Shown one piece after another: positions 1 to 64,000 of a stretch of 64,000 nucleotides of DNA. Location of the stretch: contig CAVWLP010000002.1 of the NCBI GenBank assembly GCA_963755915.1, positions 3,584,001 to 3,648,000 of the forward strand, read 5' to 3'. The position numbers were made by a program, and so were the translations under genes. Numbering within the stretch: position 1 is the stretch's first letter; the number at the start of each line of letters is the position of its first letter. The notes below the pieces were generated by a model. It was given only the letters and a program-made list of their open reading frames with translations, was not told where the DNA came from and made no database searches. This DNA is from an uncultured Phycisphaerales bacterium (lineage in GTDB: Bacteria > Planctomycetota > Phycisphaerae > Tepidisphaerales > Tepidisphaeraceae).

Positions 1-87
1 TAATGTTTACCGGATTATGCCAAAAAAATTGCCAAAACCAGGAGTTCAGCATTGACGCTTATATTTCGGCCAGGGAGAATGAAATGC

Positions 88-497
88 AGCCGGGTTCACA
101 TATTTGTGCCGCCCGGCTGACCTCCGAATGACTAGGGCCCGGCCACAGGAGCCCGGGCTCGAATCCTGCTGATAGCGGCCTCGATTATTCCGCCAGCAGG
201 AAGCCATGCCGAGGTCACTCAGGAGCGCTGGCAACAATGCCAGTGATTAGGACATGAATGCCGGGACTAAATCCATCTCCAACAGGCCGAATTCCACGAA
301 CTTGACCTCTACGGAGAACGATTCAGATAACACCGCTGCTTACATGCACCTGATCCACACAGCCGATAGCAGATGCTGCATACCCAAATATACATGCATC
401 TTCGCTATCGCCTCGTGGCTCCGCCACGGGCTCCCGCGAACTTTCCCCTAACAAATGGGGAAAGCCCTGGGGATATCGGCGAGGCGATATCCCCAGG
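88..497 (-). ncRNA. Candidate structured RNA downstream of the RT
   Basis: Stem-loops at 88-119, 137-158, 165-200, 364-410, 412-430, 441-464 and 466-497 (perfect 13-bp stem). There is no convincing ORF here. Confidence 0.45.
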
Positions 498-550
498 AGA
501 ACGCTGGACGATAACCGATCTCTAACTCCCTCGTTTTGCGATTGAACGTT

Positions 551-1650
551 CTAAGCCTCTGCGATTGCCGAAGCCTCACAACCAGGGAACAGGATCCCGG
601 ATTGAATTCTGCTCCATTGAATGTGTGCCCTCCGCCATGCCGCATCGAATTCCTCGAATACCGGAAAACCAGCAACACCATTGGCTCTAGCTTGTCGGGC
701 CGCATACCAGTGAATCCGCTGGCGTGGGCTGTCCAAGTATGCGGGTCCCATTTGCGCCGTCCAGGCCACTACTCGCGCTGCTAGGGAGGTGTGAGGGTTG
801 ACGGTCCGCATCAAGGGATGTGTGATCCCGTAGTAAAGATTTTCCAGTGCGCAGCGTGCCCGGCAGCACAATCAATCCCTCGGAGGACCATCTGATGCGA
901 TATCCCAGCCACTCTGCTTCTTGCCGGTTAATATCAACGATATTCTTGTTGCCGGCCTTGGGTTCTTTGCAGCGCAAACCAGTGGGTGCTAAAAGCTTCA
1001 TCAGCGTAGCCTGCGCCTCTTCAGCTTCTTCACTGGATGTACAGGGAACGAGAATGTCGTCTGCAAAGCGCAACAGCGGAGCTGCACAATGCCGCCTCCA
1101 TGGGCGGTCCAGATGGTGATCGGCGTAAACATTCAGAAATAAACTTGATGTCGCGGCGCCCTGTCGGATGCCGATCCTTTTTGGCGTCTCGATCAATTTC
1201 CGTAGGAGCGAATGCAGATTCTCGTGGATTTTCTCGTTGTGCTGGCGGCGCTTAATCTCTTCGCTGGGTTTCACTGGAATATATTTTCGCAGAACTTGCA
1301 GTAATGGCGCTTGCGGCACATTCTCGAACGCATTTGCTAAATCCGCGCAAACCCAAATTTGTCTGCCCTCGATAACCAATTTTTCAGCGACGGCGAGAGC
1401 ATGGGAGCGACTACGATTGGGCCTGCCTCCGAACGAATGATCGCTGAATCCGACATCCAGCCACGGGCCTATCACCTGCATGACGCTACGATGGATTACC
1501 CGGTCCCACAGCGTTGGGATCTGTATGGGGCGCGTTCCAATCCCAGATGCTTTGGGGACAGCGATGAGCCGGACTGGCCCATGCTGGTACCCCCCCGAAT
1601 CGATCTCATCGCGGACTGCCCGGACAAATTCAAAGCGATCGGGGATATGC
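551..1650 (-). pseudogene. Group II intron-like reverse transcriptase, 5'-truncated, one frameshift near 860
   Basis: The frame of ORF 687..1481 stays open upstream, reading GGYQHGPVRLIAVPKASGIGTRPIQIPTLWDRVIHRSV (RT1-2). It continues SFGGRPNRS, ADLANAFENV, GIRQGAATSSLFLNVY, catalytic RFADD and WLGYRI. The C-terminus (VVAWTAQMGPAY, domain-X-like) is in ORF 551..871. No RT0 region or start is visible before the junction at ~1650. Confidence 0.85.
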
Positions 1651-1651
1651 G

Positions 1652-1828
1652 CCCGGAGCCATTGCCGTCGCGTGGACCTTGCGCCACGCCGCCGTCACCG
1701 GCGCGATCGTCGGTGCTCGCAAACCTGAACAGGTGGACGACGTCGTTGCTGCCGGGACGATTCATCTGACTCAGTCAGACCTCGCTGAAATCGAAATGAC
1801 GGGCGAACTCGCCGGGAGGGGCCAATGA
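1652..1828 (+). pseudogene. Aldo/keto reductase, C-terminal fragment only
   Basis: My translation reads PGAIAVAWTLRHAAVTGAIVGARKPEQVDDVVAAGTIHLTQSDLAEIE, a typical AKR C-terminus. Its TGA overlaps the ATG of the next gene (ATGA). It is not in the ORF track. Confidence 0.8.
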
Positions 1829-2762
1829 AAGTCGGATTTATAGCTTTGGGTACGATGGGCAGCCGCATGGCGGCGAACCTTCAAAAACACGGTTACTCAC
1901 TCGTCGTCTTCGATCGAACGCTCGCAACGGCGGAATCGTTATTGGCCGCAGGCGCGAAATGGGCCGACTCACCTGCCGCGTTGGCGCCGCAAGTAGACGT
2001 TCTCTTCACGATGCTTCCGAATCCCGACGCCGTTGAAGAAGCGGCTCTGGGCGAAGACGGGTTCCTTTCGCGACTCGAAAAGGGCCATATTTGGGTCGAT
2101 TGCAGCACCGTTAACCCGTCTTTCTCGAGAAAAATGGCAGGTGTCGCGCAGGCGCGTGGCATTCGATTTCTCGGCGCCCGGTGACTGGCTCCAAAGCGCC
2201 GGCCGCAGAGGCGAAACTTATTTTTTGGGTCGGCGGCGCCGCGGCCGATTTGGAAGCGTGCCGGCCACTATTGCAATGCATGGGCAACAGGATTGTTCAC
2301 TGCGGCGGTCCAGGCATGGGGACTTCCCTTAAAATGGTGATGAATCAACTGCTCGGAACTTTTATGGCGGCTTTTTCCGAAGGATTGATTCTCGGTGAGT
2401 CTCTGGGCATTTCCCGTGACGTTTTGTTTGAGGCATTGTTTAACGGGCCGGCCGCCGCTCCGTTCGTCGCGGTTAAACGTCCGCGAATCGAAACCGAAAA
2501 CTATGAGCAGGCGGATTTCGCATTGCGCTTGTTGCAAAAGGATTTGCATCTGGCCTCAGTGAGCGCTTACGAAACCGGCGCGGCCATGCCGTTGACAAAT
2601 GCGGCCAAGGAAATCTATCGCCTGGCAATTCGCGAAGGCCATGGCGATGAGGATATTTCGGCCATCTACGGTTACCTCGCGCAGAACCGCGATGCCGAGC
2701 CGATGGCCAGCCAGCCAATTGATCATCTGCTACCACGTACAGAATTTGCTAAGGCAATGTGA
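1825..2762 (+). CDS. NAD(P)-dependent oxidoreductase, 3-hydroxyisobutyrate/tartronate semialdehyde dehydrogenase family (frameshift near 2175)
   Basis: Rossmann start MKVGFIALGTMGSRMA, DCSTV and LKMVMN catalytic Lys region, KDLHLA. It is split over ORFs 1825..2184 and 2181..2762. Confidence 0.88.
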
Positions 2763-2787
2763 CGGCTAAACATCACGAGGTACGCCC

Positions 2788-3231
2788 ATGAGCACGCTTA
2801 ATCATATTGGATCAAGAACCACCATCAGCGTCATACATCCGCGCAAATTGAGTTCGGAAACCTCGCAGACTCCAGGATCTCTGCGGATGTCCGCCATTTC
2901 GGCCACGCAAGGGATCGCCTCGCCTATATGGGCCGGCACGTTCATCGTGGAGCCTTCGGCTCGGACCGACATCCACCATCACGGCAAACAGGACACAATT
3001 GTTTACGTACTTGAAGGTGAATCCTTCGTTCGCTGGGGGGATCATGGTGAGCACTCGGCGACAGCAAAGGCCGGCGATTTTCTGCACGTACCCGCCTGGC
3101 TGCCTCATCAGGAGATCAATCCCTCGTCAGAAAAGCCATTTCGCTGGGTAGTCGTTCGCAGTACCTCGGAGCCGATTGTTGTGAATCTTCCTGACGATTT
3201 CTGGGGACCGGTCGTGGGAATTCACCTGTAA
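2788..3231 (+). CDS. Cupin domain protein
   Basis: Cupin motifs IHHHGKQDTIVYVLEG and GDFLHVPAWLPHQEIN. Confidence 0.85.
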   Translation: MSTLNHIGSRTTISVIHPRKLSSETSQTPGSLRMSAISATQGIASPIWAGTFIVEPSARTDIHHHGKQDTIVYVLEGESFVRWGDHGEHSATAKAGDFLHVPAWLPHQEINPSSEKPFRWVVVRSTSEPIVVNLPDDFWGPVVGIHL

Positions 3232-3288
3232 CTCCTCATTTTCGAATAAGCGTTTTACCGATGCAGCGAAGCGATTTGGCCTTTTGGC

Positions 3289-3820
3289 CTAATCAAGTAG
3301 ATTATAATATGCTTCTTCTTCAACCGGGTCCCGCAACCAGTCTTTTTCGAGCAAATGCTTCTCAAAAAACAGCCGTATGCGATTCGCGACCTCTGGATCG
3401 CCGTATTTGCCGCGACCAACTCCATCGCCGGTTACAAAATGTGCTTCGACACCCGCATCCTTCAGCGCGTTGTACATCCGCTCCGACTGGATATATGGAA
3501 TCACGGGATCCGTGCTGCCATGAATTAGGAGAAACGGCGCGGCATTCCTCGACACATAGTTGATGGGTGAGGCCAGTATGGCCCTGTCGATCTGGGATTG
3601 GAGCGAGCCTCCAAGCAGGCGCCCGGCTGGAGACCTTTCGGAACTTTGATCAGCCTCTGAAGCGTCTGAGCGCATCGCAAGAAGATCGGTCGGTCCGAAT
3701 AGATTTACGACGCACTGAACCGCGCAGCTCATGTCCAGGTGGTGGCCGACTTTGCCATGCAGAGCCTTGATCCCACTGGTGACACCGAGCATCGCGGCCA
3801 CGTTCCTGCCGTCGGCGGAA
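3289..3820 (-). pseudogene. Alpha/beta hydrolase (esterase-like), degenerate C-terminal fragment
   Basis: AAMLGVT..VQCVVNLFGPTDL..ASPINYVS..PFLLIHGSTDPVIPYIQS. The nucleophile elbow is decayed (SADGR) and the catalytic His position reads GVGRG. The N-terminus is absent. Confidence 0.75.
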
Positions 3821-6069
3821 TTTGGGCGACGGGTGGCGCGACTGGGACGACCCCATACGAGATCGAGTTCAATACCAAACATTTGACGCTCGACGCGACA
3901 ACCATTAATGGAAATGCCACGAGTGGAATTGAGGTTGACAGCGGTAATACATTGGTGTTCGATGGGGGCGGTAACACCAGTAGTAATGAGTATCTTTCCC
4001 TCGGGGCTGTCCAGTCGTGGATAATCAATGGCACTCTGAACTTCCAGAATTTTGGTAGCGGTTCCAGTCTCGCAATGACTCTCTCCGACGGTCTTACCAT
4101 CGAAGGCAGCGGCACGACAAATATTCCTGATAAAATTAATGGTACAGGCGCGCTCACGATTGATGGCACCGGCGTGGTAAGCCTCGCGGGTTCGGGCACG
4201 ACCGACACCTACACCGGGCAGCTGTCGATCGAATCCGGCACGCTGCAGGTCAACGCGGCAAATAACCAAAGCGGAAATGGCGAGCTAGGGGCCAGCTCCA
4301 ACACAAATCCAATCATCATGGGCGGCAGCGGCACCACCGGCACCTTGGAATACACGGGAACCAGCAATGAAGGCTCAAACAGGTCGATCAACCTGGCTGC
4401 GAGCGGGATTGGCGCCGTTAAGGTGGATATCTCGGGCGTGACCCTCACACTGAACGGGGCGATCAGCGGAGGTGGCTCCCTCTCCATGAACGGCGGCGGA
4501 AACTTGCTTCTCAGCGGCGCGACATATACGTATACCGGCGGTACCACCGTTAACAGCGGAACGCTCATCATCGCCAACTCCAGCGGCTCCGCCACGGGAA
4601 CGGGCAACGTCACGATGAACGGTGGAGTCCTCGCAAGCTCCGGGACAACCGCGGCGATTTCCGGAAATGTCGTCGATGGCGGAACCTCTGCCTACACGAT
4701 CGCGCCCGGCGGTATCGGAACTGTGGGCACGCTTACGCTCGCCGGTTTGACGACGACTTTGCTTGGCACTCTGAACTTCGACCTCGGCACAGGCTCCGGC
4801 ACAATCACCAACGGCGATCTGCTCGTTTTGGGCTCGGGAACCGTAAGCATTGGATCAGGCACAGTCATGACTTTCGGCGGCACGCCCGTCGCAGGCGACG
4901 ATTATCAACTCATCGGCGATCAAAGCGACGGCTCGGTTGTCGGAGCGATCCCGCTGTCGAACTTCACGCTGCCGGCGGCCTCAGCGGGCTTAAGTTATAG
5001 CCTTGCCGACAATTCCGGCTACATCGATCTGGATGTCACCACCTCCGGCCCGCCCAATGTCACGTGGAACGATGCCTTTGCCAACAATCTTTGGGATACC
5101 ACCAGCTCAAACTGGACCAATGGCTCCAGCAACACAACCTACTCCGATGGCAGCAACGTCACTTTCAACGACAGCAATGGCGGAAATTACTCTGTCACGC
5201 TCACCACCACAGTCAGCCCCGCTTCCGTGACCGTCAGCAGTTCCGGAAATTATTCCATCACCGGCGGCGGCGCGATCGTCGCCACCGGCGGTTTCACCAA
5301 GACCGGCTCTAGCACGCTCACCCTTGGCGCCGGCCTCACCGCCTCCAGCATCGCGATCAACGAGGGAAGCGTTGTCATTGCCAGCAATACCTCGGCAGGC
5401 ACCTGGACCGTCGCTCAACCCAACAGCAACATCGAAATCTCGTCGCTGACGATCGCCGCCAACAGCACGCTGGATATCACCAACAATCATCTGATCATCG
5501 ACTACGGTGGCAGCGATCCGATGGCCACGATTTATGGCTATCTCAAGACCGGCTTCAACAACGGCACCTGGAACGGTACCACGGGAATTATTTCCAGCAC
5601 CGCGCAAACTCCGACCAACGGACTGCATTATGGAATTGGCTTTGCCGATGGAAATGACGGGACACATGCAGTCGCCGGCGTTACCAGCGGCGAAATCGAG
5701 CTGAAGTACACGCTGCTGGGCGACGCCAATCTTGACGGCACCGTCAACGGCTCCGACTTCTCAATCCTCGCCGCCAACTTCGGCCTCGGCGCGACCGACT
5801 GGGACCAGGGCAACTTCCTCTACGGCTCTTCGGTCAATGGCTCCGACTTCAGCGCCTTAGCCGCCAACTTCGGCCAGGGCGACAGCGGAGCGGCGGTGAG
5901 CGTTTCGCAGGCTGACATCATGGCGCTGGATGCGTTTGCCATCGCGAATGGACTGGCGCTGCCGACGAACGTGCCGGAGCCGGCTTCGCTGGGATTGCTG
6001 ACGCTTGGCGGGATGGGGGTGCTGCGGCGGCGTAGACGCCGAATAGAGACGGAAAGCGTAAAGGCTTAA
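3820..6069 (+). CDS. PEP-CTERM surface protein with autotransporter-associated beta-strand repeats and dockerin-like module, 5' end missing
   Basis: YTGGTTVNSGTL-type repeats, GDANLDGTVNGSDF duplicated motif, and VPEPASLGLL plus a basic tail. There is no signal peptide, and the ORF's nominal start (3739) lies inside the opposite-strand hydrolase fragment. Confidence 0.85.
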   Translation: MWATGGATGTTPYEIEFNTKHLTLDATTINGNATSGIEVDSGNTLVFDGGGNTSSNEYLSLGAVQSWIINGTLNFQNFGSGSSLAMTLSDGLTIEGSGTTNIPDKINGTGALTIDGTGVVSLAGSGTTDTYTGQLSIESGTLQVNAANNQSGNGELGASSNTNPIIMGGSGTTGTLEYTGTSNEGSNRSINLAASGIGAVKVDISGVTLTLNGAISGGGSLSMNGGGNLLLSGATYTYTGGTTVNSGTLIIANSSGSATGTGNVTMNGGVLASSGTTAAISGNVVDGGTSAYTIAPGGIGTVGTLTLAGLTTTLLGTLNFDLGTGSGTITNGDLLVLGSGTVSIGSGTVMTFGGTPVAGDDYQLIGDQSDGSVVGAIPLSNFTLPAASAGLSYSLADNSGYIDLDVTTSGPPNVTWNDAFANNLWDTTSSNWTNGSSNTTYSDGSNVTFNDSNGGNYSVTLTTTVSPASVTVSSSGNYSITGGGAIVATGGFTKTGSSTLTLGAGLTASSIAINEGSVVIASNTSAGTWTVAQPNSNIEISSLTIAANSTLDITNNHLIIDYGGSDPMATIYGYLKTGFNNGTWNGTTGIISSTAQTPTNGLHYGIGFADGNDGTHAVAGVTSGEIELKYTLLGDANLDGTVNGSDFSILAANFGLGATDWDQGNFLYGSSVNGSDFSALAANFGQGDSGAAVSVSQADIMALDAFAIANGLALPTNVPEPASLGLLTLGGMGVLRRRRRRIETESVKA

Positions 6070-6461
6070 TCAGGGTTGGTATGGGCGATGAACATCCACC
6101 CGGAGAATCGATACCCATGTTCCCTCCGCTGAACCCGTAGAGTCGGTCGTCTAGAGCGCGGGGCCCGAGGTATTGGATCATCGCGAATTTCGAGTTATCG
6201 CGGAATTAGAAGACTCAATTATGGCGCCAATCCGTTCAAAAGATACAGTTGCTTATTAGGGCTTCTGCTGTTTAGTGACCGCGGGTTATCAAAACCCAAA
6301 GCTGATTGCCAGGCCCTTCTGGGGTTGAATAAGATATTCCGCGACTAGGCGCCGAGGATTTCTGGTGCATTGGCCGTCCAAAGTCAATCAAACCCTCATA
6401 CATTTGCCAAAGGCGCAATGCCTTTGTTGAACCGCGAGGCTGGGTCAAGGCTTTCCAACAC

Positions 6462-8282
6462 ATGATCTCCCGATACGACTATGCCATCATCGGATTCTAT
6501 CTGCTGTTCATGCTCGGGCTGGGATTGTTCTTTCGACGCCGGAGTAAAAACACAAGCGATTACTTCCGCGCCGGGGGAGCGATGCCGTGGTGGATTACGG
6601 GTGTGTCGGCATGGATCGCAAGTTTCAGCGCGTGGACCTTCACAGGGGCGGCGGGGAAAATTTATACGTCGGGTTTACTGGTGTTGTGTCTTTACTGGTC
6701 GGTGATCATCCCCATCGTCATTGTACTGATTTACACGAGTTACCGGTTTCGCCGGATGCGAGTGGTCTCGTGGATGGAGGCAGTGCGACTTCGTTACGGG
6801 GAGGCGAGCGAACAGCTTTATACATGGATCAAACTGCCGCTAATTTTGATTCTGAGCGGGGTGGGGCTGAACGCGATCGGGGTGTTCATGTCGGTCATCT
6901 TCAGCGTGAATATGGCCCCGACGCTGCTGGTGCTGGGGGTGACGGTCACGGTGGTCGCGTTTGCCGGCGGGTCGTTTGCGGTACTGGCGAGCGATTTCGT
7001 GCAGATGTTGCTGGTGGTGACGATCACGCTGGTGGCGGCGTTCCTGGCGCTGCGTCAGCCGGAGGTAGGGGGCCTGCGCGGTCTGATCGCCAAGGCACCC
7101 CAATCGGATTTTCAGTTGACCGACCTAACGCAGGCGCCCATCCTTATCCTGTGGGCGCTCTCATTGTTCTGGCTCAAGGTGTTGGAGCAGAACAGCATGG
7201 AAAATTCCACCATGTATTTGATGGTCAAGAACGACCGAAACGCGCGGCGAATGGTTTTGATTCCGCTAGTGGGGACGATTATTGGACCCGTGATCTGGAT
7301 AATTCCACCGATGGCGGCCTCGATCACGCATCCGCATCTGGCGACGGAAGCGGCGTACCGCTCGATGACCGTGCCGTCCGAGGCAGCGTTTCTGGTGACA
7401 TGCCGGGATGTAATGCCGCGCGGATTTATCGGGTTGCTGATCTGTGCGATGTTCGGGGCAACTTTGACCAGCATGGACGCCGGATTGAATAAGCTGGTTG
7501 GGGTGTTTGTACGCAGCTTTTATCTGCCCATTGTCGAGCCCAAATGTCCGGAGAAAAAGCTGCTGAAGATCGGCAAAGCGTGCACTCTCGTTTTCGGTGC
7601 GATCATCATCTGTATGGCGCTGCTGGTGAACCGTTATCGGCATATTGGATTGTTCGATTTGACGAATTATCTCGGCGCGGCCTTGAGTATGCCTATGGCG
7701 ATTCCGCTGGTTTACGGACTATTCTACAGGCGAACGCCGGGGTGGTCGGCCTGGAGCACTGTCGGCATCGGACTTTTGTTATCGCTGGGGATGAAGTTCG
7801 TGTTCAGTGCCGAGGGGCTGGCACATTGGGCGGGGTGGCACATGCCGCTGTCAAAGGACGAAACCGCGTATACGGAACTGATCGCAACCGTCGTCGTCGA
7901 CACGGCGATCTGTTCGGCGTGGTATTTCATGACGACAATGTTCTATGAGGGTTCAGCGTCAGCGGAAAAGCGGTGAATTGAAGCGTTCTTTTCCAATCTA
8001 GACAAGCCGATCGATTCATCGAATCGCACTGCGACGGTTAATCAGGACTGCACGATGTACCATTTGCTGGGAATGCTGTGCCTTGTCTACGGCGCATTTG
8101 TGTTGTCGCTCTGCTTGATCCGCAATTCGCTGGAGGGTCGGCTGTGCTTTATCTTCTGCGGGGGAGTCATATTTGGCGTGGGAATGCTGCTATACGGGTT
8201 GTACGTGAAAAACTCCGGTCGTGTCGTTCGCACCGTTGCATCCGGCGAATTTTCGGCAAGCGATCAACTTCAGCCGCATTGA
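6462..8282 (+). CDS. Sodium:solute symporter family transporter with an in-frame TGA at 7974-7976
   Basis: DYFRAGGAMPWW, FSAWTFTGAAG, SDFVQ and many TM helices. The frame continues after the TGA (IEAFFSNLDKP...) into ORF 8055..8282, which has two more TM helices. Confidence 0.85.
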
Positions 8283-8380
8283 TCTGAAACCTGCCTCCCC
8301 GGCCCTGATGGCCATCGCGAGCCGTATGGTCTTGCCCAGGCGCCGAAACGCCCGCCGATGACCTTTTTCCTCGCCAATCC

Positions 8381-8585
8381 TGAGACCGGTGCATTATCTA
8401 AAAAAACGTTTTTTAGATAATGTTGACGCGATGCCGACCCACATGAGACGGTTCGCGAGCCAAGCGGACTTTATTGGGGCCGCCAGGGTCTCCAGAACGA
8501 TGCCAGAGCGGTTATGAAGTGGCAAACGCTGCGGGAGGGCGCTGGCGCTTCAGCGCCCGTCCGGCGGAAAAGCACGGGCGGTGCC
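8381..8585 (+). repeat. Copy 1 of a ~200 bp dispersed element with a long palindrome
   Basis: CATTATCTAAAAAA-acg-TTTTTTAGATAATG (8392-8422), then the blocks GAGACGG, GGGCCGYCAG, GCCAGAGYGGTTA and GGAAA(A)GCACGRGCGGTGCC, shared in the same order with 12901-13105. Confidence 0.75.
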
Positions 8586-8603
8586 CGTTAGCTACCTAAT
8601 AAT

Positions 8604-8696
8604 TCATGGCGCCAGCGGGAATTGAGAGTCAGCGTTCAGGGCAGTAATCGGCGAGATTTGCAGAAATCCCAATCCCGATGAGGTGATCACGTTCAT
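8604..8696 (-). CDS. 30-aa ORF (or truncated gene start) downstream of a fluoride riboswitch
   Basis: GGAGG ribosome-binding site before the ATG; translation MNVITSSGLGFLQISPITALNADSQFPLAP. Confidence 0.35.
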   Translation of the reverse strand: MNVITSSGLGFLQISPITALNADSQFPLAP

Positions 8697-8718
8697 AGCC
8701 GCCTCCGGCGACAACGCC

Positions 8719-8748
8719 AAAAGAAAAACCTCGCATCGTAGCGAGGCT
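8719..8748 (-). terminator. Intrinsic terminator, probable riboswitch expression platform
   Basis: Minus strand AGCCTCGC-tacgat-GCGAGGTT followed by TTTCTTTT, lying between the aptamer and the ATG at 8696. Confidence 0.6.
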
Positions 8749-8790
8749 CAGCGTTCAAACACCGACTCCCGCCGCGACACGTTCGTCTTG

Positions 8791-8838
8791 GCAGGAGTCA
8801 TCAGCCGGCAAGGCGGTTATCGGGGGACTCCATCCCCG
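8791..8838 (-). ncRNA. Fluoride (crcB) riboswitch aptamer
   Basis: Minus strand GGGGATGGAGTCCCCC-GATAACCGCC-TTGCC-GGCTGATGACTCCTGC matches the consensus, including the GGAGT/ACTCC pseudoknot. Confidence 0.9.
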
Positions 8839-8846
8839 TTCGTCCC

Positions 8847-8875
8847 ATTATAGGCATTAGAAGTCACGCAGCCAA
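8847..8875 (-). promoter_or_regulatory. Sigma70-type promoter for the riboswitch at 8791-8838
   Basis: TTGGCT-17 nt-TATAAT, ending 8 nt upstream of the aptamer. Confidence 0.6.
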
Positions 8876-8888
8876 CCGCCCGAAATTA

Positions 8889-9251
8889 TCAGGACGTCAG
8901 CAAATTCGCCTTCCTGCGGCGATTCTTAATCACTGCGCACTCTGTGATCCACCGTTTCAGGTTCAACGCACCCTTATGATCCGGCTTCTGCTGCAGCGCT
9001 TCATCCACCCATTTCGCCGCCTCTTCATATTGTTTTCGATGATAGAGGCACTCGGCAAGGTGGATCTTAAATTCCGGTTCGTAAGGATTGAGCCAAACTG
9101 CCCGCCGGAATTGCGCTTCGGCTAGCTGGTCGGCGCCGCGATCATTGAAATAAAGCCCCAGCTCGTCCCAGTTATACCCCAGATATCGACAGGGTCGGAG
9201 GGCATTCTCCCGCCGTTCTTCACGGTCTATCTTTCTTCGCTTCACTGGCAT
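8889..9251 (-). CDS. Small TPR-repeat protein
   Basis: LGLYFNDRG...AEAQFRRAVWLNP and LAECLYHRKQYEEAAKWVDEALQQKP TPR pattern; AGGAG RBS. Confidence 0.8.
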   Translation of the reverse strand: MPVKRRKIDREERRENALRPCRYLGYNWDELGLYFNDRGADQLAEAQFRRAVWLNPYEPEFKIHLAECLYHRKQYEEAAKWVDEALQQKPDHKGALNLKRWITECAVIKNRRRKANLLTS

Positions 9252-9351
9252 CTGCTAACTCCTGCCCAAAAGTGGGCCGTCCTTGAGCAGAGCCCGCAGT
9301 AGGAATTGGAGATCACGCGATCAACCGCTGAATTCCCGCGAGCTCTTGCCC

Positions 9352-9422
9352 GTAGGAGTCATCAGCACAGTCCGTGATCTGGCAGGATCGAAAGACCAGC
9401 AGTTATGGCGAACTCCATCGCC
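9352..9422 (-). ncRNA. Fluoride (crcB) riboswitch aptamer upstream of the TPR gene
   Basis: Minus strand GGCGATGGAGTTCGCC-ATAACTGC...GCTGATGACTCCTAC, canonical with an extended internal insert. TATAAT lies upstream at 9444-9449. Confidence 0.9.
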
Positions 9423-9703
9423 AACGTCAGCACAAGTCCAGCTATTATATCGGCAGTATTGAAAACATCGATCAGCGAACACCAACCGCAGGTATTTGGC
9501 GCGTTATACCTCTCAGGTTACAAGCCCGGATACCGGCGCCGTGCTAAGGCAACCAGAGATATAATTCGCCAACCGGCCAGAAAATAGATCGTGCAAAAGG
9601 GGAACTGCAGATCGCCAGGTCCAGGAAGTTTCGGTGAGCGTGCGGTTTGTATCGCTGATTCATCGATCCACACCTATGATCAGGTGCGACGTGTGAATCT
9701 GCC

Positions 9704-10461
9704 ATGTACGTACCCGATCCCAAGATTCTTGCGCTCCTGCGAAACGTTGACAGCATTGCCGTTCTCACTGGAGCGGGCGTATCGGCAGAAAGCGGCATTC
9801 CGACGTTCCGTGACGCCTTAACTGGTTTGTGGGCTAAATTCGACCCCGCGGATCTTGCCACGCCGGAAGCATTTGCGCGTGATCCCGCGATGGTTAGTCG
9901 ATGGTACGACGAGCGGAGGGGTAACATCGCCAAGTGTATTCCGAATGCAGGACACATCGCACTTGTCGAGCTTCAGCGCCGCATCCTTGCAGCAGGAAAG
10001 CGTTTTACGCTCATCACTCAGAATGTGGATCGGCTCCACCAAGCGGCGGGTTCAACCGACGTGATTGAGTTGCATGGGACACTATGGACCTGGCGATGTA
10101 TGGATTGTGGCGTTGAAACCGAGGAGCGTGGTCCCGCGTTCGACGTATACCCACCTCGCTGTATCTGTGGCGGCCCACGACGCCCAGCGGTGGTCTGGTT
10201 TGGTGAGGAACTTCCCAAACATGAACACTTGAAAGCCCAGGCGCAGCCGGTTCGTGCCGGCTGTTTATTTCTCTCGGTACAAGCGCCGTTGTTCATCCGG
10301 CCGCTGGATTGATTGATTTGGCATTAAGAAATGGTGCTCAGCTTTTGGAAGTAAATCCTCAGGAAACACCGTACAGTCGCGGATCGCATTGGTCCATTCG
10401 AGGGCCAAGTGGCGAGATGCTGCCGCGTTTGATGGACGCGGTGTTCGCAAGCGAGAAATAG
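9704..10461 (+). CDS. cobB: NAD-dependent protein deacylase, sirtuin class III (frameshift near 10250)
   Basis: GAGVSAESGIPTFR, WYDERR, TQNVDRLH, ELHG, CxxC..CxC, RPAVVWFGE. The C-terminus GTSAVVHPAAGL..EVNP continues in another frame to TAG at 10461. Confidence 0.88.
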
Positions 10462-10529
10462 AAGCTTCTACGCGGCTCACAAAAAGGCGGTGGAATCACG
10501 GCGACGATGCCTTTGGCAGTGACTAGGCG

Positions 10530-10949
10530 TCACGATGCACGGTTCGTCTCGTTCGGCGCGGGTTTGGGGAAATGGGTTGCGAGCAATTTGCCGGCTTGTT
10601 GAATGGTGGTGATGATCCCTTGCATCGCGTGATTGGATTTGAAATGGGTGGCCATTTCGGTGGCGAGGGATTGCCAAGTGGGATCGCCGATGCGGGTATG
10701 GATTTTTTCGTCGCCGAGGATGGCGAAGGTTTGGGATTTGGGGGCGACAAAAATCAAGATCGCGTTGCCGTGTGGGTGGTGGTGCATGCGCAGTTTTTCG
10801 AAGTGCTTTTTACCGGCAGCGAGGGGATCGGGGGCGGGGGCGTGGGAGATGAAGACGCGGATCTGGCCGGTGGTGTCGCGCTCCGCATGGTGAATAGCTT
10901 GCACGATCTGATCGTGCTGCAGGCGGGTTATGAAATCATCTGGGTTCAT
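10530..10949 (-). CDS. TPM domain protein (short type)
   Basis: MNPDDF start; AIHHAERDTTGQIRV, NAILIFVAP, FAILGDEKIH; third gene of a LemA operon. Confidence 0.8.
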   Translation of the reverse strand: MNPDDFITRLQHDQIVQAIHHAERDTTGQIRVFISHAPAPDPLAAGKKHFEKLRMHHHPHGNAILIFVAPKSQTFAILGDEKIHTRIGDPTWQSLATEMATHFKSNHAMQGIITTIQQAGKLLATHFPKPAPNETNRAS

Positions 10950-10953
10950 GAGG

Positions 10954-11769
10954 TTACCAACTTCCTCCGGCTCCGCCGCCGCCGAAACTTCCGCCACCAC
11001 CGGAGAAACCACCACCGCCGCCAAAAAATCCACCACCAGAGGAACCGCTGGAGAAACCGCCACGGCCTGAGTAACTGCCTCCGCTGCTATTGGCGAACAT
11101 GGCGTAGAGGAGCCAATACCACATGCCGTGGTCGTAGCCGCGGCTGCTGTAGGTGGCATAGGCGTGCGCGCTGGCAATCCAGCGGATGATCACGGCAAGA
11201 ATGATGAGGGAAATGATCACAATGAAGAAGACGCCAGCGGAGTTGTCGTCTTTGGATTCCTGGACGGTTGAGCCGTTGCCTTTGTATTCGCCTTTGGTGG
11301 CGGCGAGGATGGCATTGACGCCGGCGGTGAGGCCGGCGTCGTAATCGCCCTGCTTGAAACAGGGAGTGATTTCGGTATCGATGATTTGCTTGCACAGGGC
11401 ATCGGGGAGTGCGCCTTCCAGCCCGTAGCCTACCTGAATGTAAAGCTTGTGGTCCTGAATGAAGATGAACAGGGCAGCGCCGTTGTTCTTGAGTCTTTGG
11501 CCAACTTTCCAGGATTCGGCGACGCGAACGGTGTAGTCTTCGATGGAGGAGTCGGACTGCATTTTAGGGTAGATAACGACGACGATCTGGTTGGACGTCT
11601 CGCGCTCGAATTGTTTGAGCTTTTGATCGAGCTGCTGGGCCGTGCTGGCGGAAACGACATTTGCGTAATCATTGAAATAGCCGGCGGGAGGCGGCGGGAT
11701 AACCTCGCTGGCGCGGACGGCGCAGGCGAGAAACAGGACAGAGCTGAAAATTAGATGCGATAGTTTCAC
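10954..11769 (-). CDS. TPM domain (YgcG-like) membrane protein
   Basis: Signal peptide, NDYANV, IQVGYGLEGALPD, TM helix and Gly-rich GGGSFGGGGAGGSW tail. Confidence 0.88.
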   Translation of the reverse strand: MKLSHLIFSSVLFLACAVRASEVIPPPPAGYFNDYANVVSASTAQQLDQKLKQFERETSNQIVVVIYPKMQSDSSIEDYTVRVAESWKVGQRLKNNGAALFIFIQDHKLYIQVGYGLEGALPDALCKQIIDTEITPCFKQGDYDAGLTAGVNAILAATKGEYKGNGSTVQESKDDNSAGVFFIVIISLIILAVIIRWIASAHAYATYSSRGYDHGMWYWLLYAMFANSSGGSYSGRGGFSSGSSGGGFFGGGGGFSGGGGSFGGGGAGGSW

Positions 11770-12398
11770 TATGGAGTCGTAGAGGACGGGTTATTGAAGT
11801 TGAACTGCACTTGCGGCGGAGTCTGTGCGGCGGTGTTGGCGGCGAAATAAGGTTTGGAGGTGAAACCCATGGCGCCGGAATAGAGGAGGGCCGGAAAGGT
11901 GCGGATGGCGGTGTTGTATTGCTGGACGGCATCGTTGAATCGCCCGCGCTCGACGGCGATGCGGTTTTCGGTGCCTTCGAGCTGGGCTTGCAGATCTGCG
12001 AAATTCTGGGTGGCGTGGAGCTGCGGATAATTTTCAGCCACGGCGAGGACTCTCACGACGGCGGCGCCGAATTTTTCCTGTGCTTGCTGGAATTGCGCGA
12101 GTTTGGCGGGATCGGTGGGGGCGTTATTGGGGTCGATTCCCGTATTCTCGGCTTCAGCGCGGGCTTTGGTGACGTCTTCGAGCGTGGTTTTTTCGAAGGT
12201 GGCGGCACCCTGGACCGTTTGGACGAGGTTGGGAATGAGATCCATCCGGCGCTGGTAAACGTTTTGAACCTGGGCCCACTGACTATCGACGGCCTGGGAG
12301 AGGCGAGTGAGGTGGTTGTATCCGCCTATGACGGTTAGCAGGAGGATAATGGTGAAGAGTACGACGGCGCCTAAACATCCCAATACTGCCCTTTTCAT
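11769..12398 (-). CDS. lemA: LemA family protein
   Basis: N-terminal TM, WAQVQNVYQRRMDLIPNLV, ENYPQL, LEGTENRIAVER. Confidence 0.92.
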   Translation of the reverse strand: MKRAVLGCLGAVVLFTIILLLTVIGGYNHLTRLSQAVDSQWAQVQNVYQRRMDLIPNLVQTVQGAATFEKTTLEDVTKARAEAENTGIDPNNAPTDPAKLAQFQQAQEKFGAAVVRVLAVAENYPQLHATQNFADLQAQLEGTENRIAVERGRFNDAVQQYNTAIRTFPALLYSGAMGFTSKPYFAANTAAQTPPQVQFNFNNPSSTTP

Positions 12399-12530
12399 GG
12401 TGAGATCCCTTCGACGAAGGGCCGAGTACGAACCAGAAATCCGCGACCCTCCGCAATTGAGCCGCGGGCGAATTCATTACAAGTCCATGTGATAACCGCA
12501 ATGGCCGAGTGTGACAATGCGGAACGTTTA

Positions 12531-12745
12531 GTGCGCCGGGAAGACCGACAAGGAGTACCGAATGAAACAGTCGCACGATGAAGGCTCCGCCAGCTACATC
12601 GACCCCGAGTCATGCGTCGGCGATCGCAAGGCCGCCGGCGAAGCGTTGACAGGGGTACATGCGGGCCGGGGTAGTGAGCTGCGAAATAACTTTTTCCTCA
12701 GCGATGCCGACGCCGTTGAGCGAAGTGGAAGCCAAGATCGACGAT
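12531..12745 (+). mobile_element. Group II intron 5' remnant (domain I start only)
   Basis: Begins GTGCGCCGGGAA (GUGYG consensus). It contains CCCCGAGTCATGCG...GGCGAAGCGTTGACAGGGGTAC.TGCGGGCC, which I recognise from bacterial group II intron 5' regions. No IEP or domain V follows. Confidence 0.65.
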
Positions 12746-12900
12746 GGCGCCAACCGCCAACTCGCCGACCAAAGAACTCAGTCAGGACACAAAATTCCTA
12801 GCTAGCCACTGATCTGAATCGCGGGCGGCACAAGCCCCAAAAGAACAATTAAAGAACGGCATTCCACTAATCGCGTGGCCCTGTCAGCGATTTTCAACGC

Positions 12901-13105
12901 TGAGCCTGGTACCGATATCTAAAAAATGTTTTTTAGATATGGACAGCGAATTAATACCGCGTTGCAATGGTGCGGAATCTGAGACGGCCCTTATAAGGGC
13001 CGTCAGAATGAAGCCAGAGTGGTTAGGGAGTGGGAAAGACCGTTAGGATGCGTTGGCGGCTTTGGCGCGTCTGGCTTCGTCTGACTGGAAAGCACGAGCG
13101 GTGCC
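12901..13105 (+). repeat. Copy 2 of the ~200 bp dispersed element
   Basis: ATATCTAAAAAA-tg-TTTTTTAGATAT (12915-12940), hairpin GACGGCCCTTATAAGGGCCGTC, long stem GTCAGAATGAAGCCAGA/TCTGGCTTCGTCTGAC, and GGAAAGCACGAGCGGTGCC. Confidence 0.75.
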
Positions 13106-13133
13106 TTGAAGTGCGCGATGACGACTGTCAGGT

Positions 13134-13316
13134 GTGCATTCAGCCTATCTGACCCAGCGGGAACTGGACAGGATGCCGGGAATCCACCAAACGATGGTTC
13201 ACAATCCAGAAACTGCCAAGCGAAGGATGGACGGGGCGGAGATTATTGAGTGGGCGACGGCGTGCGGGCTGGATCCGGAGGACGCGTTTGGGGAGTTTCT
13301 AAAACGGCGGCGATAA
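13134..13316 (+). pseudogene. XRE-family helix-turn-helix regulator, degenerate or 5'-truncated
   Basis: LTQREL..GIHQTMVHNPETAKRRMDGAEIIEWATACG resembles an XRE HTH with decayed conserved positions. Confidence 0.6.
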
Positions 13317-13381
13317 CCGCCGAAATCTGATGGCGGCAAGTGTCGGTTCGAATTTGGGAAAAATAAAAAATGGGAGGCAAG

Positions 13382-14851
13382 TCACGCTTTGGGCAATATT
13401 GTCCGGGACTTCCGCGTCTTAGAGCTGGGATTTTTCGGGTTTTCACTCGAAAGGCTGCGTTGCCTCGATGGGCAACGGCGTGGAAGGTTCAGCGCTGCTC
13501 CTGCAGCGCATGCCGCGGCGTTCACCGGCGGCCGGACAACAAAAACCCCCGGTGACTTACTTGACGATTTTTCAGCCTTCTTCCGTGCCACACGCTGACG
13601 CTGCAGCTCGCATTCCCGTTCTCGGCGCTGCAGGATGGGAATAATCTCTTGCAACGTGGCCCCTCCCGCGGCGACCAGGCTCAGCATCGCGTAGGCATAT
13701 TTGCTCACCGGACGCTGCGTGTGCAGATAGATCAACAGCACCCCGATGACCGCGATGTAGAACCCGGTGGTGACGCCGTTTTTGCTGTGGCTGGTGAGAT
13801 GGCGGAAGTGGGCGTGCACTTTCAGCCAGCGGAAAAACAGCTCGATCTTCCATCGCCAGCGGTAGAGCAGACCGATGACATGGGCGGGAATGTTAAGAAG
13901 ATTGGTCAGCAGCCGCAGGGGCCTGTCGGGTTTGTCCGGGTCGAAGATCGTCACTTCCCGAAGCCATTTTCCCGCCGGAGGAGCAAAGCGTGGCCCTTCT
14001 GAGCCCAGGTATCCGATCCGGTCGCTGAGAATGCCGGCAGCGCGGTCTTCATCGCTCAGCGGCAGGGACTTGGGGGTCAAGTCATTGTTTTCGATGGGAA
14101 TGAAATAGTTGTTTGACTTGAGCCGGAGCACAAAATCGCTGCAGGCATGTACGATCCGCTCCAGCAGCTCGAAACAGACGTAGCCGCGGTCCATGACGTA
14201 AATCTGTCCCGGCTCCAGGGACTGCATCAGCGCCTGCGCCTCGGAGCATCCCGCGCCGCTGATCGTCACTCCCTCGGGAACCCCCACGCCCGCCGCCCAT
14301 TGAAGATTCAGGCGAATCGTGTCCATGGGCTTTCCGTTGGGTCGACTTTGATGCAGCGCCCAGGCCACGTCGGCGGCAACGGTGAACAGCGACCCATCCA
14401 CCACCCGTACCCGCTCGGTCAACTCCGCCAGCTTCGGATCGCCGTGACGCAGGTGCGGCAGCCGCGCCCGCAACTCCTCGATGATCGGCTCCAGCAGCGT
14501 CGGATCGAACAGGGCGTTGGCATCGGAAAGCGTGGAACGCGGCAGGCGATCGACCGAAAGCTGCTCCTGCATCTGCTCGGTCTGGCTGAAATCCTCCATC
14601 GTCCGCAGGCTGCGAATCGCCGGCGTGAAAAACGCCAGCAGATAGGCAAGGGTCACATCGTCATAAAAAAGCGTGCGATTGGGGTGGGGATGCGCCGCCC
14701 GCAGGCGGGCCAGATGATCCTGCAAAATACCGACGTACTTGCCGCCGAACAAATCCTCCCCCCGCACCGCCGGCCGCGGCTTTCGTCCCGGCTTGGCGGG
14801 CAATCCAGAAGCTGGGCAAAGGTCCGCGTGCACGTGGCGGCAGTGAACCAC
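13382..14851 (-). CDS. IS4-family DDE transposase
   Basis: VDGS, MDRGY and YRWRWKIELFFRWLK (YREK motif). The ORF runs past the IR, and one extra A near 13570 would restore a stop near 13558. Confidence 0.92.
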   Translation of the reverse strand: MVHCRHVHADLCPASGLPAKPGRKPRPAVRGEDLFGGKYVGILQDHLARLRAAHPHPNRTLFYDDVTLAYLLAFFTPAIRSLRTMEDFSQTEQMQEQLSVDRLPRSTLSDANALFDPTLLEPIIEELRARLPHLRHGDPKLAELTERVRVVDGSLFTVAADVAWALHQSRPNGKPMDTIRLNLQWAAGVGVPEGVTISGAGCSEAQALMQSLEPGQIYVMDRGYVCFELLERIVHACSDFVLRLKSNNYFIPIENNDLTPKSLPLSDEDRAAGILSDRIGYLGSEGPRFAPPAGKWLREVTIFDPDKPDRPLRLLTNLLNIPAHVIGLLYRWRWKIELFFRWLKVHAHFRHLTSHSKNGVTTGFYIAVIGVLLIYLHTQRPVSKYAYAMLSLVAAGGATLQEIIPILQRRERECELQRQRVARKKAEKSSSKSPGVFVVRPPVNAAACAAGAALNLPRRCPSRQRSLSSENPKNPSSKTRKSRTILPKA

Positions 14852-14916
14852 AAAACGCTGCTTCGCGCAAGGCGCAAGATTGTGTCATTGGTGAGCCTGC
14901 GTTCCGGACACTATTG
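13394..14916 (-). mobile_element. Complete IS4-family insertion sequence with 9-bp target-site duplication
   Basis: Terminal IRs CAATATTGTCCGGGA and CAATAGTGTCCGGAA (13/15 match). The direct repeat CGCTTTGGG is at 13385-13393 and 14917-14925. Confidence 0.9.
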
Positions 14917-14958
14917 CGCTTTGGGCCTGAAATTCTCGGAACTGCTTGCGAGCGCGGA

Positions 14959-17900
14959 TTAGAAACGCATTCGCGCTTTGGTTTTCGGTTTGGACTTAAG
15001 GATTTTGTCGGTTGGGGTTGTCGCGTCGGAGGTTGAGCCGACTGTGGTCGTCGAGACCACCGCCGGCGCCGCAGGGGCTTCGACGACATCGGTGGCGGGA
15101 AGGGACATGCCCTGGCCGAAGTTGGCGGATAGCGCCGAGAAGTCTGAGCCGTTGACGGCCGGAGTGAAGAGGAAATTGCCCTGGTCCCAATTCGTATAGC
15201 CGAGCCCGAAATTGCCTGCAAGGATGCTGAAGTCTGAGCCATTTACCGTGCCGTCGAGATTGGCGTCGCCCAGAAGGGTGTATCTGATTTCGATCTGTCC
15301 GGAGGAGAGTCCGGCAACGACTCCGTCTTTTCCGTCGGCGAAGCCGAGGGCGTATTTTAAGCCGTTTGTCGCAGTCTGGGCAGCCGTGGAGATGATTCCG
15401 GGGCCGTTCCAGTTCCCGTTGTTGTAGCCGGACTGAAGGTAGGTGTAGATGATTGGCATGGGGTCGGCGCCGGAGCCGTAGGTGATGAACATTTCGTTGT
15501 CGGTGAGGTCGAGGGCGCCGCCGTTGATGGTGAGACTATCGAGGAGCAATTGGGTTTGAGAGGCAGAGTTGACCGGGACGGCGGCAAGGGCGCCGGAGGC
15601 GATATTGAGGGCGCCCAGTGAGATCGTGGCGGCGCCGGCGAAATTGAGCGTGCCGGCATTGACGTTGATCGTTGAGGTTTGGGCAGCGGTGAAGGTGATC
15701 GGGGTGGTGATGCCGCCGTTGAAATCAAGGGTGTCGCCTGAGCCGGAATCGGTGACGACGATGGTGGTGATTCCGGTGAATGTGCTTTGTACGCCGCCCT
15801 GGGTTGCTGTGATTGTGCCGCTGCTGCCGCTGATGGAGACGGGGCCGTTGGGGTTGAGGGCAATGTTTAGCGTCGAACCGGATTGAGTCGCGAACGGGGC
15901 GATGACGACGACGGGGACGGAGCTTGTGGCGGTCAGGCCGCCGGAGTCGGTGACGGTAACGGTGAGAGTGTAGGCGCCGGGCTGGGTGAAGTTGGCGCTG
16001 ATGTTCTGCGCGACGTTTGTGCCGTTGGTGTTGCCGGTGAAGGTGACGACGGTGGGGCCGGTCCAGGTCCAGGTGTAGGTGAGGTTGGACGCGCCGCCGT
16101 CGTCGACCGCGGGGACGGAGAGGGCGACGGGGGTTCCGACGGTAACGGTGGAGGCGCTGGCGGACGCGCCGGTGGAATTGGCGATCAAGGGAGGCTGGTT
16201 TGTGGTGGTAAGGGTTGTGGTTCCGCTGATGGACCCGGAGGCGGCGCGGACCGTGGCGGTTGCGCTGGCGGCGGGCGAAGTATATACGCCTGTCGTGCTG
16301 TTTACAGTTCCGCTGCCACTTGCAATCGACCACGAGAATGAGGCCGGCTGGTTGGCCATGGGGATGCCGAATTGATCGAGCGCTATCGCAGTGAGTTGGT
16401 CGGCGGTGTTGGGCCCGACGCTCGTCGATGCCGGGGTGACGGCAATGCTGGAGAGCGTTTGATTCACGGCGACCGTCACCGTGCTGATGGTCTGAAAGCC
16501 GTTGGGGTCTGAAATGACGACCTGGAAAAGATAGGTTCCGGCGGTCGCGAAACTGACGGTAGTGCTGGCGGCGGAGTTGGTGCCGTTGGCGCTAAAGGTG
16601 ACGGGGTCGGGCGGCTCGCCGAGGAGGGACCAGGTAAAGATGAGGTTCGATGCACCTTCGACGGAGTCGGTGGCGGTGGCGCTGAGGATTGTGTAGGTCG
16701 AGGTGACGGGGTTTGCGGAGGAGGCGGCCGCCTTGGTCAGCGCGGGTGGCGCGATCGTGGCTGCGGTGAAGGTGCTGGTCACGTTGTTGAATGTGGCGGT
16801 GGCGGAGGTTCCGCTGTCGTGGGAGGTTAGCGCGACGCCGGCGAAGAAATCGGAGTTCATCGTCACGCTGTGGGCGGAACCAATTTGCGTCCAGGTTGTG
16901 TCGTTGGAGGAGTAGAAGGCGGTGAAGCTATTGCTCGAATCGACCAGGCGGATCCAGTAAGGGGCGGTGAGGGAGGAGACGACGGTTTGCGAGGTGCTGC
17001 CGCCGGTGGTGGTGCGCCATTGGAGATCGATTCCCTCGCCGGGTGTGACGAAAAGCGCGACGTTTGCGCTGTTGGACGCAAGGGTGTTGCGGAGCATGAT
17101 GCCCGCCTTGGTCCAGGCGTTGGTGTTGGAGATGGAATCGACTTCAAGGGTGAGGGTGCCGGAGCCGGTTACTTCGTTGTATCCGTACTGTAATTGATCG
17201 GTGGTTCCCCAGATGTCGCTGCCGCCGGCGGTGAGGGTGATCGTGCCGCTGGATTCCGTGTAGGTTCCAAGGGGCGTGGGCTGGCCGATGTCTTCGTTGG
17301 CGGCGAAGGTGCGCGTGGCGGAGGCGGGAGTTACCGAGACGTTGGTGAAGGCGGCGGTGGCAAGGGAGCCGGCGTTGTGGCGCAGACGGCCAGGCCGACG
17401 TAGATCGTCGAGGCCATGGGGATGGTGACCGGAGTGCCGTACTGCGTCCAGGTTGAGCCGTTGGTAGAGATGTAGGCGGTGAAGGTGTTTCCGCTGCGCG
17501 TGAGCTGAAGCCATTGGGGTGCGGCGGTGCCTGAGTCGGTGGTTTGAATGTTCTGGTTGGCGCTGGCGCCGTCTCCGCTGCGGTATTGGAAGGCGGTGCC
17601 TTCGGTGGTGGTGGGTGTGGCGATGAGGAAGGCGTAAGCGCCGTCAGCGGCGAGGGAGTCGCGGAACATGACGCCGGCCTTGGTCCATTCGTTGGTGTCG
17701 GTGATTGAAGCAACGTAGGCGGTGATCGTGCCGTTGCCGGTGAGGGTTTCGTAGAGGTATTGGAACTGGTCGCTGGTGCCGTAGACGTCTGCGCCGGATC
17801 CGGAGACGCTGTAGGTTGATGTTGCGGAGTTAAACAAGGCGGAGCCGGTGGGAGAGGAAACGCCGATGTCTTGTGTGGCGGCGAAAATTCCGATGGCGGC

Positions 17901-20900
17901 GGGGATGGTGAGGGTGATCTGCCCGGTGAAACCGCCGACGGAGGCATCGACAACGGCCGAGCCGGAGCCGGACACGGGGGCGGAGTAGACGCCGAAGGAG
18001 CTGACGCTTCCAACGCCCGAGCCGATCGACCAGGAGTAGCTTTCGGGGATTTCCATCGGCTCACCGAACTGGTCGTAGGCGCTGGCGACGAGGGCCAGAG
18101 ATGCATCTGGAAAGACGATGTTTCCGACGCCGGCGGTTTGCGTAAAGATGCTGACTCCGGACAGCTTTTGCTCGACGGTGACGGTGACGGTATTGCTGAG
18201 AGTAGCCATACCGGCGGAGTTGGTGATGACCGCCTGGAAGGTGTAGGTGCCGGCGACAGAGAAGTTGGCGGTGGTGTTTTGGGAGGCGTTGGTGGCGTTG
18301 GTTGAATAGGTGACAGCGTCGGGGGCGGCGCCGACGAGAATCCAGGTGTAGGCGTCGTTCGTATCGGAGCCGAGGACGCTGAGGTTTACCGCGGTTCCCG
18401 TCGTGAGGGTTCCAGAAGCGGTGGCGGCGTTGACGATTGAAGGCGCGTTGCCGAGGGAGACGTTGGAGAAGATTGCGGTGGAAGTCGTGGAATTGGTCGC
18501 GGAGGTGACGGCAACGCCGAATTCGGCGGAGCTTGGGTTCGCCTGGAAGGTGAGGGTTTGCGTGGTTCCGATCTGCGTCCAGTGAATGCCGTCGGTGCTG
18601 TAATAGCCGGAGACGTTGTTTCCGGATCGGGAGATTTGGACCCAGATGTCGGTGAGTGGCAGAGCAACGGTGACCCACGATGCGCCCGCGCCGGCGGAGG
18701 TGCGCCACTCAAACATGACGCCATTGCCTGTGGTTCGGACGACCTCGGCGAAGGCGGCGTTGGCGGCGGCGCCGTCGCGGATCATCACGCCGGCCTGCGA
18801 GGAGCCATTGGCGGCGGACTGGGACAAAATCTCAGCAATGATGTTTCCGTTGCCGGACCAGGATGCCGGGACGAAGTGAAATTCGTCGGAGTTTCCACCG
18901 ATTCCAGAGCCGGAGGCGGTGACGGTGTAAACGCCGTTGGCATATTCATCCGAGCCTGTGATTCCGACGGCGCCGATGTCGGATCCTGGTCCGACGACGC
19001 CGGTTGGACTGGAGACATTCAATCGAATGACGGCTGATCCACCAGCGGCGACGTTGATGGTGGTGCCGTAGCTAAAGTAGTTGTCGTTGGTCAGGTCGTA
19101 GGCAAGGCCGACGCCCGGCGGCAGCGTGACCGTGACGGCGCTGGCGGACGGATTGCCGACGATGAGCCAGTTGCCGTAGCGGACGACCCACTCTCCGCCG
19201 AGGTTTGGGGAGGAGAGGTTGCCGTCCGACTGAACGGTGGCGGCGTCATAGGGCATGATGATCTGGGCGGCGTACTCGATGTTGTTCAGGGTGTCGTCGA
19301 TGCGGGCGATAAAGCTGGGGCCCATATCGACGAAGCTGCTGCCGTTGGTTTCGTAGTTGCGATAGTTGGCGTTGATGTAGAGTCGCTCGCCGTTGTAGTA
19401 GACGGCGACAGCGGCGTCCTGCGGATCGACAAAAGCGGAATTGGGCTGCCCCGGCTCGCCGGGAAGGGGGGTGAGGCTGGAGGGATTCACGCCGACAAGG
19501 CTGCGGATCGTGGCTTCGTAGTAGTCGAGGTCCTTGAGGTAGCTCAGGGACGAATCGTATTGCGAATTGTTATAGGTGGGTGTGACGTTGTACTGCGTCA
19601 TCAGATAGGCGGAGCGAAGTGCATAGGCGTTGTTGATGCCGCCGTTGGGCGCCGAGGCGATGTACTGAACATTGACGTCAAAACTGCCGGCGTCGGCGTT
19701 GGTATTGTACGGATCGCGGTAGGTGATGAAATCTTCCTGGGAGAGCGTGAAGACGTCTTCGGTGCCGTTAAAGTTCTGCTGGGGGGAGATGAATTCGTCG
19801 TAGCTGTCGATGGCGGCGTTGGCGCGGGCGGTGATTTCGGAAACCATCGTCTGATCCGAAGCGCTGGTGAGGCCCGGATCTGTCTGGGCGAGATTGGCGA
19901 GCACGGGATCGAGCCAGGAGAGCATTTCGCCGTAGCGGCCGTCGTAGCCGCTGGAGAGAACGCCGTGGGCTTCGCCCAGGCCGTCTGCTGTTTCGCCGTA
20001 ATTCACGGCGGAGGTTCCGGTGGCGATGCCTCGCAGGGTGTCGGGGGCGAAGCCCATCACCTGCTCGACATAATTGAGCCCGACATCGGGTGAAAGCGCG
20101 GGATAGGCGCTGTTGGGATAAAGGGCCTGGAGCTTTTCGAGCGCCACCTGGTCGGCATAGAGAGCGGTCATCTGGAAGGTGTTTTGCGATTCGACGCCGC
20201 CGGTGTGGACTTCGTAAAAGTTGATCGCGTTGTAGAGCATTTCCTCCCAGGCCGTGACGCGCTCGACGGATGTGGGCAAACCGGTGTTGTAGCCTTCATT
20301 AGTGAGGTTGGCGTCGTACGACTGGGTCAGATAGGACTCGAGTGTGGGCGCGGCGGTGGGGTCATCGAGGAGTTGAATGATGGTCCAGCCAAGGGTGTAA
20401 GTATCGACGCCCTGAAGATCGCCGCCGCCGTGAACGGTGGACTGGCGGGCGGTGGAACCCGCAAACGCGCCTGCGGTTCGCGGGGTGCTGGTGAGGCCGG
20501 TCCAGGCGCTGTTGGCGGCGGCGGAGTCGCCCTGCTGGATAAAGCCGCCGTCGCTGTCCTGCTCGTAACTCGCGCCGTCGATGGCGGCGACGATGTGCGC
20601 GATCAGCGTGGGATCGTGATAATCGTCCAGGCCGGAAACGACGGTTCCACTTGCGTTGGTGAAGGGGGGAGTGAAATACGCCGCGGACAAAACGCTGATA
20701 AGTTCGTCGGGGAAGGCGGTGTATCCCGGCCCGGCCTGGGTGCCGCCGATCTGCTGGTCCCACTGGGCGGCGGTGGCGCTCGGGTTGGCGCTCATCCAAC
20801 TGGCGATGTTGGTGAAGAGATCCAGGCCTGTCACTTCTTCGGGGGCGCCCGCGGGGGCCGTCCAGGTGTAGGTGTTGTTTGGGCCGTTGGCGGTGGAGCT

Positions 20901-21692
20901 CAGGACGATCGCTTGCTCGCCTTCGACGGTGCTGAGGTATCCGCCGCTGCCGAAGATCGACTGGCGATTGGCTTGGAGGATGGAGACGGCCTGGCTGAGG
21001 GTCAGCGCGGTGTAAGTAGCCATACCAGTGGTTGCGGGGATGGACCCGACGTAAGCGGTCGAGGCGGGGACGAACTGCGGGTCGGTGGTGCTGTACGCGG
21101 CGTAGACCGGTCGCGTCGACTGGCCGTTCGAGAGATAGGTTTGCGTCTGGTCGGCGTAAGGCGTGTAGATCGCGTAGAACATCAGCGTTAGCTGGACGGA
21201 TGTTTTGCCGGCGGTCATTGAGATGGGGATGGGGGCGGTTTCGTAGAAGAATTGGTTGGGATATTCGGGAGGTCCGCCGCTGTAATCCATCGCGGGAACA
21301 TCCGGAGCGTTGATGAAGGCCATCTGCCCGCCGTCGACGTCGCTGCCCCAGAGTTTGACGGTGAGATAATTCTGAAGGTTGGGATCGACGTTGAGCGTGA
21401 AAGTGAGCGCCTGGCTGGACGCGGTGCTGGTGGTGCCGTTGCCGTAGGGCTCTCGGTAGGTTTGGCCGTAGGCTCCGATGCCGGCGAGAGGAAGGCTGGA
21501 GAATCCGGGCTCGAAGTTGTGGACGGCCTCGGAAGCGGGGTTGCCGAAGTCGATCTCGTCGATGGCGTTGGAGGAGGTGAGGAGGAGACGCTGCTCGAGA
21601 AGTTCAACAACAGCGCCGCCGGCGGCCCGGAGGCGCGCGGCGGCACTGGGCGTTTGTGGTCTGGATCTTTTGGCTTCTGCGAAGTCCAACAC
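14959..21692 (-). CDS. Giant secreted multidomain protein (~2200 aa): uncharacterised N-terminal domain, three lectin-like beta-sandwich repeats, Ig/PKD-like repeats, dockerin-like C-terminus (frameshift near 17380)
   Basis: Planctomycete leader ELLEQRLLLT; three DIG...G.DI.G..D.F...KAG(V/I)M.R modules; YTW...GTYTF repeats; GDANLDGTVNGSDF. ORFs 17331..21692 and 14959..17514 join. Confidence 0.82.
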
Positions 21693-21719
21693 AACCTCGG
21701 CTTCACATGAGCGAAGGAC

Positions 21720-24700
21720 TTATCTGGATCGTCGCCGTTTCCGGGCCATAAGGCTGGCACTGCCGACGGCCAGCAGGCCGATGGTTGCGGGTTCGGGAAC
21801 GGCGGCAATCGTCGGCATCGGCAGGTTATTCGCCGCCGCGAACGCGTCGAGCGCCGCGATATCAGCCGGCGTTACAGTCGCCGCTGCGCCGCTGTCGCCC
21901 TGGCCGAAGTTGGCGGCTAAGGCGCTGAAGTCGGAGCCGTTGACGGAGGAGCCGTAGAGGAAGTTACCCTGGTCCCAGTTGGTGACGCCGAGGCCGAAGT
22001 TGGCGGCGAGGACGGAGAAGTCGGAGCCGTTGACGGTGCCATCCAGATTCGCGTCGCCGAGGAGCGTGTACTTCAGCTCGATTTCGCCGCTGGAGAGGCC
22101 AGCGACGTTGTGGGTGCCGTCGGCGCCGTCGGCCCAGCCTACGCCGTAGTGTAGGCCGTTGGTGGTGGATTGGGCGGTGCTGGAGATGATTCCGGTGGTG
22201 CCGTTCCAGGCGCCGTTGTTGAAGCCGGATTTGAGGTAGCCGTAGATGGTGGAAATCGGGTCGCTGCTGCCGTAGTCGATGATGATGTGGTTGTTGGTGA
22301 TGTCCAGGACGCTGTTGGGGGCGATGGTCAGGGAGGTGAGGTTGATGTTGCTGTTGGGATGGGCGGCGGTCCAGGTGCCGCTGGTGGTATTGCCGGCCAG
22401 GACGACGTTTCCGCCGGTGATGGCCATGCTGGCGGCGGTCAAACCGACGCCCAGCGTGAGCGTGCTGGTGCCGGTCTTATTGAACGCGCCGGCGTCGAGG
22501 ATCGTGCCGGCGCCGGTGATGGAATAGTTGCCGGAGCTGTTGACTGTCACCGAGCCGGGGCTGACGGTTGAATTCAGCGTGACGGAGTAGTTGCCGGCGT
22601 TGGTGTCGTTGAAGGTAATGTTGTCGCCGTCGGCATATGTGGTCGCGGCGGAGCCGGAGTTCCAGTTGTTGTTCGTAGTATCCCACGACGTTCCGTTGGT
22701 CGGCGAGCCTGCGCCGGTGTTGTCCCAGTAAATCGAGGGGGGGCCGGAGGAGATGATGGAGAGGAGGCCTTCGGTGTAGAGCTGGCTGGTGTTCCAGGAG
22801 AGATTGGCAGCGAGCGTCGGCAGAGTGATGGAGGTGAAGGTTCCGGTTTCGCTGCCGAAGCCGAGGATCTGATAGTCTTGCCCACCGGCGAAGGCGATGT
22901 TGTTGGGGTCATAGATGGTGAGGGTGCCGCCGAGGTTTGCCGAGCCGGTGCCGCCGCCGAAGACGAGATCGTCCGCGGTGTTCACGGCGGTGAGGTCTTC
23001 GGAGAGGCTGAGGGCCAGCGTCGAACCAGAGGCGACGTTGAGCGTGCTGGCGATGTCGCCGGCGGTGTTGACGGCCTGGCCGATGGAGACGGGGCCGTCG
23101 GCGGTGATGGTTCCAAGAATAGTGCCCTGGCCCATGAGGGTTTGGGTGGCGGCGAAGGTGAAGGGGCTTTGATTGCTGAAATCGATGGTTCCGCCGTTGG
23201 CGTTGACGGTGGTGACGTTGTTGATCGGCGTGTCGATGATAAGGTCGCTGGAGGCGCCGGTGGATTCAGCGGCGCCGGCCCAGATGTTGGAGCCCTCCAT
23301 TTCGAGCGTGCCGCCGCCCACGACATTGAGAGTGAGATAGCATTGAAAACCGGTGTTGAGGGTTCCGCTGAATTGTGTGTATTGGCCGAGCGCCCCGACT
23401 GCGAGAGTGGAGGTGTTGGCTATGCCCGAAACGTCCTGGCGGATGTATCCGGTGCCGGAAAGGGATCCGAACGAAATCGTACCGGCGCCGAAATTGAAAG
23501 AGGTGCTGTCGGTTCCGGCGTCGTAGGTGGCGAAGGAGGCGTTGGCGCTGCCGGCCGTTGCGGCGGTGAAACGGAAACGGCTGTTGCTGGAGCCGTAGTT
23601 GTCCATCGATCCGCTGAAGCCGCTGTTGTTACCGGAGAGGAAGACGTATCCGAATGTGCCGCCGGCGGGCTGTGTCAAATAGAGCGTTCCGCTGCCCGAG
23701 AGATTGCCGGCAACGGTGTAGGTGACGTTTGCGGTGGCGCCCAAATAGGAGACTCCCGAGCCGACAACGATATTGTTGGAGAAGATCACGCCGGCTGCGT
23801 TGCTGGATGTTAATACCGGATAGCCCGTTGCGCCCTGCCCGTTGAGGGTTACCGTACCGGTGCCCAGAGCGGTGTTGTTGCTGACATCGACAGTCCCGCC
23901 GTTGATGGTCGTTGGGCCGCTGTAGGTACTGGCGCCCTGGAGGGTGAGGTATCCAGGGCCGTTGGCGATAACCGAGCCGGTGCCGCTGATGATGCCGGAG
24001 TAAATCTGGGTGTTGGGATTGGCGAAGATCAGGGTGCCGCTGAGGTTCGTGTTACCGGCGAGGCTGCCGTTGTTGGAGACGCCGTCGCCGAGTTGGAGGG
24101 TGGCAGTGGGATTGACGTTGGTGTTGCCGTAGTAGGTATTGGCGCCGGTAAATTCCAAGGTACCCATTCCCGCGGCGGTGACCGAGCCGGGGCCGCTGAT
24201 GGCTCCGGCATAAGTCTCGTTATTGGGGTTTGCGAATACGACGGCGGTATTGTCGACGATGTTCCCGGCCACCGATCCATTATTGACGACGCCATCGCCC
24301 AGTTGGAGAGTTCCAGCGTTGACGTTGGTAACGCCCGAGTACATGTTGGCGTTGGTGAGCGTGAGGTTGCCGGGGCCGTTCACGTTAACTGCGCCGGTCC
24401 CGCTAATGACGTTGGCGTAGATTTGGGGGTTGGGGTTGGCGAAGGTGAGGGTGGCGTCGTCGGTGATATTGCCGGCAACGGAGCCGTTATTGGTAACGCC
24501 GTCGCCAAGCTGGAGCGTGCCGGTGCTGACGATCGTGCCGCCCGTATAACTTTCGGCGTTATTGAGGGTGAGGGTTCCCGAGCCGACCTTGTTCAAAGAG
24601 CCTCCGCCGCTGAGGACGCCGGAAAAGGTGGTGGAGGAGGAGTTATTTCCGACGGACAGGGAGACGGCGGCGGAGGCGTTGTTCGTGAGTCCCAGGTTCG

Positions 24701-27700
24701 TCGAGCCACTGAGCCCGCCGAGCGTGAAGGCGTCTGAGGAGACGGAGCTGTCGAAAATCAGGGAGTTGGCGAGGGTGTAAGAGAGGGTGCTGTTTTGCAG
24801 GGCGCTCGAATTGGAGAGATCGAGCTTTCCGGCGGTGATCGACGTTTGGCCGGAATATGTGTTGGCGCCGGAGAGGGTGGTGACGCCGCTGCCGGTGTTG
24901 TTGATGTTGAGGGCGAGCGTGCTGCCGGAGCCGGAGCCGTCGGCGATCGTGCCGCTGATGGTCGTGCCGCCGGTGCTGGTGTTGGTGAGAGTAAGGGTTT
25001 CAGGATTGCTGGCCGAGCTGGAGCCGGCGACGTTGCTGGAGACGGTGAGGGAATTGGCGGATTTGTTGGTCCAGGATTGGGCGGCGGCGGCAATGACGGT
25101 GCCGGTGGTGTTGATGTTGAGCCCGGCCGACCCGCTTTGGACGACGATGCCGGTGCCGGCGGAGTATCCCAACCCGCCTGCCGCGCTGGCGGCGGCCTGG
25201 AGGGTGAGGTTTCCGCTGCCCCCGATGCTGGTGACCGTGCCGGTCGTGGCAGTCGTCTGCCCGGAGCCCAGGATCGTCAGGCTGTTGATGCTGTAGCTGG
25301 TTTCAAGCATCGTGTTCAGCGAGGCGGAGGTGGCGTTGAGGTTGGCGAAGACGACATCGGTGTTGCTGCCGGGAAGCTGGCCGGTGTCGGTGGCGCCGGT
25401 CTGGGTGGTGTCCCAGTTGGTGGTGCTGGCGCCGTGATCGCCCCAGTTAGAGGAGCCGCCTTGTACGCCCGACCAGTAGGCGACGTTGGGTGCGGCAGTT
25501 CCCGAGACGACAAGCTGGAGATCGTTGGTGGCCAATTGGAGCTGATACGTTTCGCCGAAGGGGGCGGTGTTGGCCAGGGAGAGGTTGGAGCCGACGGTGA
25601 AGCCGGATTCGGAGCCGAAGCTGATGAGGTTGTAGGTGCCGGCCTCGATCGATCCGAGGAGATCAAGGTTGACGGTTGCGCCGCTGGCGTTGCCGGTCAG
25701 AGCCCCTGCGCCAGATTGATCGAGTTATTGGTGATCGCATTGTTTGCGATATCGAAGTAGAGCTCGTTCGCCGACCCGGTGGCGGCGCCGAGGGTCAACC
25801 CCCCGGTGAGATTCAATGCATCGACGGCTCCGTCGCGCAGATCGATATTTGTGCCCGCCGCGGCTGTGACCAGCCCCGCGACAGTTCCATTGCCTTTGAG
25901 GGTGCCGCTGTTTAGCGCGATTCCACTGCCGGAAAGGGTTCCGGAAACTGTCAGTGTTCCCCCTCCGAAGGTCAGGCCGCCGGTAACGGGCTTTTTCCGC
26001 TGAGGGTGAGATTGCCGCTGGTCACGTTAAGGCCGAGGTTGTTGTTATTGGCGCCTGAGCCGCCGATTGCGCCGGAATAGACATCGGTGCCGGAGGCGGC
26101 GAGTGTGAGAGTAGAGACAGAGGCGTTGCCACCGATGATCGCGTTGGCAGTTCCGCTGCCCGAGGTAGTGATGCTGGTGACGGTCGTGTTGACCGCAGCG
26201 GTCGCGTCGCCGAGTTGGAAGACGCCGCTGGTTGTGCCGCTGCCAAGGTTGAGGAAATTGCTGGTGGCGAGAACGCCGCCGTGGCCGAGGATGAGGGTTC
26301 CATTCTCGACGGATGTTCCGCCGGTGTATGTGTTGCCGGTGCCGAGCAGCGTCATGGTTCCGGTTCCATCGAGGACGAACGCGCCGCCGGCGGCCGATCC
26401 GTTGAGGAGATTGCCGCTGTAAGTGGTGCTGTCGCCGTCGCCGCCGACGGTGAGGGTCATTGCCTGCACGGTGGTGTTATTATTGGCGAGGGTAATGTTC
26501 TGCGCACCTTCCAGCCCGCCGAAGGTGTAGGCGGTGAGCCCCGTAGTGCCGCCGTTGCCGAACGTGAACGATGCGCCGTAGTTGTTGTAGTTGAGCGTGG
26601 AATCCTGGAGGGCCAGGCCGTTGGTCAGCCGGACGGTCATGGCGTTTTCATTGCCCTCAAAGGTCGTCGTCCCGGTATACGTGTTGCTGCCGGCGAGAAC
26701 CAGGTTCGACGTGCTGCCATTTAAATCGTCAAGTGTGACGGTGAGGCCGCCGGTTCCGGTAATTTCGCTATTGATCGTAAGCGAGCGCGTATTCGAAACC
26801 TCGACGCAGCCCTCGGAGGAACCGAAGGCGAGGATGCCGTTGTTCGCCGTCGAGCCGATCACGAAGCCCACATTGGCCATAATCGCGCCGCTCGACACGC
26901 TAAGGGACGTGCTGCTCGTGCCAAAAGTGATGGTCCCACCGGTCCCGTAGAGGGAATTGATGGTCGTGTTTGCGCTGATGCTTGTATTGCCGCTGATTTT
27001 GGCGTTTTCACCCTCGCTGCCGGAGCCGAGACTCATACCGCTTGTGAGTGCGGCCATTTCGGTGCTGGTATTGAGTGCTCTGAGCCCGTTCACGGGATCG
27101 TAGGTCGCGATGGTGGCGTTGACCGACGCCCAGGGAAGAACGCTGAGGTTAACTGTGCCCGAAGCGCCGCCATTGCCAATCAGCGCGGGGGCGGTGGTGA
27201 AAACGACGTTTTGCGAATTTGCAGTCTGGCTGGCGATTGAATCGAGCCCCACGTTGAGCGAGGCGTTTTGCACGTTGCGGTCGAAACTCAGATGCGTGCC
27301 CGGTGATCGATTCACGGACGAGAATAGAAGCTGTTCGTTGCCGGCCGTATTTTCGTTCAGCGAAACCCGAAGCTCACCGCTATTAAGATTGAGCGTTCCC
27401 GCCGATTCAACGAAATCGCCGGTGGTATTGCCGGTGTTGACGATCATACCGAACGCGTTGCTGCCACCCGTGCTGGTGGAGCCTGCGCCGACGATTCCGG
27501 ACGCAACGTTGTAGGTGCCCGCCGTCGTCTGAACGATGTTCAGAACGGGACTGGTCGCCAGCCCGTTGACGCCGATCGTTACCGTTGAATTAGCCAACGT
27601 GGCGCTGTTTCCATTCAAGAGCAGCGTGCCGCTCTGAATATCGGTTGAACCCGAGTAGGTCTCGGCGGCGGAGAGAGTGACCGTGCCGGCGTTGTTGGCG

Positions 27701-28305
27701 GGATTCACCATCAACCCGCCAGCGCCGCTGATGACGCCGGAGATGTTGATCGCGCCGTTAGCGCCCACGCCGGTGTTGAGGGTGAGCAGGTTGCCGCCGT
27801 TGTTGACGGTTCCGGAGACGCCGAGAGTGTCGCCGGTAGTGTTGGCGGCGGTCCAGGTCGAGGCAGCCGTGAGGATGAGGGGAACGGAAAGCGCTTCGGT
27901 CGAGCCGGCGTTGTCGGAGATGTTTCCGCCGAGGCTCAGCGTGTCGCTGGAATTCAGCGGAGCGATGGTGAACCCGCTGCCTCCGGCATTGAAGGTCAGG
28001 CCGTTGATGGCGAGGCTGGCAAAGTCGTCCGTGAGGGATGTGCCGGTCGTGCCGGCTACGGCGAAGACGAGGGTATCACCGTTCTGCGGCGGGGCGTTGC
28101 CGCCGGTCCAGTCGGTGCTGTCCCAGTTGGTGAAGCTCGCGCCGACCCAGGTTTCGGTAGCGCCGCTGGCCAGATGCGTGGAGACGAGAGTCGCCGTCGC
28201 CGCGGCAGAGAGGCAGGCGAGGCGCGCCAGACGGCGGCGCCGTGACTCTGAATTCTGTTTGCGAAGAGAACTTTCTAAAGACCGAACCTTTTGACCGCTT
28301 TTCAT
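21720..28305 (-). CDS. Giant PEP-CTERM protein with autotransporter-associated beta-strand repeats and dockerin-like module (frameshifts near 25985 and 25712)
   Basis: GGAGG-ATG start and signal peptide, many NTYSG.T.I..GTL repeats, GDANLDGTVNGSDF, and VPEPATIGLL..RKRRRSR. Confidence 0.87.
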
Positions 28306-28359
28306 CGTACCCTCCAAAAATTTCTTTCCTGATCGGTGGCTTGGATCAACGAACTGCGC

Positions 28360-28869
28360 TTACGGCAAAACCTCCTGCGGATCGCCGTCGCTTCCGGGCG
28401 GAGCCTGCACGGCAAGGATGTCGCCCAGGCGAGAGTTGGGATCGAGCGTGCCCAGGGCGACCCATCGGGTCCCGCCCGGCTTTTTCACTTCGCCAGCCCC
28501 TTTTCTGATTGACAATGCAGCTTGCGAGGAAACCCTCTCGTCCGGGGTCATCGCGTCCAACGCGGCTTTCGCGTCGGGTGGGAACTTCAGCAGATAGCCG
28601 ATAAACGGCTGTCCATCCCCGCAGCGATATACGACCGCCTGAACGGCTCTTTTTCCGTTAAAATCAAACGGCGCGATATTCGATGCGTCATCGGCGAAAA
28701 ATGTCTTTCCATCATCCACGGAGAAATAAAGCTGGCTGCCCATTCGCATCGGCGCCGTGTCCTGCTGGCGGTTGGCCGCATAAATGATCGAAACGAGCAG
28801 GGCGGTGCCGGCAATGACCATCGCGGCGGTTGTCTTGGGGCGATTATTCAAGGTTTCTCGCACGGACAT
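28360..28869 (-). CDS. Conserved single-TM protein, partner of the prepilin-like gene
   Basis: N-terminal TM then YFSVDDGKTFF..IAPFDFNGKRAV.A.VY; paralogue of 41226..41714. Confidence 0.8.
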   Translation of the reverse strand: MSVRETLNNRPKTTAAMVIAGTALLVSIIYAANRQQDTAPMRMGSQLYFSVDDGKTFFADDASNIAPFDFNGKRAVQAVVYRCGDGQPFIGYLLKFPPDAKAALDAMTPDERVSSQAALSIRKGAGEVKKPGGTRWVALGTLDPNSRLGDILAVQAPPGSDGDPQEVLP

Positions 28870-28926
28870 TTGTTTCCAGGCCTTCGTGTCGTTGCGTGCC
28901 GTTTCAAATTCGGTCGCGCCGGATGC

Positions 28927-29952
28927 TCACCATCTCGGCTGAGGATGAGTCGGCATCACGTACAATTGCCCGCCCAGCCCCGGTTCCGTTTTTACCGGTC
29001 CGGCGACGTATGCCTGCGTCAGTGGGAACCAGACGGTTCGGACCGAACCATCCGCAAACGCCACGTTCGTGTAGCCCACGAAACTGGGCGTTGAGATTCC
29101 GGCGTTTATGTAACTGCCAACCCGCCTTTGCATTGAGTGATAGATGACCCCGGGTGCCGCCCCGGCGCCGGTTCCTTGCGTCCCATCCACGGGGCTCGGC
29201 ATGTGATAATTGAAGCCGAAGACCGTGCTACTGATACCCGGCTCCTGGCGGAACCACCACCCGTCAAGAGCGTTACCCTCTGCGAGCCGAATTTCGGGAA
29301 TGCCCGTTTGTTCCCACGCGGCGACGGCACCGTCGTTGTTGTAATTGGCGTCGATAAACAGGGCGTACATTGGCGCCTGCTTGATCTGACTGATCTTGTA
29401 GGGCTCAAGAATGACCTGGGTTCCGGTCTGTTGCTCCGGCCCTGTAAGCAGCGGGAGGGAGGTGCCATCCAACCAGCGGCCGAAGAGAGAATTATTGCAT
29501 AGATAAGAGATGTAACCTTTAGACTGCGCACCCGTCGTCTGATCGGGACACTGTGCCTGCAAGGACGGACAAACATACAGGTGCGCGTCGTCTCCGTTGC
29601 TGAAATATTGAGTCAGCAGGCAAGCCGGATCACTGCCCACCTGGATGAACCCGTCGTTGGGAAACATGCTCGGCCCGACGTAATGCGAAGCCGTGTCGGC
29701 GGCGAACATCATCGGGGGCAGCGAGCCCTGGTTGTTGGAGGCGTAAAGCATGCAGGCATTCGTTAGCTCGCGCATGTGCGCCATGCACTGCACACCGATG
29801 GCCTGCTGGCGGGCCTTGTTGAGGGCCGGAAGGAGAATCGCAACGAGGATGGCGATGATGCCGATGACGACGAGGAGTTCGACAAGAGTAAATCCGCCTG
29901 GCGTAAATCCGCGTGAGATGAATCGGCGTGATTTGATTCGAGATGCCTCCAT
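28927..29952 (-). CDS. Prepilin-type N-terminal cleavage/methylation protein (DUF1559-like)
   Basis: [33 protein letters not shown] and C-terminal NVAFADGSV. Confidence 0.92.
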   Translation of the reverse strand: MEASRIKSRRFISRGFTPGGFTLVELLVVIGIIAILVAILLPALNKARQQAIGVQCMAHMRELTNACMLYASNNQGSLPPMMFAADTASHYVGPSMFPNDGFIQVGSDPACLLTQYFSNGDDAHLYVCPSLQAQCPDQTTGAQSKGYISYLCNNSLFGRWLDGTSLPLLTGPEQQTGTQVILEPYKISQIKQAPMYALFIDANYNNDGAVAAWEQTGIPEIRLAEGNALDGWWFRQEPGISSTVFGFNYHMPSPVDGTQGTGAGAAPGVIYHSMQRRVGSYINAGISTPSFVGYTNVAFADGSVRTVWFPLTQAYVAGPVKTEPGLGGQLYVMPTHPQPRW

Positions 29953-30130
29953 CGATGCCTCCGGCGATACGGGCGTAGGATCGGGCGTCCGGATGCGACA
30001 GACGCCAGGGCTTGTTTGCCTTCAAGGCCGTCCGCCAAACATGCTCCGCAGATCGAATCCGGCGGCTTAGGGAAGACTTGGGCCGGCACCGATCTGACGC
30101 TGATTAACATACAACGCGCCCAGTGGGTTG

Positions 30131-30177
30131 ATAGTGATCTTTTCACCATATCGATGCGTTTTGAGGGACATTTTGCG
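30131..30177 (-). promoter_or_regulatory. 47-bp upstream element, copy A
   Basis: 45/47 identical to 36934-36980, and shares both end boxes with 31439-31485. Confidence 0.75.
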
Positions 30178-30209
30178 TAAGACATGGTTGATCGGTTAGA
30201 CTGCCCCCG

Positions 30210-31412
30210 ATGCCCAGGACGCCGGCTCCATCACAGCTGTCCCGAGCCGCGCCCCAGCGCCGCAAGCTGCGAATCGCGCTGCGGCTGCTGGTCTGGTCGG
30301 AGTGGGCGCGGCAGGTTTTCCGCGGTGTGCAGGGGTATGCCCACTCCATGCCCGACTGGCAGCTTCAAGTCGTTACCGGCACCGACGATTCCGTCGCCAA
30401 CATGGGGAACATCCAGTGGGACGGCGTCATCACCCACGTGCTGGGTAACATCCCGGCCATCCGCCGGTTGCGCCGCGGAGGGCAGGTGAAGATCGTCTCC
30501 TTCACGGCGGCGCATCCAAAAGCGCTGCTCTCGATTCCCTCGGTGCGCGTGGACGATTCAGCGATTGCCCAGGCGATCGGCCAGCATTTCCTTTCCGGCG
30601 GATTCCGGCGTTTTGCCTACTATCGCACCGCCACGCGCACGCCGATCCAGGACTACCGGGCGCAGGCGCTGATGGAATTTGCAGGCTCCGTGAATTGCCC
30701 CTGCGAGATGGCGCCCTATCGGTCCAGCACGACGACAACCAGCTCGGTGAAGGAGCTGAAACGCTGGATCGCCCGGCTGCAAAAGCCGGTGGGTATTTTC
30801 GCCTGGTCGATGGGCGATGCGGTTCGCATCGTGCAGGCCTGCGTCGAGCTGGGTGTGCCGGTTCCCGAACAGGCCGCGATTGTGTCGTGGGACGACGATT
30901 CGCTCCTGTCGGAAAGCGTTTCGCTGACCGTTTCCGGCGCGGTACTGCCGGCGGAAAAGCTCGGCAGAGAAGCGGCGAAACTGCTCGATCGTCTCCTCCG
31001 CGGCGGAGGCCTGCCACACGAGCCCGTGCTGGTGCAGCCGTCAGGCGTGATCCATATTCGCCAGTCTTCCGATGTCTCCACGATTGCCGATCGCGATGTC
31101 CACCTGGCGACACGATATATAGTGGAGCATGCCTCGCAGCCGCTGGCGGTGAAGCAATTAATCGCGGAACTGCACGTCTCGCGCAGCAAGCTGGAACGCG
31201 ATTTCCGCCGGGTGACAGGGCAGACGCTCAACGAGGCGATCGTCGCCGCCCACATGGAACGGGCCCGGCAACTGCTCGTTGAGACGGATTGGCCAATAGA
31301 CCGCGTCGCCAAATATGCGGGCTTCGGCACCAAGCGGCACTTCCATCGAATCTTTTTCCGAATGCAGAAGACGACGCCGGACCAGTATCGCCGGCGTTTC
31401 GCGCCGGTCTGA
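30210..31412 (+). CDS. XylR-type regulator (periplasmic-binding-fold sensor plus AraC HTH)
   Basis: GHF...GFRRFAY, VPEQAAIV, IRQSSD and C-terminal AraC motif ARQLLVETDWPIDRVAKYAGF...TPDQYRR. Confidence 0.9.
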   Translation: MPRTPAPSQLSRAAPQRRKLRIALRLLVWSEWARQVFRGVQGYAHSMPDWQLQVVTGTDDSVANMGNIQWDGVITHVLGNIPAIRRLRRGGQVKIVSFTAAHPKALLSIPSVRVDDSAIAQAIGQHFLSGGFRRFAYYRTATRTPIQDYRAQALMEFAGSVNCPCEMAPYRSSTTTTSSVKELKRWIARLQKPVGIFAWSMGDAVRIVQACVELGVPVPEQAAIVSWDDDSLLSESVSLTVSGAVLPAEKLGREAAKLLDRLLRGGGLPHEPVLVQPSGVIHIRQSSDVSTIADRDVHLATRYIVEHASQPLAVKQLIAELHVSRSKLERDFRRVTGQTLNEAIVAAHMERARQLLVETDWPIDRVAKYAGFGTKRHFHRIFFRMQKTTPDQYRRRFAPV

Positions 31413-31438
31413 GCGGCAATTTCCCGCATTCCGCGTGA

Positions 31439-31485
31439 CGCAAAATGTCCCCAAAATAGGCAGCTTCTAATCTAAAAGTCACTAT
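31439..31485 (+). promoter_or_regulatory. 47-bp upstream element, copy C
   Basis: CGCAAAATGTCCC...AAAAGTCACTAT, same overall length as copies A and B, 35 nt before the dehydrogenase ATG. Confidence 0.65.
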
Positions 31486-31520
31486 TGGCGGTTGCCCGCA
31501 TTGAGTATCCTCCCGGTGTC

Positions 31521-32632
31521 ATGTCGAAACTGAAAGGGTTATACGTCCTTGACGCAGATGCGTTTGGCCTGATTTACCCTCCGGCGATCCGCGAAGCGAT
31601 TGGGCGGCATGTGGAAATGGTCGCCGGGCCGCAGACGCGCCAGTCGCTGCCGGAAAACCTCGCGCTGCTCGAGGAGGTGCAGGTCATTTTCAGCGGGTGG
31701 GGGGCGCCGATTTTTGATGAATACCTGCTCGACGCCGCCTCCCGGCTCGAGGCTATTTTTACGGCGCTGGGTCGGCGGGGTACTGCATCACGCCCACAGT
31801 CTGGGACCGGGGAATCGTGATGACCACCGCGCTCTACGCCAACGCCGTTCCCGTCGCGGAATACACGATGGCGATGATTTTGCTGTCCCTGAAGCGCATG
31901 TGGCAACTCGTGCGCCGGATGCACGATGAGAAGCGCTATCCGGACCGGAATGTGGCGGCCGGGTGTTACGGCTCAAGCGTCGGGCTGATTTCGCTTGGCG
32001 CCATTGCCCGGACCCTGGTGAAAAAGCTGGCCGTGTGCGATCTGCGCGTGAAGGTATACGATCCGTTCCTCACCGAAGCCGAGGCGGCGGTTCTGGGCGT
32101 ACAGCGCATGGCGCTCGATGAGATTTTCCGTACGTGCGATGTCGTGTCGCTGCACGCGCCCTTCTTCGAAGAGACGCAAGGCATGATCGGGCGCGAGCAT
32201 TTCGGGCTGATGAAGGAGGGGGCCACGTTCATCAACACGGCCCGCGCGGAAGTGGTTCGGCAGGACGAAATGCTCGAGGTGGCACGCAAGCGTGCGGATC
32301 TACAATTTATACTCGACGTATTTGAGCCCGAGCCGCCGCCGGTGGATTCGCCGGTTTTTTCTTTGCCGAATATCTTGCTGACGCCGCACATTGCCGGATC
32401 GGTGGGGAAGGAATGCAGCCGGATGGGGCAATTCATGGTGGAAGAGCTGGAGAGATATGTGCGCGGCGAGCCGCTGATTTGGGAGGTAACGCCCGAACTG
32501 GCGGCGAATTCGACGCACCGGCTGGTGAAGCACCCGCCGCGCAAGGCTCCGTCGGTGGCAGTGGCGATATCGAAATTGCGGCGTGCGCCGGCGGGGGCGA
32601 TGGATGGGGCCGTGCAGGTTCCCGTGGATTGA
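31521..32632 (+). CDS. D-isomer-specific 2-hydroxyacid dehydrogenase (frameshift near 31760)
   Basis: FSGWGAP, NAVPVAEY, GLISLGAIA, DVVSLHAP, FINTAR, LDVFEPEP, TPHIAGS. Confidence 0.9.
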
Positions 32633-32671
32633 CTACTGCCCCATCCTGCGGATGCGTAAGATTGTTGGAAC

Positions 32672-33160
32672 ATGAGGGTTTCGATTATCAAGCGGCTGGT
32701 CATTCTGACGATCGCACTGATCGCGTCGCGCGGCTCTCGCGCAATCTCCGCCGTTTATCGACGTCCTCAGTTTCGGGGACGGCGCTTCGGAACAGCAGTA
32801 CCGCGTGATTTCCATAGACAGCGAAGTGACCTTCGGCGCGCTCGATCAACATGCCCGGCGGCTCCACCCTTCCGCTTCCGGCGGATGGGAAGCGGGCCGG
32901 ATCGCCTTTGTGATGAAAGTCGATCCCGCAAGGCAGGCATATCTCACAGCCCGCTTCTGGGGCGATGAAATTAATACCAACTATCTAATTCTTTTCTGCG
33001 ACGAGCAGGTCGGTTATCGCCACCTGGGGGATGCGGATGTGCTGGGCGTTCCGGACGATTAGCCGCGAAATAACGGCCGGTTTTATTGTGACGACTCCGC
33101 TGCCGATTGCGATGACGCAGGGGAAGAGCTCGCTAGCGATGGGAGTTCGCCTTCGACTCA
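32672..33160 (+). pseudogene. Decayed 5' fragment of a secreted protein related to the N-terminal domain of 14959..21692
   Basis: FVMKVDPARQAYLTARFWGDE and TTPLPIAMTQGKSSL align with FTLNVDPNLQNYLTVKLWGSD and TAPIPISMTAGKTSV. It has several frame breaks and ends abruptly. Confidence 0.65.
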
Positions 33161-33162
33161 AG

Positions 33163-34824
33163 TCACGGCGACTTCGTGATGGCGAAAGTCACTTGCTCCA
33201 GCGGCGCCGTCTGCACTTTTGGTTCGATTTTTCGTCCCCATTGCCAGGCAACAACCGTCACGTAGACGGGGAATCTTGCCCTCGGCGGAATGGGCAAAAG
33301 AGTAAGGGTGCTGCCTTCCACTTCAGCAGGCCCTTCGCGAACAAAGTAGTGCACAGGCAAGTGTGCGTCTGAACTGGCCTTTAGCGCAACGGTTCCTGTT
33401 CCCAGCGGTTGATCTGGAATCCCTGGAAACGTGATTTTCTGCGGTTGACCGTCTCGGTTGGCAACAAGACGAAGCAGCGCCTGCTGCACGGCGCTTTTAT
33501 ATTCGTCGTCACCGGGGTGGCTGGCGAGAATCCACATGTCGTTGTTGCGACGATCTACGGTGCAAAATGTTCGATTGAGCTGAACCTGAAATGTGTCGTC
33601 GGAAAGTTTCAGAAACGGGCCGACAATACGTGAAAGCACAATGAGCCCGCCGCCACTGGCATGTCCGAGCGGGGAGCCGTTCGGCAAACCCGCCCATCGC
33701 GATGGGTTGGTGCCGGCGCCTTCGACGTCGCTAAGGAATTGGGCGTGGAGATGAAAAGTAATCCCGTCGCTGTCAAACTCGCACGCGGGTAAACAAGGCT
33801 CGCCAGCGTAAGTTTTACCCCCTTGAATGAAGCCGATGAGTTGCGGCTTCTTCCCACGTGCGCGCTGATAGTATTGCTCGGTGGCGGTGGCCATCTCTTC
33901 GTCGAAGCACCAGAACGCCTGGCTGCGATCGCCGCGGTATTGGCAGTACGGCGCGGCCGGGGCTGTGGGAAGAGCGTCCTTGTGCCAGCGGTCGATCAGC
34001 CAGCCTTGCGTGGGATCGACGGTTCTGAGGATCGGCGGTTGACCCAGGTTAGAGGCAGCCGGCAGCCGCCCCCGCGGCTTTGCGAATGAACATGCACAGG
34101 AAAGAGATCAGATCGTCGGAGTAATCGAAATGTCCATGCCCGGCGTCAGCCAGGAATGTGATGGGCGCGGCCGGATGGCTGGCTTCAAAAGCCAGCGCCG
34201 GCGCCAATCGCTCTTCACCCCATTCATATTCGCCCATCACCATCAGTCCAGGCACACCGTCAATGTTCCGATCTCCCCACGGAATGTTGGGCCGGCCGTA
34301 GCCGGTATGATTGGTCTGGGGAGCATCGCCGTGTACCGAAATAATTGCCAGGGTTCGTGCGGGACTCCAGGCGGCGCAGTTCCACGGGAAAGTCGCCGAC
34401 GCGCTGTGGCCCAAGGGGATCAGAGGCGCAATTTTCAGTTCCTCGTAGCCGGATTGATTGGCGAGCACCCGAGCACTCTCTGAAGATGCTCGCCGGCACC
34501 GGCGCGAAAGTCGAAAGACTGCTCCAGCACGGGCACACACCAGACCTCGGCAAAGTCCAGAGCAGCCAGCGTCTGGCGCATTCGGGCGTGCTCGAGAATT
34601 CCCTGCTCAATCATGTTGTGATTGGCAATGACAATCGCCCGAACCCGCTGACAATTTGGCGGAATCCAGAGATAATCGCGCGCATTTCCGTCCGGCGTTG
34701 ACCATTGCCATTCGTTTGCCGTGCAGGAACCGGCCGCGCCCAGCAGGCAGATGATGGCGCTCAGCACGTGAACGTGTGGGTATGCCGACGCCATTTTCGC
34801 GGGTGGTTCGCGGCGGGTTTTCAT
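33163..34824 (-). CDS. Secreted hypothetical protein, possible alpha/beta hydrolase fold (frameshifts near 34480 and 34070)
   Basis: Signal-like N-terminus, PLIPLGHSASATFPWN elbow-like motif, GHGHFD and an Ig-like C-terminus. Three ORF pieces lie in tandem. Confidence 0.65.
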
Positions 34825-36864
34825 TTTGATGTGACCGACACGTGGTCGAACATCATGCTGATCGTACCGGGGCTGTCGGACGCGATGGCAAAGCCGCAGA
34901 AAAAATCGCGGGGCATCGGAACGATGCGGGATCCGACCTCGTACCAGTGCTGGCCATCATCCGATTGATACGCGGTAAACGTCTCCCGCGCGAGTCAATC
35001 GAAACCAAGTCGGCGCCTGGCCCAGCCCGGTATAGGCATTTCCCGGCACGAACGTCATGGCGCCGCCGCTATTATTGCGCGTGCCGAACCGCACTTCGCG
35101 GTAACCGAGATCGCCCAGCACCAGCGCCACCGCGGGCGCGTCCGGTTCCAGAGACGCTCGCATCGTAATTCCGACACGGGAGTTGTCGCCATGATTGCGA
35201 AGATCGCCGTCAATGAGCCGCGCGGTGAAAACGGCGTCGCCATTGACGGCAATGTTGGTGAAACCGATTCCGTCGCGAAAATCGCCGATGTTCGACCCCG
35301 CGCCTTTAACGATAAATGTGCCATCGGCGACGGAGGCGTATTCGGCGGATCCGGGCCTGCGCACTCTTCCAATGTCGCTTTGGGACCAGCCATCGGGCAA
35401 TCGCGCGGTTGCCGCGACGGGCGTTGCGCTTGTTTCCGCGGAATCCGGGCTGGTTCCAGCCTGGTTTTCGGCGGCGATCACGTAATAGTAGGCGGTGCCG
35501 TTGGCGACGGTCGTGTCGCAATATTCGGGGATGACGCCGCGATATTTCGCAACTTCAGTGTATGGCCCGCGGGCCGCCGTTGCGCGTCGAACAGTGAATC
35601 CGTTGGCCGTGCCGGGCGGCAACCACCGGAGGTAAACTCGGCCCACGCCCGCGGTCGCGACAACGCCGGTGGGCGGGGAAGGTATCGGCAGCGGTGGAAA
35701 CCGCGAGCGATCGAGCGTGTACATGAGCGTGCCATACCCAAAGTGATCGTCGTGCGTATATCCTTCGGGCCGATTCAGGGCTGCAATCGCCGTTAAATTT
35801 GGCGCGCTGAGCCCCCGACGAACGACATATTCATTGTAAAGCTGCTCCCAAATCGGCCGCTGTAGCCGGCCCCGTCCGGAGCGAGAAGCCCAGTACTGAT
35901 TCACGGTGTCGCAATTGTTGTAAAACATGTAGGGCACCGGCTGCCACAGCGCATATCTGGCCGTGTACTCGGCGCCAGCGAGCAGGCGGTTGTTATCGTA
36001 GCCATATAGATCCACCCCCTGGTTCTGTGCGATTTCGCAAAACGAGGCGAGCAAGCCGATACCCAGTTCCGCGTGTTCCTGGTCGCGGCCGGTCTCCTGC
36101 CATTGCCCGAGATTGCCGGGATGAAGGACATACACGGCGTTTTCGATGCTGCCATTTCCCTTGCCGTGTTTGAAATACTCAACCGCTTCGTCAAACAGCG
36201 CCCGGTCGTCGCATAGCACTCCGGTTGCGCCGATCGCGGTGGTGCAGCAGGCATCCCAGTTCGCCCAGAAGTGCGAGATGCATGAGCCATCATGATGAAT
36301 GAGGAAATCATGGCAGGGCGGATAGAGGTAGGTCCGCATCATTCTTTTGAACCGATCGAAGTCGGCCGGCGCCCATCGCGTGCCGACGTAGATGCGCAGA
36401 ACCTCACCGACGACCGCGAACTCGTAGGTATAGATGCCATTGAGCCCGGGTTGATCGACGCCCCTTGGCGTCTGGTCAACCGCCGCCGACCAGAGGTTGC
36501 AGATACGGATGGCATGGTCGGTGTAGGCCGGATCACCAGAGATGTAGCCGCGCATGGCGTTAAGATATGCCGCAACGGCGTCGGCGGAAACGCGCTGGCG
36601 CGAGACGCCCATGTTCGGATTCGGGGCGGGTTTATAAGTAAGCTGCGCCTTTGGATCGTTTATCAGCGCGTTCCAACTGTCGATCCACGGATGGTCGCCG
36701 GCGGCAACGTGTAGGCGCATGCGGTCAAGATCGGCCTGCGAGTGAAGCCCCCCCGGATGAACGAAAGTCCGGACCTGGTCATCCGCCCCTTTTGTGAGCT
36801 CGTTCGGCGCAAGTACGATCAGCACACAAAGCGCCAGCGCCAAAGTAACCTGTTTTTTCTGCAT
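34821..36864 (-). CDS. Alginate-lyase-family domain protein with FN3 and lectin-like domains (frameshift near 34980)
   Basis: FVHPGGLH, ANWD, GQWQETGRDQEH, DLYGYDNNRLLAGAEY and an FN3 repeat. The C-terminus continues FTAYQSDDG... in another frame to TGA at 34821. Confidence 0.85.
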
Positions 36865-36933
36865 ACAATTTTGAAGAGAACTCTATTGCCGCTGATCCGG
36901 CGGCAACTAACCTACATCAGCCCGGTCGGTTGC

Positions 36934-36980
36934 ATAGTGATCTTTTCACCATATCGATGCGATTCGAGGGACATTTTGCG
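36934..36980 (-). promoter_or_regulatory. 47-bp upstream element, copy B
   Basis: 45/47 identical to 30131-30177; lies upstream of the lyase gene. Confidence 0.75.
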
Positions 36981-37270
36981 CCACACAAATTTCTCCGCCG
37001 CCTCTGCATCACCGCGCCCACTGCAGCCATCGCAACCAAACCGCCAGTGAGCGGCGGCTTGGCCTCTGGTCACGTGGATCGGCACATCCCGAACACAGCC
37101 AATTCTGACCCATGTATTGGCATGCGGCTTGGCCACGAGTTAGTAAAGAAGCATATGGGATCTCCCGAAAACTCAGCGGATGTTCGGGGAGCTGGTTTCG
37201 CGCGATGCCGCGCCTGCGGGACCGCCTGCTGTCAGCGTATCTAATAACCGGGAGCCGCGTTTTCATACCT

Positions 37271-38338
37271 TTATTCTGATTTGGGGTTTCGGATTTCCGC
37301 AGTAGAGCGCCTTACTACCAGCTCCACCGCCAGCTCGTGTCCCTTGGCCTTTCCCTTGATCTTGCCGCTGGACCTCCCCAGGACGATCTCCGCGGCGCGC
37401 TTTCCGATCTCGTAGGCGGGCTGATGCACCGTCGTCAACGGTGGGGTCATCTCCTCGGCAAAATCCTCATCCGAAAATCCGACGACCGACAAATCCTCGG
37501 GAATGTTCAAGCCTCTTTCCGTCGCCGCCTGGTAGACGACCTTGGCATAGAGATCGCTCGCCGCGAAAATGGCGGTCGGGCGATCCGCGGTGCTGAGCAT
37601 CTGTCGCGCCTGCTGGATTCCCAGCTTGGGAAGGCCCGGAGGTGCTTCGAGGACGGTGAGGCAGGTTCCCTTCATTTTTTGCAACGCGTCCTCAAACGCC
37701 TTTCGCCGATCCCGCGCCCAGGTTGTGTCGCCGGGCGCCGCGAGATATCCGATGCGCCGGTGGCCGAGCCCATACAAATGCTCGGCCACCATCCGTCCCC
37801 CAGATGCCTCGTCGCTACCCACAAAATCGGCGTTGAAGCGCTCGGGCAGCCTGTGATCGATAGTCACCACCGGCAAATTGCGCGAGGAAAACTCGTGCAG
37901 ATGCTCCTGGTAAAGCCGTGCGAACGGCGGCCAGAGGATCACGCCATCCACGCGCCGATCCACGAGCTGATGAATCTGCGCGAGCCCTTCGCCCGGCCCA
38001 AAGCGATTTCGCGGCTGCGCGCCCCAGTGTGCAGCCCAAAGCGTGATCGGAACGCAACCCTTCTCGGTTAGAACATCGTGGACGCCGCACAAGACTTCCG
38101 CCCAATAAAACTGGAACGGGTGCATAAGCACGCCCACAGTGCCGGTCTTTCCAGTCTGAATCCCCCGCACCAGAAGATTGGGGCGATACCCGAGCTTTTC
38201 CGCCACCGCGAGGACGCGCCGCGTCGTCTCCTCGGAGCTGACCTTGCTGCCGGCGAGGACCAGGGAGACCGTGGATTGGGAAACTCCGGCCTCCCGGGCA
38301 ACACGTTTCTGGCTCGCCAGCGATTGCGAACGCTTCAT
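37271..38338 (-). CDS. LacI-family transcriptional regulator
   Basis: VAREAGVSQSTVSLVL HTH, YRPNLLVRGI hinge, IPEDLSVVGFSD, PPLTTVHQP. Confidence 0.93.
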   Translation of the reverse strand: MKRSQSLASQKRVAREAGVSQSTVSLVLAGSKVSSEETTRRVLAVAEKLGYRPNLLVRGIQTGKTGTVGVLMHPFQFYWAEVLCGVHDVLTEKGCVPITLWAAHWGAQPRNRFGPGEGLAQIHQLVDRRVDGVILWPPFARLYQEHLHEFSSRNLPVVTIDHRLPERFNADFVGSDEASGGRMVAEHLYGLGHRRIGYLAAPGDTTWARDRRKAFEDALQKMKGTCLTVLEAPPGLPKLGIQQARQMLSTADRPTAIFAASDLYAKVVYQAATERGLNIPEDLSVVGFSDEDFAEEMTPPLTTVHQPAYEIGKRAAEIVLGRSSGKIKGKAKGHELAVELVVRRSTAEIRNPKSE

Positions 38339-38614
38339 ATGCCGTTATCCATTCTTTGCCTGCATTGACCGCTTATTTAACGATGGGATCACCGGCAATC
38401 TCTTCGCCGCTGCGCATAAAGTACTTATTTTCAATGCCTTACAAACGCAGGGTGCGCCATTAATAGTTATTAGTATCGCTATTCAGCCGCGGCGGTCCAG
38501 TGATATGTATGACGTGTTCCAAACCGGAAAATTTCGCGGCAGCACGGCGGGGGGATCTCATGACCGTCAACGGCGGGTCTCGAAGAGCGCGGCACAGAGG
38601 TGAGGCAGTAGGCG

Positions 38615-39160
38615 CTACTTCTTGTTGTGCCTGCCGTCCATCGAGGCGTTGAATTGCTTTGAGCCGCCGCGGGGAATTGTCAGGACGGTCCATTTGTCCT
38701 TCGCCACGTATCGCGAAAGCTGGACGATCTGGCCGGTGTGATAGGCGTGGTGCGAGAGCTGTCGAAGCAGCGCATCGATGACGGTGTGGGTTTCGCCGCG
38801 GATGGTGATCGTCTTGTCGAGGTCTTTGTCGGTGAGCGGGGCTAAGGCGTCGAAGAGGGATTGCCAGGCGGCTTCCCAATAGTTGAGGATCGCTGCGCGC
38901 GGGATGTGATCGTCAACGAATTCTGAATCGCGGTCACGGTTTGGTTTTTCGCCGTCGGTGCTCAGAAAGTCGGTGAAGCGCGATATAAGGTTGCCGCTCA
39001 TGTGCTTCATGATGACGGCGACACTGTTGGTGTTCTCGTCCAAAGCCTGGTGGAGCTGGGCGTCGGAGATCTGGACGACGGCTTTCTCTGCCATGTCTTT
39101 GTAGGCGGCGAAACGTTTGATCAGGGCATCGATCGTGAGCTTTGGATTGGAAGGCGGCAT
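38615..39160 (-). CDS. DinB-superfamily (DUF1572-like) protein
   Basis: NSVAVIMKHMSGNLISRFTDFLSTDGEKPNRDRDSEF and HHAYHTGQIV. Confidence 0.85.
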   Translation of the reverse strand: MPPSNPKLTIDALIKRFAAYKDMAEKAVVQISDAQLHQALDENTNSVAVIMKHMSGNLISRFTDFLSTDGEKPNRDRDSEFVDDHIPRAAILNYWEAAWQSLFDALAPLTDKDLDKTITIRGETHTVIDALLRQLSHHAYHTGQIVQLSRYVAKDKWTVLTIPRGGSKQFNASMDGRHNKK

Positions 39161-39205
39161 GATTGTCTCTAGGTCACGATTTTACGGCGACGGCGACTTG
39201 AAAAG

Positions 39206-41229
39206 CTACCGACTAGGGAGATCGGTGAGTGTCTGCGTAACCCGCTGGGTCGTAAGGGTCACATACGACAAAGCGGGGAGCGTGATTTGGGCCGTGCCGT
39301 TTTCGGGGCGCACGGGATCGGACGGGGAGAAGCTGTGCTCATCGTTGGTCATGAAGGTTTGAAGGGAGGCGATTGACGTGGGAATGCCGGTGATGGTGAT
39401 CTGGCGCGTGGCAGACAAATTGGCGAGATGGATGCAGAGCGCAGGGGTGTTGGGGTCGTATAGCGCCGCGGCGTGAACGGCGGGAGTATCAACTGCGATG
39501 GGCAGTTCGCAAGCGCCGAACGGCGTCGTGGACGCCAATTGCTTGAGGCACCAGAACCGCATCGTCGGACGCGGCTGCGGACCATGGAAATCGACCATGC
39601 CGTAATCCTGGGTCATCTCCCAGGGGAGAACCGAAAGTGGCTGAGAATATCTGAGGACATCGAGATACATCCCGGCTTCGTCAATGGCGTACCAGGGATA
39701 GGACCAGACGTGGGTGTAGTGATACGAATCCGAATCGGTGCCGCCTTCGGCGACAATGAGCGGCAGATTCAATCGGTGGGCGGCGTCGTGCCAGGCGGTG
39801 AGCTGTTCGGGAATCGCGCCGTTCCACGAATGGAAGGAAATTGCGCCCACGTACTGCATCGCCTGAGGATCGAGCGATGCCGGTGTGATGAAATCGGCGG
39901 GCTTGGGGCTGGAAACATCACCCAGAAGCAATTTGGTCGTGATTCCGTGCGCGACGAAGCAGGCGCCGACGCGCTTGATGGCATCGCGATACTCCTGTAG
40001 CGTGAAATGGATGGTGACGCCCAAGTCAGATTCGTTGAACGAGAAGAATTTGGGCTCGACGCCATATTTCTGACGGGCGTAGAGGAGATAGGAGGCGATG
40101 GCGTTGCAAAATGGGTCCCATTTTGCGGGATTAATGACGCGGCCGTGAGCATAGAGATCGTTGTCGGCGATTGGCATCAGCGCCCACTGGGGGCGCGCCA
40201 GAGCGTGAAAATCAGGGAAATGTGCCGCTGGCTGAGGACGCGCGCCAGCTCCAGCGATTGGCGGATGTCGGAGCCGGGCTGGTCGTTTTGGGCGAGGCCG
40301 GCGAAGTTGGGGGCGGCGGGGTCGGAATCGGATAATTCGTCCGGCTCCCAGATTGGCAGTGGGACCGCCATCCGCGCCCAGATGACGGGAATGTTCTTCA
40401 GATCGTAGGCGACCTCGGGCGAATCGAGGAAAAAGACGAAGTTTCCTCCGAGGCCGGCGAGCGGGGCGCCGATTTTTGTGGGGTTGATCGCCAGGTGGAC
40501 CGGCTGGTGATCGATTTTGCCCGACGACGTGAGCATAAAACTGGCGTCGATTTTTTCATTTGCGGCGATATCGCCCCGACGAATCGTTACGCGAAGCATC
40601 ACGCTGTCGCCCTTGGGATCGTGATGGTCGTGGATTGAGATGTGCCGGGGGGAATCAAATTCGACGGTAAGGGCGGCGTGGCTGGTCTGGAGATTGGCGC
40701 CGGTGGCGTCGCCGTCGAGATAGAGGCGGTCGGTCGCGGGCTGGGTCGTGGAGATCGCGCTGGTTTGCGTTGTGGGGGTGGTCAAGCCGAGCAGGTTGGC
40801 TGAAGCCCCGGCGAAATCCGAGAGGGGCACGGCCACGCAGAAATCGATCTCGTCGAGCTTCATATCCTGCTCGGCGACCACCTGCACGCCGATTCTGACG
40901 CGGTTGGGTCCGAGAGGCGTGATCGTGGTTTGGTAATTGACGGGCTGGTGGAGTTGCCGGAACGCGAATTGGCCCGTGAAGATCTCCTCGTTGCCGTCCT
41001 CGATAAATTTCAGATCTCGCTCCTGCCAGTGGCCGGTGGAAGCGTCGCGCTTTCCGTCAGCGGCGACGACGCGGATGCTTGTGACCACGGGGAATAGCTG
41101 GCCGTCGATGCGGAAGCCGCGCAGATCGCCCCAGCCTTCAACTTCGACGGCAGCACCGGCGAAGCGAGCGATGGCGGCAATAGAACAGAAACCCACTAGC
41201 AGCTGGAAAAATCGGTGTGATTTCTTCAA
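39206..41229 (-). CDS. Secreted clan GH-A glycoside hydrolase, GH30-like (frameshift near 40190)
   Basis: Signal peptide; FSFNESD acid/base, ISFHSW, LIVAEGG nucleophile; C-terminal beta-sandwich ITLPALSYVTLTT. Confidence 0.7.
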
Positions 41230-41714
41230 GGGATTACCGGTGTAGGCGGGTCAGGCCCCGGCGGCTGCAGGTTCAAACTTTTGAGGTCATAGCCGGGCAA
41301 CCATTTTTGAGTCGGCCCGGGGAGGCTGACCTCGGTGCCGGCCGGACCAATGGACATCATAACGACGGCGAGTTTTTCAGGGTGAGTCGGGTCGGCGCTG
41401 TAGGCATCTTCCAGCCTCTTTTTCGCCTGAGGGGTAAAGCGCGACAAATATGCGATGTATTTGCGACCGTCTTCCGAATAGACGGAGGCCATCATAGCTG
41501 TTCTACCGTCGTGATCCCAGGGTGCGAATTTGTAGGCGCTATCTTCGAAATATGTTTGACCGCCGTCGTCTGAGTAATAGGCCATGTTGAGATCGTGCCT
41601 GGGTATGCCGGGCTTATAAGAGACGACGGCGATCGCGGCTGCGGCCAACAAGAGAACTGCGGCCAATATTGGGCCAATCTTACGATCCTGCATTAGTTCG
41701 CGAACGCTGCTCAT
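41226..41714 (-). CDS. Conserved single-TM protein, partner of the prepilin-like gene
   Basis: MSSVRE start, TM, YYSDDGGQTYF..FAPWDHDGRTA..A.VY; paralogue of 28360..28869. Confidence 0.8.
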   Translation of the reverse strand: MSSVRELMQDRKIGPILAAVLLLAAAAIAVVSYKPGIPRHDLNMAYYSDDGGQTYFEDSAYKFAPWDHDGRTAMMASVYSEDGRKYIAYLSRFTPQAKKRLEDAYSADPTHPEKLAVVMMSIGPAGTEVSLPGPTQKWLPGYDLKSLNLQPPGPDPPTPVIP

Positions 41715-41760
41715 GGAAAAAAGGGCGATGGTCGATACACCACCGGCTTCCGCAAGCTCC

Positions 41761-42855
41761 TTATTGCCCCGGCTGGCCGGCGGCTGGCGTGGTGTAGTTA
41801 ACACAAATTTCTCGGGCGATGACCTGCCCAAGCTTGCGGGATTCCACATGACCATCGACAAAGAGGAGATTTGTGGTGGTATTGTTCATATGTCGAAATC
41901 GCATATTTGCGGCGGGGTTGTAATCGATGCCGCTCCAGGAGAACCAATTGTCGAGATTTTGAACCGCCTCCGACTTCGCCGTGGCTCCTCCAGTGCTCGA
42001 AGTGAAATTAAATTCGTACAGGCTGTTGTTATTCAGTCCGATCGCACAGGCGTAGCCGCCTTTAACGTGGTTTACGGGGTATCCGGAGTCCCCGGGAGTC
42101 GGATAGCACAGAAAATTAGCTCCGGTGCCGGTGCCACCGGTATCCAGGCTGGATTGCTCGATTTTGGTCGCGTTTGGTCCGTCGGGCCATTGGTACTCGG
42201 CGGTTATCCCGCCCGGAGCTGCGAAGAGATTTTGGCAGCCATCCCAAACCATGGCGGTGTCGCTGGATTGCTTGATCGACCCGACTTGGCGAAGGGGTAG
42301 ATAAACCCCGCCGTTGATATTGATCGCGTAATCAAAATATTCATTATTGGCGAGGATTCTCGGCTGCGCATAATAATCCGACACGCGCGTCCCATAGAGG
42401 ACTTCATTGGTATCGTAGTCGTGAAATACGGGATTAAAGTCTATGGCCATATTCTGCTCGAATTGAACCTGGTCTCCCATTCCGTAAGGGTCCCATGGGG
42501 GCGTTCCTCCATCGCCGGGGGCTTTGGTGTTGGTAAGCCGGGTTAGCGTATCGGGCCAATCCCAAAACGAGTAACTGAAACCTTCGTCAAAGTATCCCGC
42601 GCCGCCCGCGCTTCCGCCGTAGGCAGTTCCGCCCGTGACGGCATGGCCATAGGGGACGTATCCGTGATTTTCGGATTCGTAGATAGCGATCATGTCGCCG
42701 ATTTGGCGCAGATTCAAGGCGCAGGCGACGAGACTCGCCTGCTCTCGAGCGCGGTTAAGGGCGGGCAACAAGATCGAGATAAGCAGTGCGATGATCCCGA
42801 TGACAACCAGAAGCTCCACAAGCGTGAATCCCTGGTGGATGGACTTCCTCGTCAT
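41761..42855 (-). CDS. Prepilin-type N-terminal cleavage/methylation protein (DUF1559-like, H-X-DG C-terminus)
   Basis: [33 protein letters not shown] and [19 protein letters not shown]. Confidence 0.92.
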
Positions 42856-42895
42856 GCTCGACTCCTCTCGATGTGGCGTACCAATTTTCAGCTAA

Positions 42896-42922
42896 TAATA
42901 TATATGAAATCGCTTTTGTCAA
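42896..42922 (-). promoter_or_regulatory. Promoter with TTCATATATATTA operator
   Basis: Minus strand TTGACA-16 nt-TATTAT, overlapped by the 13-mer that recurs five times in 42.9-52.8 kb. Confidence 0.7.
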
Positions 42923-42985
42923 TACTTTTTACGTGAACTTAAAGGGTGATTGTGGTTGTTCGAAATTGCTCCGGCGGACTAGCCT

Positions 42986-43999
42986 TCAGGTTACTTGCGG
43001 TAGCTCGGGGCTCGAGTTGTCTTTCACAAAATCAATCACTTCATTGAGTTGTGCGAACGCCAGCCCCGTCACGGTGTCAGCGCATCCGTAATAAATCGCC
43101 ATCCGTCCGCTAGACGAATCGACCAGCGCAGCGCAGGGAAATACGACATTGGGCACATCGCCGACGCATTCATAGTCCTTCTGCGGGGACATCAAATACG
43201 GGGCGGCCCGCCGAATCACTTTCCAGGGTTTCTCCAAGTCCAGCAGACAAGCGGAGAAACTGTAGACAAAACCGTTGCAGCTTGTGAGGACGCCGTGGTA
43301 GATCAGGAGCCAGCCTTCGGTGGTTTCGATGGGGATGGGGCCCGCGCCGATTTTGGTTGATTCCCACGGTTGTTTGGGGCCCATCACGAAACGATGTTTG
43401 CCCCAGTAGGTAAGATCGGGGCTTTGGCTAAGGTACATATCTCCGAATGGCGTATGCCCGCGATCGCTGGGGCGGCTGAGCATCATAAAATTGCCGTTGA
43501 TTTTCCGCGGAAACATGACGCCGTTGCGATTGTAGGGAAGATAGGCGTTTTCGAGCTGATGGAAGGTTTGGAAATCGCGCGTCCATCCGATGCCGATGGT
43601 GGGCCCATGATAGCCGTTGCACCACGTGACATAGAATCGATCTTCGATCCAGCAGACGCGCGGATCGTAGCCATATTCCCAACGCCCGAGCTCGGGGTCG
43701 TCCGATTTAAAACGAATCGGTTCGGGGTTGATCTCCCATTTCATTCCGTCGCGGCTTTTGCCGACGTAAAGACCCATGCGGCGCTGTTTGTCGTCGCAGC
43801 GAAAAACACCAGCGAACCCGCCTTCGAACGGGACGGCGGCGCTGTTGAAGATGCTGTTGGACGTCTTGGTGAGATTGCGCGGGATGATGGGATTGCGGCT
43901 AAAGCGCCACACGACATCGGAGGAATCTGCTGGGCGCGGCTCCCAGGGAATGTTGGGCAACGGCTGTCCGCGAATCAGTCGATATTTTGATTCACCCAT
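42986..43999 (-). CDS. GH130 beta-mannoside phosphorylase
   Basis: [59 protein letters not shown]. Confidence 0.92.
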
Positions 44000-44142
44000 A
44001 GCTTGAGCTTTCCAGAAATTCGGGGCGAGATCGCGTCCAAATTAACAACCGACAGATGTCGCCCGTGATGCGGCAGCAACAAACGGCTGCTGGTTTTACC
44101 TTTAACCCGGCGGGGCCAATTGCATTTTGCACCGGATTTCTT

Positions 44143-44186
44143 TTGACAGCCGCCGGAAACCATTTATACTCACTTCATATATATTA
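44143..44186 (+). promoter_or_regulatory. Sigma70 promoter plus TTCATATATATTA operator
   Basis: TTGACA(44143)-16 nt-TATACT(44165), with the operator at 44174-44186 over the expected start site. Confidence 0.72.
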
Positions 44187-44234
44187 TCAAGGTAATTCTG
44201 GCGGAACGAGTCACTTCACCGAAAGGAGCGGGAA

Positions 44235-46579
44235 ATGCGGAAGTCCAGAGTGCTGGCGTCTCTGCTGGGGGCAAGCGCCGTGGTTGTGAGGGCGAAATTG
44301 GGGTTAGCTGATACCTCGCTTTGGACAACCGAAGCCGATTTCGGCGGCAGCAGCTATGCCCCGAATCCACCACCCGCGGGCCAACCGCTTCAGACCGGTT
44401 ACCAAGGCTGGGGAAACTATGACGCGGGCCGCGGGACGGTACTCCCGACCGATTACTACGGTAACCCGATGACGTACAGTACCACCCCGCTGGGCTCGAC
44501 CAGCCCAACCGTTAATGGACTTGGCAACTTCGACAACGGCGGCCTGAACAGCCTGGCGACGCCGAATACTGACGCCAATTATGGCAAGTCCTGGGTAGGC
44601 CTTCAGGGAAATTCCGGGCCCACGCCCCTCGCGGGATCCATGACGCTTCAGGATTACCAGGGAGCCTCCGAGCAATTTGGGGATGGCGTCAACACGGGCG
44701 GCGGGTATGACCCGATCACTACCGGCGAGCTGATCGTCGTGCCCAACGGAACGAGCACCGTCAGTGCCGCATCGACGGCCCTGCTGAACAACCTCGCCAC
44801 GAGCACTTGCCTGGCAATTGACTTCACCGCTCCGGGCGGGGGAACCACACTCACCGCGGATGGCGACAATGCCAGCCCCTATTACATCCTCGAATTCGGA
44901 ATCAATAACACACAAAACAATGGCGGCGAATTTGTCACCGGTTGGGCCAACTGGTCGATGACGCTGAACTCCAGGGACACCGGCGCCTATGGCGACGATC
45001 CGGGTTCATTCGTCGTCACTCATGGCACCGGGGTAAACAGCTACTTCACAGCCTACATCCCTTACGATTACAGTGAAATCAACAATCCCGCCAATACCTA
45101 CATGCAGATGCAGATCATCCTGAACTCCGACGGTTACACCGGCGGAAACGTCACCATGAGCAATATCCGCACGGTTTCCCCGACATGGGCGGCCAGCGGC
45201 AGCGGCAGTTGGAACGACACCGGCACCATCACCGGCGCTACGACCAATTCAACCTCCGGCGCGGTCACCGGCGGAACGCTAACCAACCCCGCCACCACCG
45301 ACTGGATCGGCGCAGCGCCAACGGTCTCGGCGCGCCGGATGGATCCGGCCAGAGCGCTACGTTCGGTGATTTGGAAACCGGCAACGCGACCGTCACCCTG
45401 GACAGCACGCAAACCCTGGGAACGCTGAATTTTGATACGCTCAATTATCAGTACACGCTGGCCGTAGGCGTCGCCGGCGCGTTGGTCATGGATAACACCG
45501 TCAACGGCACAGCCCCGGCGCAAATCAACGACACAGCTGGCGGCACCGCATCGACCAACTACACTGAATTCCTCGCGGTGCCAATTACGCTCAACTCCAA
45601 TACGGTCATCACCGTCACCAGGGCAACGGACACACTTCAGATCGGCGGAGGCTTTTCGCCAACGGTCTCAGGCACAGGAAACGTAACCGTGGCCGGCTCG
45701 GGAACTTTGCTTCTGTATGGGCCAAACACGTACGGAAACACAACGGTGAATGCGGGGGCCAATCTGTTTGCTGCCACGGCGGGTGCGCTGCCGAACGGCC
45801 AGGCGCTGGTTAACAACGGCACGACCACGCTGGGCGGAAACGAAACCTTGGCTTCGTTAACCGGTACGGGCACATTGGAGGTCGGCGGGACGATCAATCT
45901 CAGCGGAACGCCGACCGCGTACACCGGCAACACGGTCATGCTCGCCAAAAACAGCGGCGGTGCCACCCAGGGAGGGCTGGTCATCGCGGCCAATTCGACG
46001 CTCGATATCACCAACAATCACATGATCATCACCTTCAGCGGTTCTGATCCGATATCGAGCATCTACAGCTACCTCAAGAGCGGCTACAACAATGGCGGAT
46101 GGAACGGCACGGGGATCATCTCCTCAACCGCGCAGTCCCTCACCGACGGACTGAAATACGGGGTCGGCTTCGCCGACGGAAGCGATCACGTTGTCACCGC
46201 GCTTTCCAGCGGCCAGATCGAACTGAAGTACACGCTGCTGGGCGATGCCAATCTGGATGGAACGGTGAACGGCTCTGATTTCTCCATCCTCGCGGCAAAT
46301 TTTGGTCTGGGTTATACGAATTGGGACCAAGGAAATTTCCTCTTCAGTTCCTCGGTAAACGGGAGCGACTTCAGCGCTCTTGCCGCCAATTTCGGTCAGG
46401 GCGACAGCGGCGCCGATGCCTACGTCACCCCCGCCGACATCGCTGCCCTCGACGCTTTCGCCGTCGCCAACGGGCTGCCGGTGCCGACGATCGGCGCGGT
46501 ACCGGAGCCGGCGTCTGCAGGATTGCTGGTGCTTGCCGCAAGCAGCGCGCTGGGTCGGCGGCGACGAAAGTTAATATAG
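44235..46579 (+). CDS. PEP-CTERM protein with beta-strand repeats and dockerin-like module (frameshift near 45330)
   Basis: Signal peptide, GDANLDGTVNGSDF, VPEPASAGLL..RRRRKLI. ORFs 44235..45428 and 45185..46579 join. Confidence 0.85.
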
Positions 46580-46673
46580 GTGGGCGTATCCCCCCCGACG
46601 CCTTGCGAAACGAGCAATCGATGGACCGCCTATCGCGGTATTCGGCCGCCGCGCGTTTTGTGATCGCCAACGT

Positions 46674-48617
46674 ATGACCGTCGAGCAGCAGATCACTACG
46701 GGGTTTGCGCATCATCGAGCGGGGCGCGTCGCGGAAGCGGAATCGCTGTATCGAGAGGCGCTGACGCGTGAGCCCACCCATGCCGAGGCATTGTATCTGC
46801 TGGGGACGCTGGCCCTTCAGACGAAGCGGTTTGACGTTGCCGCCGAATTGATCGCGAAGGCGCTTGCGGTCAAATCTGATTTTGCGCAGGGGCACTACAA
46901 CCTCGCCTTGGCGAATTTAAATCTCGAAAAATGGGAGGAAGCGGCGAGCGCGGCGCGAAGGGCGATTTCGCTGCGCCCCCGCGACGCGGACGCCCACCTG
47001 GTTCTTGGGAATGCTTTGAAAAGTGCGGGGAGAATTGAGGAGGCGGTCGCGGCGTTTGGGGAGGCGATTTCGATCCGGCCGGCTTACGCGGAGGCCTATT
47101 TCAATCTTGGCAACGCGCTGAGTGCCAATGGCCAGCAGGAGCAGGCGATTGCCGCGCTTCGGAAAGCAATCGAGTTGAGGCCGGCATTAGCCGCCGCGCA
47201 TTTGAGTTTGGGGCTGATATTTCAGGAGCAGCGGCGTTTCGAGGAGGCTGCGGGCGAATTCAAACAGGCAGCGATTTACGATCCGAATAATCCCGACGTG
47301 CATGGTCGACTGGCGATGACGCTGGCCGACCTGAAGCGCATTGATGAAGCGCAAAGGGCGCTGGATCGCGCTGTGATGCTGGCGCCGGATTCCGCGCGGA
47401 CGCACGAGGCGAGGGGAACGGTCCTACTTCGCAGCGGCGAAGGCGCGAAGGCCGTGGAAAGTTTTCAGCGCGCCATCGAGATCGCGCCGGAATCGTTGTC
47501 AAGCTGGATCAACCTTGGACAGGCGCTGCGTCAGGTGGGACGTTTCGAGGAGGCCACGCGCTGCGCAGCCGAAATTCTGGCCCTGCGGCCCGGGGCGGCG
47601 GAGGCATACACCATCCTGAGCGGCGTGGGGGCCGGCGCGGATGCCGGGCTGATCGCGAAGCTGGCACAGTGCTTAGAGGATCCGCGTATTTCGATATCCG
47701 ATCGCGCGGAACTTGGATTTGCCCTGGGAAAAATCCTCGACGAGGCGGATCGCTTTGATGAAGCGTTTGAGCAGTACGCGCGTGCCAATGCGCTGACACT
47801 GGATATTCGCCGCGCCGCGGGCGAGCGATACAGCAGCGACGTATTCGGGCGCGAAGTGGATGAATTGACCGAGGCGTCGACGGTGGAGTTCTTCGATCGC
47901 TCGCGAGATTGGGGAGAGCGATCGGAATTGCCGGTCTTTGTGGTGGGAATGCCGCGATCAGGGACGACGCTGGTGGAGCAGATCGCAGCAAGCCACCCGG
48001 AGGTTTGTGGCGCCGGCGAACTAAAAGACATCGGAAACATCGCCGCCTCGCTGGATCATGTGCAGATCGGCGCCGATGCGATCCGGAATGCGGCGAGAAA
48101 GCAGTTGGATCGCTTGCGGGCGATTGGAGGGACGGCGTCGCGCGTGATCGATAAAATGCCGGCCAACATCATGCATCTGGGATTGATCGCGATGCTATTT
48201 CCATCGGCTCGGATCATCCTCTGCCGGCGCGATCCGCGGGACACGTGCCTGTCGTGCTTTTTTCAGCGGTTTGGGGCGGGGAATCTCTTCGCGTTTGAAC
48301 TGCGTGATTGCGGGCGGCACCACGTGCATACCGACCGGCTCATCGCGCATTGGCTGAAGGTTTTGCCCGTGCGAATGCTGGAAGTGCGCTATGAAGAACT
48401 TGTGGCAAATCTGGAGGGACAGAGCCAGAGGATCATTGAGTTTCTAGGATTGCCGTGGAATCCGGCATGCCTTGAATTCCACAAAACCGAGCGGACGGTA
48501 CAGACGGCCAGCGCGTGGCAGGTGCGGCAGCCGATCTACACGCGATCGGTCGGACGGTGGAAGAATTACGAGAAACATCTGCCGGCGATGATGGAGGGCC
48601 TGGGGCTGCGAACGTGA
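46674..48617 (+). CDS. TPR-repeat sulfotransferase
   Basis: Many TPRs, then PVFVVGMPRSGTTLVEQI (PAPS loop), IDKMP, RDPRDTCLS, TASAWQVRQPIY. Confidence 0.92.
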   Translation: MTVEQQITTGFAHHRAGRVAEAESLYREALTREPTHAEALYLLGTLALQTKRFDVAAELIAKALAVKSDFAQGHYNLALANLNLEKWEEAASAARRAISLRPRDADAHLVLGNALKSAGRIEEAVAAFGEAISIRPAYAEAYFNLGNALSANGQQEQAIAALRKAIELRPALAAAHLSLGLIFQEQRRFEEAAGEFKQAAIYDPNNPDVHGRLAMTLADLKRIDEAQRALDRAVMLAPDSARTHEARGTVLLRSGEGAKAVESFQRAIEIAPESLSSWINLGQALRQVGRFEEATRCAAEILALRPGAAEAYTILSGVGAGADAGLIAKLAQCLEDPRISISDRAELGFALGKILDEADRFDEAFEQYARANALTLDIRRAAGERYSSDVFGREVDELTEASTVEFFDRSRDWGERSELPVFVVGMPRSGTTLVEQIAASHPEVCGAGELKDIGNIAASLDHVQIGADAIRNAARKQLDRLRAIGGTASRVIDKMPANIMHLGLIAMLFPSARIILCRRDPRDTCLSCFFQRFGAGNLFAFELRDCGRHHVHTDRLIAHWLKVLPVRMLEVRYEELVANLEGQSQRIIEFLGLPWNPACLEFHKTERTVQTASAWQVRQPIYTRSVGRWKNYEKHLPAMMEGLGLRT

Positions 48618-48676
48618 CGGTTTCATATCAATGAACGCTTACTCCGGGCGGCCCTCACCGCTATACTTGCGGCCCG

Positions 48677-50565
48677 GTGGACCGTCTTATCGAGGCAATC
48701 AACCAGGCCAGGGGGCATCATCGCGCCGGGCGGCTTTCCGACGCGGAGAAGATCTATCGGCAAGTGCTGGCGCAGAAGCCGGATCATTGCGAAGCGATGC
48801 ATCTGCTGGGGGTAATCGCCGGGCAGCGCGGAGACCTGGACATCGCGATCGCGATGATCCGGCGCGCGATCGAGATCGATGGCAATTATGCGGAAGCTTA
48901 TCGAAATCTGGGGGGGGTTTTGGCCCAGCGCAGTCGATTCGAAGAAGCGTGCAAGGCGCTTTGCAGGGCGTTGGAGCTGAGGCCGGACGATCAGCATACT
49001 CGGGCGGAGCTTGCGAAGGTGTGTTACAGCCTCGGTGCGGCGCGGATGCAGCAGGGTCGATTGAACGAAGCGATCACGGCGCACGGCAAGGCAGTTGAAA
49101 TCAATCCGGACTTTTGCATGGGGCATTTTGCATTGGCGCATGCGCTGCGCGGCGCCGGGCGGTTTGAAGACGCCCTGGCATCGTATCGGAGCGCGCTGGC
49201 GATTAAGCCGGACCTGATCGATGCGCACGTGAGCATGGCGGTCATTTTCGCGGAATTGCAGGGATTTGAAGAAGCGATGGCTTGTCACGCGCGTGCCGCG
49301 GCGATCGACCCCACCGCGGCGCCGGTACACGAGGCGATGGGGACGATTCTGCTGTCGCGGCATGGCGCCGGCGCGGCGATTCCGCATTTCCGCCGCGCTG
49401 TCGAAAAAGATCCAAAGTTGCTCTCCGCATGGGCGTCCCTGGGCTCGGCATTGCAGGCGCAGGGCGAGTTTGAAGAGGCGGGGAAATGTTTTCGAAAAAT
49501 GCTGGAAATTCAGCCCAGTTCCGCGACGGCGCTACAACATTTGGCCGCCGCGCACTGTAGGGAGGAGACGCCCCAGAAATTCAACCGATGCTGGACCTGC
49601 TCGATCGCCCGGATTTGACGCCGGAACAGCGAAGTGCCACAGAGTTTGCGCTTGGCAAGGTTTTGGACGATTCGCGGCGGTTTGACGAAGCGTTTGCGCG
49701 GTTCAAGGCTGCCAACGATCGCGTGAAACAGCAGAAGGCACTTGCAGGCGAGCGTTACGATCCCGCCATCATGCACAAGCAGGTGGATAGAATTATTGAC
49801 ACCTTCACGCCGGAATTTTTCCAGCAGAGGCACGGCTGGGGCAACCCGTCCGAGCTGCCGGTGTTCGTCGTGGGAGTGCCCAGGTCGGGCACAACATTGG
49901 TTCAGCAGATTGCCGGCAGTCACCCGCTCGTTCACGGCGCGGGGGAATTGAAGGCGATTTCGCAAATTGAAAGCGTGCTGGCGGGGGCCAATGGAAAGAT
50001 AGCCGCCGGCGACTGGCCTCGAGAGACGATTGAGCGATGCGCGGGCGAGCATCTGAGTCGCCTGCAATCGCTAAGGCCCGTGGCCGTGCGCGTGATTGAC
50101 AAGATGCCGAGCAATCTGCATCGGCTGGCGCTGATCTGTCTGATGTTTCCATCGGCGCGGGTGATCGTCTGCCGGCGCGATTCGCGGGACACCTGCCTCT
50201 CGTGCTATTTCCAGGGGTTCGCGGGGGGCGCCACGTTCTCCTTCGATCTGGCGGATTGCGGGCACTTCCATGTCGAAAATGAACGTCTGAGGGCGCACTG
50301 GCAGCACGCGTTGCCGCTACGGATGCTGGAAGTTCAATACGAGAGTGTCGTCGAAGATCTTGAGGGCCAGAGCCGCCGATTGATCGACTTCCTGGGCCTC
50401 CCGTGGCATCCGGCATGCCTTGAATTTCACCGCACCCAAACGACAGTGCTGACGCCGAGTCTGTGGCAGGTTCGACAGCCGATCTATCAAAGCTCGGTGG
50501 GACGGTGGCGACATTACGAGCACCATCTTGGGTCGCTGCTACGGGCGCTGGGTGAGGATACTTGA
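48677..50565 (+). CDS. TPR-repeat sulfotransferase, tandem paralogue (frameshift near 49570)
   Basis: TPRs in 48677..49618 and GVPRSGTT sulfotransferase domain in 49588..50565. Confidence 0.88.
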
Positions 50566-50581
50566 TTCGATGCCCAGGCGC

Positions 50582-50615
50582 AAAAAGAAAAATGCCACGG
50601 TTTCTATCCGTGGCA
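50582..50615 (-). terminator. Intrinsic terminator
   Basis: TGCCACGG/CCGTGGCA 8-bp stem with a T-rich tail on the minus strand, just after the 50655 stop. Confidence 0.7.
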
Positions 50616-50654
50616 CTAACACTGGCTGTCAGAACATCAAAGGGAAGAGACGAC

Positions 50655-51428
50655 TCAGTGCGCCTTGCGCCTGCGAACCAGCAGTGCCGGGGCACTGAGG
50701 CCGAGTAATCCCAGAGTTGCCGGCTCGGGGACATAGGTGACCTGGAGATTGTCGATGTAATAAATGACGTTTCCGTCCATGTTGCGTCCCATGTCGCTGT
50801 AGTCCTGGAGCGTCAGAGCGCGAACCTGGGCTCCTGCGCCGGTGAACGGGATATTAATCGTGTCCCACACCCCGGGGTCGGCGCCGTTATAGGTTGGATC
50901 TCCCAGCTCATACCCGTTGGCGTTCAGGTTGTTGCCGTCGATATAAATGTCCGGAACGCTGTTGTCGTCGTAGCCTGAGTCACGAGTGAAGATCTGAAAA
51001 TATCCATATCCGCCATAGGAGTCCGGCGACGAGGTCGGATCGACCATGATGTTGAACTGGATATCGGAGACCTGTGCTCCGGGCGAGCCGAACAGGTCCA
51101 TCGTGAAAGCGCACGAACCGGCTCCGACGGCGGCATAATCCATGAATTGTTGGAATTTTACCGAGCCTCCGCCGTTGCCGGTGTCGTCCTCCGTGCTGGA
51201 GAAGGTGACGCTTCGTGACGTCTGCCCGCCGCCGTAATCAAATCGCGCGGTGATGGGAGGCGGATTATAGTTGGTGACGTTGAGTTGCACCGAACTGGAA
51301 GTATCGAAGGTGTCGGTGAAACCATTTGCGGAATAGACCTGGGCGCTGGCCGCGGAGCCGCCCAGCCAGCAGATGCCGGCCGTCGCGAGCGACAACGCCT
51401 CGAGGCGAAGGAATGTCTTTGAACGCAT
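50655..51428 (-). CDS. Small PEP-CTERM protein, possible carbohydrate-binding beta-sandwich
   Basis: GGAGG RBS, signal peptide ending ASAQ, YYIDNLQV, VPEPATLGLL..RRRKAH. Confidence 0.85.
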   Translation of the reverse strand: MRSKTFLRLEALSLATAGICWLGGSAASAQVYSANGFTDTFDTSSSVQLNVTNYNPPPITARFDYGGGQTSRSVTFSSTEDDTGNGGGSVKFQQFMDYAAVGAGSCAFTMDLFGSPGAQVSDIQFNIMVDPTSSPDSYGGYGYFQIFTRDSGYDDNSVPDIYIDGNNLNANGYELGDPTYNGADPGVWDTINIPFTGAGAQVRALTLQDYSDMGRNMDGNVIYYIDNLQVTYVPEPATLGLLGLSAPALLVRRRKAH

Positions 51429-51554
51429 GTTTAGCTCTCCTCCGAAACGCGAAGTGACGTTTCGATGTTGGAAACCGAGGCAACCAGATAGAGGAAGGAA
51501 CACCCGTCCCCGGAAGTGAGTCTGGATGCCGAGATCTCGTAAAGACCGCCTATC

Positions 51555-51567
51555 TCATATATATGAA
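51555..51567. promoter_or_regulatory. Palindromic operator TCATATATATGA
   Basis: Perfect 12-bp palindrome, the symmetric version of the recurring 13-mer, upstream of the PEP-CTERM gene. Confidence 0.68.
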
Positions 51568-51624
51568 ATAATGAATTGAACTGCCGCGATTTTGTGTTGG
51601 TCTCACCTCCTGTTTGAAAGCGAT

Positions 51625-52698
51625 TCAGTTTGTTGCGACGGCAAGCTTCGGCTCGCGCGTGGAATCTCGAACGATCAGTTTTACGGGCAGTTCCTCGTGA
51701 CGATTGAGTTCGCGAATGCGACCGAGCGAACGGCCGAGCATGATCTCGGCAGCGCGGCGGCCGATTTCATATGCCGGCTGGCGCACCGTGGTGAGCGAGG
51801 GCGTCATCTCCGCCGCAAAATCGTCATCGGAGAAACCGACTACCGACACATCCTCGGGAATCCGAAGGTTCAATTCGGCAGCCGCTTTGTAAACCGTTCT
51901 GGCGTAAAGGTCGGTGGCGGTGAAAATCGCCGTGGGACGATCCGACCGTGAGAGCATCTCCCTTGCCTGTACGATACCGCGAACATATTCACCGGGGGGC
52001 CCTTCCAGGGTAAAGACGCCGGCACCCGGCATCCGTCCCACCGCGTTTTCGAATGCTTTGCGCCGCGCCGAAGCCCAAGTGGCGACATTCGGACGGGCGA
52101 GATTTCCAATCCGCCGGTGTCCCAGCGCATAGAGATGCTCGGCAACCATTTGTCCGCCCAAGGTTTCGTCGCTGCCGACGTAATCGGCGTTGAATTCGGG
52201 CGGAAGCTCGTGGTCGATAGTGACCACGGGGAGATTTCGAGAGGAAAATTCGTGGACGTGTTCGCTGAAGAGCTGCGCGAAGGAGGGCCAGAGAATCACC
52301 CCGTCGACGCGCCGATCGAGCATTCGATGGATTTGATCCAGCTCGGTACCGCTAGGCTCCTCGCGCCGGCGCGGCGACGGCCCCATGTAAACCGGCCAAA
52401 GTGTGATCGGAACGTGATCGGCTGCGGCGAGCACATCGTGAATGCCGAAGAGAACCTCCGCCCAGTAGAAATCAAACGGTGGCATCATGACCCCGATGGT
52501 TCGGGTCTTACCAGTCTGGATCCCGCGGACTAAGAGGTTGGGCCGATACTTGAGGCGTTCGGCAGCCTCAAGCACGCGCCGGCTGGTTTGGTCGGAGCTC
52601 ACCCTGCGGCCGGATAAGACAAGCGATACCGTGGATTGCGACACTCCCGCCTGCTCAGCGATGCGCTTCTGACTGGCTTGAAACCGTGAACGACTCAT
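51625..52698 (-). CDS. LacI-family transcriptional regulator (close paralogue of 37271..38338)
   Basis: IAEQAGVSQSTVSLVL, YRPNLLVRGIQTGKT, IPEDVSVVGFSD. Confidence 0.93.
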   Translation of the reverse strand: MSRSRFQASQKRIAEQAGVSQSTVSLVLSGRRVSSDQTSRRVLEAAERLKYRPNLLVRGIQTGKTRTIGVMMPPFDFYWAEVLFGIHDVLAAADHVPITLWPVYMGPSPRRREEPSGTELDQIHRMLDRRVDGVILWPSFAQLFSEHVHEFSSRNLPVVTIDHELPPEFNADYVGSDETLGGQMVAEHLYALGHRRIGNLARPNVATWASARRKAFENAVGRMPGAGVFTLEGPPGEYVRGIVQAREMLSRSDRPTAIFTATDLYARTVYKAAAELNLRIPEDVSVVGFSDDDFAAEMTPSLTTVRQPAYEIGRRAAEIMLGRSLGRIRELNRHEELPVKLIVRDSTREPKLAVATN

Positions 52699-52709
52699 GA
52701 TATCTTGGA

Positions 52710-52759
52710 GTAATATATATGAATTCACTTTTTTGTCAAAGTTATTTCATATATATTAC
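52710..52759. promoter_or_regulatory. Two inverted operator copies flanking a TTGACA box
   Basis: GTAATATATATGAA (52710-52723) and TTCATATATATTAC (52746-52759), between the divergent LacI and GH/ABC genes. Confidence 0.75.
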
Positions 52760-52815
52760 ACGAGACCGTTTTGCCTATTGTGCGGAGGCCATGACACCCC
52801 AGAGCGGCCAGCGCT

Positions 52816-55800
52816 ATGTGGGCACTTTCCCAGGATTCTCATAGCGTAAGATGTTGCAGTAAATATGTTTATGGGTTGAGTGGCGAACGGATTTCTGTCG
52901 GATCATTGGTTGCTCGAATCATCGATGTAGAATCCCATTATGCGGCCCGGTCTGACGCGGACGAGGATATATGTGGCGCAAAAAAGTCCTCAAACGCGCG
53001 GCGACGCGCGAAAACCCGGCGGCAATTCCAATCCTGTCTCAGCGAAATGCTCGAAACGCGCATGTTGCTGAACACGGCAACGATCGGGGCGGCGACCACA
53101 ATTCGCTCCGTCCCCGGCGACCTTTTGGGCATCAACACGGCGCCGTGGGATGGGCAACTCAGCTCAGCATCGACCCTCTCACTCGTCCAGGCCGCGGGCA
53201 TCAATGCGGTCAGAATCGGCGGTGGATCGACTGTCGATACCTGGCATTTCAATTCCACAAGCAACAGCCAATCGATCGGCCAACAGGCCGACTTCGCAGC
53301 TAACCTTGGCGCGACGGCAATCATTGATGTCGATTACGGCGAGGCCAGTCCGCAGGAAGCCGTTGCCGAGTGGGCGTACCTGGATGGCTCGCCGAACGAC
53401 ACCTATAGCATCGGCAGCGGCGAGCAATGGAACACCACGGAGGATAAATGGGTCTCCGTCAACTGGGGAACGGTGGGCCAATGGGCCTCGCTGCGCGCTG
53501 AAACTACGGTCGCGCCCAACTCATTGGGTGCAGATCACGCCGCCTCGTTCAATTTTACTTATTTCGAAATCGGCAACGAAGTGTACGGAAGCTGGGAAAC
53601 CGATGAGCACGGACAAACCGGCGATACTTTGCCGATGCCTGCGGGCGACAAACCAAAAGCGCACGATCCCACGACACTGGTTTCCTTCGCCGTTCAGTTT
53701 CAAAACGAAATCAACGCGATTCTGAACGACGGAATGGAATCGGGAGCGATGCCGATCTCCATCGGCATCGATAGCCAAGCCGTCGATACCAGCTTTAATA
53801 ACTGGATCGTGAATATCCTCAAGCAAAGCGCCGCGCAAGGGCTTAAGCTGGGCTTCATCGCAGATCACTATTATACCTCAGTTTCTCCAGGCAGTGAAAA
53901 CGACGCCACGCTTCTGGGTGTTTCGAATACGCCGGCAAGCGGAAATACGTATGACTGGTCCCAGCGCGCCGCTGATTACGACGCGCTCATCAACGAATAT
54001 CTTCCCGGGCAAAACGTGCAACTCTTTGCCGATGAAGTGAACTCCATCTCATCCGACCCGGGCAAACAATCGACGAGCCTCGTCAACGGATTGTTCATCG
54101 CCGACGCTCTGGGCAGCGTTCTCTACGCCACCGGCGCAGACAGCCTCGGCGGATACGAGGGCTTCTGGGTCTGGGATTTGCACAATGGACCGTCAACCGG
54201 AAATAACAACAGCTCAAGTCTGTACGGGTGGAGGCAGTACGGAGATTACGGAATCCTTGGAACCGGCAGCCCCGAGGCGCTCAACGAAACCACGCCGGAC
54301 TATTACGCGCTGCAACTGGCATCCAAAATCCTCCTGCCGGGCGGCACCGTCGTCGGCGCCAGCGAAGATAACGAAACCAGCGTCGATACCTATGCTATTG
54401 TTGAGCCCAACGGCGATCTCGATCTGCTCGTCATCAACAAGACCGATCCCGACAACGGAACTCCCCCGAACAATCTGCCCGATCCGACCTTGAGCGAGCA
54501 GTTCGATATTTCCGGATTTATCCCCAGCGGCCAGGCCACGATTTGGGAATTCGGCGTCGCCGAAGACGATGCGCAGGCGACGTCAACCGCGGCGGTGCCG
54601 ACAACGTCACTCACCAATTTCACGACGAGCCTGGCCGTGAGCAACGGCAGTTTCACCTATGCGCTGCCGGACTATTCGATGATGGTAATCGATTTGAAGC
54701 CAGACACCGGCCCGACGGTCGCCGAGGCCGCGGCGGCAAATCCCAATCCCATTGATCCATTTGCGACCGCGGCTTCCACTTCTCTGAGCGCTCTGGGCTC
54801 GGAGAATGGATCCGGCTCCGGTCTTACATACACCTGGTCATACAGCGGCCCGTCTGGTGTGACCTATTCGGGCAATACCAACGGCACGAACGCCTCCCAA
54901 GATATCACCGCGAATTTCACTCAGACCGGAACCTACAACTTCACCGTTACGATCCAAGATCCCGAGGATTTGTTCACCACCAGCACGGTGCAGGTGACGG
55001 TGGAAGCCGCCTTCGCCAGCCTAAACGGATCGGCTCTAATGATCACCCTCAACGGCAGCGGCGCCGTCGCCCTCAGCGGCTCGGGGAGTGATGTCACTGC
55101 CAGCGAAAACGGATTCCAGGCGAATTTCGGCGGCGTCAGCAGCATCGACGTCACGGATTCGGGGACCGGCGACACTCTAAATTTTAACGGCGGAATCACG
55201 ACGGCAATCAGTTTCAGCGGAGCCTCAGGTTCTACGATCGAAGTCAACGGCGGCACGCTCAATTTCGCGGGCGCCTCGACTATCGCTTTGGGCACGCTCA
55301 ATATCGCCTCCGGCGCACTCGCGGCCGTGCCGGTCAATTCCTCCGCCCAAACCCAGCTCCTGGTCAGCGGACTTTCCATCACCTCTGGAACGCTGGACCT
55401 AAGCGATAACGAGATGCTCATCACCTACGGCAGCGGCAGCGATCCGATGTCCACCATCTACACCTACCTCGAATCCGGCTACAACAACGGCGGCTGGAAT
55501 GGCACGGGCATCATTTCCACATCCGCGCACGCCCACCAATGGCTTCACCTACGCCCTGGGATTCTCGGACGGAAAAGACGGCGTCGTCAGCGGACTCTCT
55601 TCCGGACAGATCGAGGTTAAATACACGCTCCTTGGCGACGCCAATCTCGATGGGACGGTCAATGGGTCGGATTTCAGCATCCTCGCCGATAATTTCGGAC
55701 TTGGTTACACGAACTGGGACCAGGGCAACTTCCTTTTCACTCCCTCAGTCAACGGCTCCAATTTCTCTGCTCTTTCCGCTAACTTCGGCCAGGGCATCAC

Positions 55801-55978
55801 ACTTCCCGCTGCCGCGATCGTCGAAGCGCCGGCGGTGCCGGTAGCGGCAACGACCACGCCAACCGGCAGCACAACCAACAGCGATACAACCTCCTCGACG
55901 CCCGGCACTGACAGTGCGATACTTGACGCTCGCGCCGACATTCTCGGCAAACAACGGCGATATGGACGGAAATCGTGA
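52816..55978 (+). CDS. Secreted clan GH-A glycoside hydrolase (GH51/GH44-like) with Ig-like and dockerin-like modules; start uncertain, frameshift near 55525
   Basis: EMLETRMLL leader, GINTAPWD, RIGGGS, YFEIGNEVYGSWETD, LFADEVNS. GDANLDGTVNGSDF is in ORF 55499..55978. Confidence 0.78.
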
Positions 55979-57609
55979 AGCGGCTGATGACGATTGTGGT
56001 GTCGGCAATCATGATCGCCGGCGCTCTGGCCGTGCTCGTCTTCGGACCCAGGCCACACGAAAACTCTGTGCAGGGTCGCGTTCACGTTCAATATTGGGAA
56101 AAATGGACCGGGCTCGAAGCGCAGCAGGCGCAGGAAGTGGTCGACGCGTTCAACAGTACCGTCGGGAAGGAAAAGGGGATTTGGGTCGACATGACGTCGA
56201 TGAGCCAGATCGATCGAAAGACGTTGATCTCGACCGCGGCTGGCGTTCCCCCGGATGTCGCCGGGTTGTGGGATGGGCAGGTCCTGCAATATGCGTCAAT
56301 GAACGCCCTGGAGCCGCTGGACGACTACGCCAGGCAATATGGAATGACGCGGGATAAGTATAAGCCCGTATTTTACGATGGTTGTAAATACAACGGAACC
56401 TTATACGCCATTCCCAGCACCGTATGGTGTATCGCGCTCCTCTGGAATAAGGCTGTGTTCCTGGAAAAAGCGGCGGAAATTCGTGCCGCGGGTCTGGACC
56501 CCGACCGCGCGCCGCAGACCATCGACGAATTGGACAAATATGCCGCGGCGATCGACACGTGGGAGGGCAGCGGCAAAGACCGACGGCTGAAGTTGACCGG
56601 ATATATCCCGCTTGAGCCGGGAACGGCAACCAATGAGATGGGATATTGGTTTGGCGCGCCAGTCGCCGATCCGACGGGGACCAGAGTGCTACTTAATTCG
56701 CCGGAAATGATGCGGACTTACAACTGGATTCGCGGTTACAGCGAGCGGCTGGGAGAGCGGCAGTTGGAGGAATTTCGCAGCGGCATGAGCGCGGGGGCGA
56801 CGAGCCTCTTCGATACGCCCCAGAACCCCTTTCTCGTGGGATGGAATTCCATGGTCGCCCAGGGGCCGTGGATGGCGGCGTTCATAGAGAAATACGATTC
56901 GCAGTTCGATCGGTGGCATGTGCCGGCGGATCAGCTCAAGCGGGAAGCGGATTTCGGATTGATCCGTCCGGGGATGACCCTTGACGATGTTCGCAAAATC
57001 CTGGGGACGGAAGACTCGCAATCGGGTGAAACCCGGCAGTGGCGCGCGGGGATCAAGAATGTCAACATCACCTTCGCTGATGGGATCGTGACCGACGCCC
57101 AATGCCCCCTACTGCCTGCCGAGCAGCGAAAGCAATATTGCCAGTGGGGCGCCGCGCCCTTTCCCTCGGCCGTCCCGGGGCTCGATGACGTAACCTATGC
57201 CGGAATGGATGTCTGGGTGATCCCCAGCACGTCCAAGCACAAGAAGGAGGCATTTGAATTCATCGCCTTCGCGAGCCGGCAGGACCAGATCGAGAAGCTC
57301 GCCTCGCTGCACTACAACCTGTCGCCGCTGAAAGAGGAGAGCTTCGAGTATCGGGACTCTCATCCCAATGCCTACATCGACGTATACGAGAAGCTCGCAT
57401 CAAGCCCCAACGCGCGCCCGATTCCGCGTCTAATTAATTGGCAGCAGATCAGTGACGAGCTAACCCAGGCGGCCCAGCGCTCGGAAGAACTCGAAGGCAC
57501 CACGAAAGAAATTCTGGATCAGACTCAAGCTCGAGGGCAGCGCGAATTGAACAAGGCATTGGGCCTGCCCGAGGATTCGAACCTGGCGCTCAGCGGCGCG
57601 AGTGATTGA
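55975..57609 (+). CDS. Sugar ABC transporter substrate-binding protein
   Basis: N-terminal anchor, YWEKWTG, GVPPDV, LEPLDDY, LYAIP, PQTIDEL, QGPW. Confidence 0.88.
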   Translation: MKRLMTIVVSAIMIAGALAVLVFGPRPHENSVQGRVHVQYWEKWTGLEAQQAQEVVDAFNSTVGKEKGIWVDMTSMSQIDRKTLISTAAGVPPDVAGLWDGQVLQYASMNALEPLDDYARQYGMTRDKYKPVFYDGCKYNGTLYAIPSTVWCIALLWNKAVFLEKAAEIRAAGLDPDRAPQTIDELDKYAAAIDTWEGSGKDRRLKLTGYIPLEPGTATNEMGYWFGAPVADPTGTRVLLNSPEMMRTYNWIRGYSERLGERQLEEFRSGMSAGATSLFDTPQNPFLVGWNSMVAQGPWMAAFIEKYDSQFDRWHVPADQLKREADFGLIRPGMTLDDVRKILGTEDSQSGETRQWRAGIKNVNITFADGIVTDAQCPLLPAEQRKQYCQWGAAPFPSAVPGLDDVTYAGMDVWVIPSTSKHKKEAFEFIAFASRQDQIEKLASLHYNLSPLKEESFEYRDSHPNAYIDVYEKLASSPNARPIPRLINWQQISDELTQAAQRSEELEGTTKEILDQTQARGQRELNKALGLPEDSNLALSGASD

Positions 57610-58504
57610 GGCAAAAACGATGGCCCGGGAAGTTCGCAATTTCGGCAAAGGCATGGCGTTCCTCTCGCCATGGCTGGCGGGGTTTCTAATTTTCACGCTA
57701 ACGCCGATCGTCCTGCTGTTTTATTACAGCCTGACCAAATTCGATCTGCTCCAGCATCCGCGGTTTGTAGGTGCGGGGAATTACGCCGATTTAATGAAGG
57801 ACGGGCTGTTCTGGAAGGCGACGGTAAACACGTTTTATTACACCGCGATGGCGCTGCCGGCGGGATTACTTGTGTCGCTGGGTTTGGCGCTGCTTCTGAA
57901 CACCGACATTCCCGGACGCGCGGTGTGGCGGACGATCATATTCATGCCCTCGCTGGTACCGATCGTTTCGACGGCGATGGTTTGGATGTGGCTGCTGAAT
58001 CCGCGCCTGGGGCTGATCAACGGAATCCTGCAAGCCTTGCACATTCCGCGCGCGCCGTGGCTCTCCGACCCGCTTTGGGCCATGCCCACGCTGGCGATGA
58101 TGAGCCTCTGGGGTGTCGGTAATTCCGTGGTGATCTATCTCGCGGGGTTGCAGGACGTTCCCGTGGAATTGTACGAAGCCGCCGAACTCGACGGCGCGGG
58201 CCTGATCGGACGCGTCTGGCACGTGACGATTCCCATACTCTCTCCTGTAATCTTCTTCAACGTGGTGATGGCGATCATCGGGGCGCTACAGGTTTTTGAC
58301 GTACCGTTCATCATGACCAGCGGCGGCCCCGTGCACATGACCTATTTTCTCTCCATGTATCTTTACGACAACGCGTTCGTCTATCTTCAGATGGGCTACG
58401 CGAGCGCGATGGCCTGGATCATGCTCCTTTTTGTCATGGCGATGACCGGCGTCGCATTTCTGTTTGGCAGGCGGCTGGTGCACTATCAGGGGAAAGCGAC
58501 ATGA
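57602..58504 (+). CDS. Sugar ABC transporter permease
   Basis: FLSPWLAGF, EAA loop LYEAAELDGAG, MGYASAMAW. Confidence 0.93.
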   Translation: MIEAKTMAREVRNFGKGMAFLSPWLAGFLIFTLTPIVLLFYYSLTKFDLLQHPRFVGAGNYADLMKDGLFWKATVNTFYYTAMALPAGLLVSLGLALLLNTDIPGRAVWRTIIFMPSLVPIVSTAMVWMWLLNPRLGLINGILQALHIPRAPWLSDPLWAMPTLAMMSLWGVGNSVVIYLAGLQDVPVELYEAAELDGAGLIGRVWHVTIPILSPVIFFNVVMAIIGALQVFDVPFIMTSGGPVHMTYFLSMYLYDNAFVYLQMGYASAMAWIMLLFVMAMTGVAFLFGRRLVHYQGKAT

Positions 58505-59430
58505 GCACGATTCGAGTGACTTCCTCGCCTATTGTGGCCACGGGCGCGCTCCTGACGCCGGTCGTGGCGCGTCGGAAGGCGCGCAAAAACGCAGCCAATC
58601 GCGCACTGGCGCTGATCGCCATCATCGTTATTTGCGCGGGTTATCTGCTGCCGTTTGTGTGGATGCTGTCGACGAGTCTCAAGCGTGTGGACCAAACGAT
58701 GACCAATCCGCCGCGGCTGATTCCCAATCCGGTTGAGCCGGGAAACTACTGGAAGGTGATCACCTCGGATCGGATGGATTTCCCGTTGTACACGCGGAAC
58801 ACGCTGGTGATCGCGGGGCTAACGGTACTGGGGACGACGATTTCCAGCGCGATCGTGGCGTATGGATTCGCGAAGATCCGCTTTCGCGGGAGGAGCGTGC
58901 TGTTTGCGATCATGCTTTCGACGATGATGATTCCGTTTCCGGTTATGATGGTGCCGCTGTTCATTGTCTTTCGGTTCATCGGCGACCATACACCGCTGCA
59001 GATGCTGGGAACATTCAAGCCGTTGTGGTTGCCGGCTTGGTTTGGCAACGCGTTCAGCATTTTCCTTCTGCGGCAATTCTTCCTGACGATTCCGGACGAC
59101 ATCGGCGAGGCGGCGCGGATCGACGGATGCACGGAATGGGGCATTTTCTGGCGGATCATGTTGCCATTGAGCCGGCCGGCGCTGGCGGTCGTTGCGCTGT
59201 TTTCGTTTATGTGGGCGTGGAACAATTTTCTCGGCCCGCTGCTGTTTTTGCAGCAGCCCGACCAGTACACGCTGGCGCTGGGATTACAGGCGTATCAGAG
59301 CCAGCAAGGGGGCACAGATTGGAATCTGCTGATGGCGGCGTCGATGCTGATCATGCTGCCGGTGATCATGCTGTTCTTCCTGGCGCAGAAGACATTTATC
59401 CGGGGAATCGCGACAACGGGGCTGAAGTAG
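58501..59430 (+). CDS. Sugar ABC transporter permease
   Basis: AYGFAK, FLLRQFF, EAARIDG, WNNFLGPL, FIRGIATTGLK. Confidence 0.93.
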   Translation: MSTIRVTSSPIVATGALLTPVVARRKARKNAANRALALIAIIVICAGYLLPFVWMLSTSLKRVDQTMTNPPRLIPNPVEPGNYWKVITSDRMDFPLYTRNTLVIAGLTVLGTTISSAIVAYGFAKIRFRGRSVLFAIMLSTMMIPFPVMMVPLFIVFRFIGDHTPLQMLGTFKPLWLPAWFGNAFSIFLLRQFFLTIPDDIGEAARIDGCTEWGIFWRIMLPLSRPALAVVALFSFMWAWNNFLGPLLFLQQPDQYTLALGLQAYQSQQGGTDWNLLMAASMLIMLPVIMLFFLAQKTFIRGIATTGLK

Positions 59431-60649
59431 TTTGTTTTCGGCTCTGCGATGCGATTTTTTGTTTTCGGGCACGCAGTACAAACCGTATCCTTGACTTTCC
59501 AGATTCGCAGTCCATTCAAGTTATACTTTAGGAGTCGTGAAGGAACCGATCTGCTTCGAGCAGGCCGCGCGTGGCCACCAAGCGTTATTGGGAAGTCGTG
59601 TTCGGCACGTTTGGGGAGGCGTTCATATAGACTGTACTGCTTTCTGTCGCTGCGGATTTGAATGGAAACATGGTCCGTCGCCACTGTGGACGACGAGGCC
59701 CATTTCGCGTCATCCTGGCTGGGCCGCCAATATGAGGCGGCGAATTCGAAATCAGGTTCCGATTCGAATGCTGGGATTAAAAACCGCGGCATTGCCCGCA
59801 AGTTGGCCGGCGACTAACAACTAACAACGCGACGGCAGTGGGGGGGTGCTGTGAATCCATCGCGACCGAGACCGCGCGATCCCTCCCCCGATGGGCTGAT
59901 TTCACCGAGTTATCACGACCGATGTCACGGGCGCGAAGTTGAAAGCTTTGCGCCTTGATAGCTAAAGGGCCGGTGATCTGGATTGCTGGATTGGGCCACG
60001 AACAAGATCTACGGATATGGCTGGTTTGGAGGCGCCAAAGGGACCGAGCCCGTTCAAGTATCCTGACGCAATTTGCCTAGAAATTTAGCGCTATCGAACG
60101 GTGCCGGTTTGTCGTTTACATTCTCGATCCGGACAACCGAAGAATCGTCTGGGCCATTCGCAATTTGCCATGAACTGTTGGGGAGCCTGCACATTTCTCA
60201 GCGGGTTTTGCGCCAGGACCAATCGTGAGAAAGGCGATAGCCCAATGCAATTAATTTTTATAGTTATTTAGCGCCACAGGGGCGGGATTGCCGATTTATT
60301 TCCCTCCCCTTTTATCAGGCGTTTTGCACTTACGCGAATGCAAACGAACTCGATTCTCGCCTACCGGATTCATTTAATCAGAATTGCTAGCCTTTGTGAT
60401 CCTCGACTATGGCCATACGATTCATAATGTGCTTGTGGACCGCAATTTTGACCGGGATCCGGATAGCCAACACAGCCCAAATCCCGCATCGCGCTCGCAC
60501 CCAACGCACGTCCGATAATATTTTTCTTGATATGCAGCTCGGTGGCGGGCATAATTTGGTTCGCTCTAATTGCATCCAACGGTTTCTCCGACGGTGCGGA
60601 AACCATTTCGTTCACTGTTTCCGGGCATCGGGAAGGGAGAGAAGCAGTG

Positions 60650-61494
60650 ATGAAATCCACATTTCCGGGCAACGGGTTGTTTTTTTTCGGCGGTTTCGGC
60701 AAAGCGAAGTCGGCGCGGTTTTCGGCGCTGGCGATCGCGGTTCTGTGCTGCGCGTGTTTGGCTTTGCGGGCGGCGGGGGATACGGTGGATGCAGGGTGGG
60801 ATTTGTTTCAAACCCAGAGCGGCAGCGAGTTGTCCGGCGCCGCGCTGGTCGGCGTGCCGCTGCAAACGTTTAACTTCGGCGGCACCATCGGCGTTCAAAA
60901 TGTGGGCGTTACCGACACGATCGTTCAACGGCTAGCGGGCGCAACGATCCCAGCCCCGGCACGGGCACCGGCAGCGCCACGGTTAATACTCAAATGGTCG
61001 CCATGCAGCTCATGACTGCCAGTGCGACGACCTTCGGCGGCATGTTCCCGTTGGACACCTATTACATCACGCTTGATCCAATCACCCCGTCCACCGGTAC
61101 GCTGAACATCAACTTCAATACCACCGACACTGGCGGAACCTTTACTTCCGCCCTGGACGTCGTTTTCGACATCCACGCCGGCAGCCTCACCGGAACTGTT
61201 GTGGGTACCGACAGTCTAACCCTCTCCAGCGGCAGCGAGCCCTGGCAACGACCGCCAACTCCCGGGGCGATCGTGATCGATGGCGTCAACCATAATCTCG
61301 ACGGCACGGACATCAATTCGGATTTCTGGCCGGGGCCGCAGTTGCCGACGATGGACGAGTTCCTTGCCGGCAAATTCAACCAGTCCCTCGACAACACCGC
61401 CGCCGTACCGCTGCCGTCTTCGCTATGGGCCGGGGCCGTCCTCTTCTGCGGGATCGCCGGCATCAAGCTCTACCGCCGCCAATTCTCGGCCTGA
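60650..61494 (+). CDS. Surface protein with VPLPxxxWxG-type C-terminal sorting signal (frameshift near 60950)
   Basis: Signal-like N-terminus, DTIVQRL, and C-terminal AVPLPSSLWAGAVLF..YRRQ. Confidence 0.75.
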
Positions 61495-62107
61495 GGAATT
61501 GTGCAAGAACAACTTGGCAGAAGCCCCCACCCCAACTCTTCTCCGGAGTACCCAACATTTTTTTGGCTCCGCGCTTTATTTTTGCTCGCGCTTCGAGGCC
61601 TTCCGGCTGTGGCCAACGTTGATGGATAAGGGCATTCGAAGTCTCCTTGCCCGGCTGGGGCGGTGAAAAGCGACGACAAAAACAGGAATTCGGCGATCGC
61701 TGATGGCGATCGGAACCGCTCATGTATCATTGCGCAAAACGGGCGGAAATTTAGCGGTTGAACTCGATCGATTGCGGGCGGACATGGTGTCCGTCCATGA
61801 GGACCCCAATTATGTAATTGATGACGTCTGTGTCGGCCGGAAAGAGCCGAGACGTCCGAAAACGAAACGTTGTACTCCTGGCCGCCTTGAAACAGTGCGG
61901 AAGCCGCCAAGCGATAAGTTGTGTTTTCCTCCGGTAAGTTTACGTTCCGAGCGACCCGTATTGTACGGGTTTGCGCTTCGCAGATTACTGAAAAAGGCTG
62001 AAAAAGCATGCGACAGTATAAGAAGGCTTGCGAAGCGCATCGGACGCAGTAAAATGCTCGGAAATTCCAAGTGATTTCGCGCTTTTTGGCGCTGCTTTTC
62101 ATCAAGA

Positions 62108-63418
62108 TCAAACCCGTAAGGTCACAGGTTCGAGCCCTGTATCGCCCATTTCCACTTCTTCGCATTGCGTCGCATCATTTCGCACAGTATCGCAAGCTCC
62201 GGCAGATGGAGCATTTGCGGAATCTGAGCCGGAACATGGTGCGACATGCTGCGACGCCTTGCGAGCAGATGCTGCACCGGATTCTGCACCGCCTGTCTCA
62301 GACGCTGCTTCCGCCGCCTTTGCAAAATGCTCATCGGTGATCTGAAGGTAGTGATCGCGCGCTACCACCTCGCTGTTGCCAATCCAGGCACAGACCACAT
62401 GAGCAGGCCAGCTTTCCGTCAGTTCCGTCTGCCGTGACGACCGAAGATTCTGAAAGAGCTTTGGCCACGGCTCGATCCCGGCTTTGGCAAGAATCCGGAG
62501 GAATTGCGTGCGAATGTTGACGGCCGGATTGCGGTATCGGGTGATGACATACGTGGCGCCCTCTTCCGCCTGGGCGAACGCTTTCAAAAGGTGTGATTTG
62601 AGTTCAGGAAACAGCGGAATGAGCCTCGACTCTTTCCCGACGTGGTGCTCCGTCTTGCTCGCCCGGATGAGAATTTTCGATTGATCCCACAGCACGTCGC
62701 CCCAGCGAAGCGCCAGGACTTCACTCGGCACCCTCACGCCCCCGTACCGTGCCAGTGCAATGATTAGTTTCCACTCGACATCAGGAGCCGCGGCAATCGC
62801 CTTCTCGATTACCGCCCGACTGATAAAACGCTGCCGCTGCGGGTTCTTCTGCGACCCCGCCTTAACCTTTGAAAAGGGACTTTTCGCAATCCGCTCACCA
62901 TCGACAGCATCTTTGAAGAATTGACGTGCACGGAGCACGATTTTTGCCACATAGGCCGAGGAATGCTTCGCCGAGAGGTCCCGTTTGAAATCCAATGCGT
63001 CGGCAACGGTGATCGTATGGACCGACTTATCCTTCCCAAAAAACTTAACCAGCTTATCCCGTGATTGCTTGAGGGTCGTGATTGACCACGGCTTCATATC
63101 GGCCCGTCGGCGGTCGATGTAATCATCCACCATTTTTGCCAGGGTGAGAGGACCGTCGCTCGAATGTTTTCGGGCGGACGTTAGACGGGTACGCGCCAAA
63201 CGGTCGTGCAATTCGTCGCTGATAGAAGCCAGCCAGTTGACCGTATCGACGTGCAATGGCATTCCCGTCTTGATTGCCCCGATCAGGCGTTCGACATGCA
63301 GCTTGACCCCTTCGGCTGTCCGCTGGTCGCACTTGCCGAGTCGAACGCTCCGGCGTTTCTCATCAAGTCCCACAAACTGAATCGCTCTTCGCCCGCTTTC
63401 ATTGGTGATGCTCGCCAT
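62108..63418 (-). CDS. Tyrosine recombinase/integrase
   Basis: RYGGVRVPSE (Arg), KTEHH (Lys), FQNLRSSR, WIGNS, HYLQ (Tyr). The ORF reads through the tRNA fragment (MGDTGLEPVT). Confidence 0.92.
   Translation of the reverse strand: MASITNESGRRAIQFVGLDEKRRSVRLGKCDQRTAEGVKLHVERLIGAIKTGMPLHVDTVNWLASISDELHDRLARTRLTSARKHSSDGPLTLAKMVDDYIDRRRADMKPWSITTLKQSRDKLVKFFGKDKSVHTITVADALDFKRDLSAKHSSAYVAKIVLRARQFFKDAVDGERIAKSPFSKVKAGSQKNPQRQRFISRAVIEKAIAAAPDVEWKLIIALARYGGVRVPSEVLALRWGDVLWDQSKILIRASKTEHHVGKESRLIPLFPELKSHLLKAFAQAEEGATYVITRYRNPAVNIRTQFLRILAKAGIEPWPKLFQNLRSSRQTELTESWPAHVVCAWIGNSEVVARDHYLQITDEHFAKAAEAASETGGAESGAASARKASQHVAPCSGSDSANAPSAGACDTVRNDATQCEEVEMGDTGLEPVTLRV
62112..62148 (+). other. 3' fragment of a tRNA (probably Val), att core
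   Basis: T-arm ACAGG-TTCGAGC-CCTGT and acceptor 3' strand ATCGCCCA. No D-arm or 5' acceptor strand lies upstream. Confidence 0.8.
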
Positions 63419-63421
63419 GAC

Positions 63422-63631
63422 TCATGCTCCAGATTCAACCTGCTGCCGCGTCCAATTTTCCAAATCGACCACGCGATACCGAACGCTTTTACCGATACGC
63501 ACCGCCGGGATTATTCGATCCCGCGTCAGTTGCCAGAGTGTCCTCGGGCTGACGCAAAGCCGTCGAGCGGCTTCGCGGCAATCCACCAAAATGACGGATG
63601 CGGGACTGCTGTTCGGCTTTCTCATCATCAT
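63422..63631 (-). CDS. Excisionase-like HTH protein
   Basis: LVDCREAARRLCVSPRTLWQL...IPAVRIGKSVRY...LENW, immediately upstream of the integrase. Confidence 0.85.
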   Translation of the reverse strand: MMMRKPNSSPASVILVDCREAARRLCVSPRTLWQLTRDRIIPAVRIGKSVRYRVVDLENWTRQQVESGA

Positions 63632-63733
63632 ACGATCTCTGCGAACGGACGGATCAAATGACTTGACGGATTCCTTCCGCAATCCCCGCGCGGCTTCGCG
63701 CGGTGCGGTGTCCTTCAAACAATATCTGTATAG

Positions 63734-63770
63734 AAAAAAAGGGCGGGATGGCCTTGGCCACATCCCGCCC
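63734..63770 (-). terminator. Intrinsic terminator upstream of xis-int
   Basis: GGGCGGGATG/CATCCCGCCC 10-bp stem followed by T7 on the minus strand. Confidence 0.75.
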
Positions 63771-63786
63771 GCCGGATTCGACCCGA

Positions 63787-63912
63787 CTACGCTTCAGGTA
63801 GATTGGTCCCGTCGGGCTTATCCTTGGCCTTCACAGGCTCTTCGCTCATTTTGTTCGACAGGCCCTTCATCAAAATGAGAAAGGCCAGCAGGATCAATAA
63901 CAGCGTCGTCAT
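63787..63912 (-). CDS. 41-aa single-TM small protein
   Basis: AAGGA RBS; MTTLLLILLAFLILMKGLSNKMSEEPVKAKDKPDGTNLPEA; followed by a terminator. Confidence 0.5.
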   Translation of the reverse strand: MTTLLLILLAFLILMKGLSNKMSEEPVKAKDKPDGTNLPEA

Positions 63913-64000
63913 TGGTGTTTCCTTTCTTAAAATGTTGCTGCCGGCTTACAGGTCCATTCCCCCATCATCCCGCCCACGCTCATCCCGGTCGGCGCCGGCA

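What the first reader, a model, noticed from the sequence alone, without database searches (positions are those of the whole stretch)
60..1650. Group II-like RT followed by ~400 nt of stacked hairpins that lack intron domains V/VI
Seen: an RT with FADD and an unusual C-terminal AWTAQMGPAY segment, followed on the same strand by at least seven stem-loops. Four are back to back at 364-497. In the 364-410 and 165-200 stems, plus-strand C/A mismatches become G-U pairs on the RT strand. I found no domain V hairpin with the AGC/CGC triad. Known: non-intron RTs (retrons, several DRT systems) work with an adjacent structured RNA. Inference: this may be an uncharacterised RT-ncRNA system. This copy is 5'-truncated and may be inactive.
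Basis: partly seen in the sequence, partly recalled or inferred. Interest (0 to 1): 0.75.

Follow-up and report, generated by a model that had tools for sequence, protein, structure and literature searches.

The report
Planctomycete RT system with partner RNA
A broken reverse transcriptase gene sits beside about 400 bases of hairpins that were recovered from environmental RNA libraries and likely belong to a conserved non-coding RNA shared across a large, little-studied family of these enzymes (likely the group once named G2L5), which would be an undescribed RNA-copying system carried on mobile DNA.

Summary
The hairpins are real (z -6.4) and no intron RNA is present. The RT is truly 5'-truncated; its frameshift at 853 is an assembly error. 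It falls in a clade separate from group II intron, DGR and CRISPR RTs, whose DN-type members match the 2008 G2L5 sequences. The family has at least 150 clusters at 50% identity, an upstream SF2-helicase-like partner without ATPase motifs (25 of 33 loci), frequent RNase H fusions and integrase/ParB neighbours. Folding downstream on the RT strand is not conserved. Instead a covarying three-hairpin module (invariant GC-UYC-GC hairpin, short stem, terminator-like stem) sits just 5' of the RT or just after its thumb in about 40 relatives, often ending a 400-460 nt structured region. The window matches this module at 408-508 on the + strand, antisense to the RT, behind a promoter-like site at 52-80. 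Three metatranscriptome runs of one study each hold one contig, all inside 101-498. The window match is modest (21 bits; missed by a second model). Best reading: a dead RT with a still-transcribed partner ncRNA from an undescribed G2L5-lineage RT-ncRNA-helicase module. cDNA synthesis and function are inferred.

The parts
52..80 (+). Sigma70-like promoter (TTGACG-17-GAGAAT), predicted to start the RNA at about 87
   Evidence: 2 sites found, 1.6 expected by chance, so weak alone. A similar site lies 373-381 nt before the module in L110, L120 and L141, against 333 nt here.
86..498 (+). Predicted ncRNA of about 410 nt; strand inferred, not shown
   Evidence: RNA-library contigs at 103-354, 101-337 and 346-498, no mismatches, nothing else on 3.5 kb. 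Fold; the 300 nt before the module fold at z -4.3.
86..120 (+). 5' hairpin of the predicted RNA; two RNA contigs end in its loop (101, 103)
   Evidence: The three full-length relatives also begin with a hairpin.
364..410 (.). Long irregular hairpin just before the module; two of its pairs are G-U only on the minus strand
408..508 (+). Family three-hairpin module: bulged stem capped by GGC-TCC-GCC (core 417-425), hairpin 440-465, 13-bp hairpin 466-497; no U-run here
   Evidence: Best hit in the 64 kb for model R1, built without the window: 21.4 bits, E 0.00087, E 0.011 over 811 kb. Ranks first of 28 descriptor matches in the genome. Not listed by model R2 at E up to 1.
551..1649 (-). 5'-truncated G2L5-lineage reverse transcriptase (FADD); lacks about 95 N-terminal residues, first in-frame start at 1481; likely inactive
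   Evidence: (65% identity to P0001 from 1646 down)
740..769 (-). Thumb (domain X-like) motif AWTAQMGPAY, the family's GWxxxxGP
853..853 (.). Extra base in the assembly that causes the apparent frameshift
   Evidence: Absent from contigs of 4 of 4 short-read runs
1652..1828 (+). 3' fragment of an aldo/keto reductase gene; marks the deletion that removed the RT 5' end and, by inference, the upstream partner gene
   Evidence: Pfam PF00248, profile positions 241-287 of 291; junction bridged by a contig

Best explanation
The locus is a 5'-truncated, likely inactive copy of a planctomycete group II-like reverse transcriptase (likely the G2L5 lineage), and the hairpins beside it are likely the system's partner non-coding RNA of about 410 nt, predicted to be read from its own promoter on the opposite strand. 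In intact relatives the module is a helicase-like protein without ATPase motifs, a 400-460 nt structured RNA and the RT, often fused to RNase H, carried on integrative elements. Inferred mechanism: the RT recognises the conserved three-hairpin 3' end of the RNA and copies part of the RNA into DNA; RNase H, fused or from the host, removes the template; the helicase-like partner binds the product. The most likely use of that DNA or RNA-DNA hybrid is upkeep or spread of the integrative element, for example priming its replication. Shown: RT clade, partner, fusions, covarying module, RNA-library contigs. Inferred: strand and ends of the RNA, membership of the window's hairpins, every enzymatic step and the function.
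For: Tree: the window lies in a 40-row clade (SH-aLRT 99, quick tree) apart from 23 intron-type, DGR and CRISPR RT rows. Partner directly upstream in 25 of 33 loci, tyrosine integrase in 9 of 33, ParB-like in 9 of 33; partner is SF2-helicase-like with no Walker A or DExH consensus. RNase H in 10 of 33 loci by motif (Pfam strong for one and weak for one of two checked) and in 30 of the 47 long proteins picked from 145 representatives. Model R1: all 36 rows at E up to 0.11 lie at a family RT, and the best hit in 22 control loci has E 2.1. Covariation: 23 of 26 pairs change on both sides, score 0.463 against 0.139 shuffled and at most 0.112 slid; 16 of 26 on the unfitted 9-row alignment. The 300 nt before the module fold at z -2 or lower in 16 of 21 5'-type loci against 2 of 21 RT-core controls. 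Three relatives align from promoter to U-run, with 39 of 141 pairs compensatory. RNA contigs in 3 of 3 runs lie only within 101-498. The family's second copy in this genome lies inside a 75 kb island bounded by a 45 bp tRNA-Asp repeat.
Against: The window is the only antisense case among 44 RT-linked rows. Model R2 (30 sequences) does not list it at E up to 1, and the own-genome R2 search missed it, scoring only 150 of 9487 candidates. Its 5' 320 nt show no sequence similarity to any relative. It lacks the U-run, and its 364-410 stem gains two G-U pairs on the minus strand. The RNA evidence is contigs from one study, with no strand and chosen by holding part of 1-2400; DNA carry-over is not excluded. 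The descriptor was written after seeing the window, and the next site is only 0.8 kcal/mol behind. The RT-core control is coding sequence, and the 3'-type loci show no excess (5 of 11 against 5 of 11). The three full-length relatives have RTs 61-76% identical, so they are not independent. Seven of 8 rows of one subclade have DN instead of DD, and three of them keep a module hit, so cDNA synthesis may be dispensable. No cDNA or replication was observed.
Confidence: 0.55

Rival explanations
1. The family module is real, but this window's hairpins are an unrelated small RNA or a terminator cluster between two convergent genes, and the model match is chance.
For: Only antisense case; R2 does not list it; no similarity in the 5' part; no related DNA in 140 other genomes of the family beyond one 27-base match.
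Against: A model built without the window finds its best 64 kb hit 43 nt from the RT stop. The site ranks first of 606 core sites in the genome after the descriptor filter. Promoter spacing, 5' hairpin and length resemble L110, L120 and L141. One RNA contig ends at 498, the foot of the last stem. No terminator-like site was found among the hairpins.
Confidence: 0.17
2. The system works like a retron or class 2 DRT in anti-phage defence: the RT makes cDNA from the RNA and the helicase-like protein is the effector or sensor.
For: The partner-RNA-RT order resembles tripartite retrons (recalled). The window borders PD-T4-3 and IetA/IetS genes.
Against: Only 8 of 111 neighbouring ORFs, in 6 of 25 loci, hit PADLOC at 1e-20, and 3 of the 8 (two loci) match the PD-T4-6 models and read as generic kinases. 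The neighbours that recur are integrase, HTH, ParB-like and AAA genes. The RT's top PADLOC and NCBIfam scores are to generic and intron RT models, far above UG, DRT or retron models.
Confidence: 0.15
3. The module acts without reverse transcription: either as a protein-bound attenuator or RNP scaffold, or at DNA level as an origin whose complementary strand forms a GNA-triloop mini-hairpin.
For: The core pairs never vary (30 of 30 for two pairs), as in a protein-binding site. The module occurs 5' of, 3' of and antisense to the RT. DN-type RTs keep it and the partner lacks ATPase motifs. The minus strand reads GGC-GGA-GCC; the stability of such DNA hairpins is recalled.
Against: Most representatives keep DD and many carry RNase H. 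U-runs after the last stem, promoter-like sites and RNA contigs point to an RNA 3' end.
Confidence: 0.1
4. It is a degenerate or unusual group II intron whose domains V and VI are unrecognisable.
For: Closest solved and curated relatives are intron maturases; a domain X-like motif is present.
Against: No Rfam intron hit; 137 bits against a cut-off of 300 for TIGR04416 on the truncated protein; separate clade; module upstream of the RT in most relatives; no near-identical second copy in this genome, whereas a true intron has 13.
Confidence: 0.03

Closest known systems
G2L5 group II-like RTs (Simon and Zimmerly 2008, PMC2602772)
   Same: Planctomycete origin. The supplement's sequences share motifs by eye with L095 and L088, and the about 500-aa N-terminal extension of ZP_01854760.1 carries the partner's motifs. 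The DN-type rows fall in the same clade as the window.
   Different: G2L5 was defined from three sequences by DD-to-DN and by the absence of an RNA structure. The window and most of the family keep DD, the extension is usually a separate gene, many carry RNase H, and a conserved RNA module is present.
G2L4 RT (bioRxiv 10.1101/2022.03.14.484287)
   Same: Free-standing group II-like RT, often near tyrosine recombinases, with conserved palindromic sequence upstream (one passage).
   Different: YIDD, proteobacterial, acts in double-strand break repair. The family profile scores 87 bits on it against 150-169 on IIC maturases. No partner or RNase H was seen in the passage read.
Retrons and ncRNA-dependent DRTs (DRT2, DRT3, DRT9, DRT10)
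   Same: RT with an adjacent structured ncRNA and often a partner gene (recalled; search listings).
   Different: Different RT lineages (for DGR and intron rows only). No long a1/a2-type closing stem in the consensus (3 pairs). Mobile-element rather than defence context.
Group II introns
   Same: RT core, RT0 motif in intact relatives and a domain X-like thumb.
   Different: No domain V/VI or D1-D4 match; separate clade; the RNA module lies upstream, in the linker or antisense.
RT-1 to RT-19 RNA motifs (Weinberg 2017, PMC5737381)
   Same: Structured RNAs next to bacterial RT genes, of unknown function.
   Different: No Rfam match at gathering score in the window or in 9 family loci. The paper's supplementary alignments were not examined.
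ColE1-type priming and tyrosine-recombinase retrotransposons (DIRS); both recalled, not tested
   Same: A long structured RNA plus RNase H at an origin (ColE1); RT, RNase H and a tyrosine recombinase in one element (DIRS).
   Different: ColE1 uses host polymerase I. DIRS elements are eukaryotic with LTR-type RTs. No origin activity or retro-copies were shown here.

Membership tests
Group II intron | Domain V/VI after the ORF, or D1-D4 before it | tested here: not met
Group II intron | RT placed among intron-encoded proteins | tested here: not met
   Separate 40-row clade, SH-aLRT 99, quick tree with a limited reference set
Group II intron | Splicing of the precursor | not testable with these tools
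   No joints were seen, but only three short RNA contigs were laid
G2L5 | Group II-like RT without intron RNA, in planctomycetes | tested here: met
G2L5 | Sequence kinship to the three defining proteins | tested here: inconclusive
   Motif-level match by eye between the supplement's sequences and L095/L088; they were not put in the tree
G2L5 | DD-to-DN active site | tested here: not met
   The window has FADD; DN occurs in 7 of 8 rows of one subclade and in L038
G2L5 | About 500-aa N-terminal extension | tested here: inconclusive
   5' end deleted in the window; in relatives the matching protein is a separate upstream gene in 25 of 33 loci
G2L4 | YIDD active site and upstream long direct repeats | tested here: not met
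   FADD here; YIDD in 2 of 145 representatives. Upstream repeats were not searched for.
Retron | Retron-clade RT (NAxxH, VTG; motifs recalled) | tested here: not met
   Absent from the alignment; retron model 26 bits against a cut-off of 235. No retron row was in the tree.
Retron | msr-msd closed by a1/a2 repeats, branched msDNA | tested here: inconclusive
   Only 3 end-to-end pairs in the consensus of three relatives; msDNA cannot be tested here
DRT / UG-Abi | RT matches a UG or DRT profile best | tested here: not met
   Best UG model 58 bits against 133 for a generic RT model
DRT / UG-Abi | Anti-phage activity | not testable with these tools
   Neighbourhood only
DGR | DGR-clade RT with Avd and TR/VR repeats | tested here: not met
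   Three DGR rows form their own clade; no Avd-like cluster among recurring neighbours. TR/VR repeats were not searched for directly.

The most novel reading that the evidence does not exclude
A class of planctomycete integrative elements that replicates or primes its DNA through its own RT, RNase H and a dedicated 400-460 nt RNA in place of a primase-helicase module: a bacterial counterpart of tyrosine-recombinase retroelements, or a ColE1-like origin with a self-encoded polymerase.
Probability: 0.22. Interest if true: 0.92.

Novelty: new variant of a known kind. Interest (0 to 1): 0.78.

Why it matters
G2L5 has stood since 2008 as three unexplained sequences said to lack an RNA. Here it appears as a family of at least 150 clusters with a partner gene, frequent RNase H fusions and a covarying RNA module. 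That gives a defined RNA, enzyme and partner to reconstitute, and makes testable how intron-derived RTs are taken into new roles. A compact bacterial RT-RNase H with its own template RNA could also be a tool enzyme. Six literature searches found no description of this RNA, partner or fusion; they cover open-licence papers only, and the clades added by Toro et al. 2019 and myRT's G2Lb may already hold these proteins under another label.

Tried and rejected
Intron, retron, DRT, DGR and G2L4 membership: see Membership tests. Sense-strand downstream RNA as a family trait: rejected. DNA context for the closest relatives P0001 (68%) and P0006 (53%) was not obtained: scans of genome, metagenome and viral contigs found none, and the cluster look-up could not be made, so conservation within the window's own subclade stays untested. 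The nearest relatives with DNA are about 40% identical. A profile of the 5' part of the three full-length RNAs hit only those three. Model R2 over 141 genomes gave 3 hits: two training loci and one with no RT or partner within 1.5 kb. The first motif search returned only a protein-coding motif of the partner. G-U counts and z-scores did not fix the strand. Lack of RNA cover on the RT and neighbouring genes comes from contigs and does not show that they are silent. The careful tree did not finish; the quick tree is reported. No structure or complex prediction was run. Four look-ups in earlier findings returned nothing. In the 2008 paper's supplement, file 1 and four .doc files could not be read; bioRxiv supplements are closed.

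Full report
Observation. The minus strand carries an RT with FADD (PF00078), whose C-terminal frame ends at 551. The stretch 60-560 folds far below shuffles on both strands (z -6.38 minus; -6.90 plus), and only 4 of 7768 random windows of this genome beat 360-500 after correcting for composition. Rfam finds no intron or other family there. Short-read contigs from 4 runs of one study all lack one base at 853, so the frameshift is an assembly error; one contig spans 1108-2408, so the 5' truncation is real. Homology to the closest relative starts at 1646 and the 3' end of an aldo/keto reductase gene follows, which indicates a deletion. The first in-frame start is at 1481, so the copy is likely dead.

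The protein family. Searches gave 33 genome loci, 34 of 36 metagenome pattern matches that score on the family profile (a few duplicate other loci) and 150 listed clusters at 50% identity, all above 400 bits. In a quick IQ-TREE run of 63 rows, the window groups with P0001 and P0006 inside a 40-row clade (SH-aLRT 99), apart from 23 intron-type, DGR and CRISPR rows (one outgroup row, L010, is from an unpublished genome and no claim depends on it). Simon and Zimmerly (PMC2602772; passages and one supplementary file seen) defined G2L5 by DN at the active site, a 500-aa N-terminal extension and no intron RNA. Their sequences match L095 and L088 motif for motif by eye, and the extension of ZP_01854760.1 carries the motifs of the partner found here. 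Toro and Nisa-Martinez (PMC4244168, passages) place G2L5 in Planctomyces and Blastopirellula with unresolved affinity; the myRT paper (PMC8934634, passages) and a 2021 review (PMC8632793, passages) add no function. The lineage is therefore likely an expanded G2L5, although the window itself fails the DN criterion.

Neighbours. A protein of about 500 aa lies directly upstream on the same strand in 25 of 33 loci; a tyrosine integrase occurs in 9 of 33 and a ParB-like gene in 9 of 33. The partner resembles phage SF2 helicases (score 0.97), but its alignment has no Walker A or DExH consensus. RNase H is fused in 10 of 33 loci by motif and in 30 of the 47 long proteins that I picked from 145 representatives. 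This genome's second copy sits in a 75 kb island bounded by a 45 bp tRNA-Asp repeat. Eight of 111 neighbouring ORFs, in 6 of 25 loci, hit PADLOC, three of them on kinase-type models. The window itself borders PD-T4-3 and IetA/IetS genes just outside its left edge.

The 800 nt after the stop have no BLASTN match in 32 relatives. Sense-strand folding there reaches z -3 in 4 of 45 loci, the window included, against 5.7% of 617 control stretches (17 loci were left out as non-family, broken or duplicate, and 7 were too short).

A conserved module exists elsewhere. A mini-hairpin GC-TYC-GC recurred at two fixed distances from the RT core, followed by a short hairpin and a long GC-rich hairpin, often with a T-run. 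Model R1, from 9 relatives without the window, gave 63 rows at E up to 5 over 92 sources; all 36 rows at E up to 0.11 lie at a family RT (ten are training sequences or a duplicate), and the best hit in 22 control loci has E 2.1. Of 48 rows classified (13 weaker rows and 2 window rows dropped), 28 lie just 5' of the RT in sense, 15 just after the thumb in sense, some inside the RT-RNase H linker, 1 antisense (the window) and 4 far away. Covariation is strong: 23 of 26 pairs, score 0.463 against 0.139 (alignment fitted to the model) and 16 of 26 on the plain alignment. In 5'-type loci the partner's conserved part ends 316 nt or more before the module in 13 of 16 measurable cases, and the 300 nt before the module fold at z -2 or lower in 16 of 21 against 2 of 21 coding controls. 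Three related loci align from a promoter-like site to the U-run over about 460 nt, with 39 of 141 pairs compensatory. Rfam has no match in 9 such loci, so these do not appear to be the RT-1 to RT-19 motifs (PMC5737381, passages).

Does the window belong? For: R1's best hit in 64 kb is 408-508 on the + strand, 43 nt from the RT stop (21.4 bits, E 0.00087; next 16.1). A descriptor passed by 18 of 31 family sites leaves 28 of 606 core sites in the genome, and the window ranks first. A promoter-like site lies 333 nt before the module, against 373-381 in the three relatives. Three metatranscriptome runs of another study each hold one contig on a 3.5 kb stretch, at 103-354, 101-337 and 346-498, without mismatches; two end in the loop of the first hairpin and one at the foot of the last. 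Against: it is the only antisense case; R2 does not list it; the 5' body has no sequence match; there is no U-run; the RNA data are unstranded contigs of one study; and strict promoter-like sites were found in only 6 of 48 rows. I put membership at about 0.75 to 0.8.

Mechanism. Shown: the parts and their conservation. Inferred: the RT binds the invariant 3' module, copies part of the RNA, RNase H removes the template and the ATPase-less partner binds the product. I favour a role in upkeep or spread of the integrative element, because the cassette follows integrase, HTH and ParB-like genes where small integrative elements usually keep their replication genes (recalled), and defence neighbours are few. 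Retron-like defence and a role without reverse transcription remain open; the DN subclade argues that catalysis is not always needed.

Verdict. A real, previously unconnected RT-ncRNA-partner system on a named but unexplained RT lineage, seen here through a broken copy whose RNA is likely still made. New variant of a known kind; interest 0.78.

Noticed in passing
window 2176: The apparent frameshift in the NAD-dependent dehydrogenase gene (1825-2762) is likely another assembly error: one run's contig has an extra C there.
   Followed up: partly
window 12567-12778 (+): Rfam group-II-D1D4-6 hit (111 bits). No RT match lies next to it, so it may be an ORF-less or truncated intron; the genome has 13 copies of an intron RT elsewhere.
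   Followed up: no
window 8785-8846 and 9346-9431 (-): Two fluoride riboswitches about 500 nt apart.
   Followed up: no
L002:7379-13689 (just left of the window): Defence cluster: PD-T4-3 GIY-YIG nuclease, HTH, IetA/IetS and a type III restriction fragment.
   Followed up: partly
G000:C2:2086711-2161779: A 75 kb island at tRNA-Asp with a 45 bp direct repeat; the second family RT is directly preceded by an integrase N-terminal fragment, with no partner gene or module hit.
   Followed up: partly
L074-L081, L116, L136: The RNA module lies in frame inside the RT-RNase H linker; L136 keeps a T-run there, so partial termination could give RT with or without RNase H.
   Followed up: partly
L040, L041: A different, weakly scoring RNase H-like domain is fused to the RT, suggesting a second independent capture.
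   Followed up: no
P0034, P0077: Other C-terminal fusions in the family: AAA_25 and HTH_17.
   Followed up: no
L151 (G016:C103:2421-2496): A module-like hit (30.9 bits) with no RT or partner within 1.5 kb.
   Followed up: partly
window 4577-4664 (+): Second-best R1 hit (16.1 bits) lies inside a long glycine-rich ORF and is probably chance.
   Followed up: no
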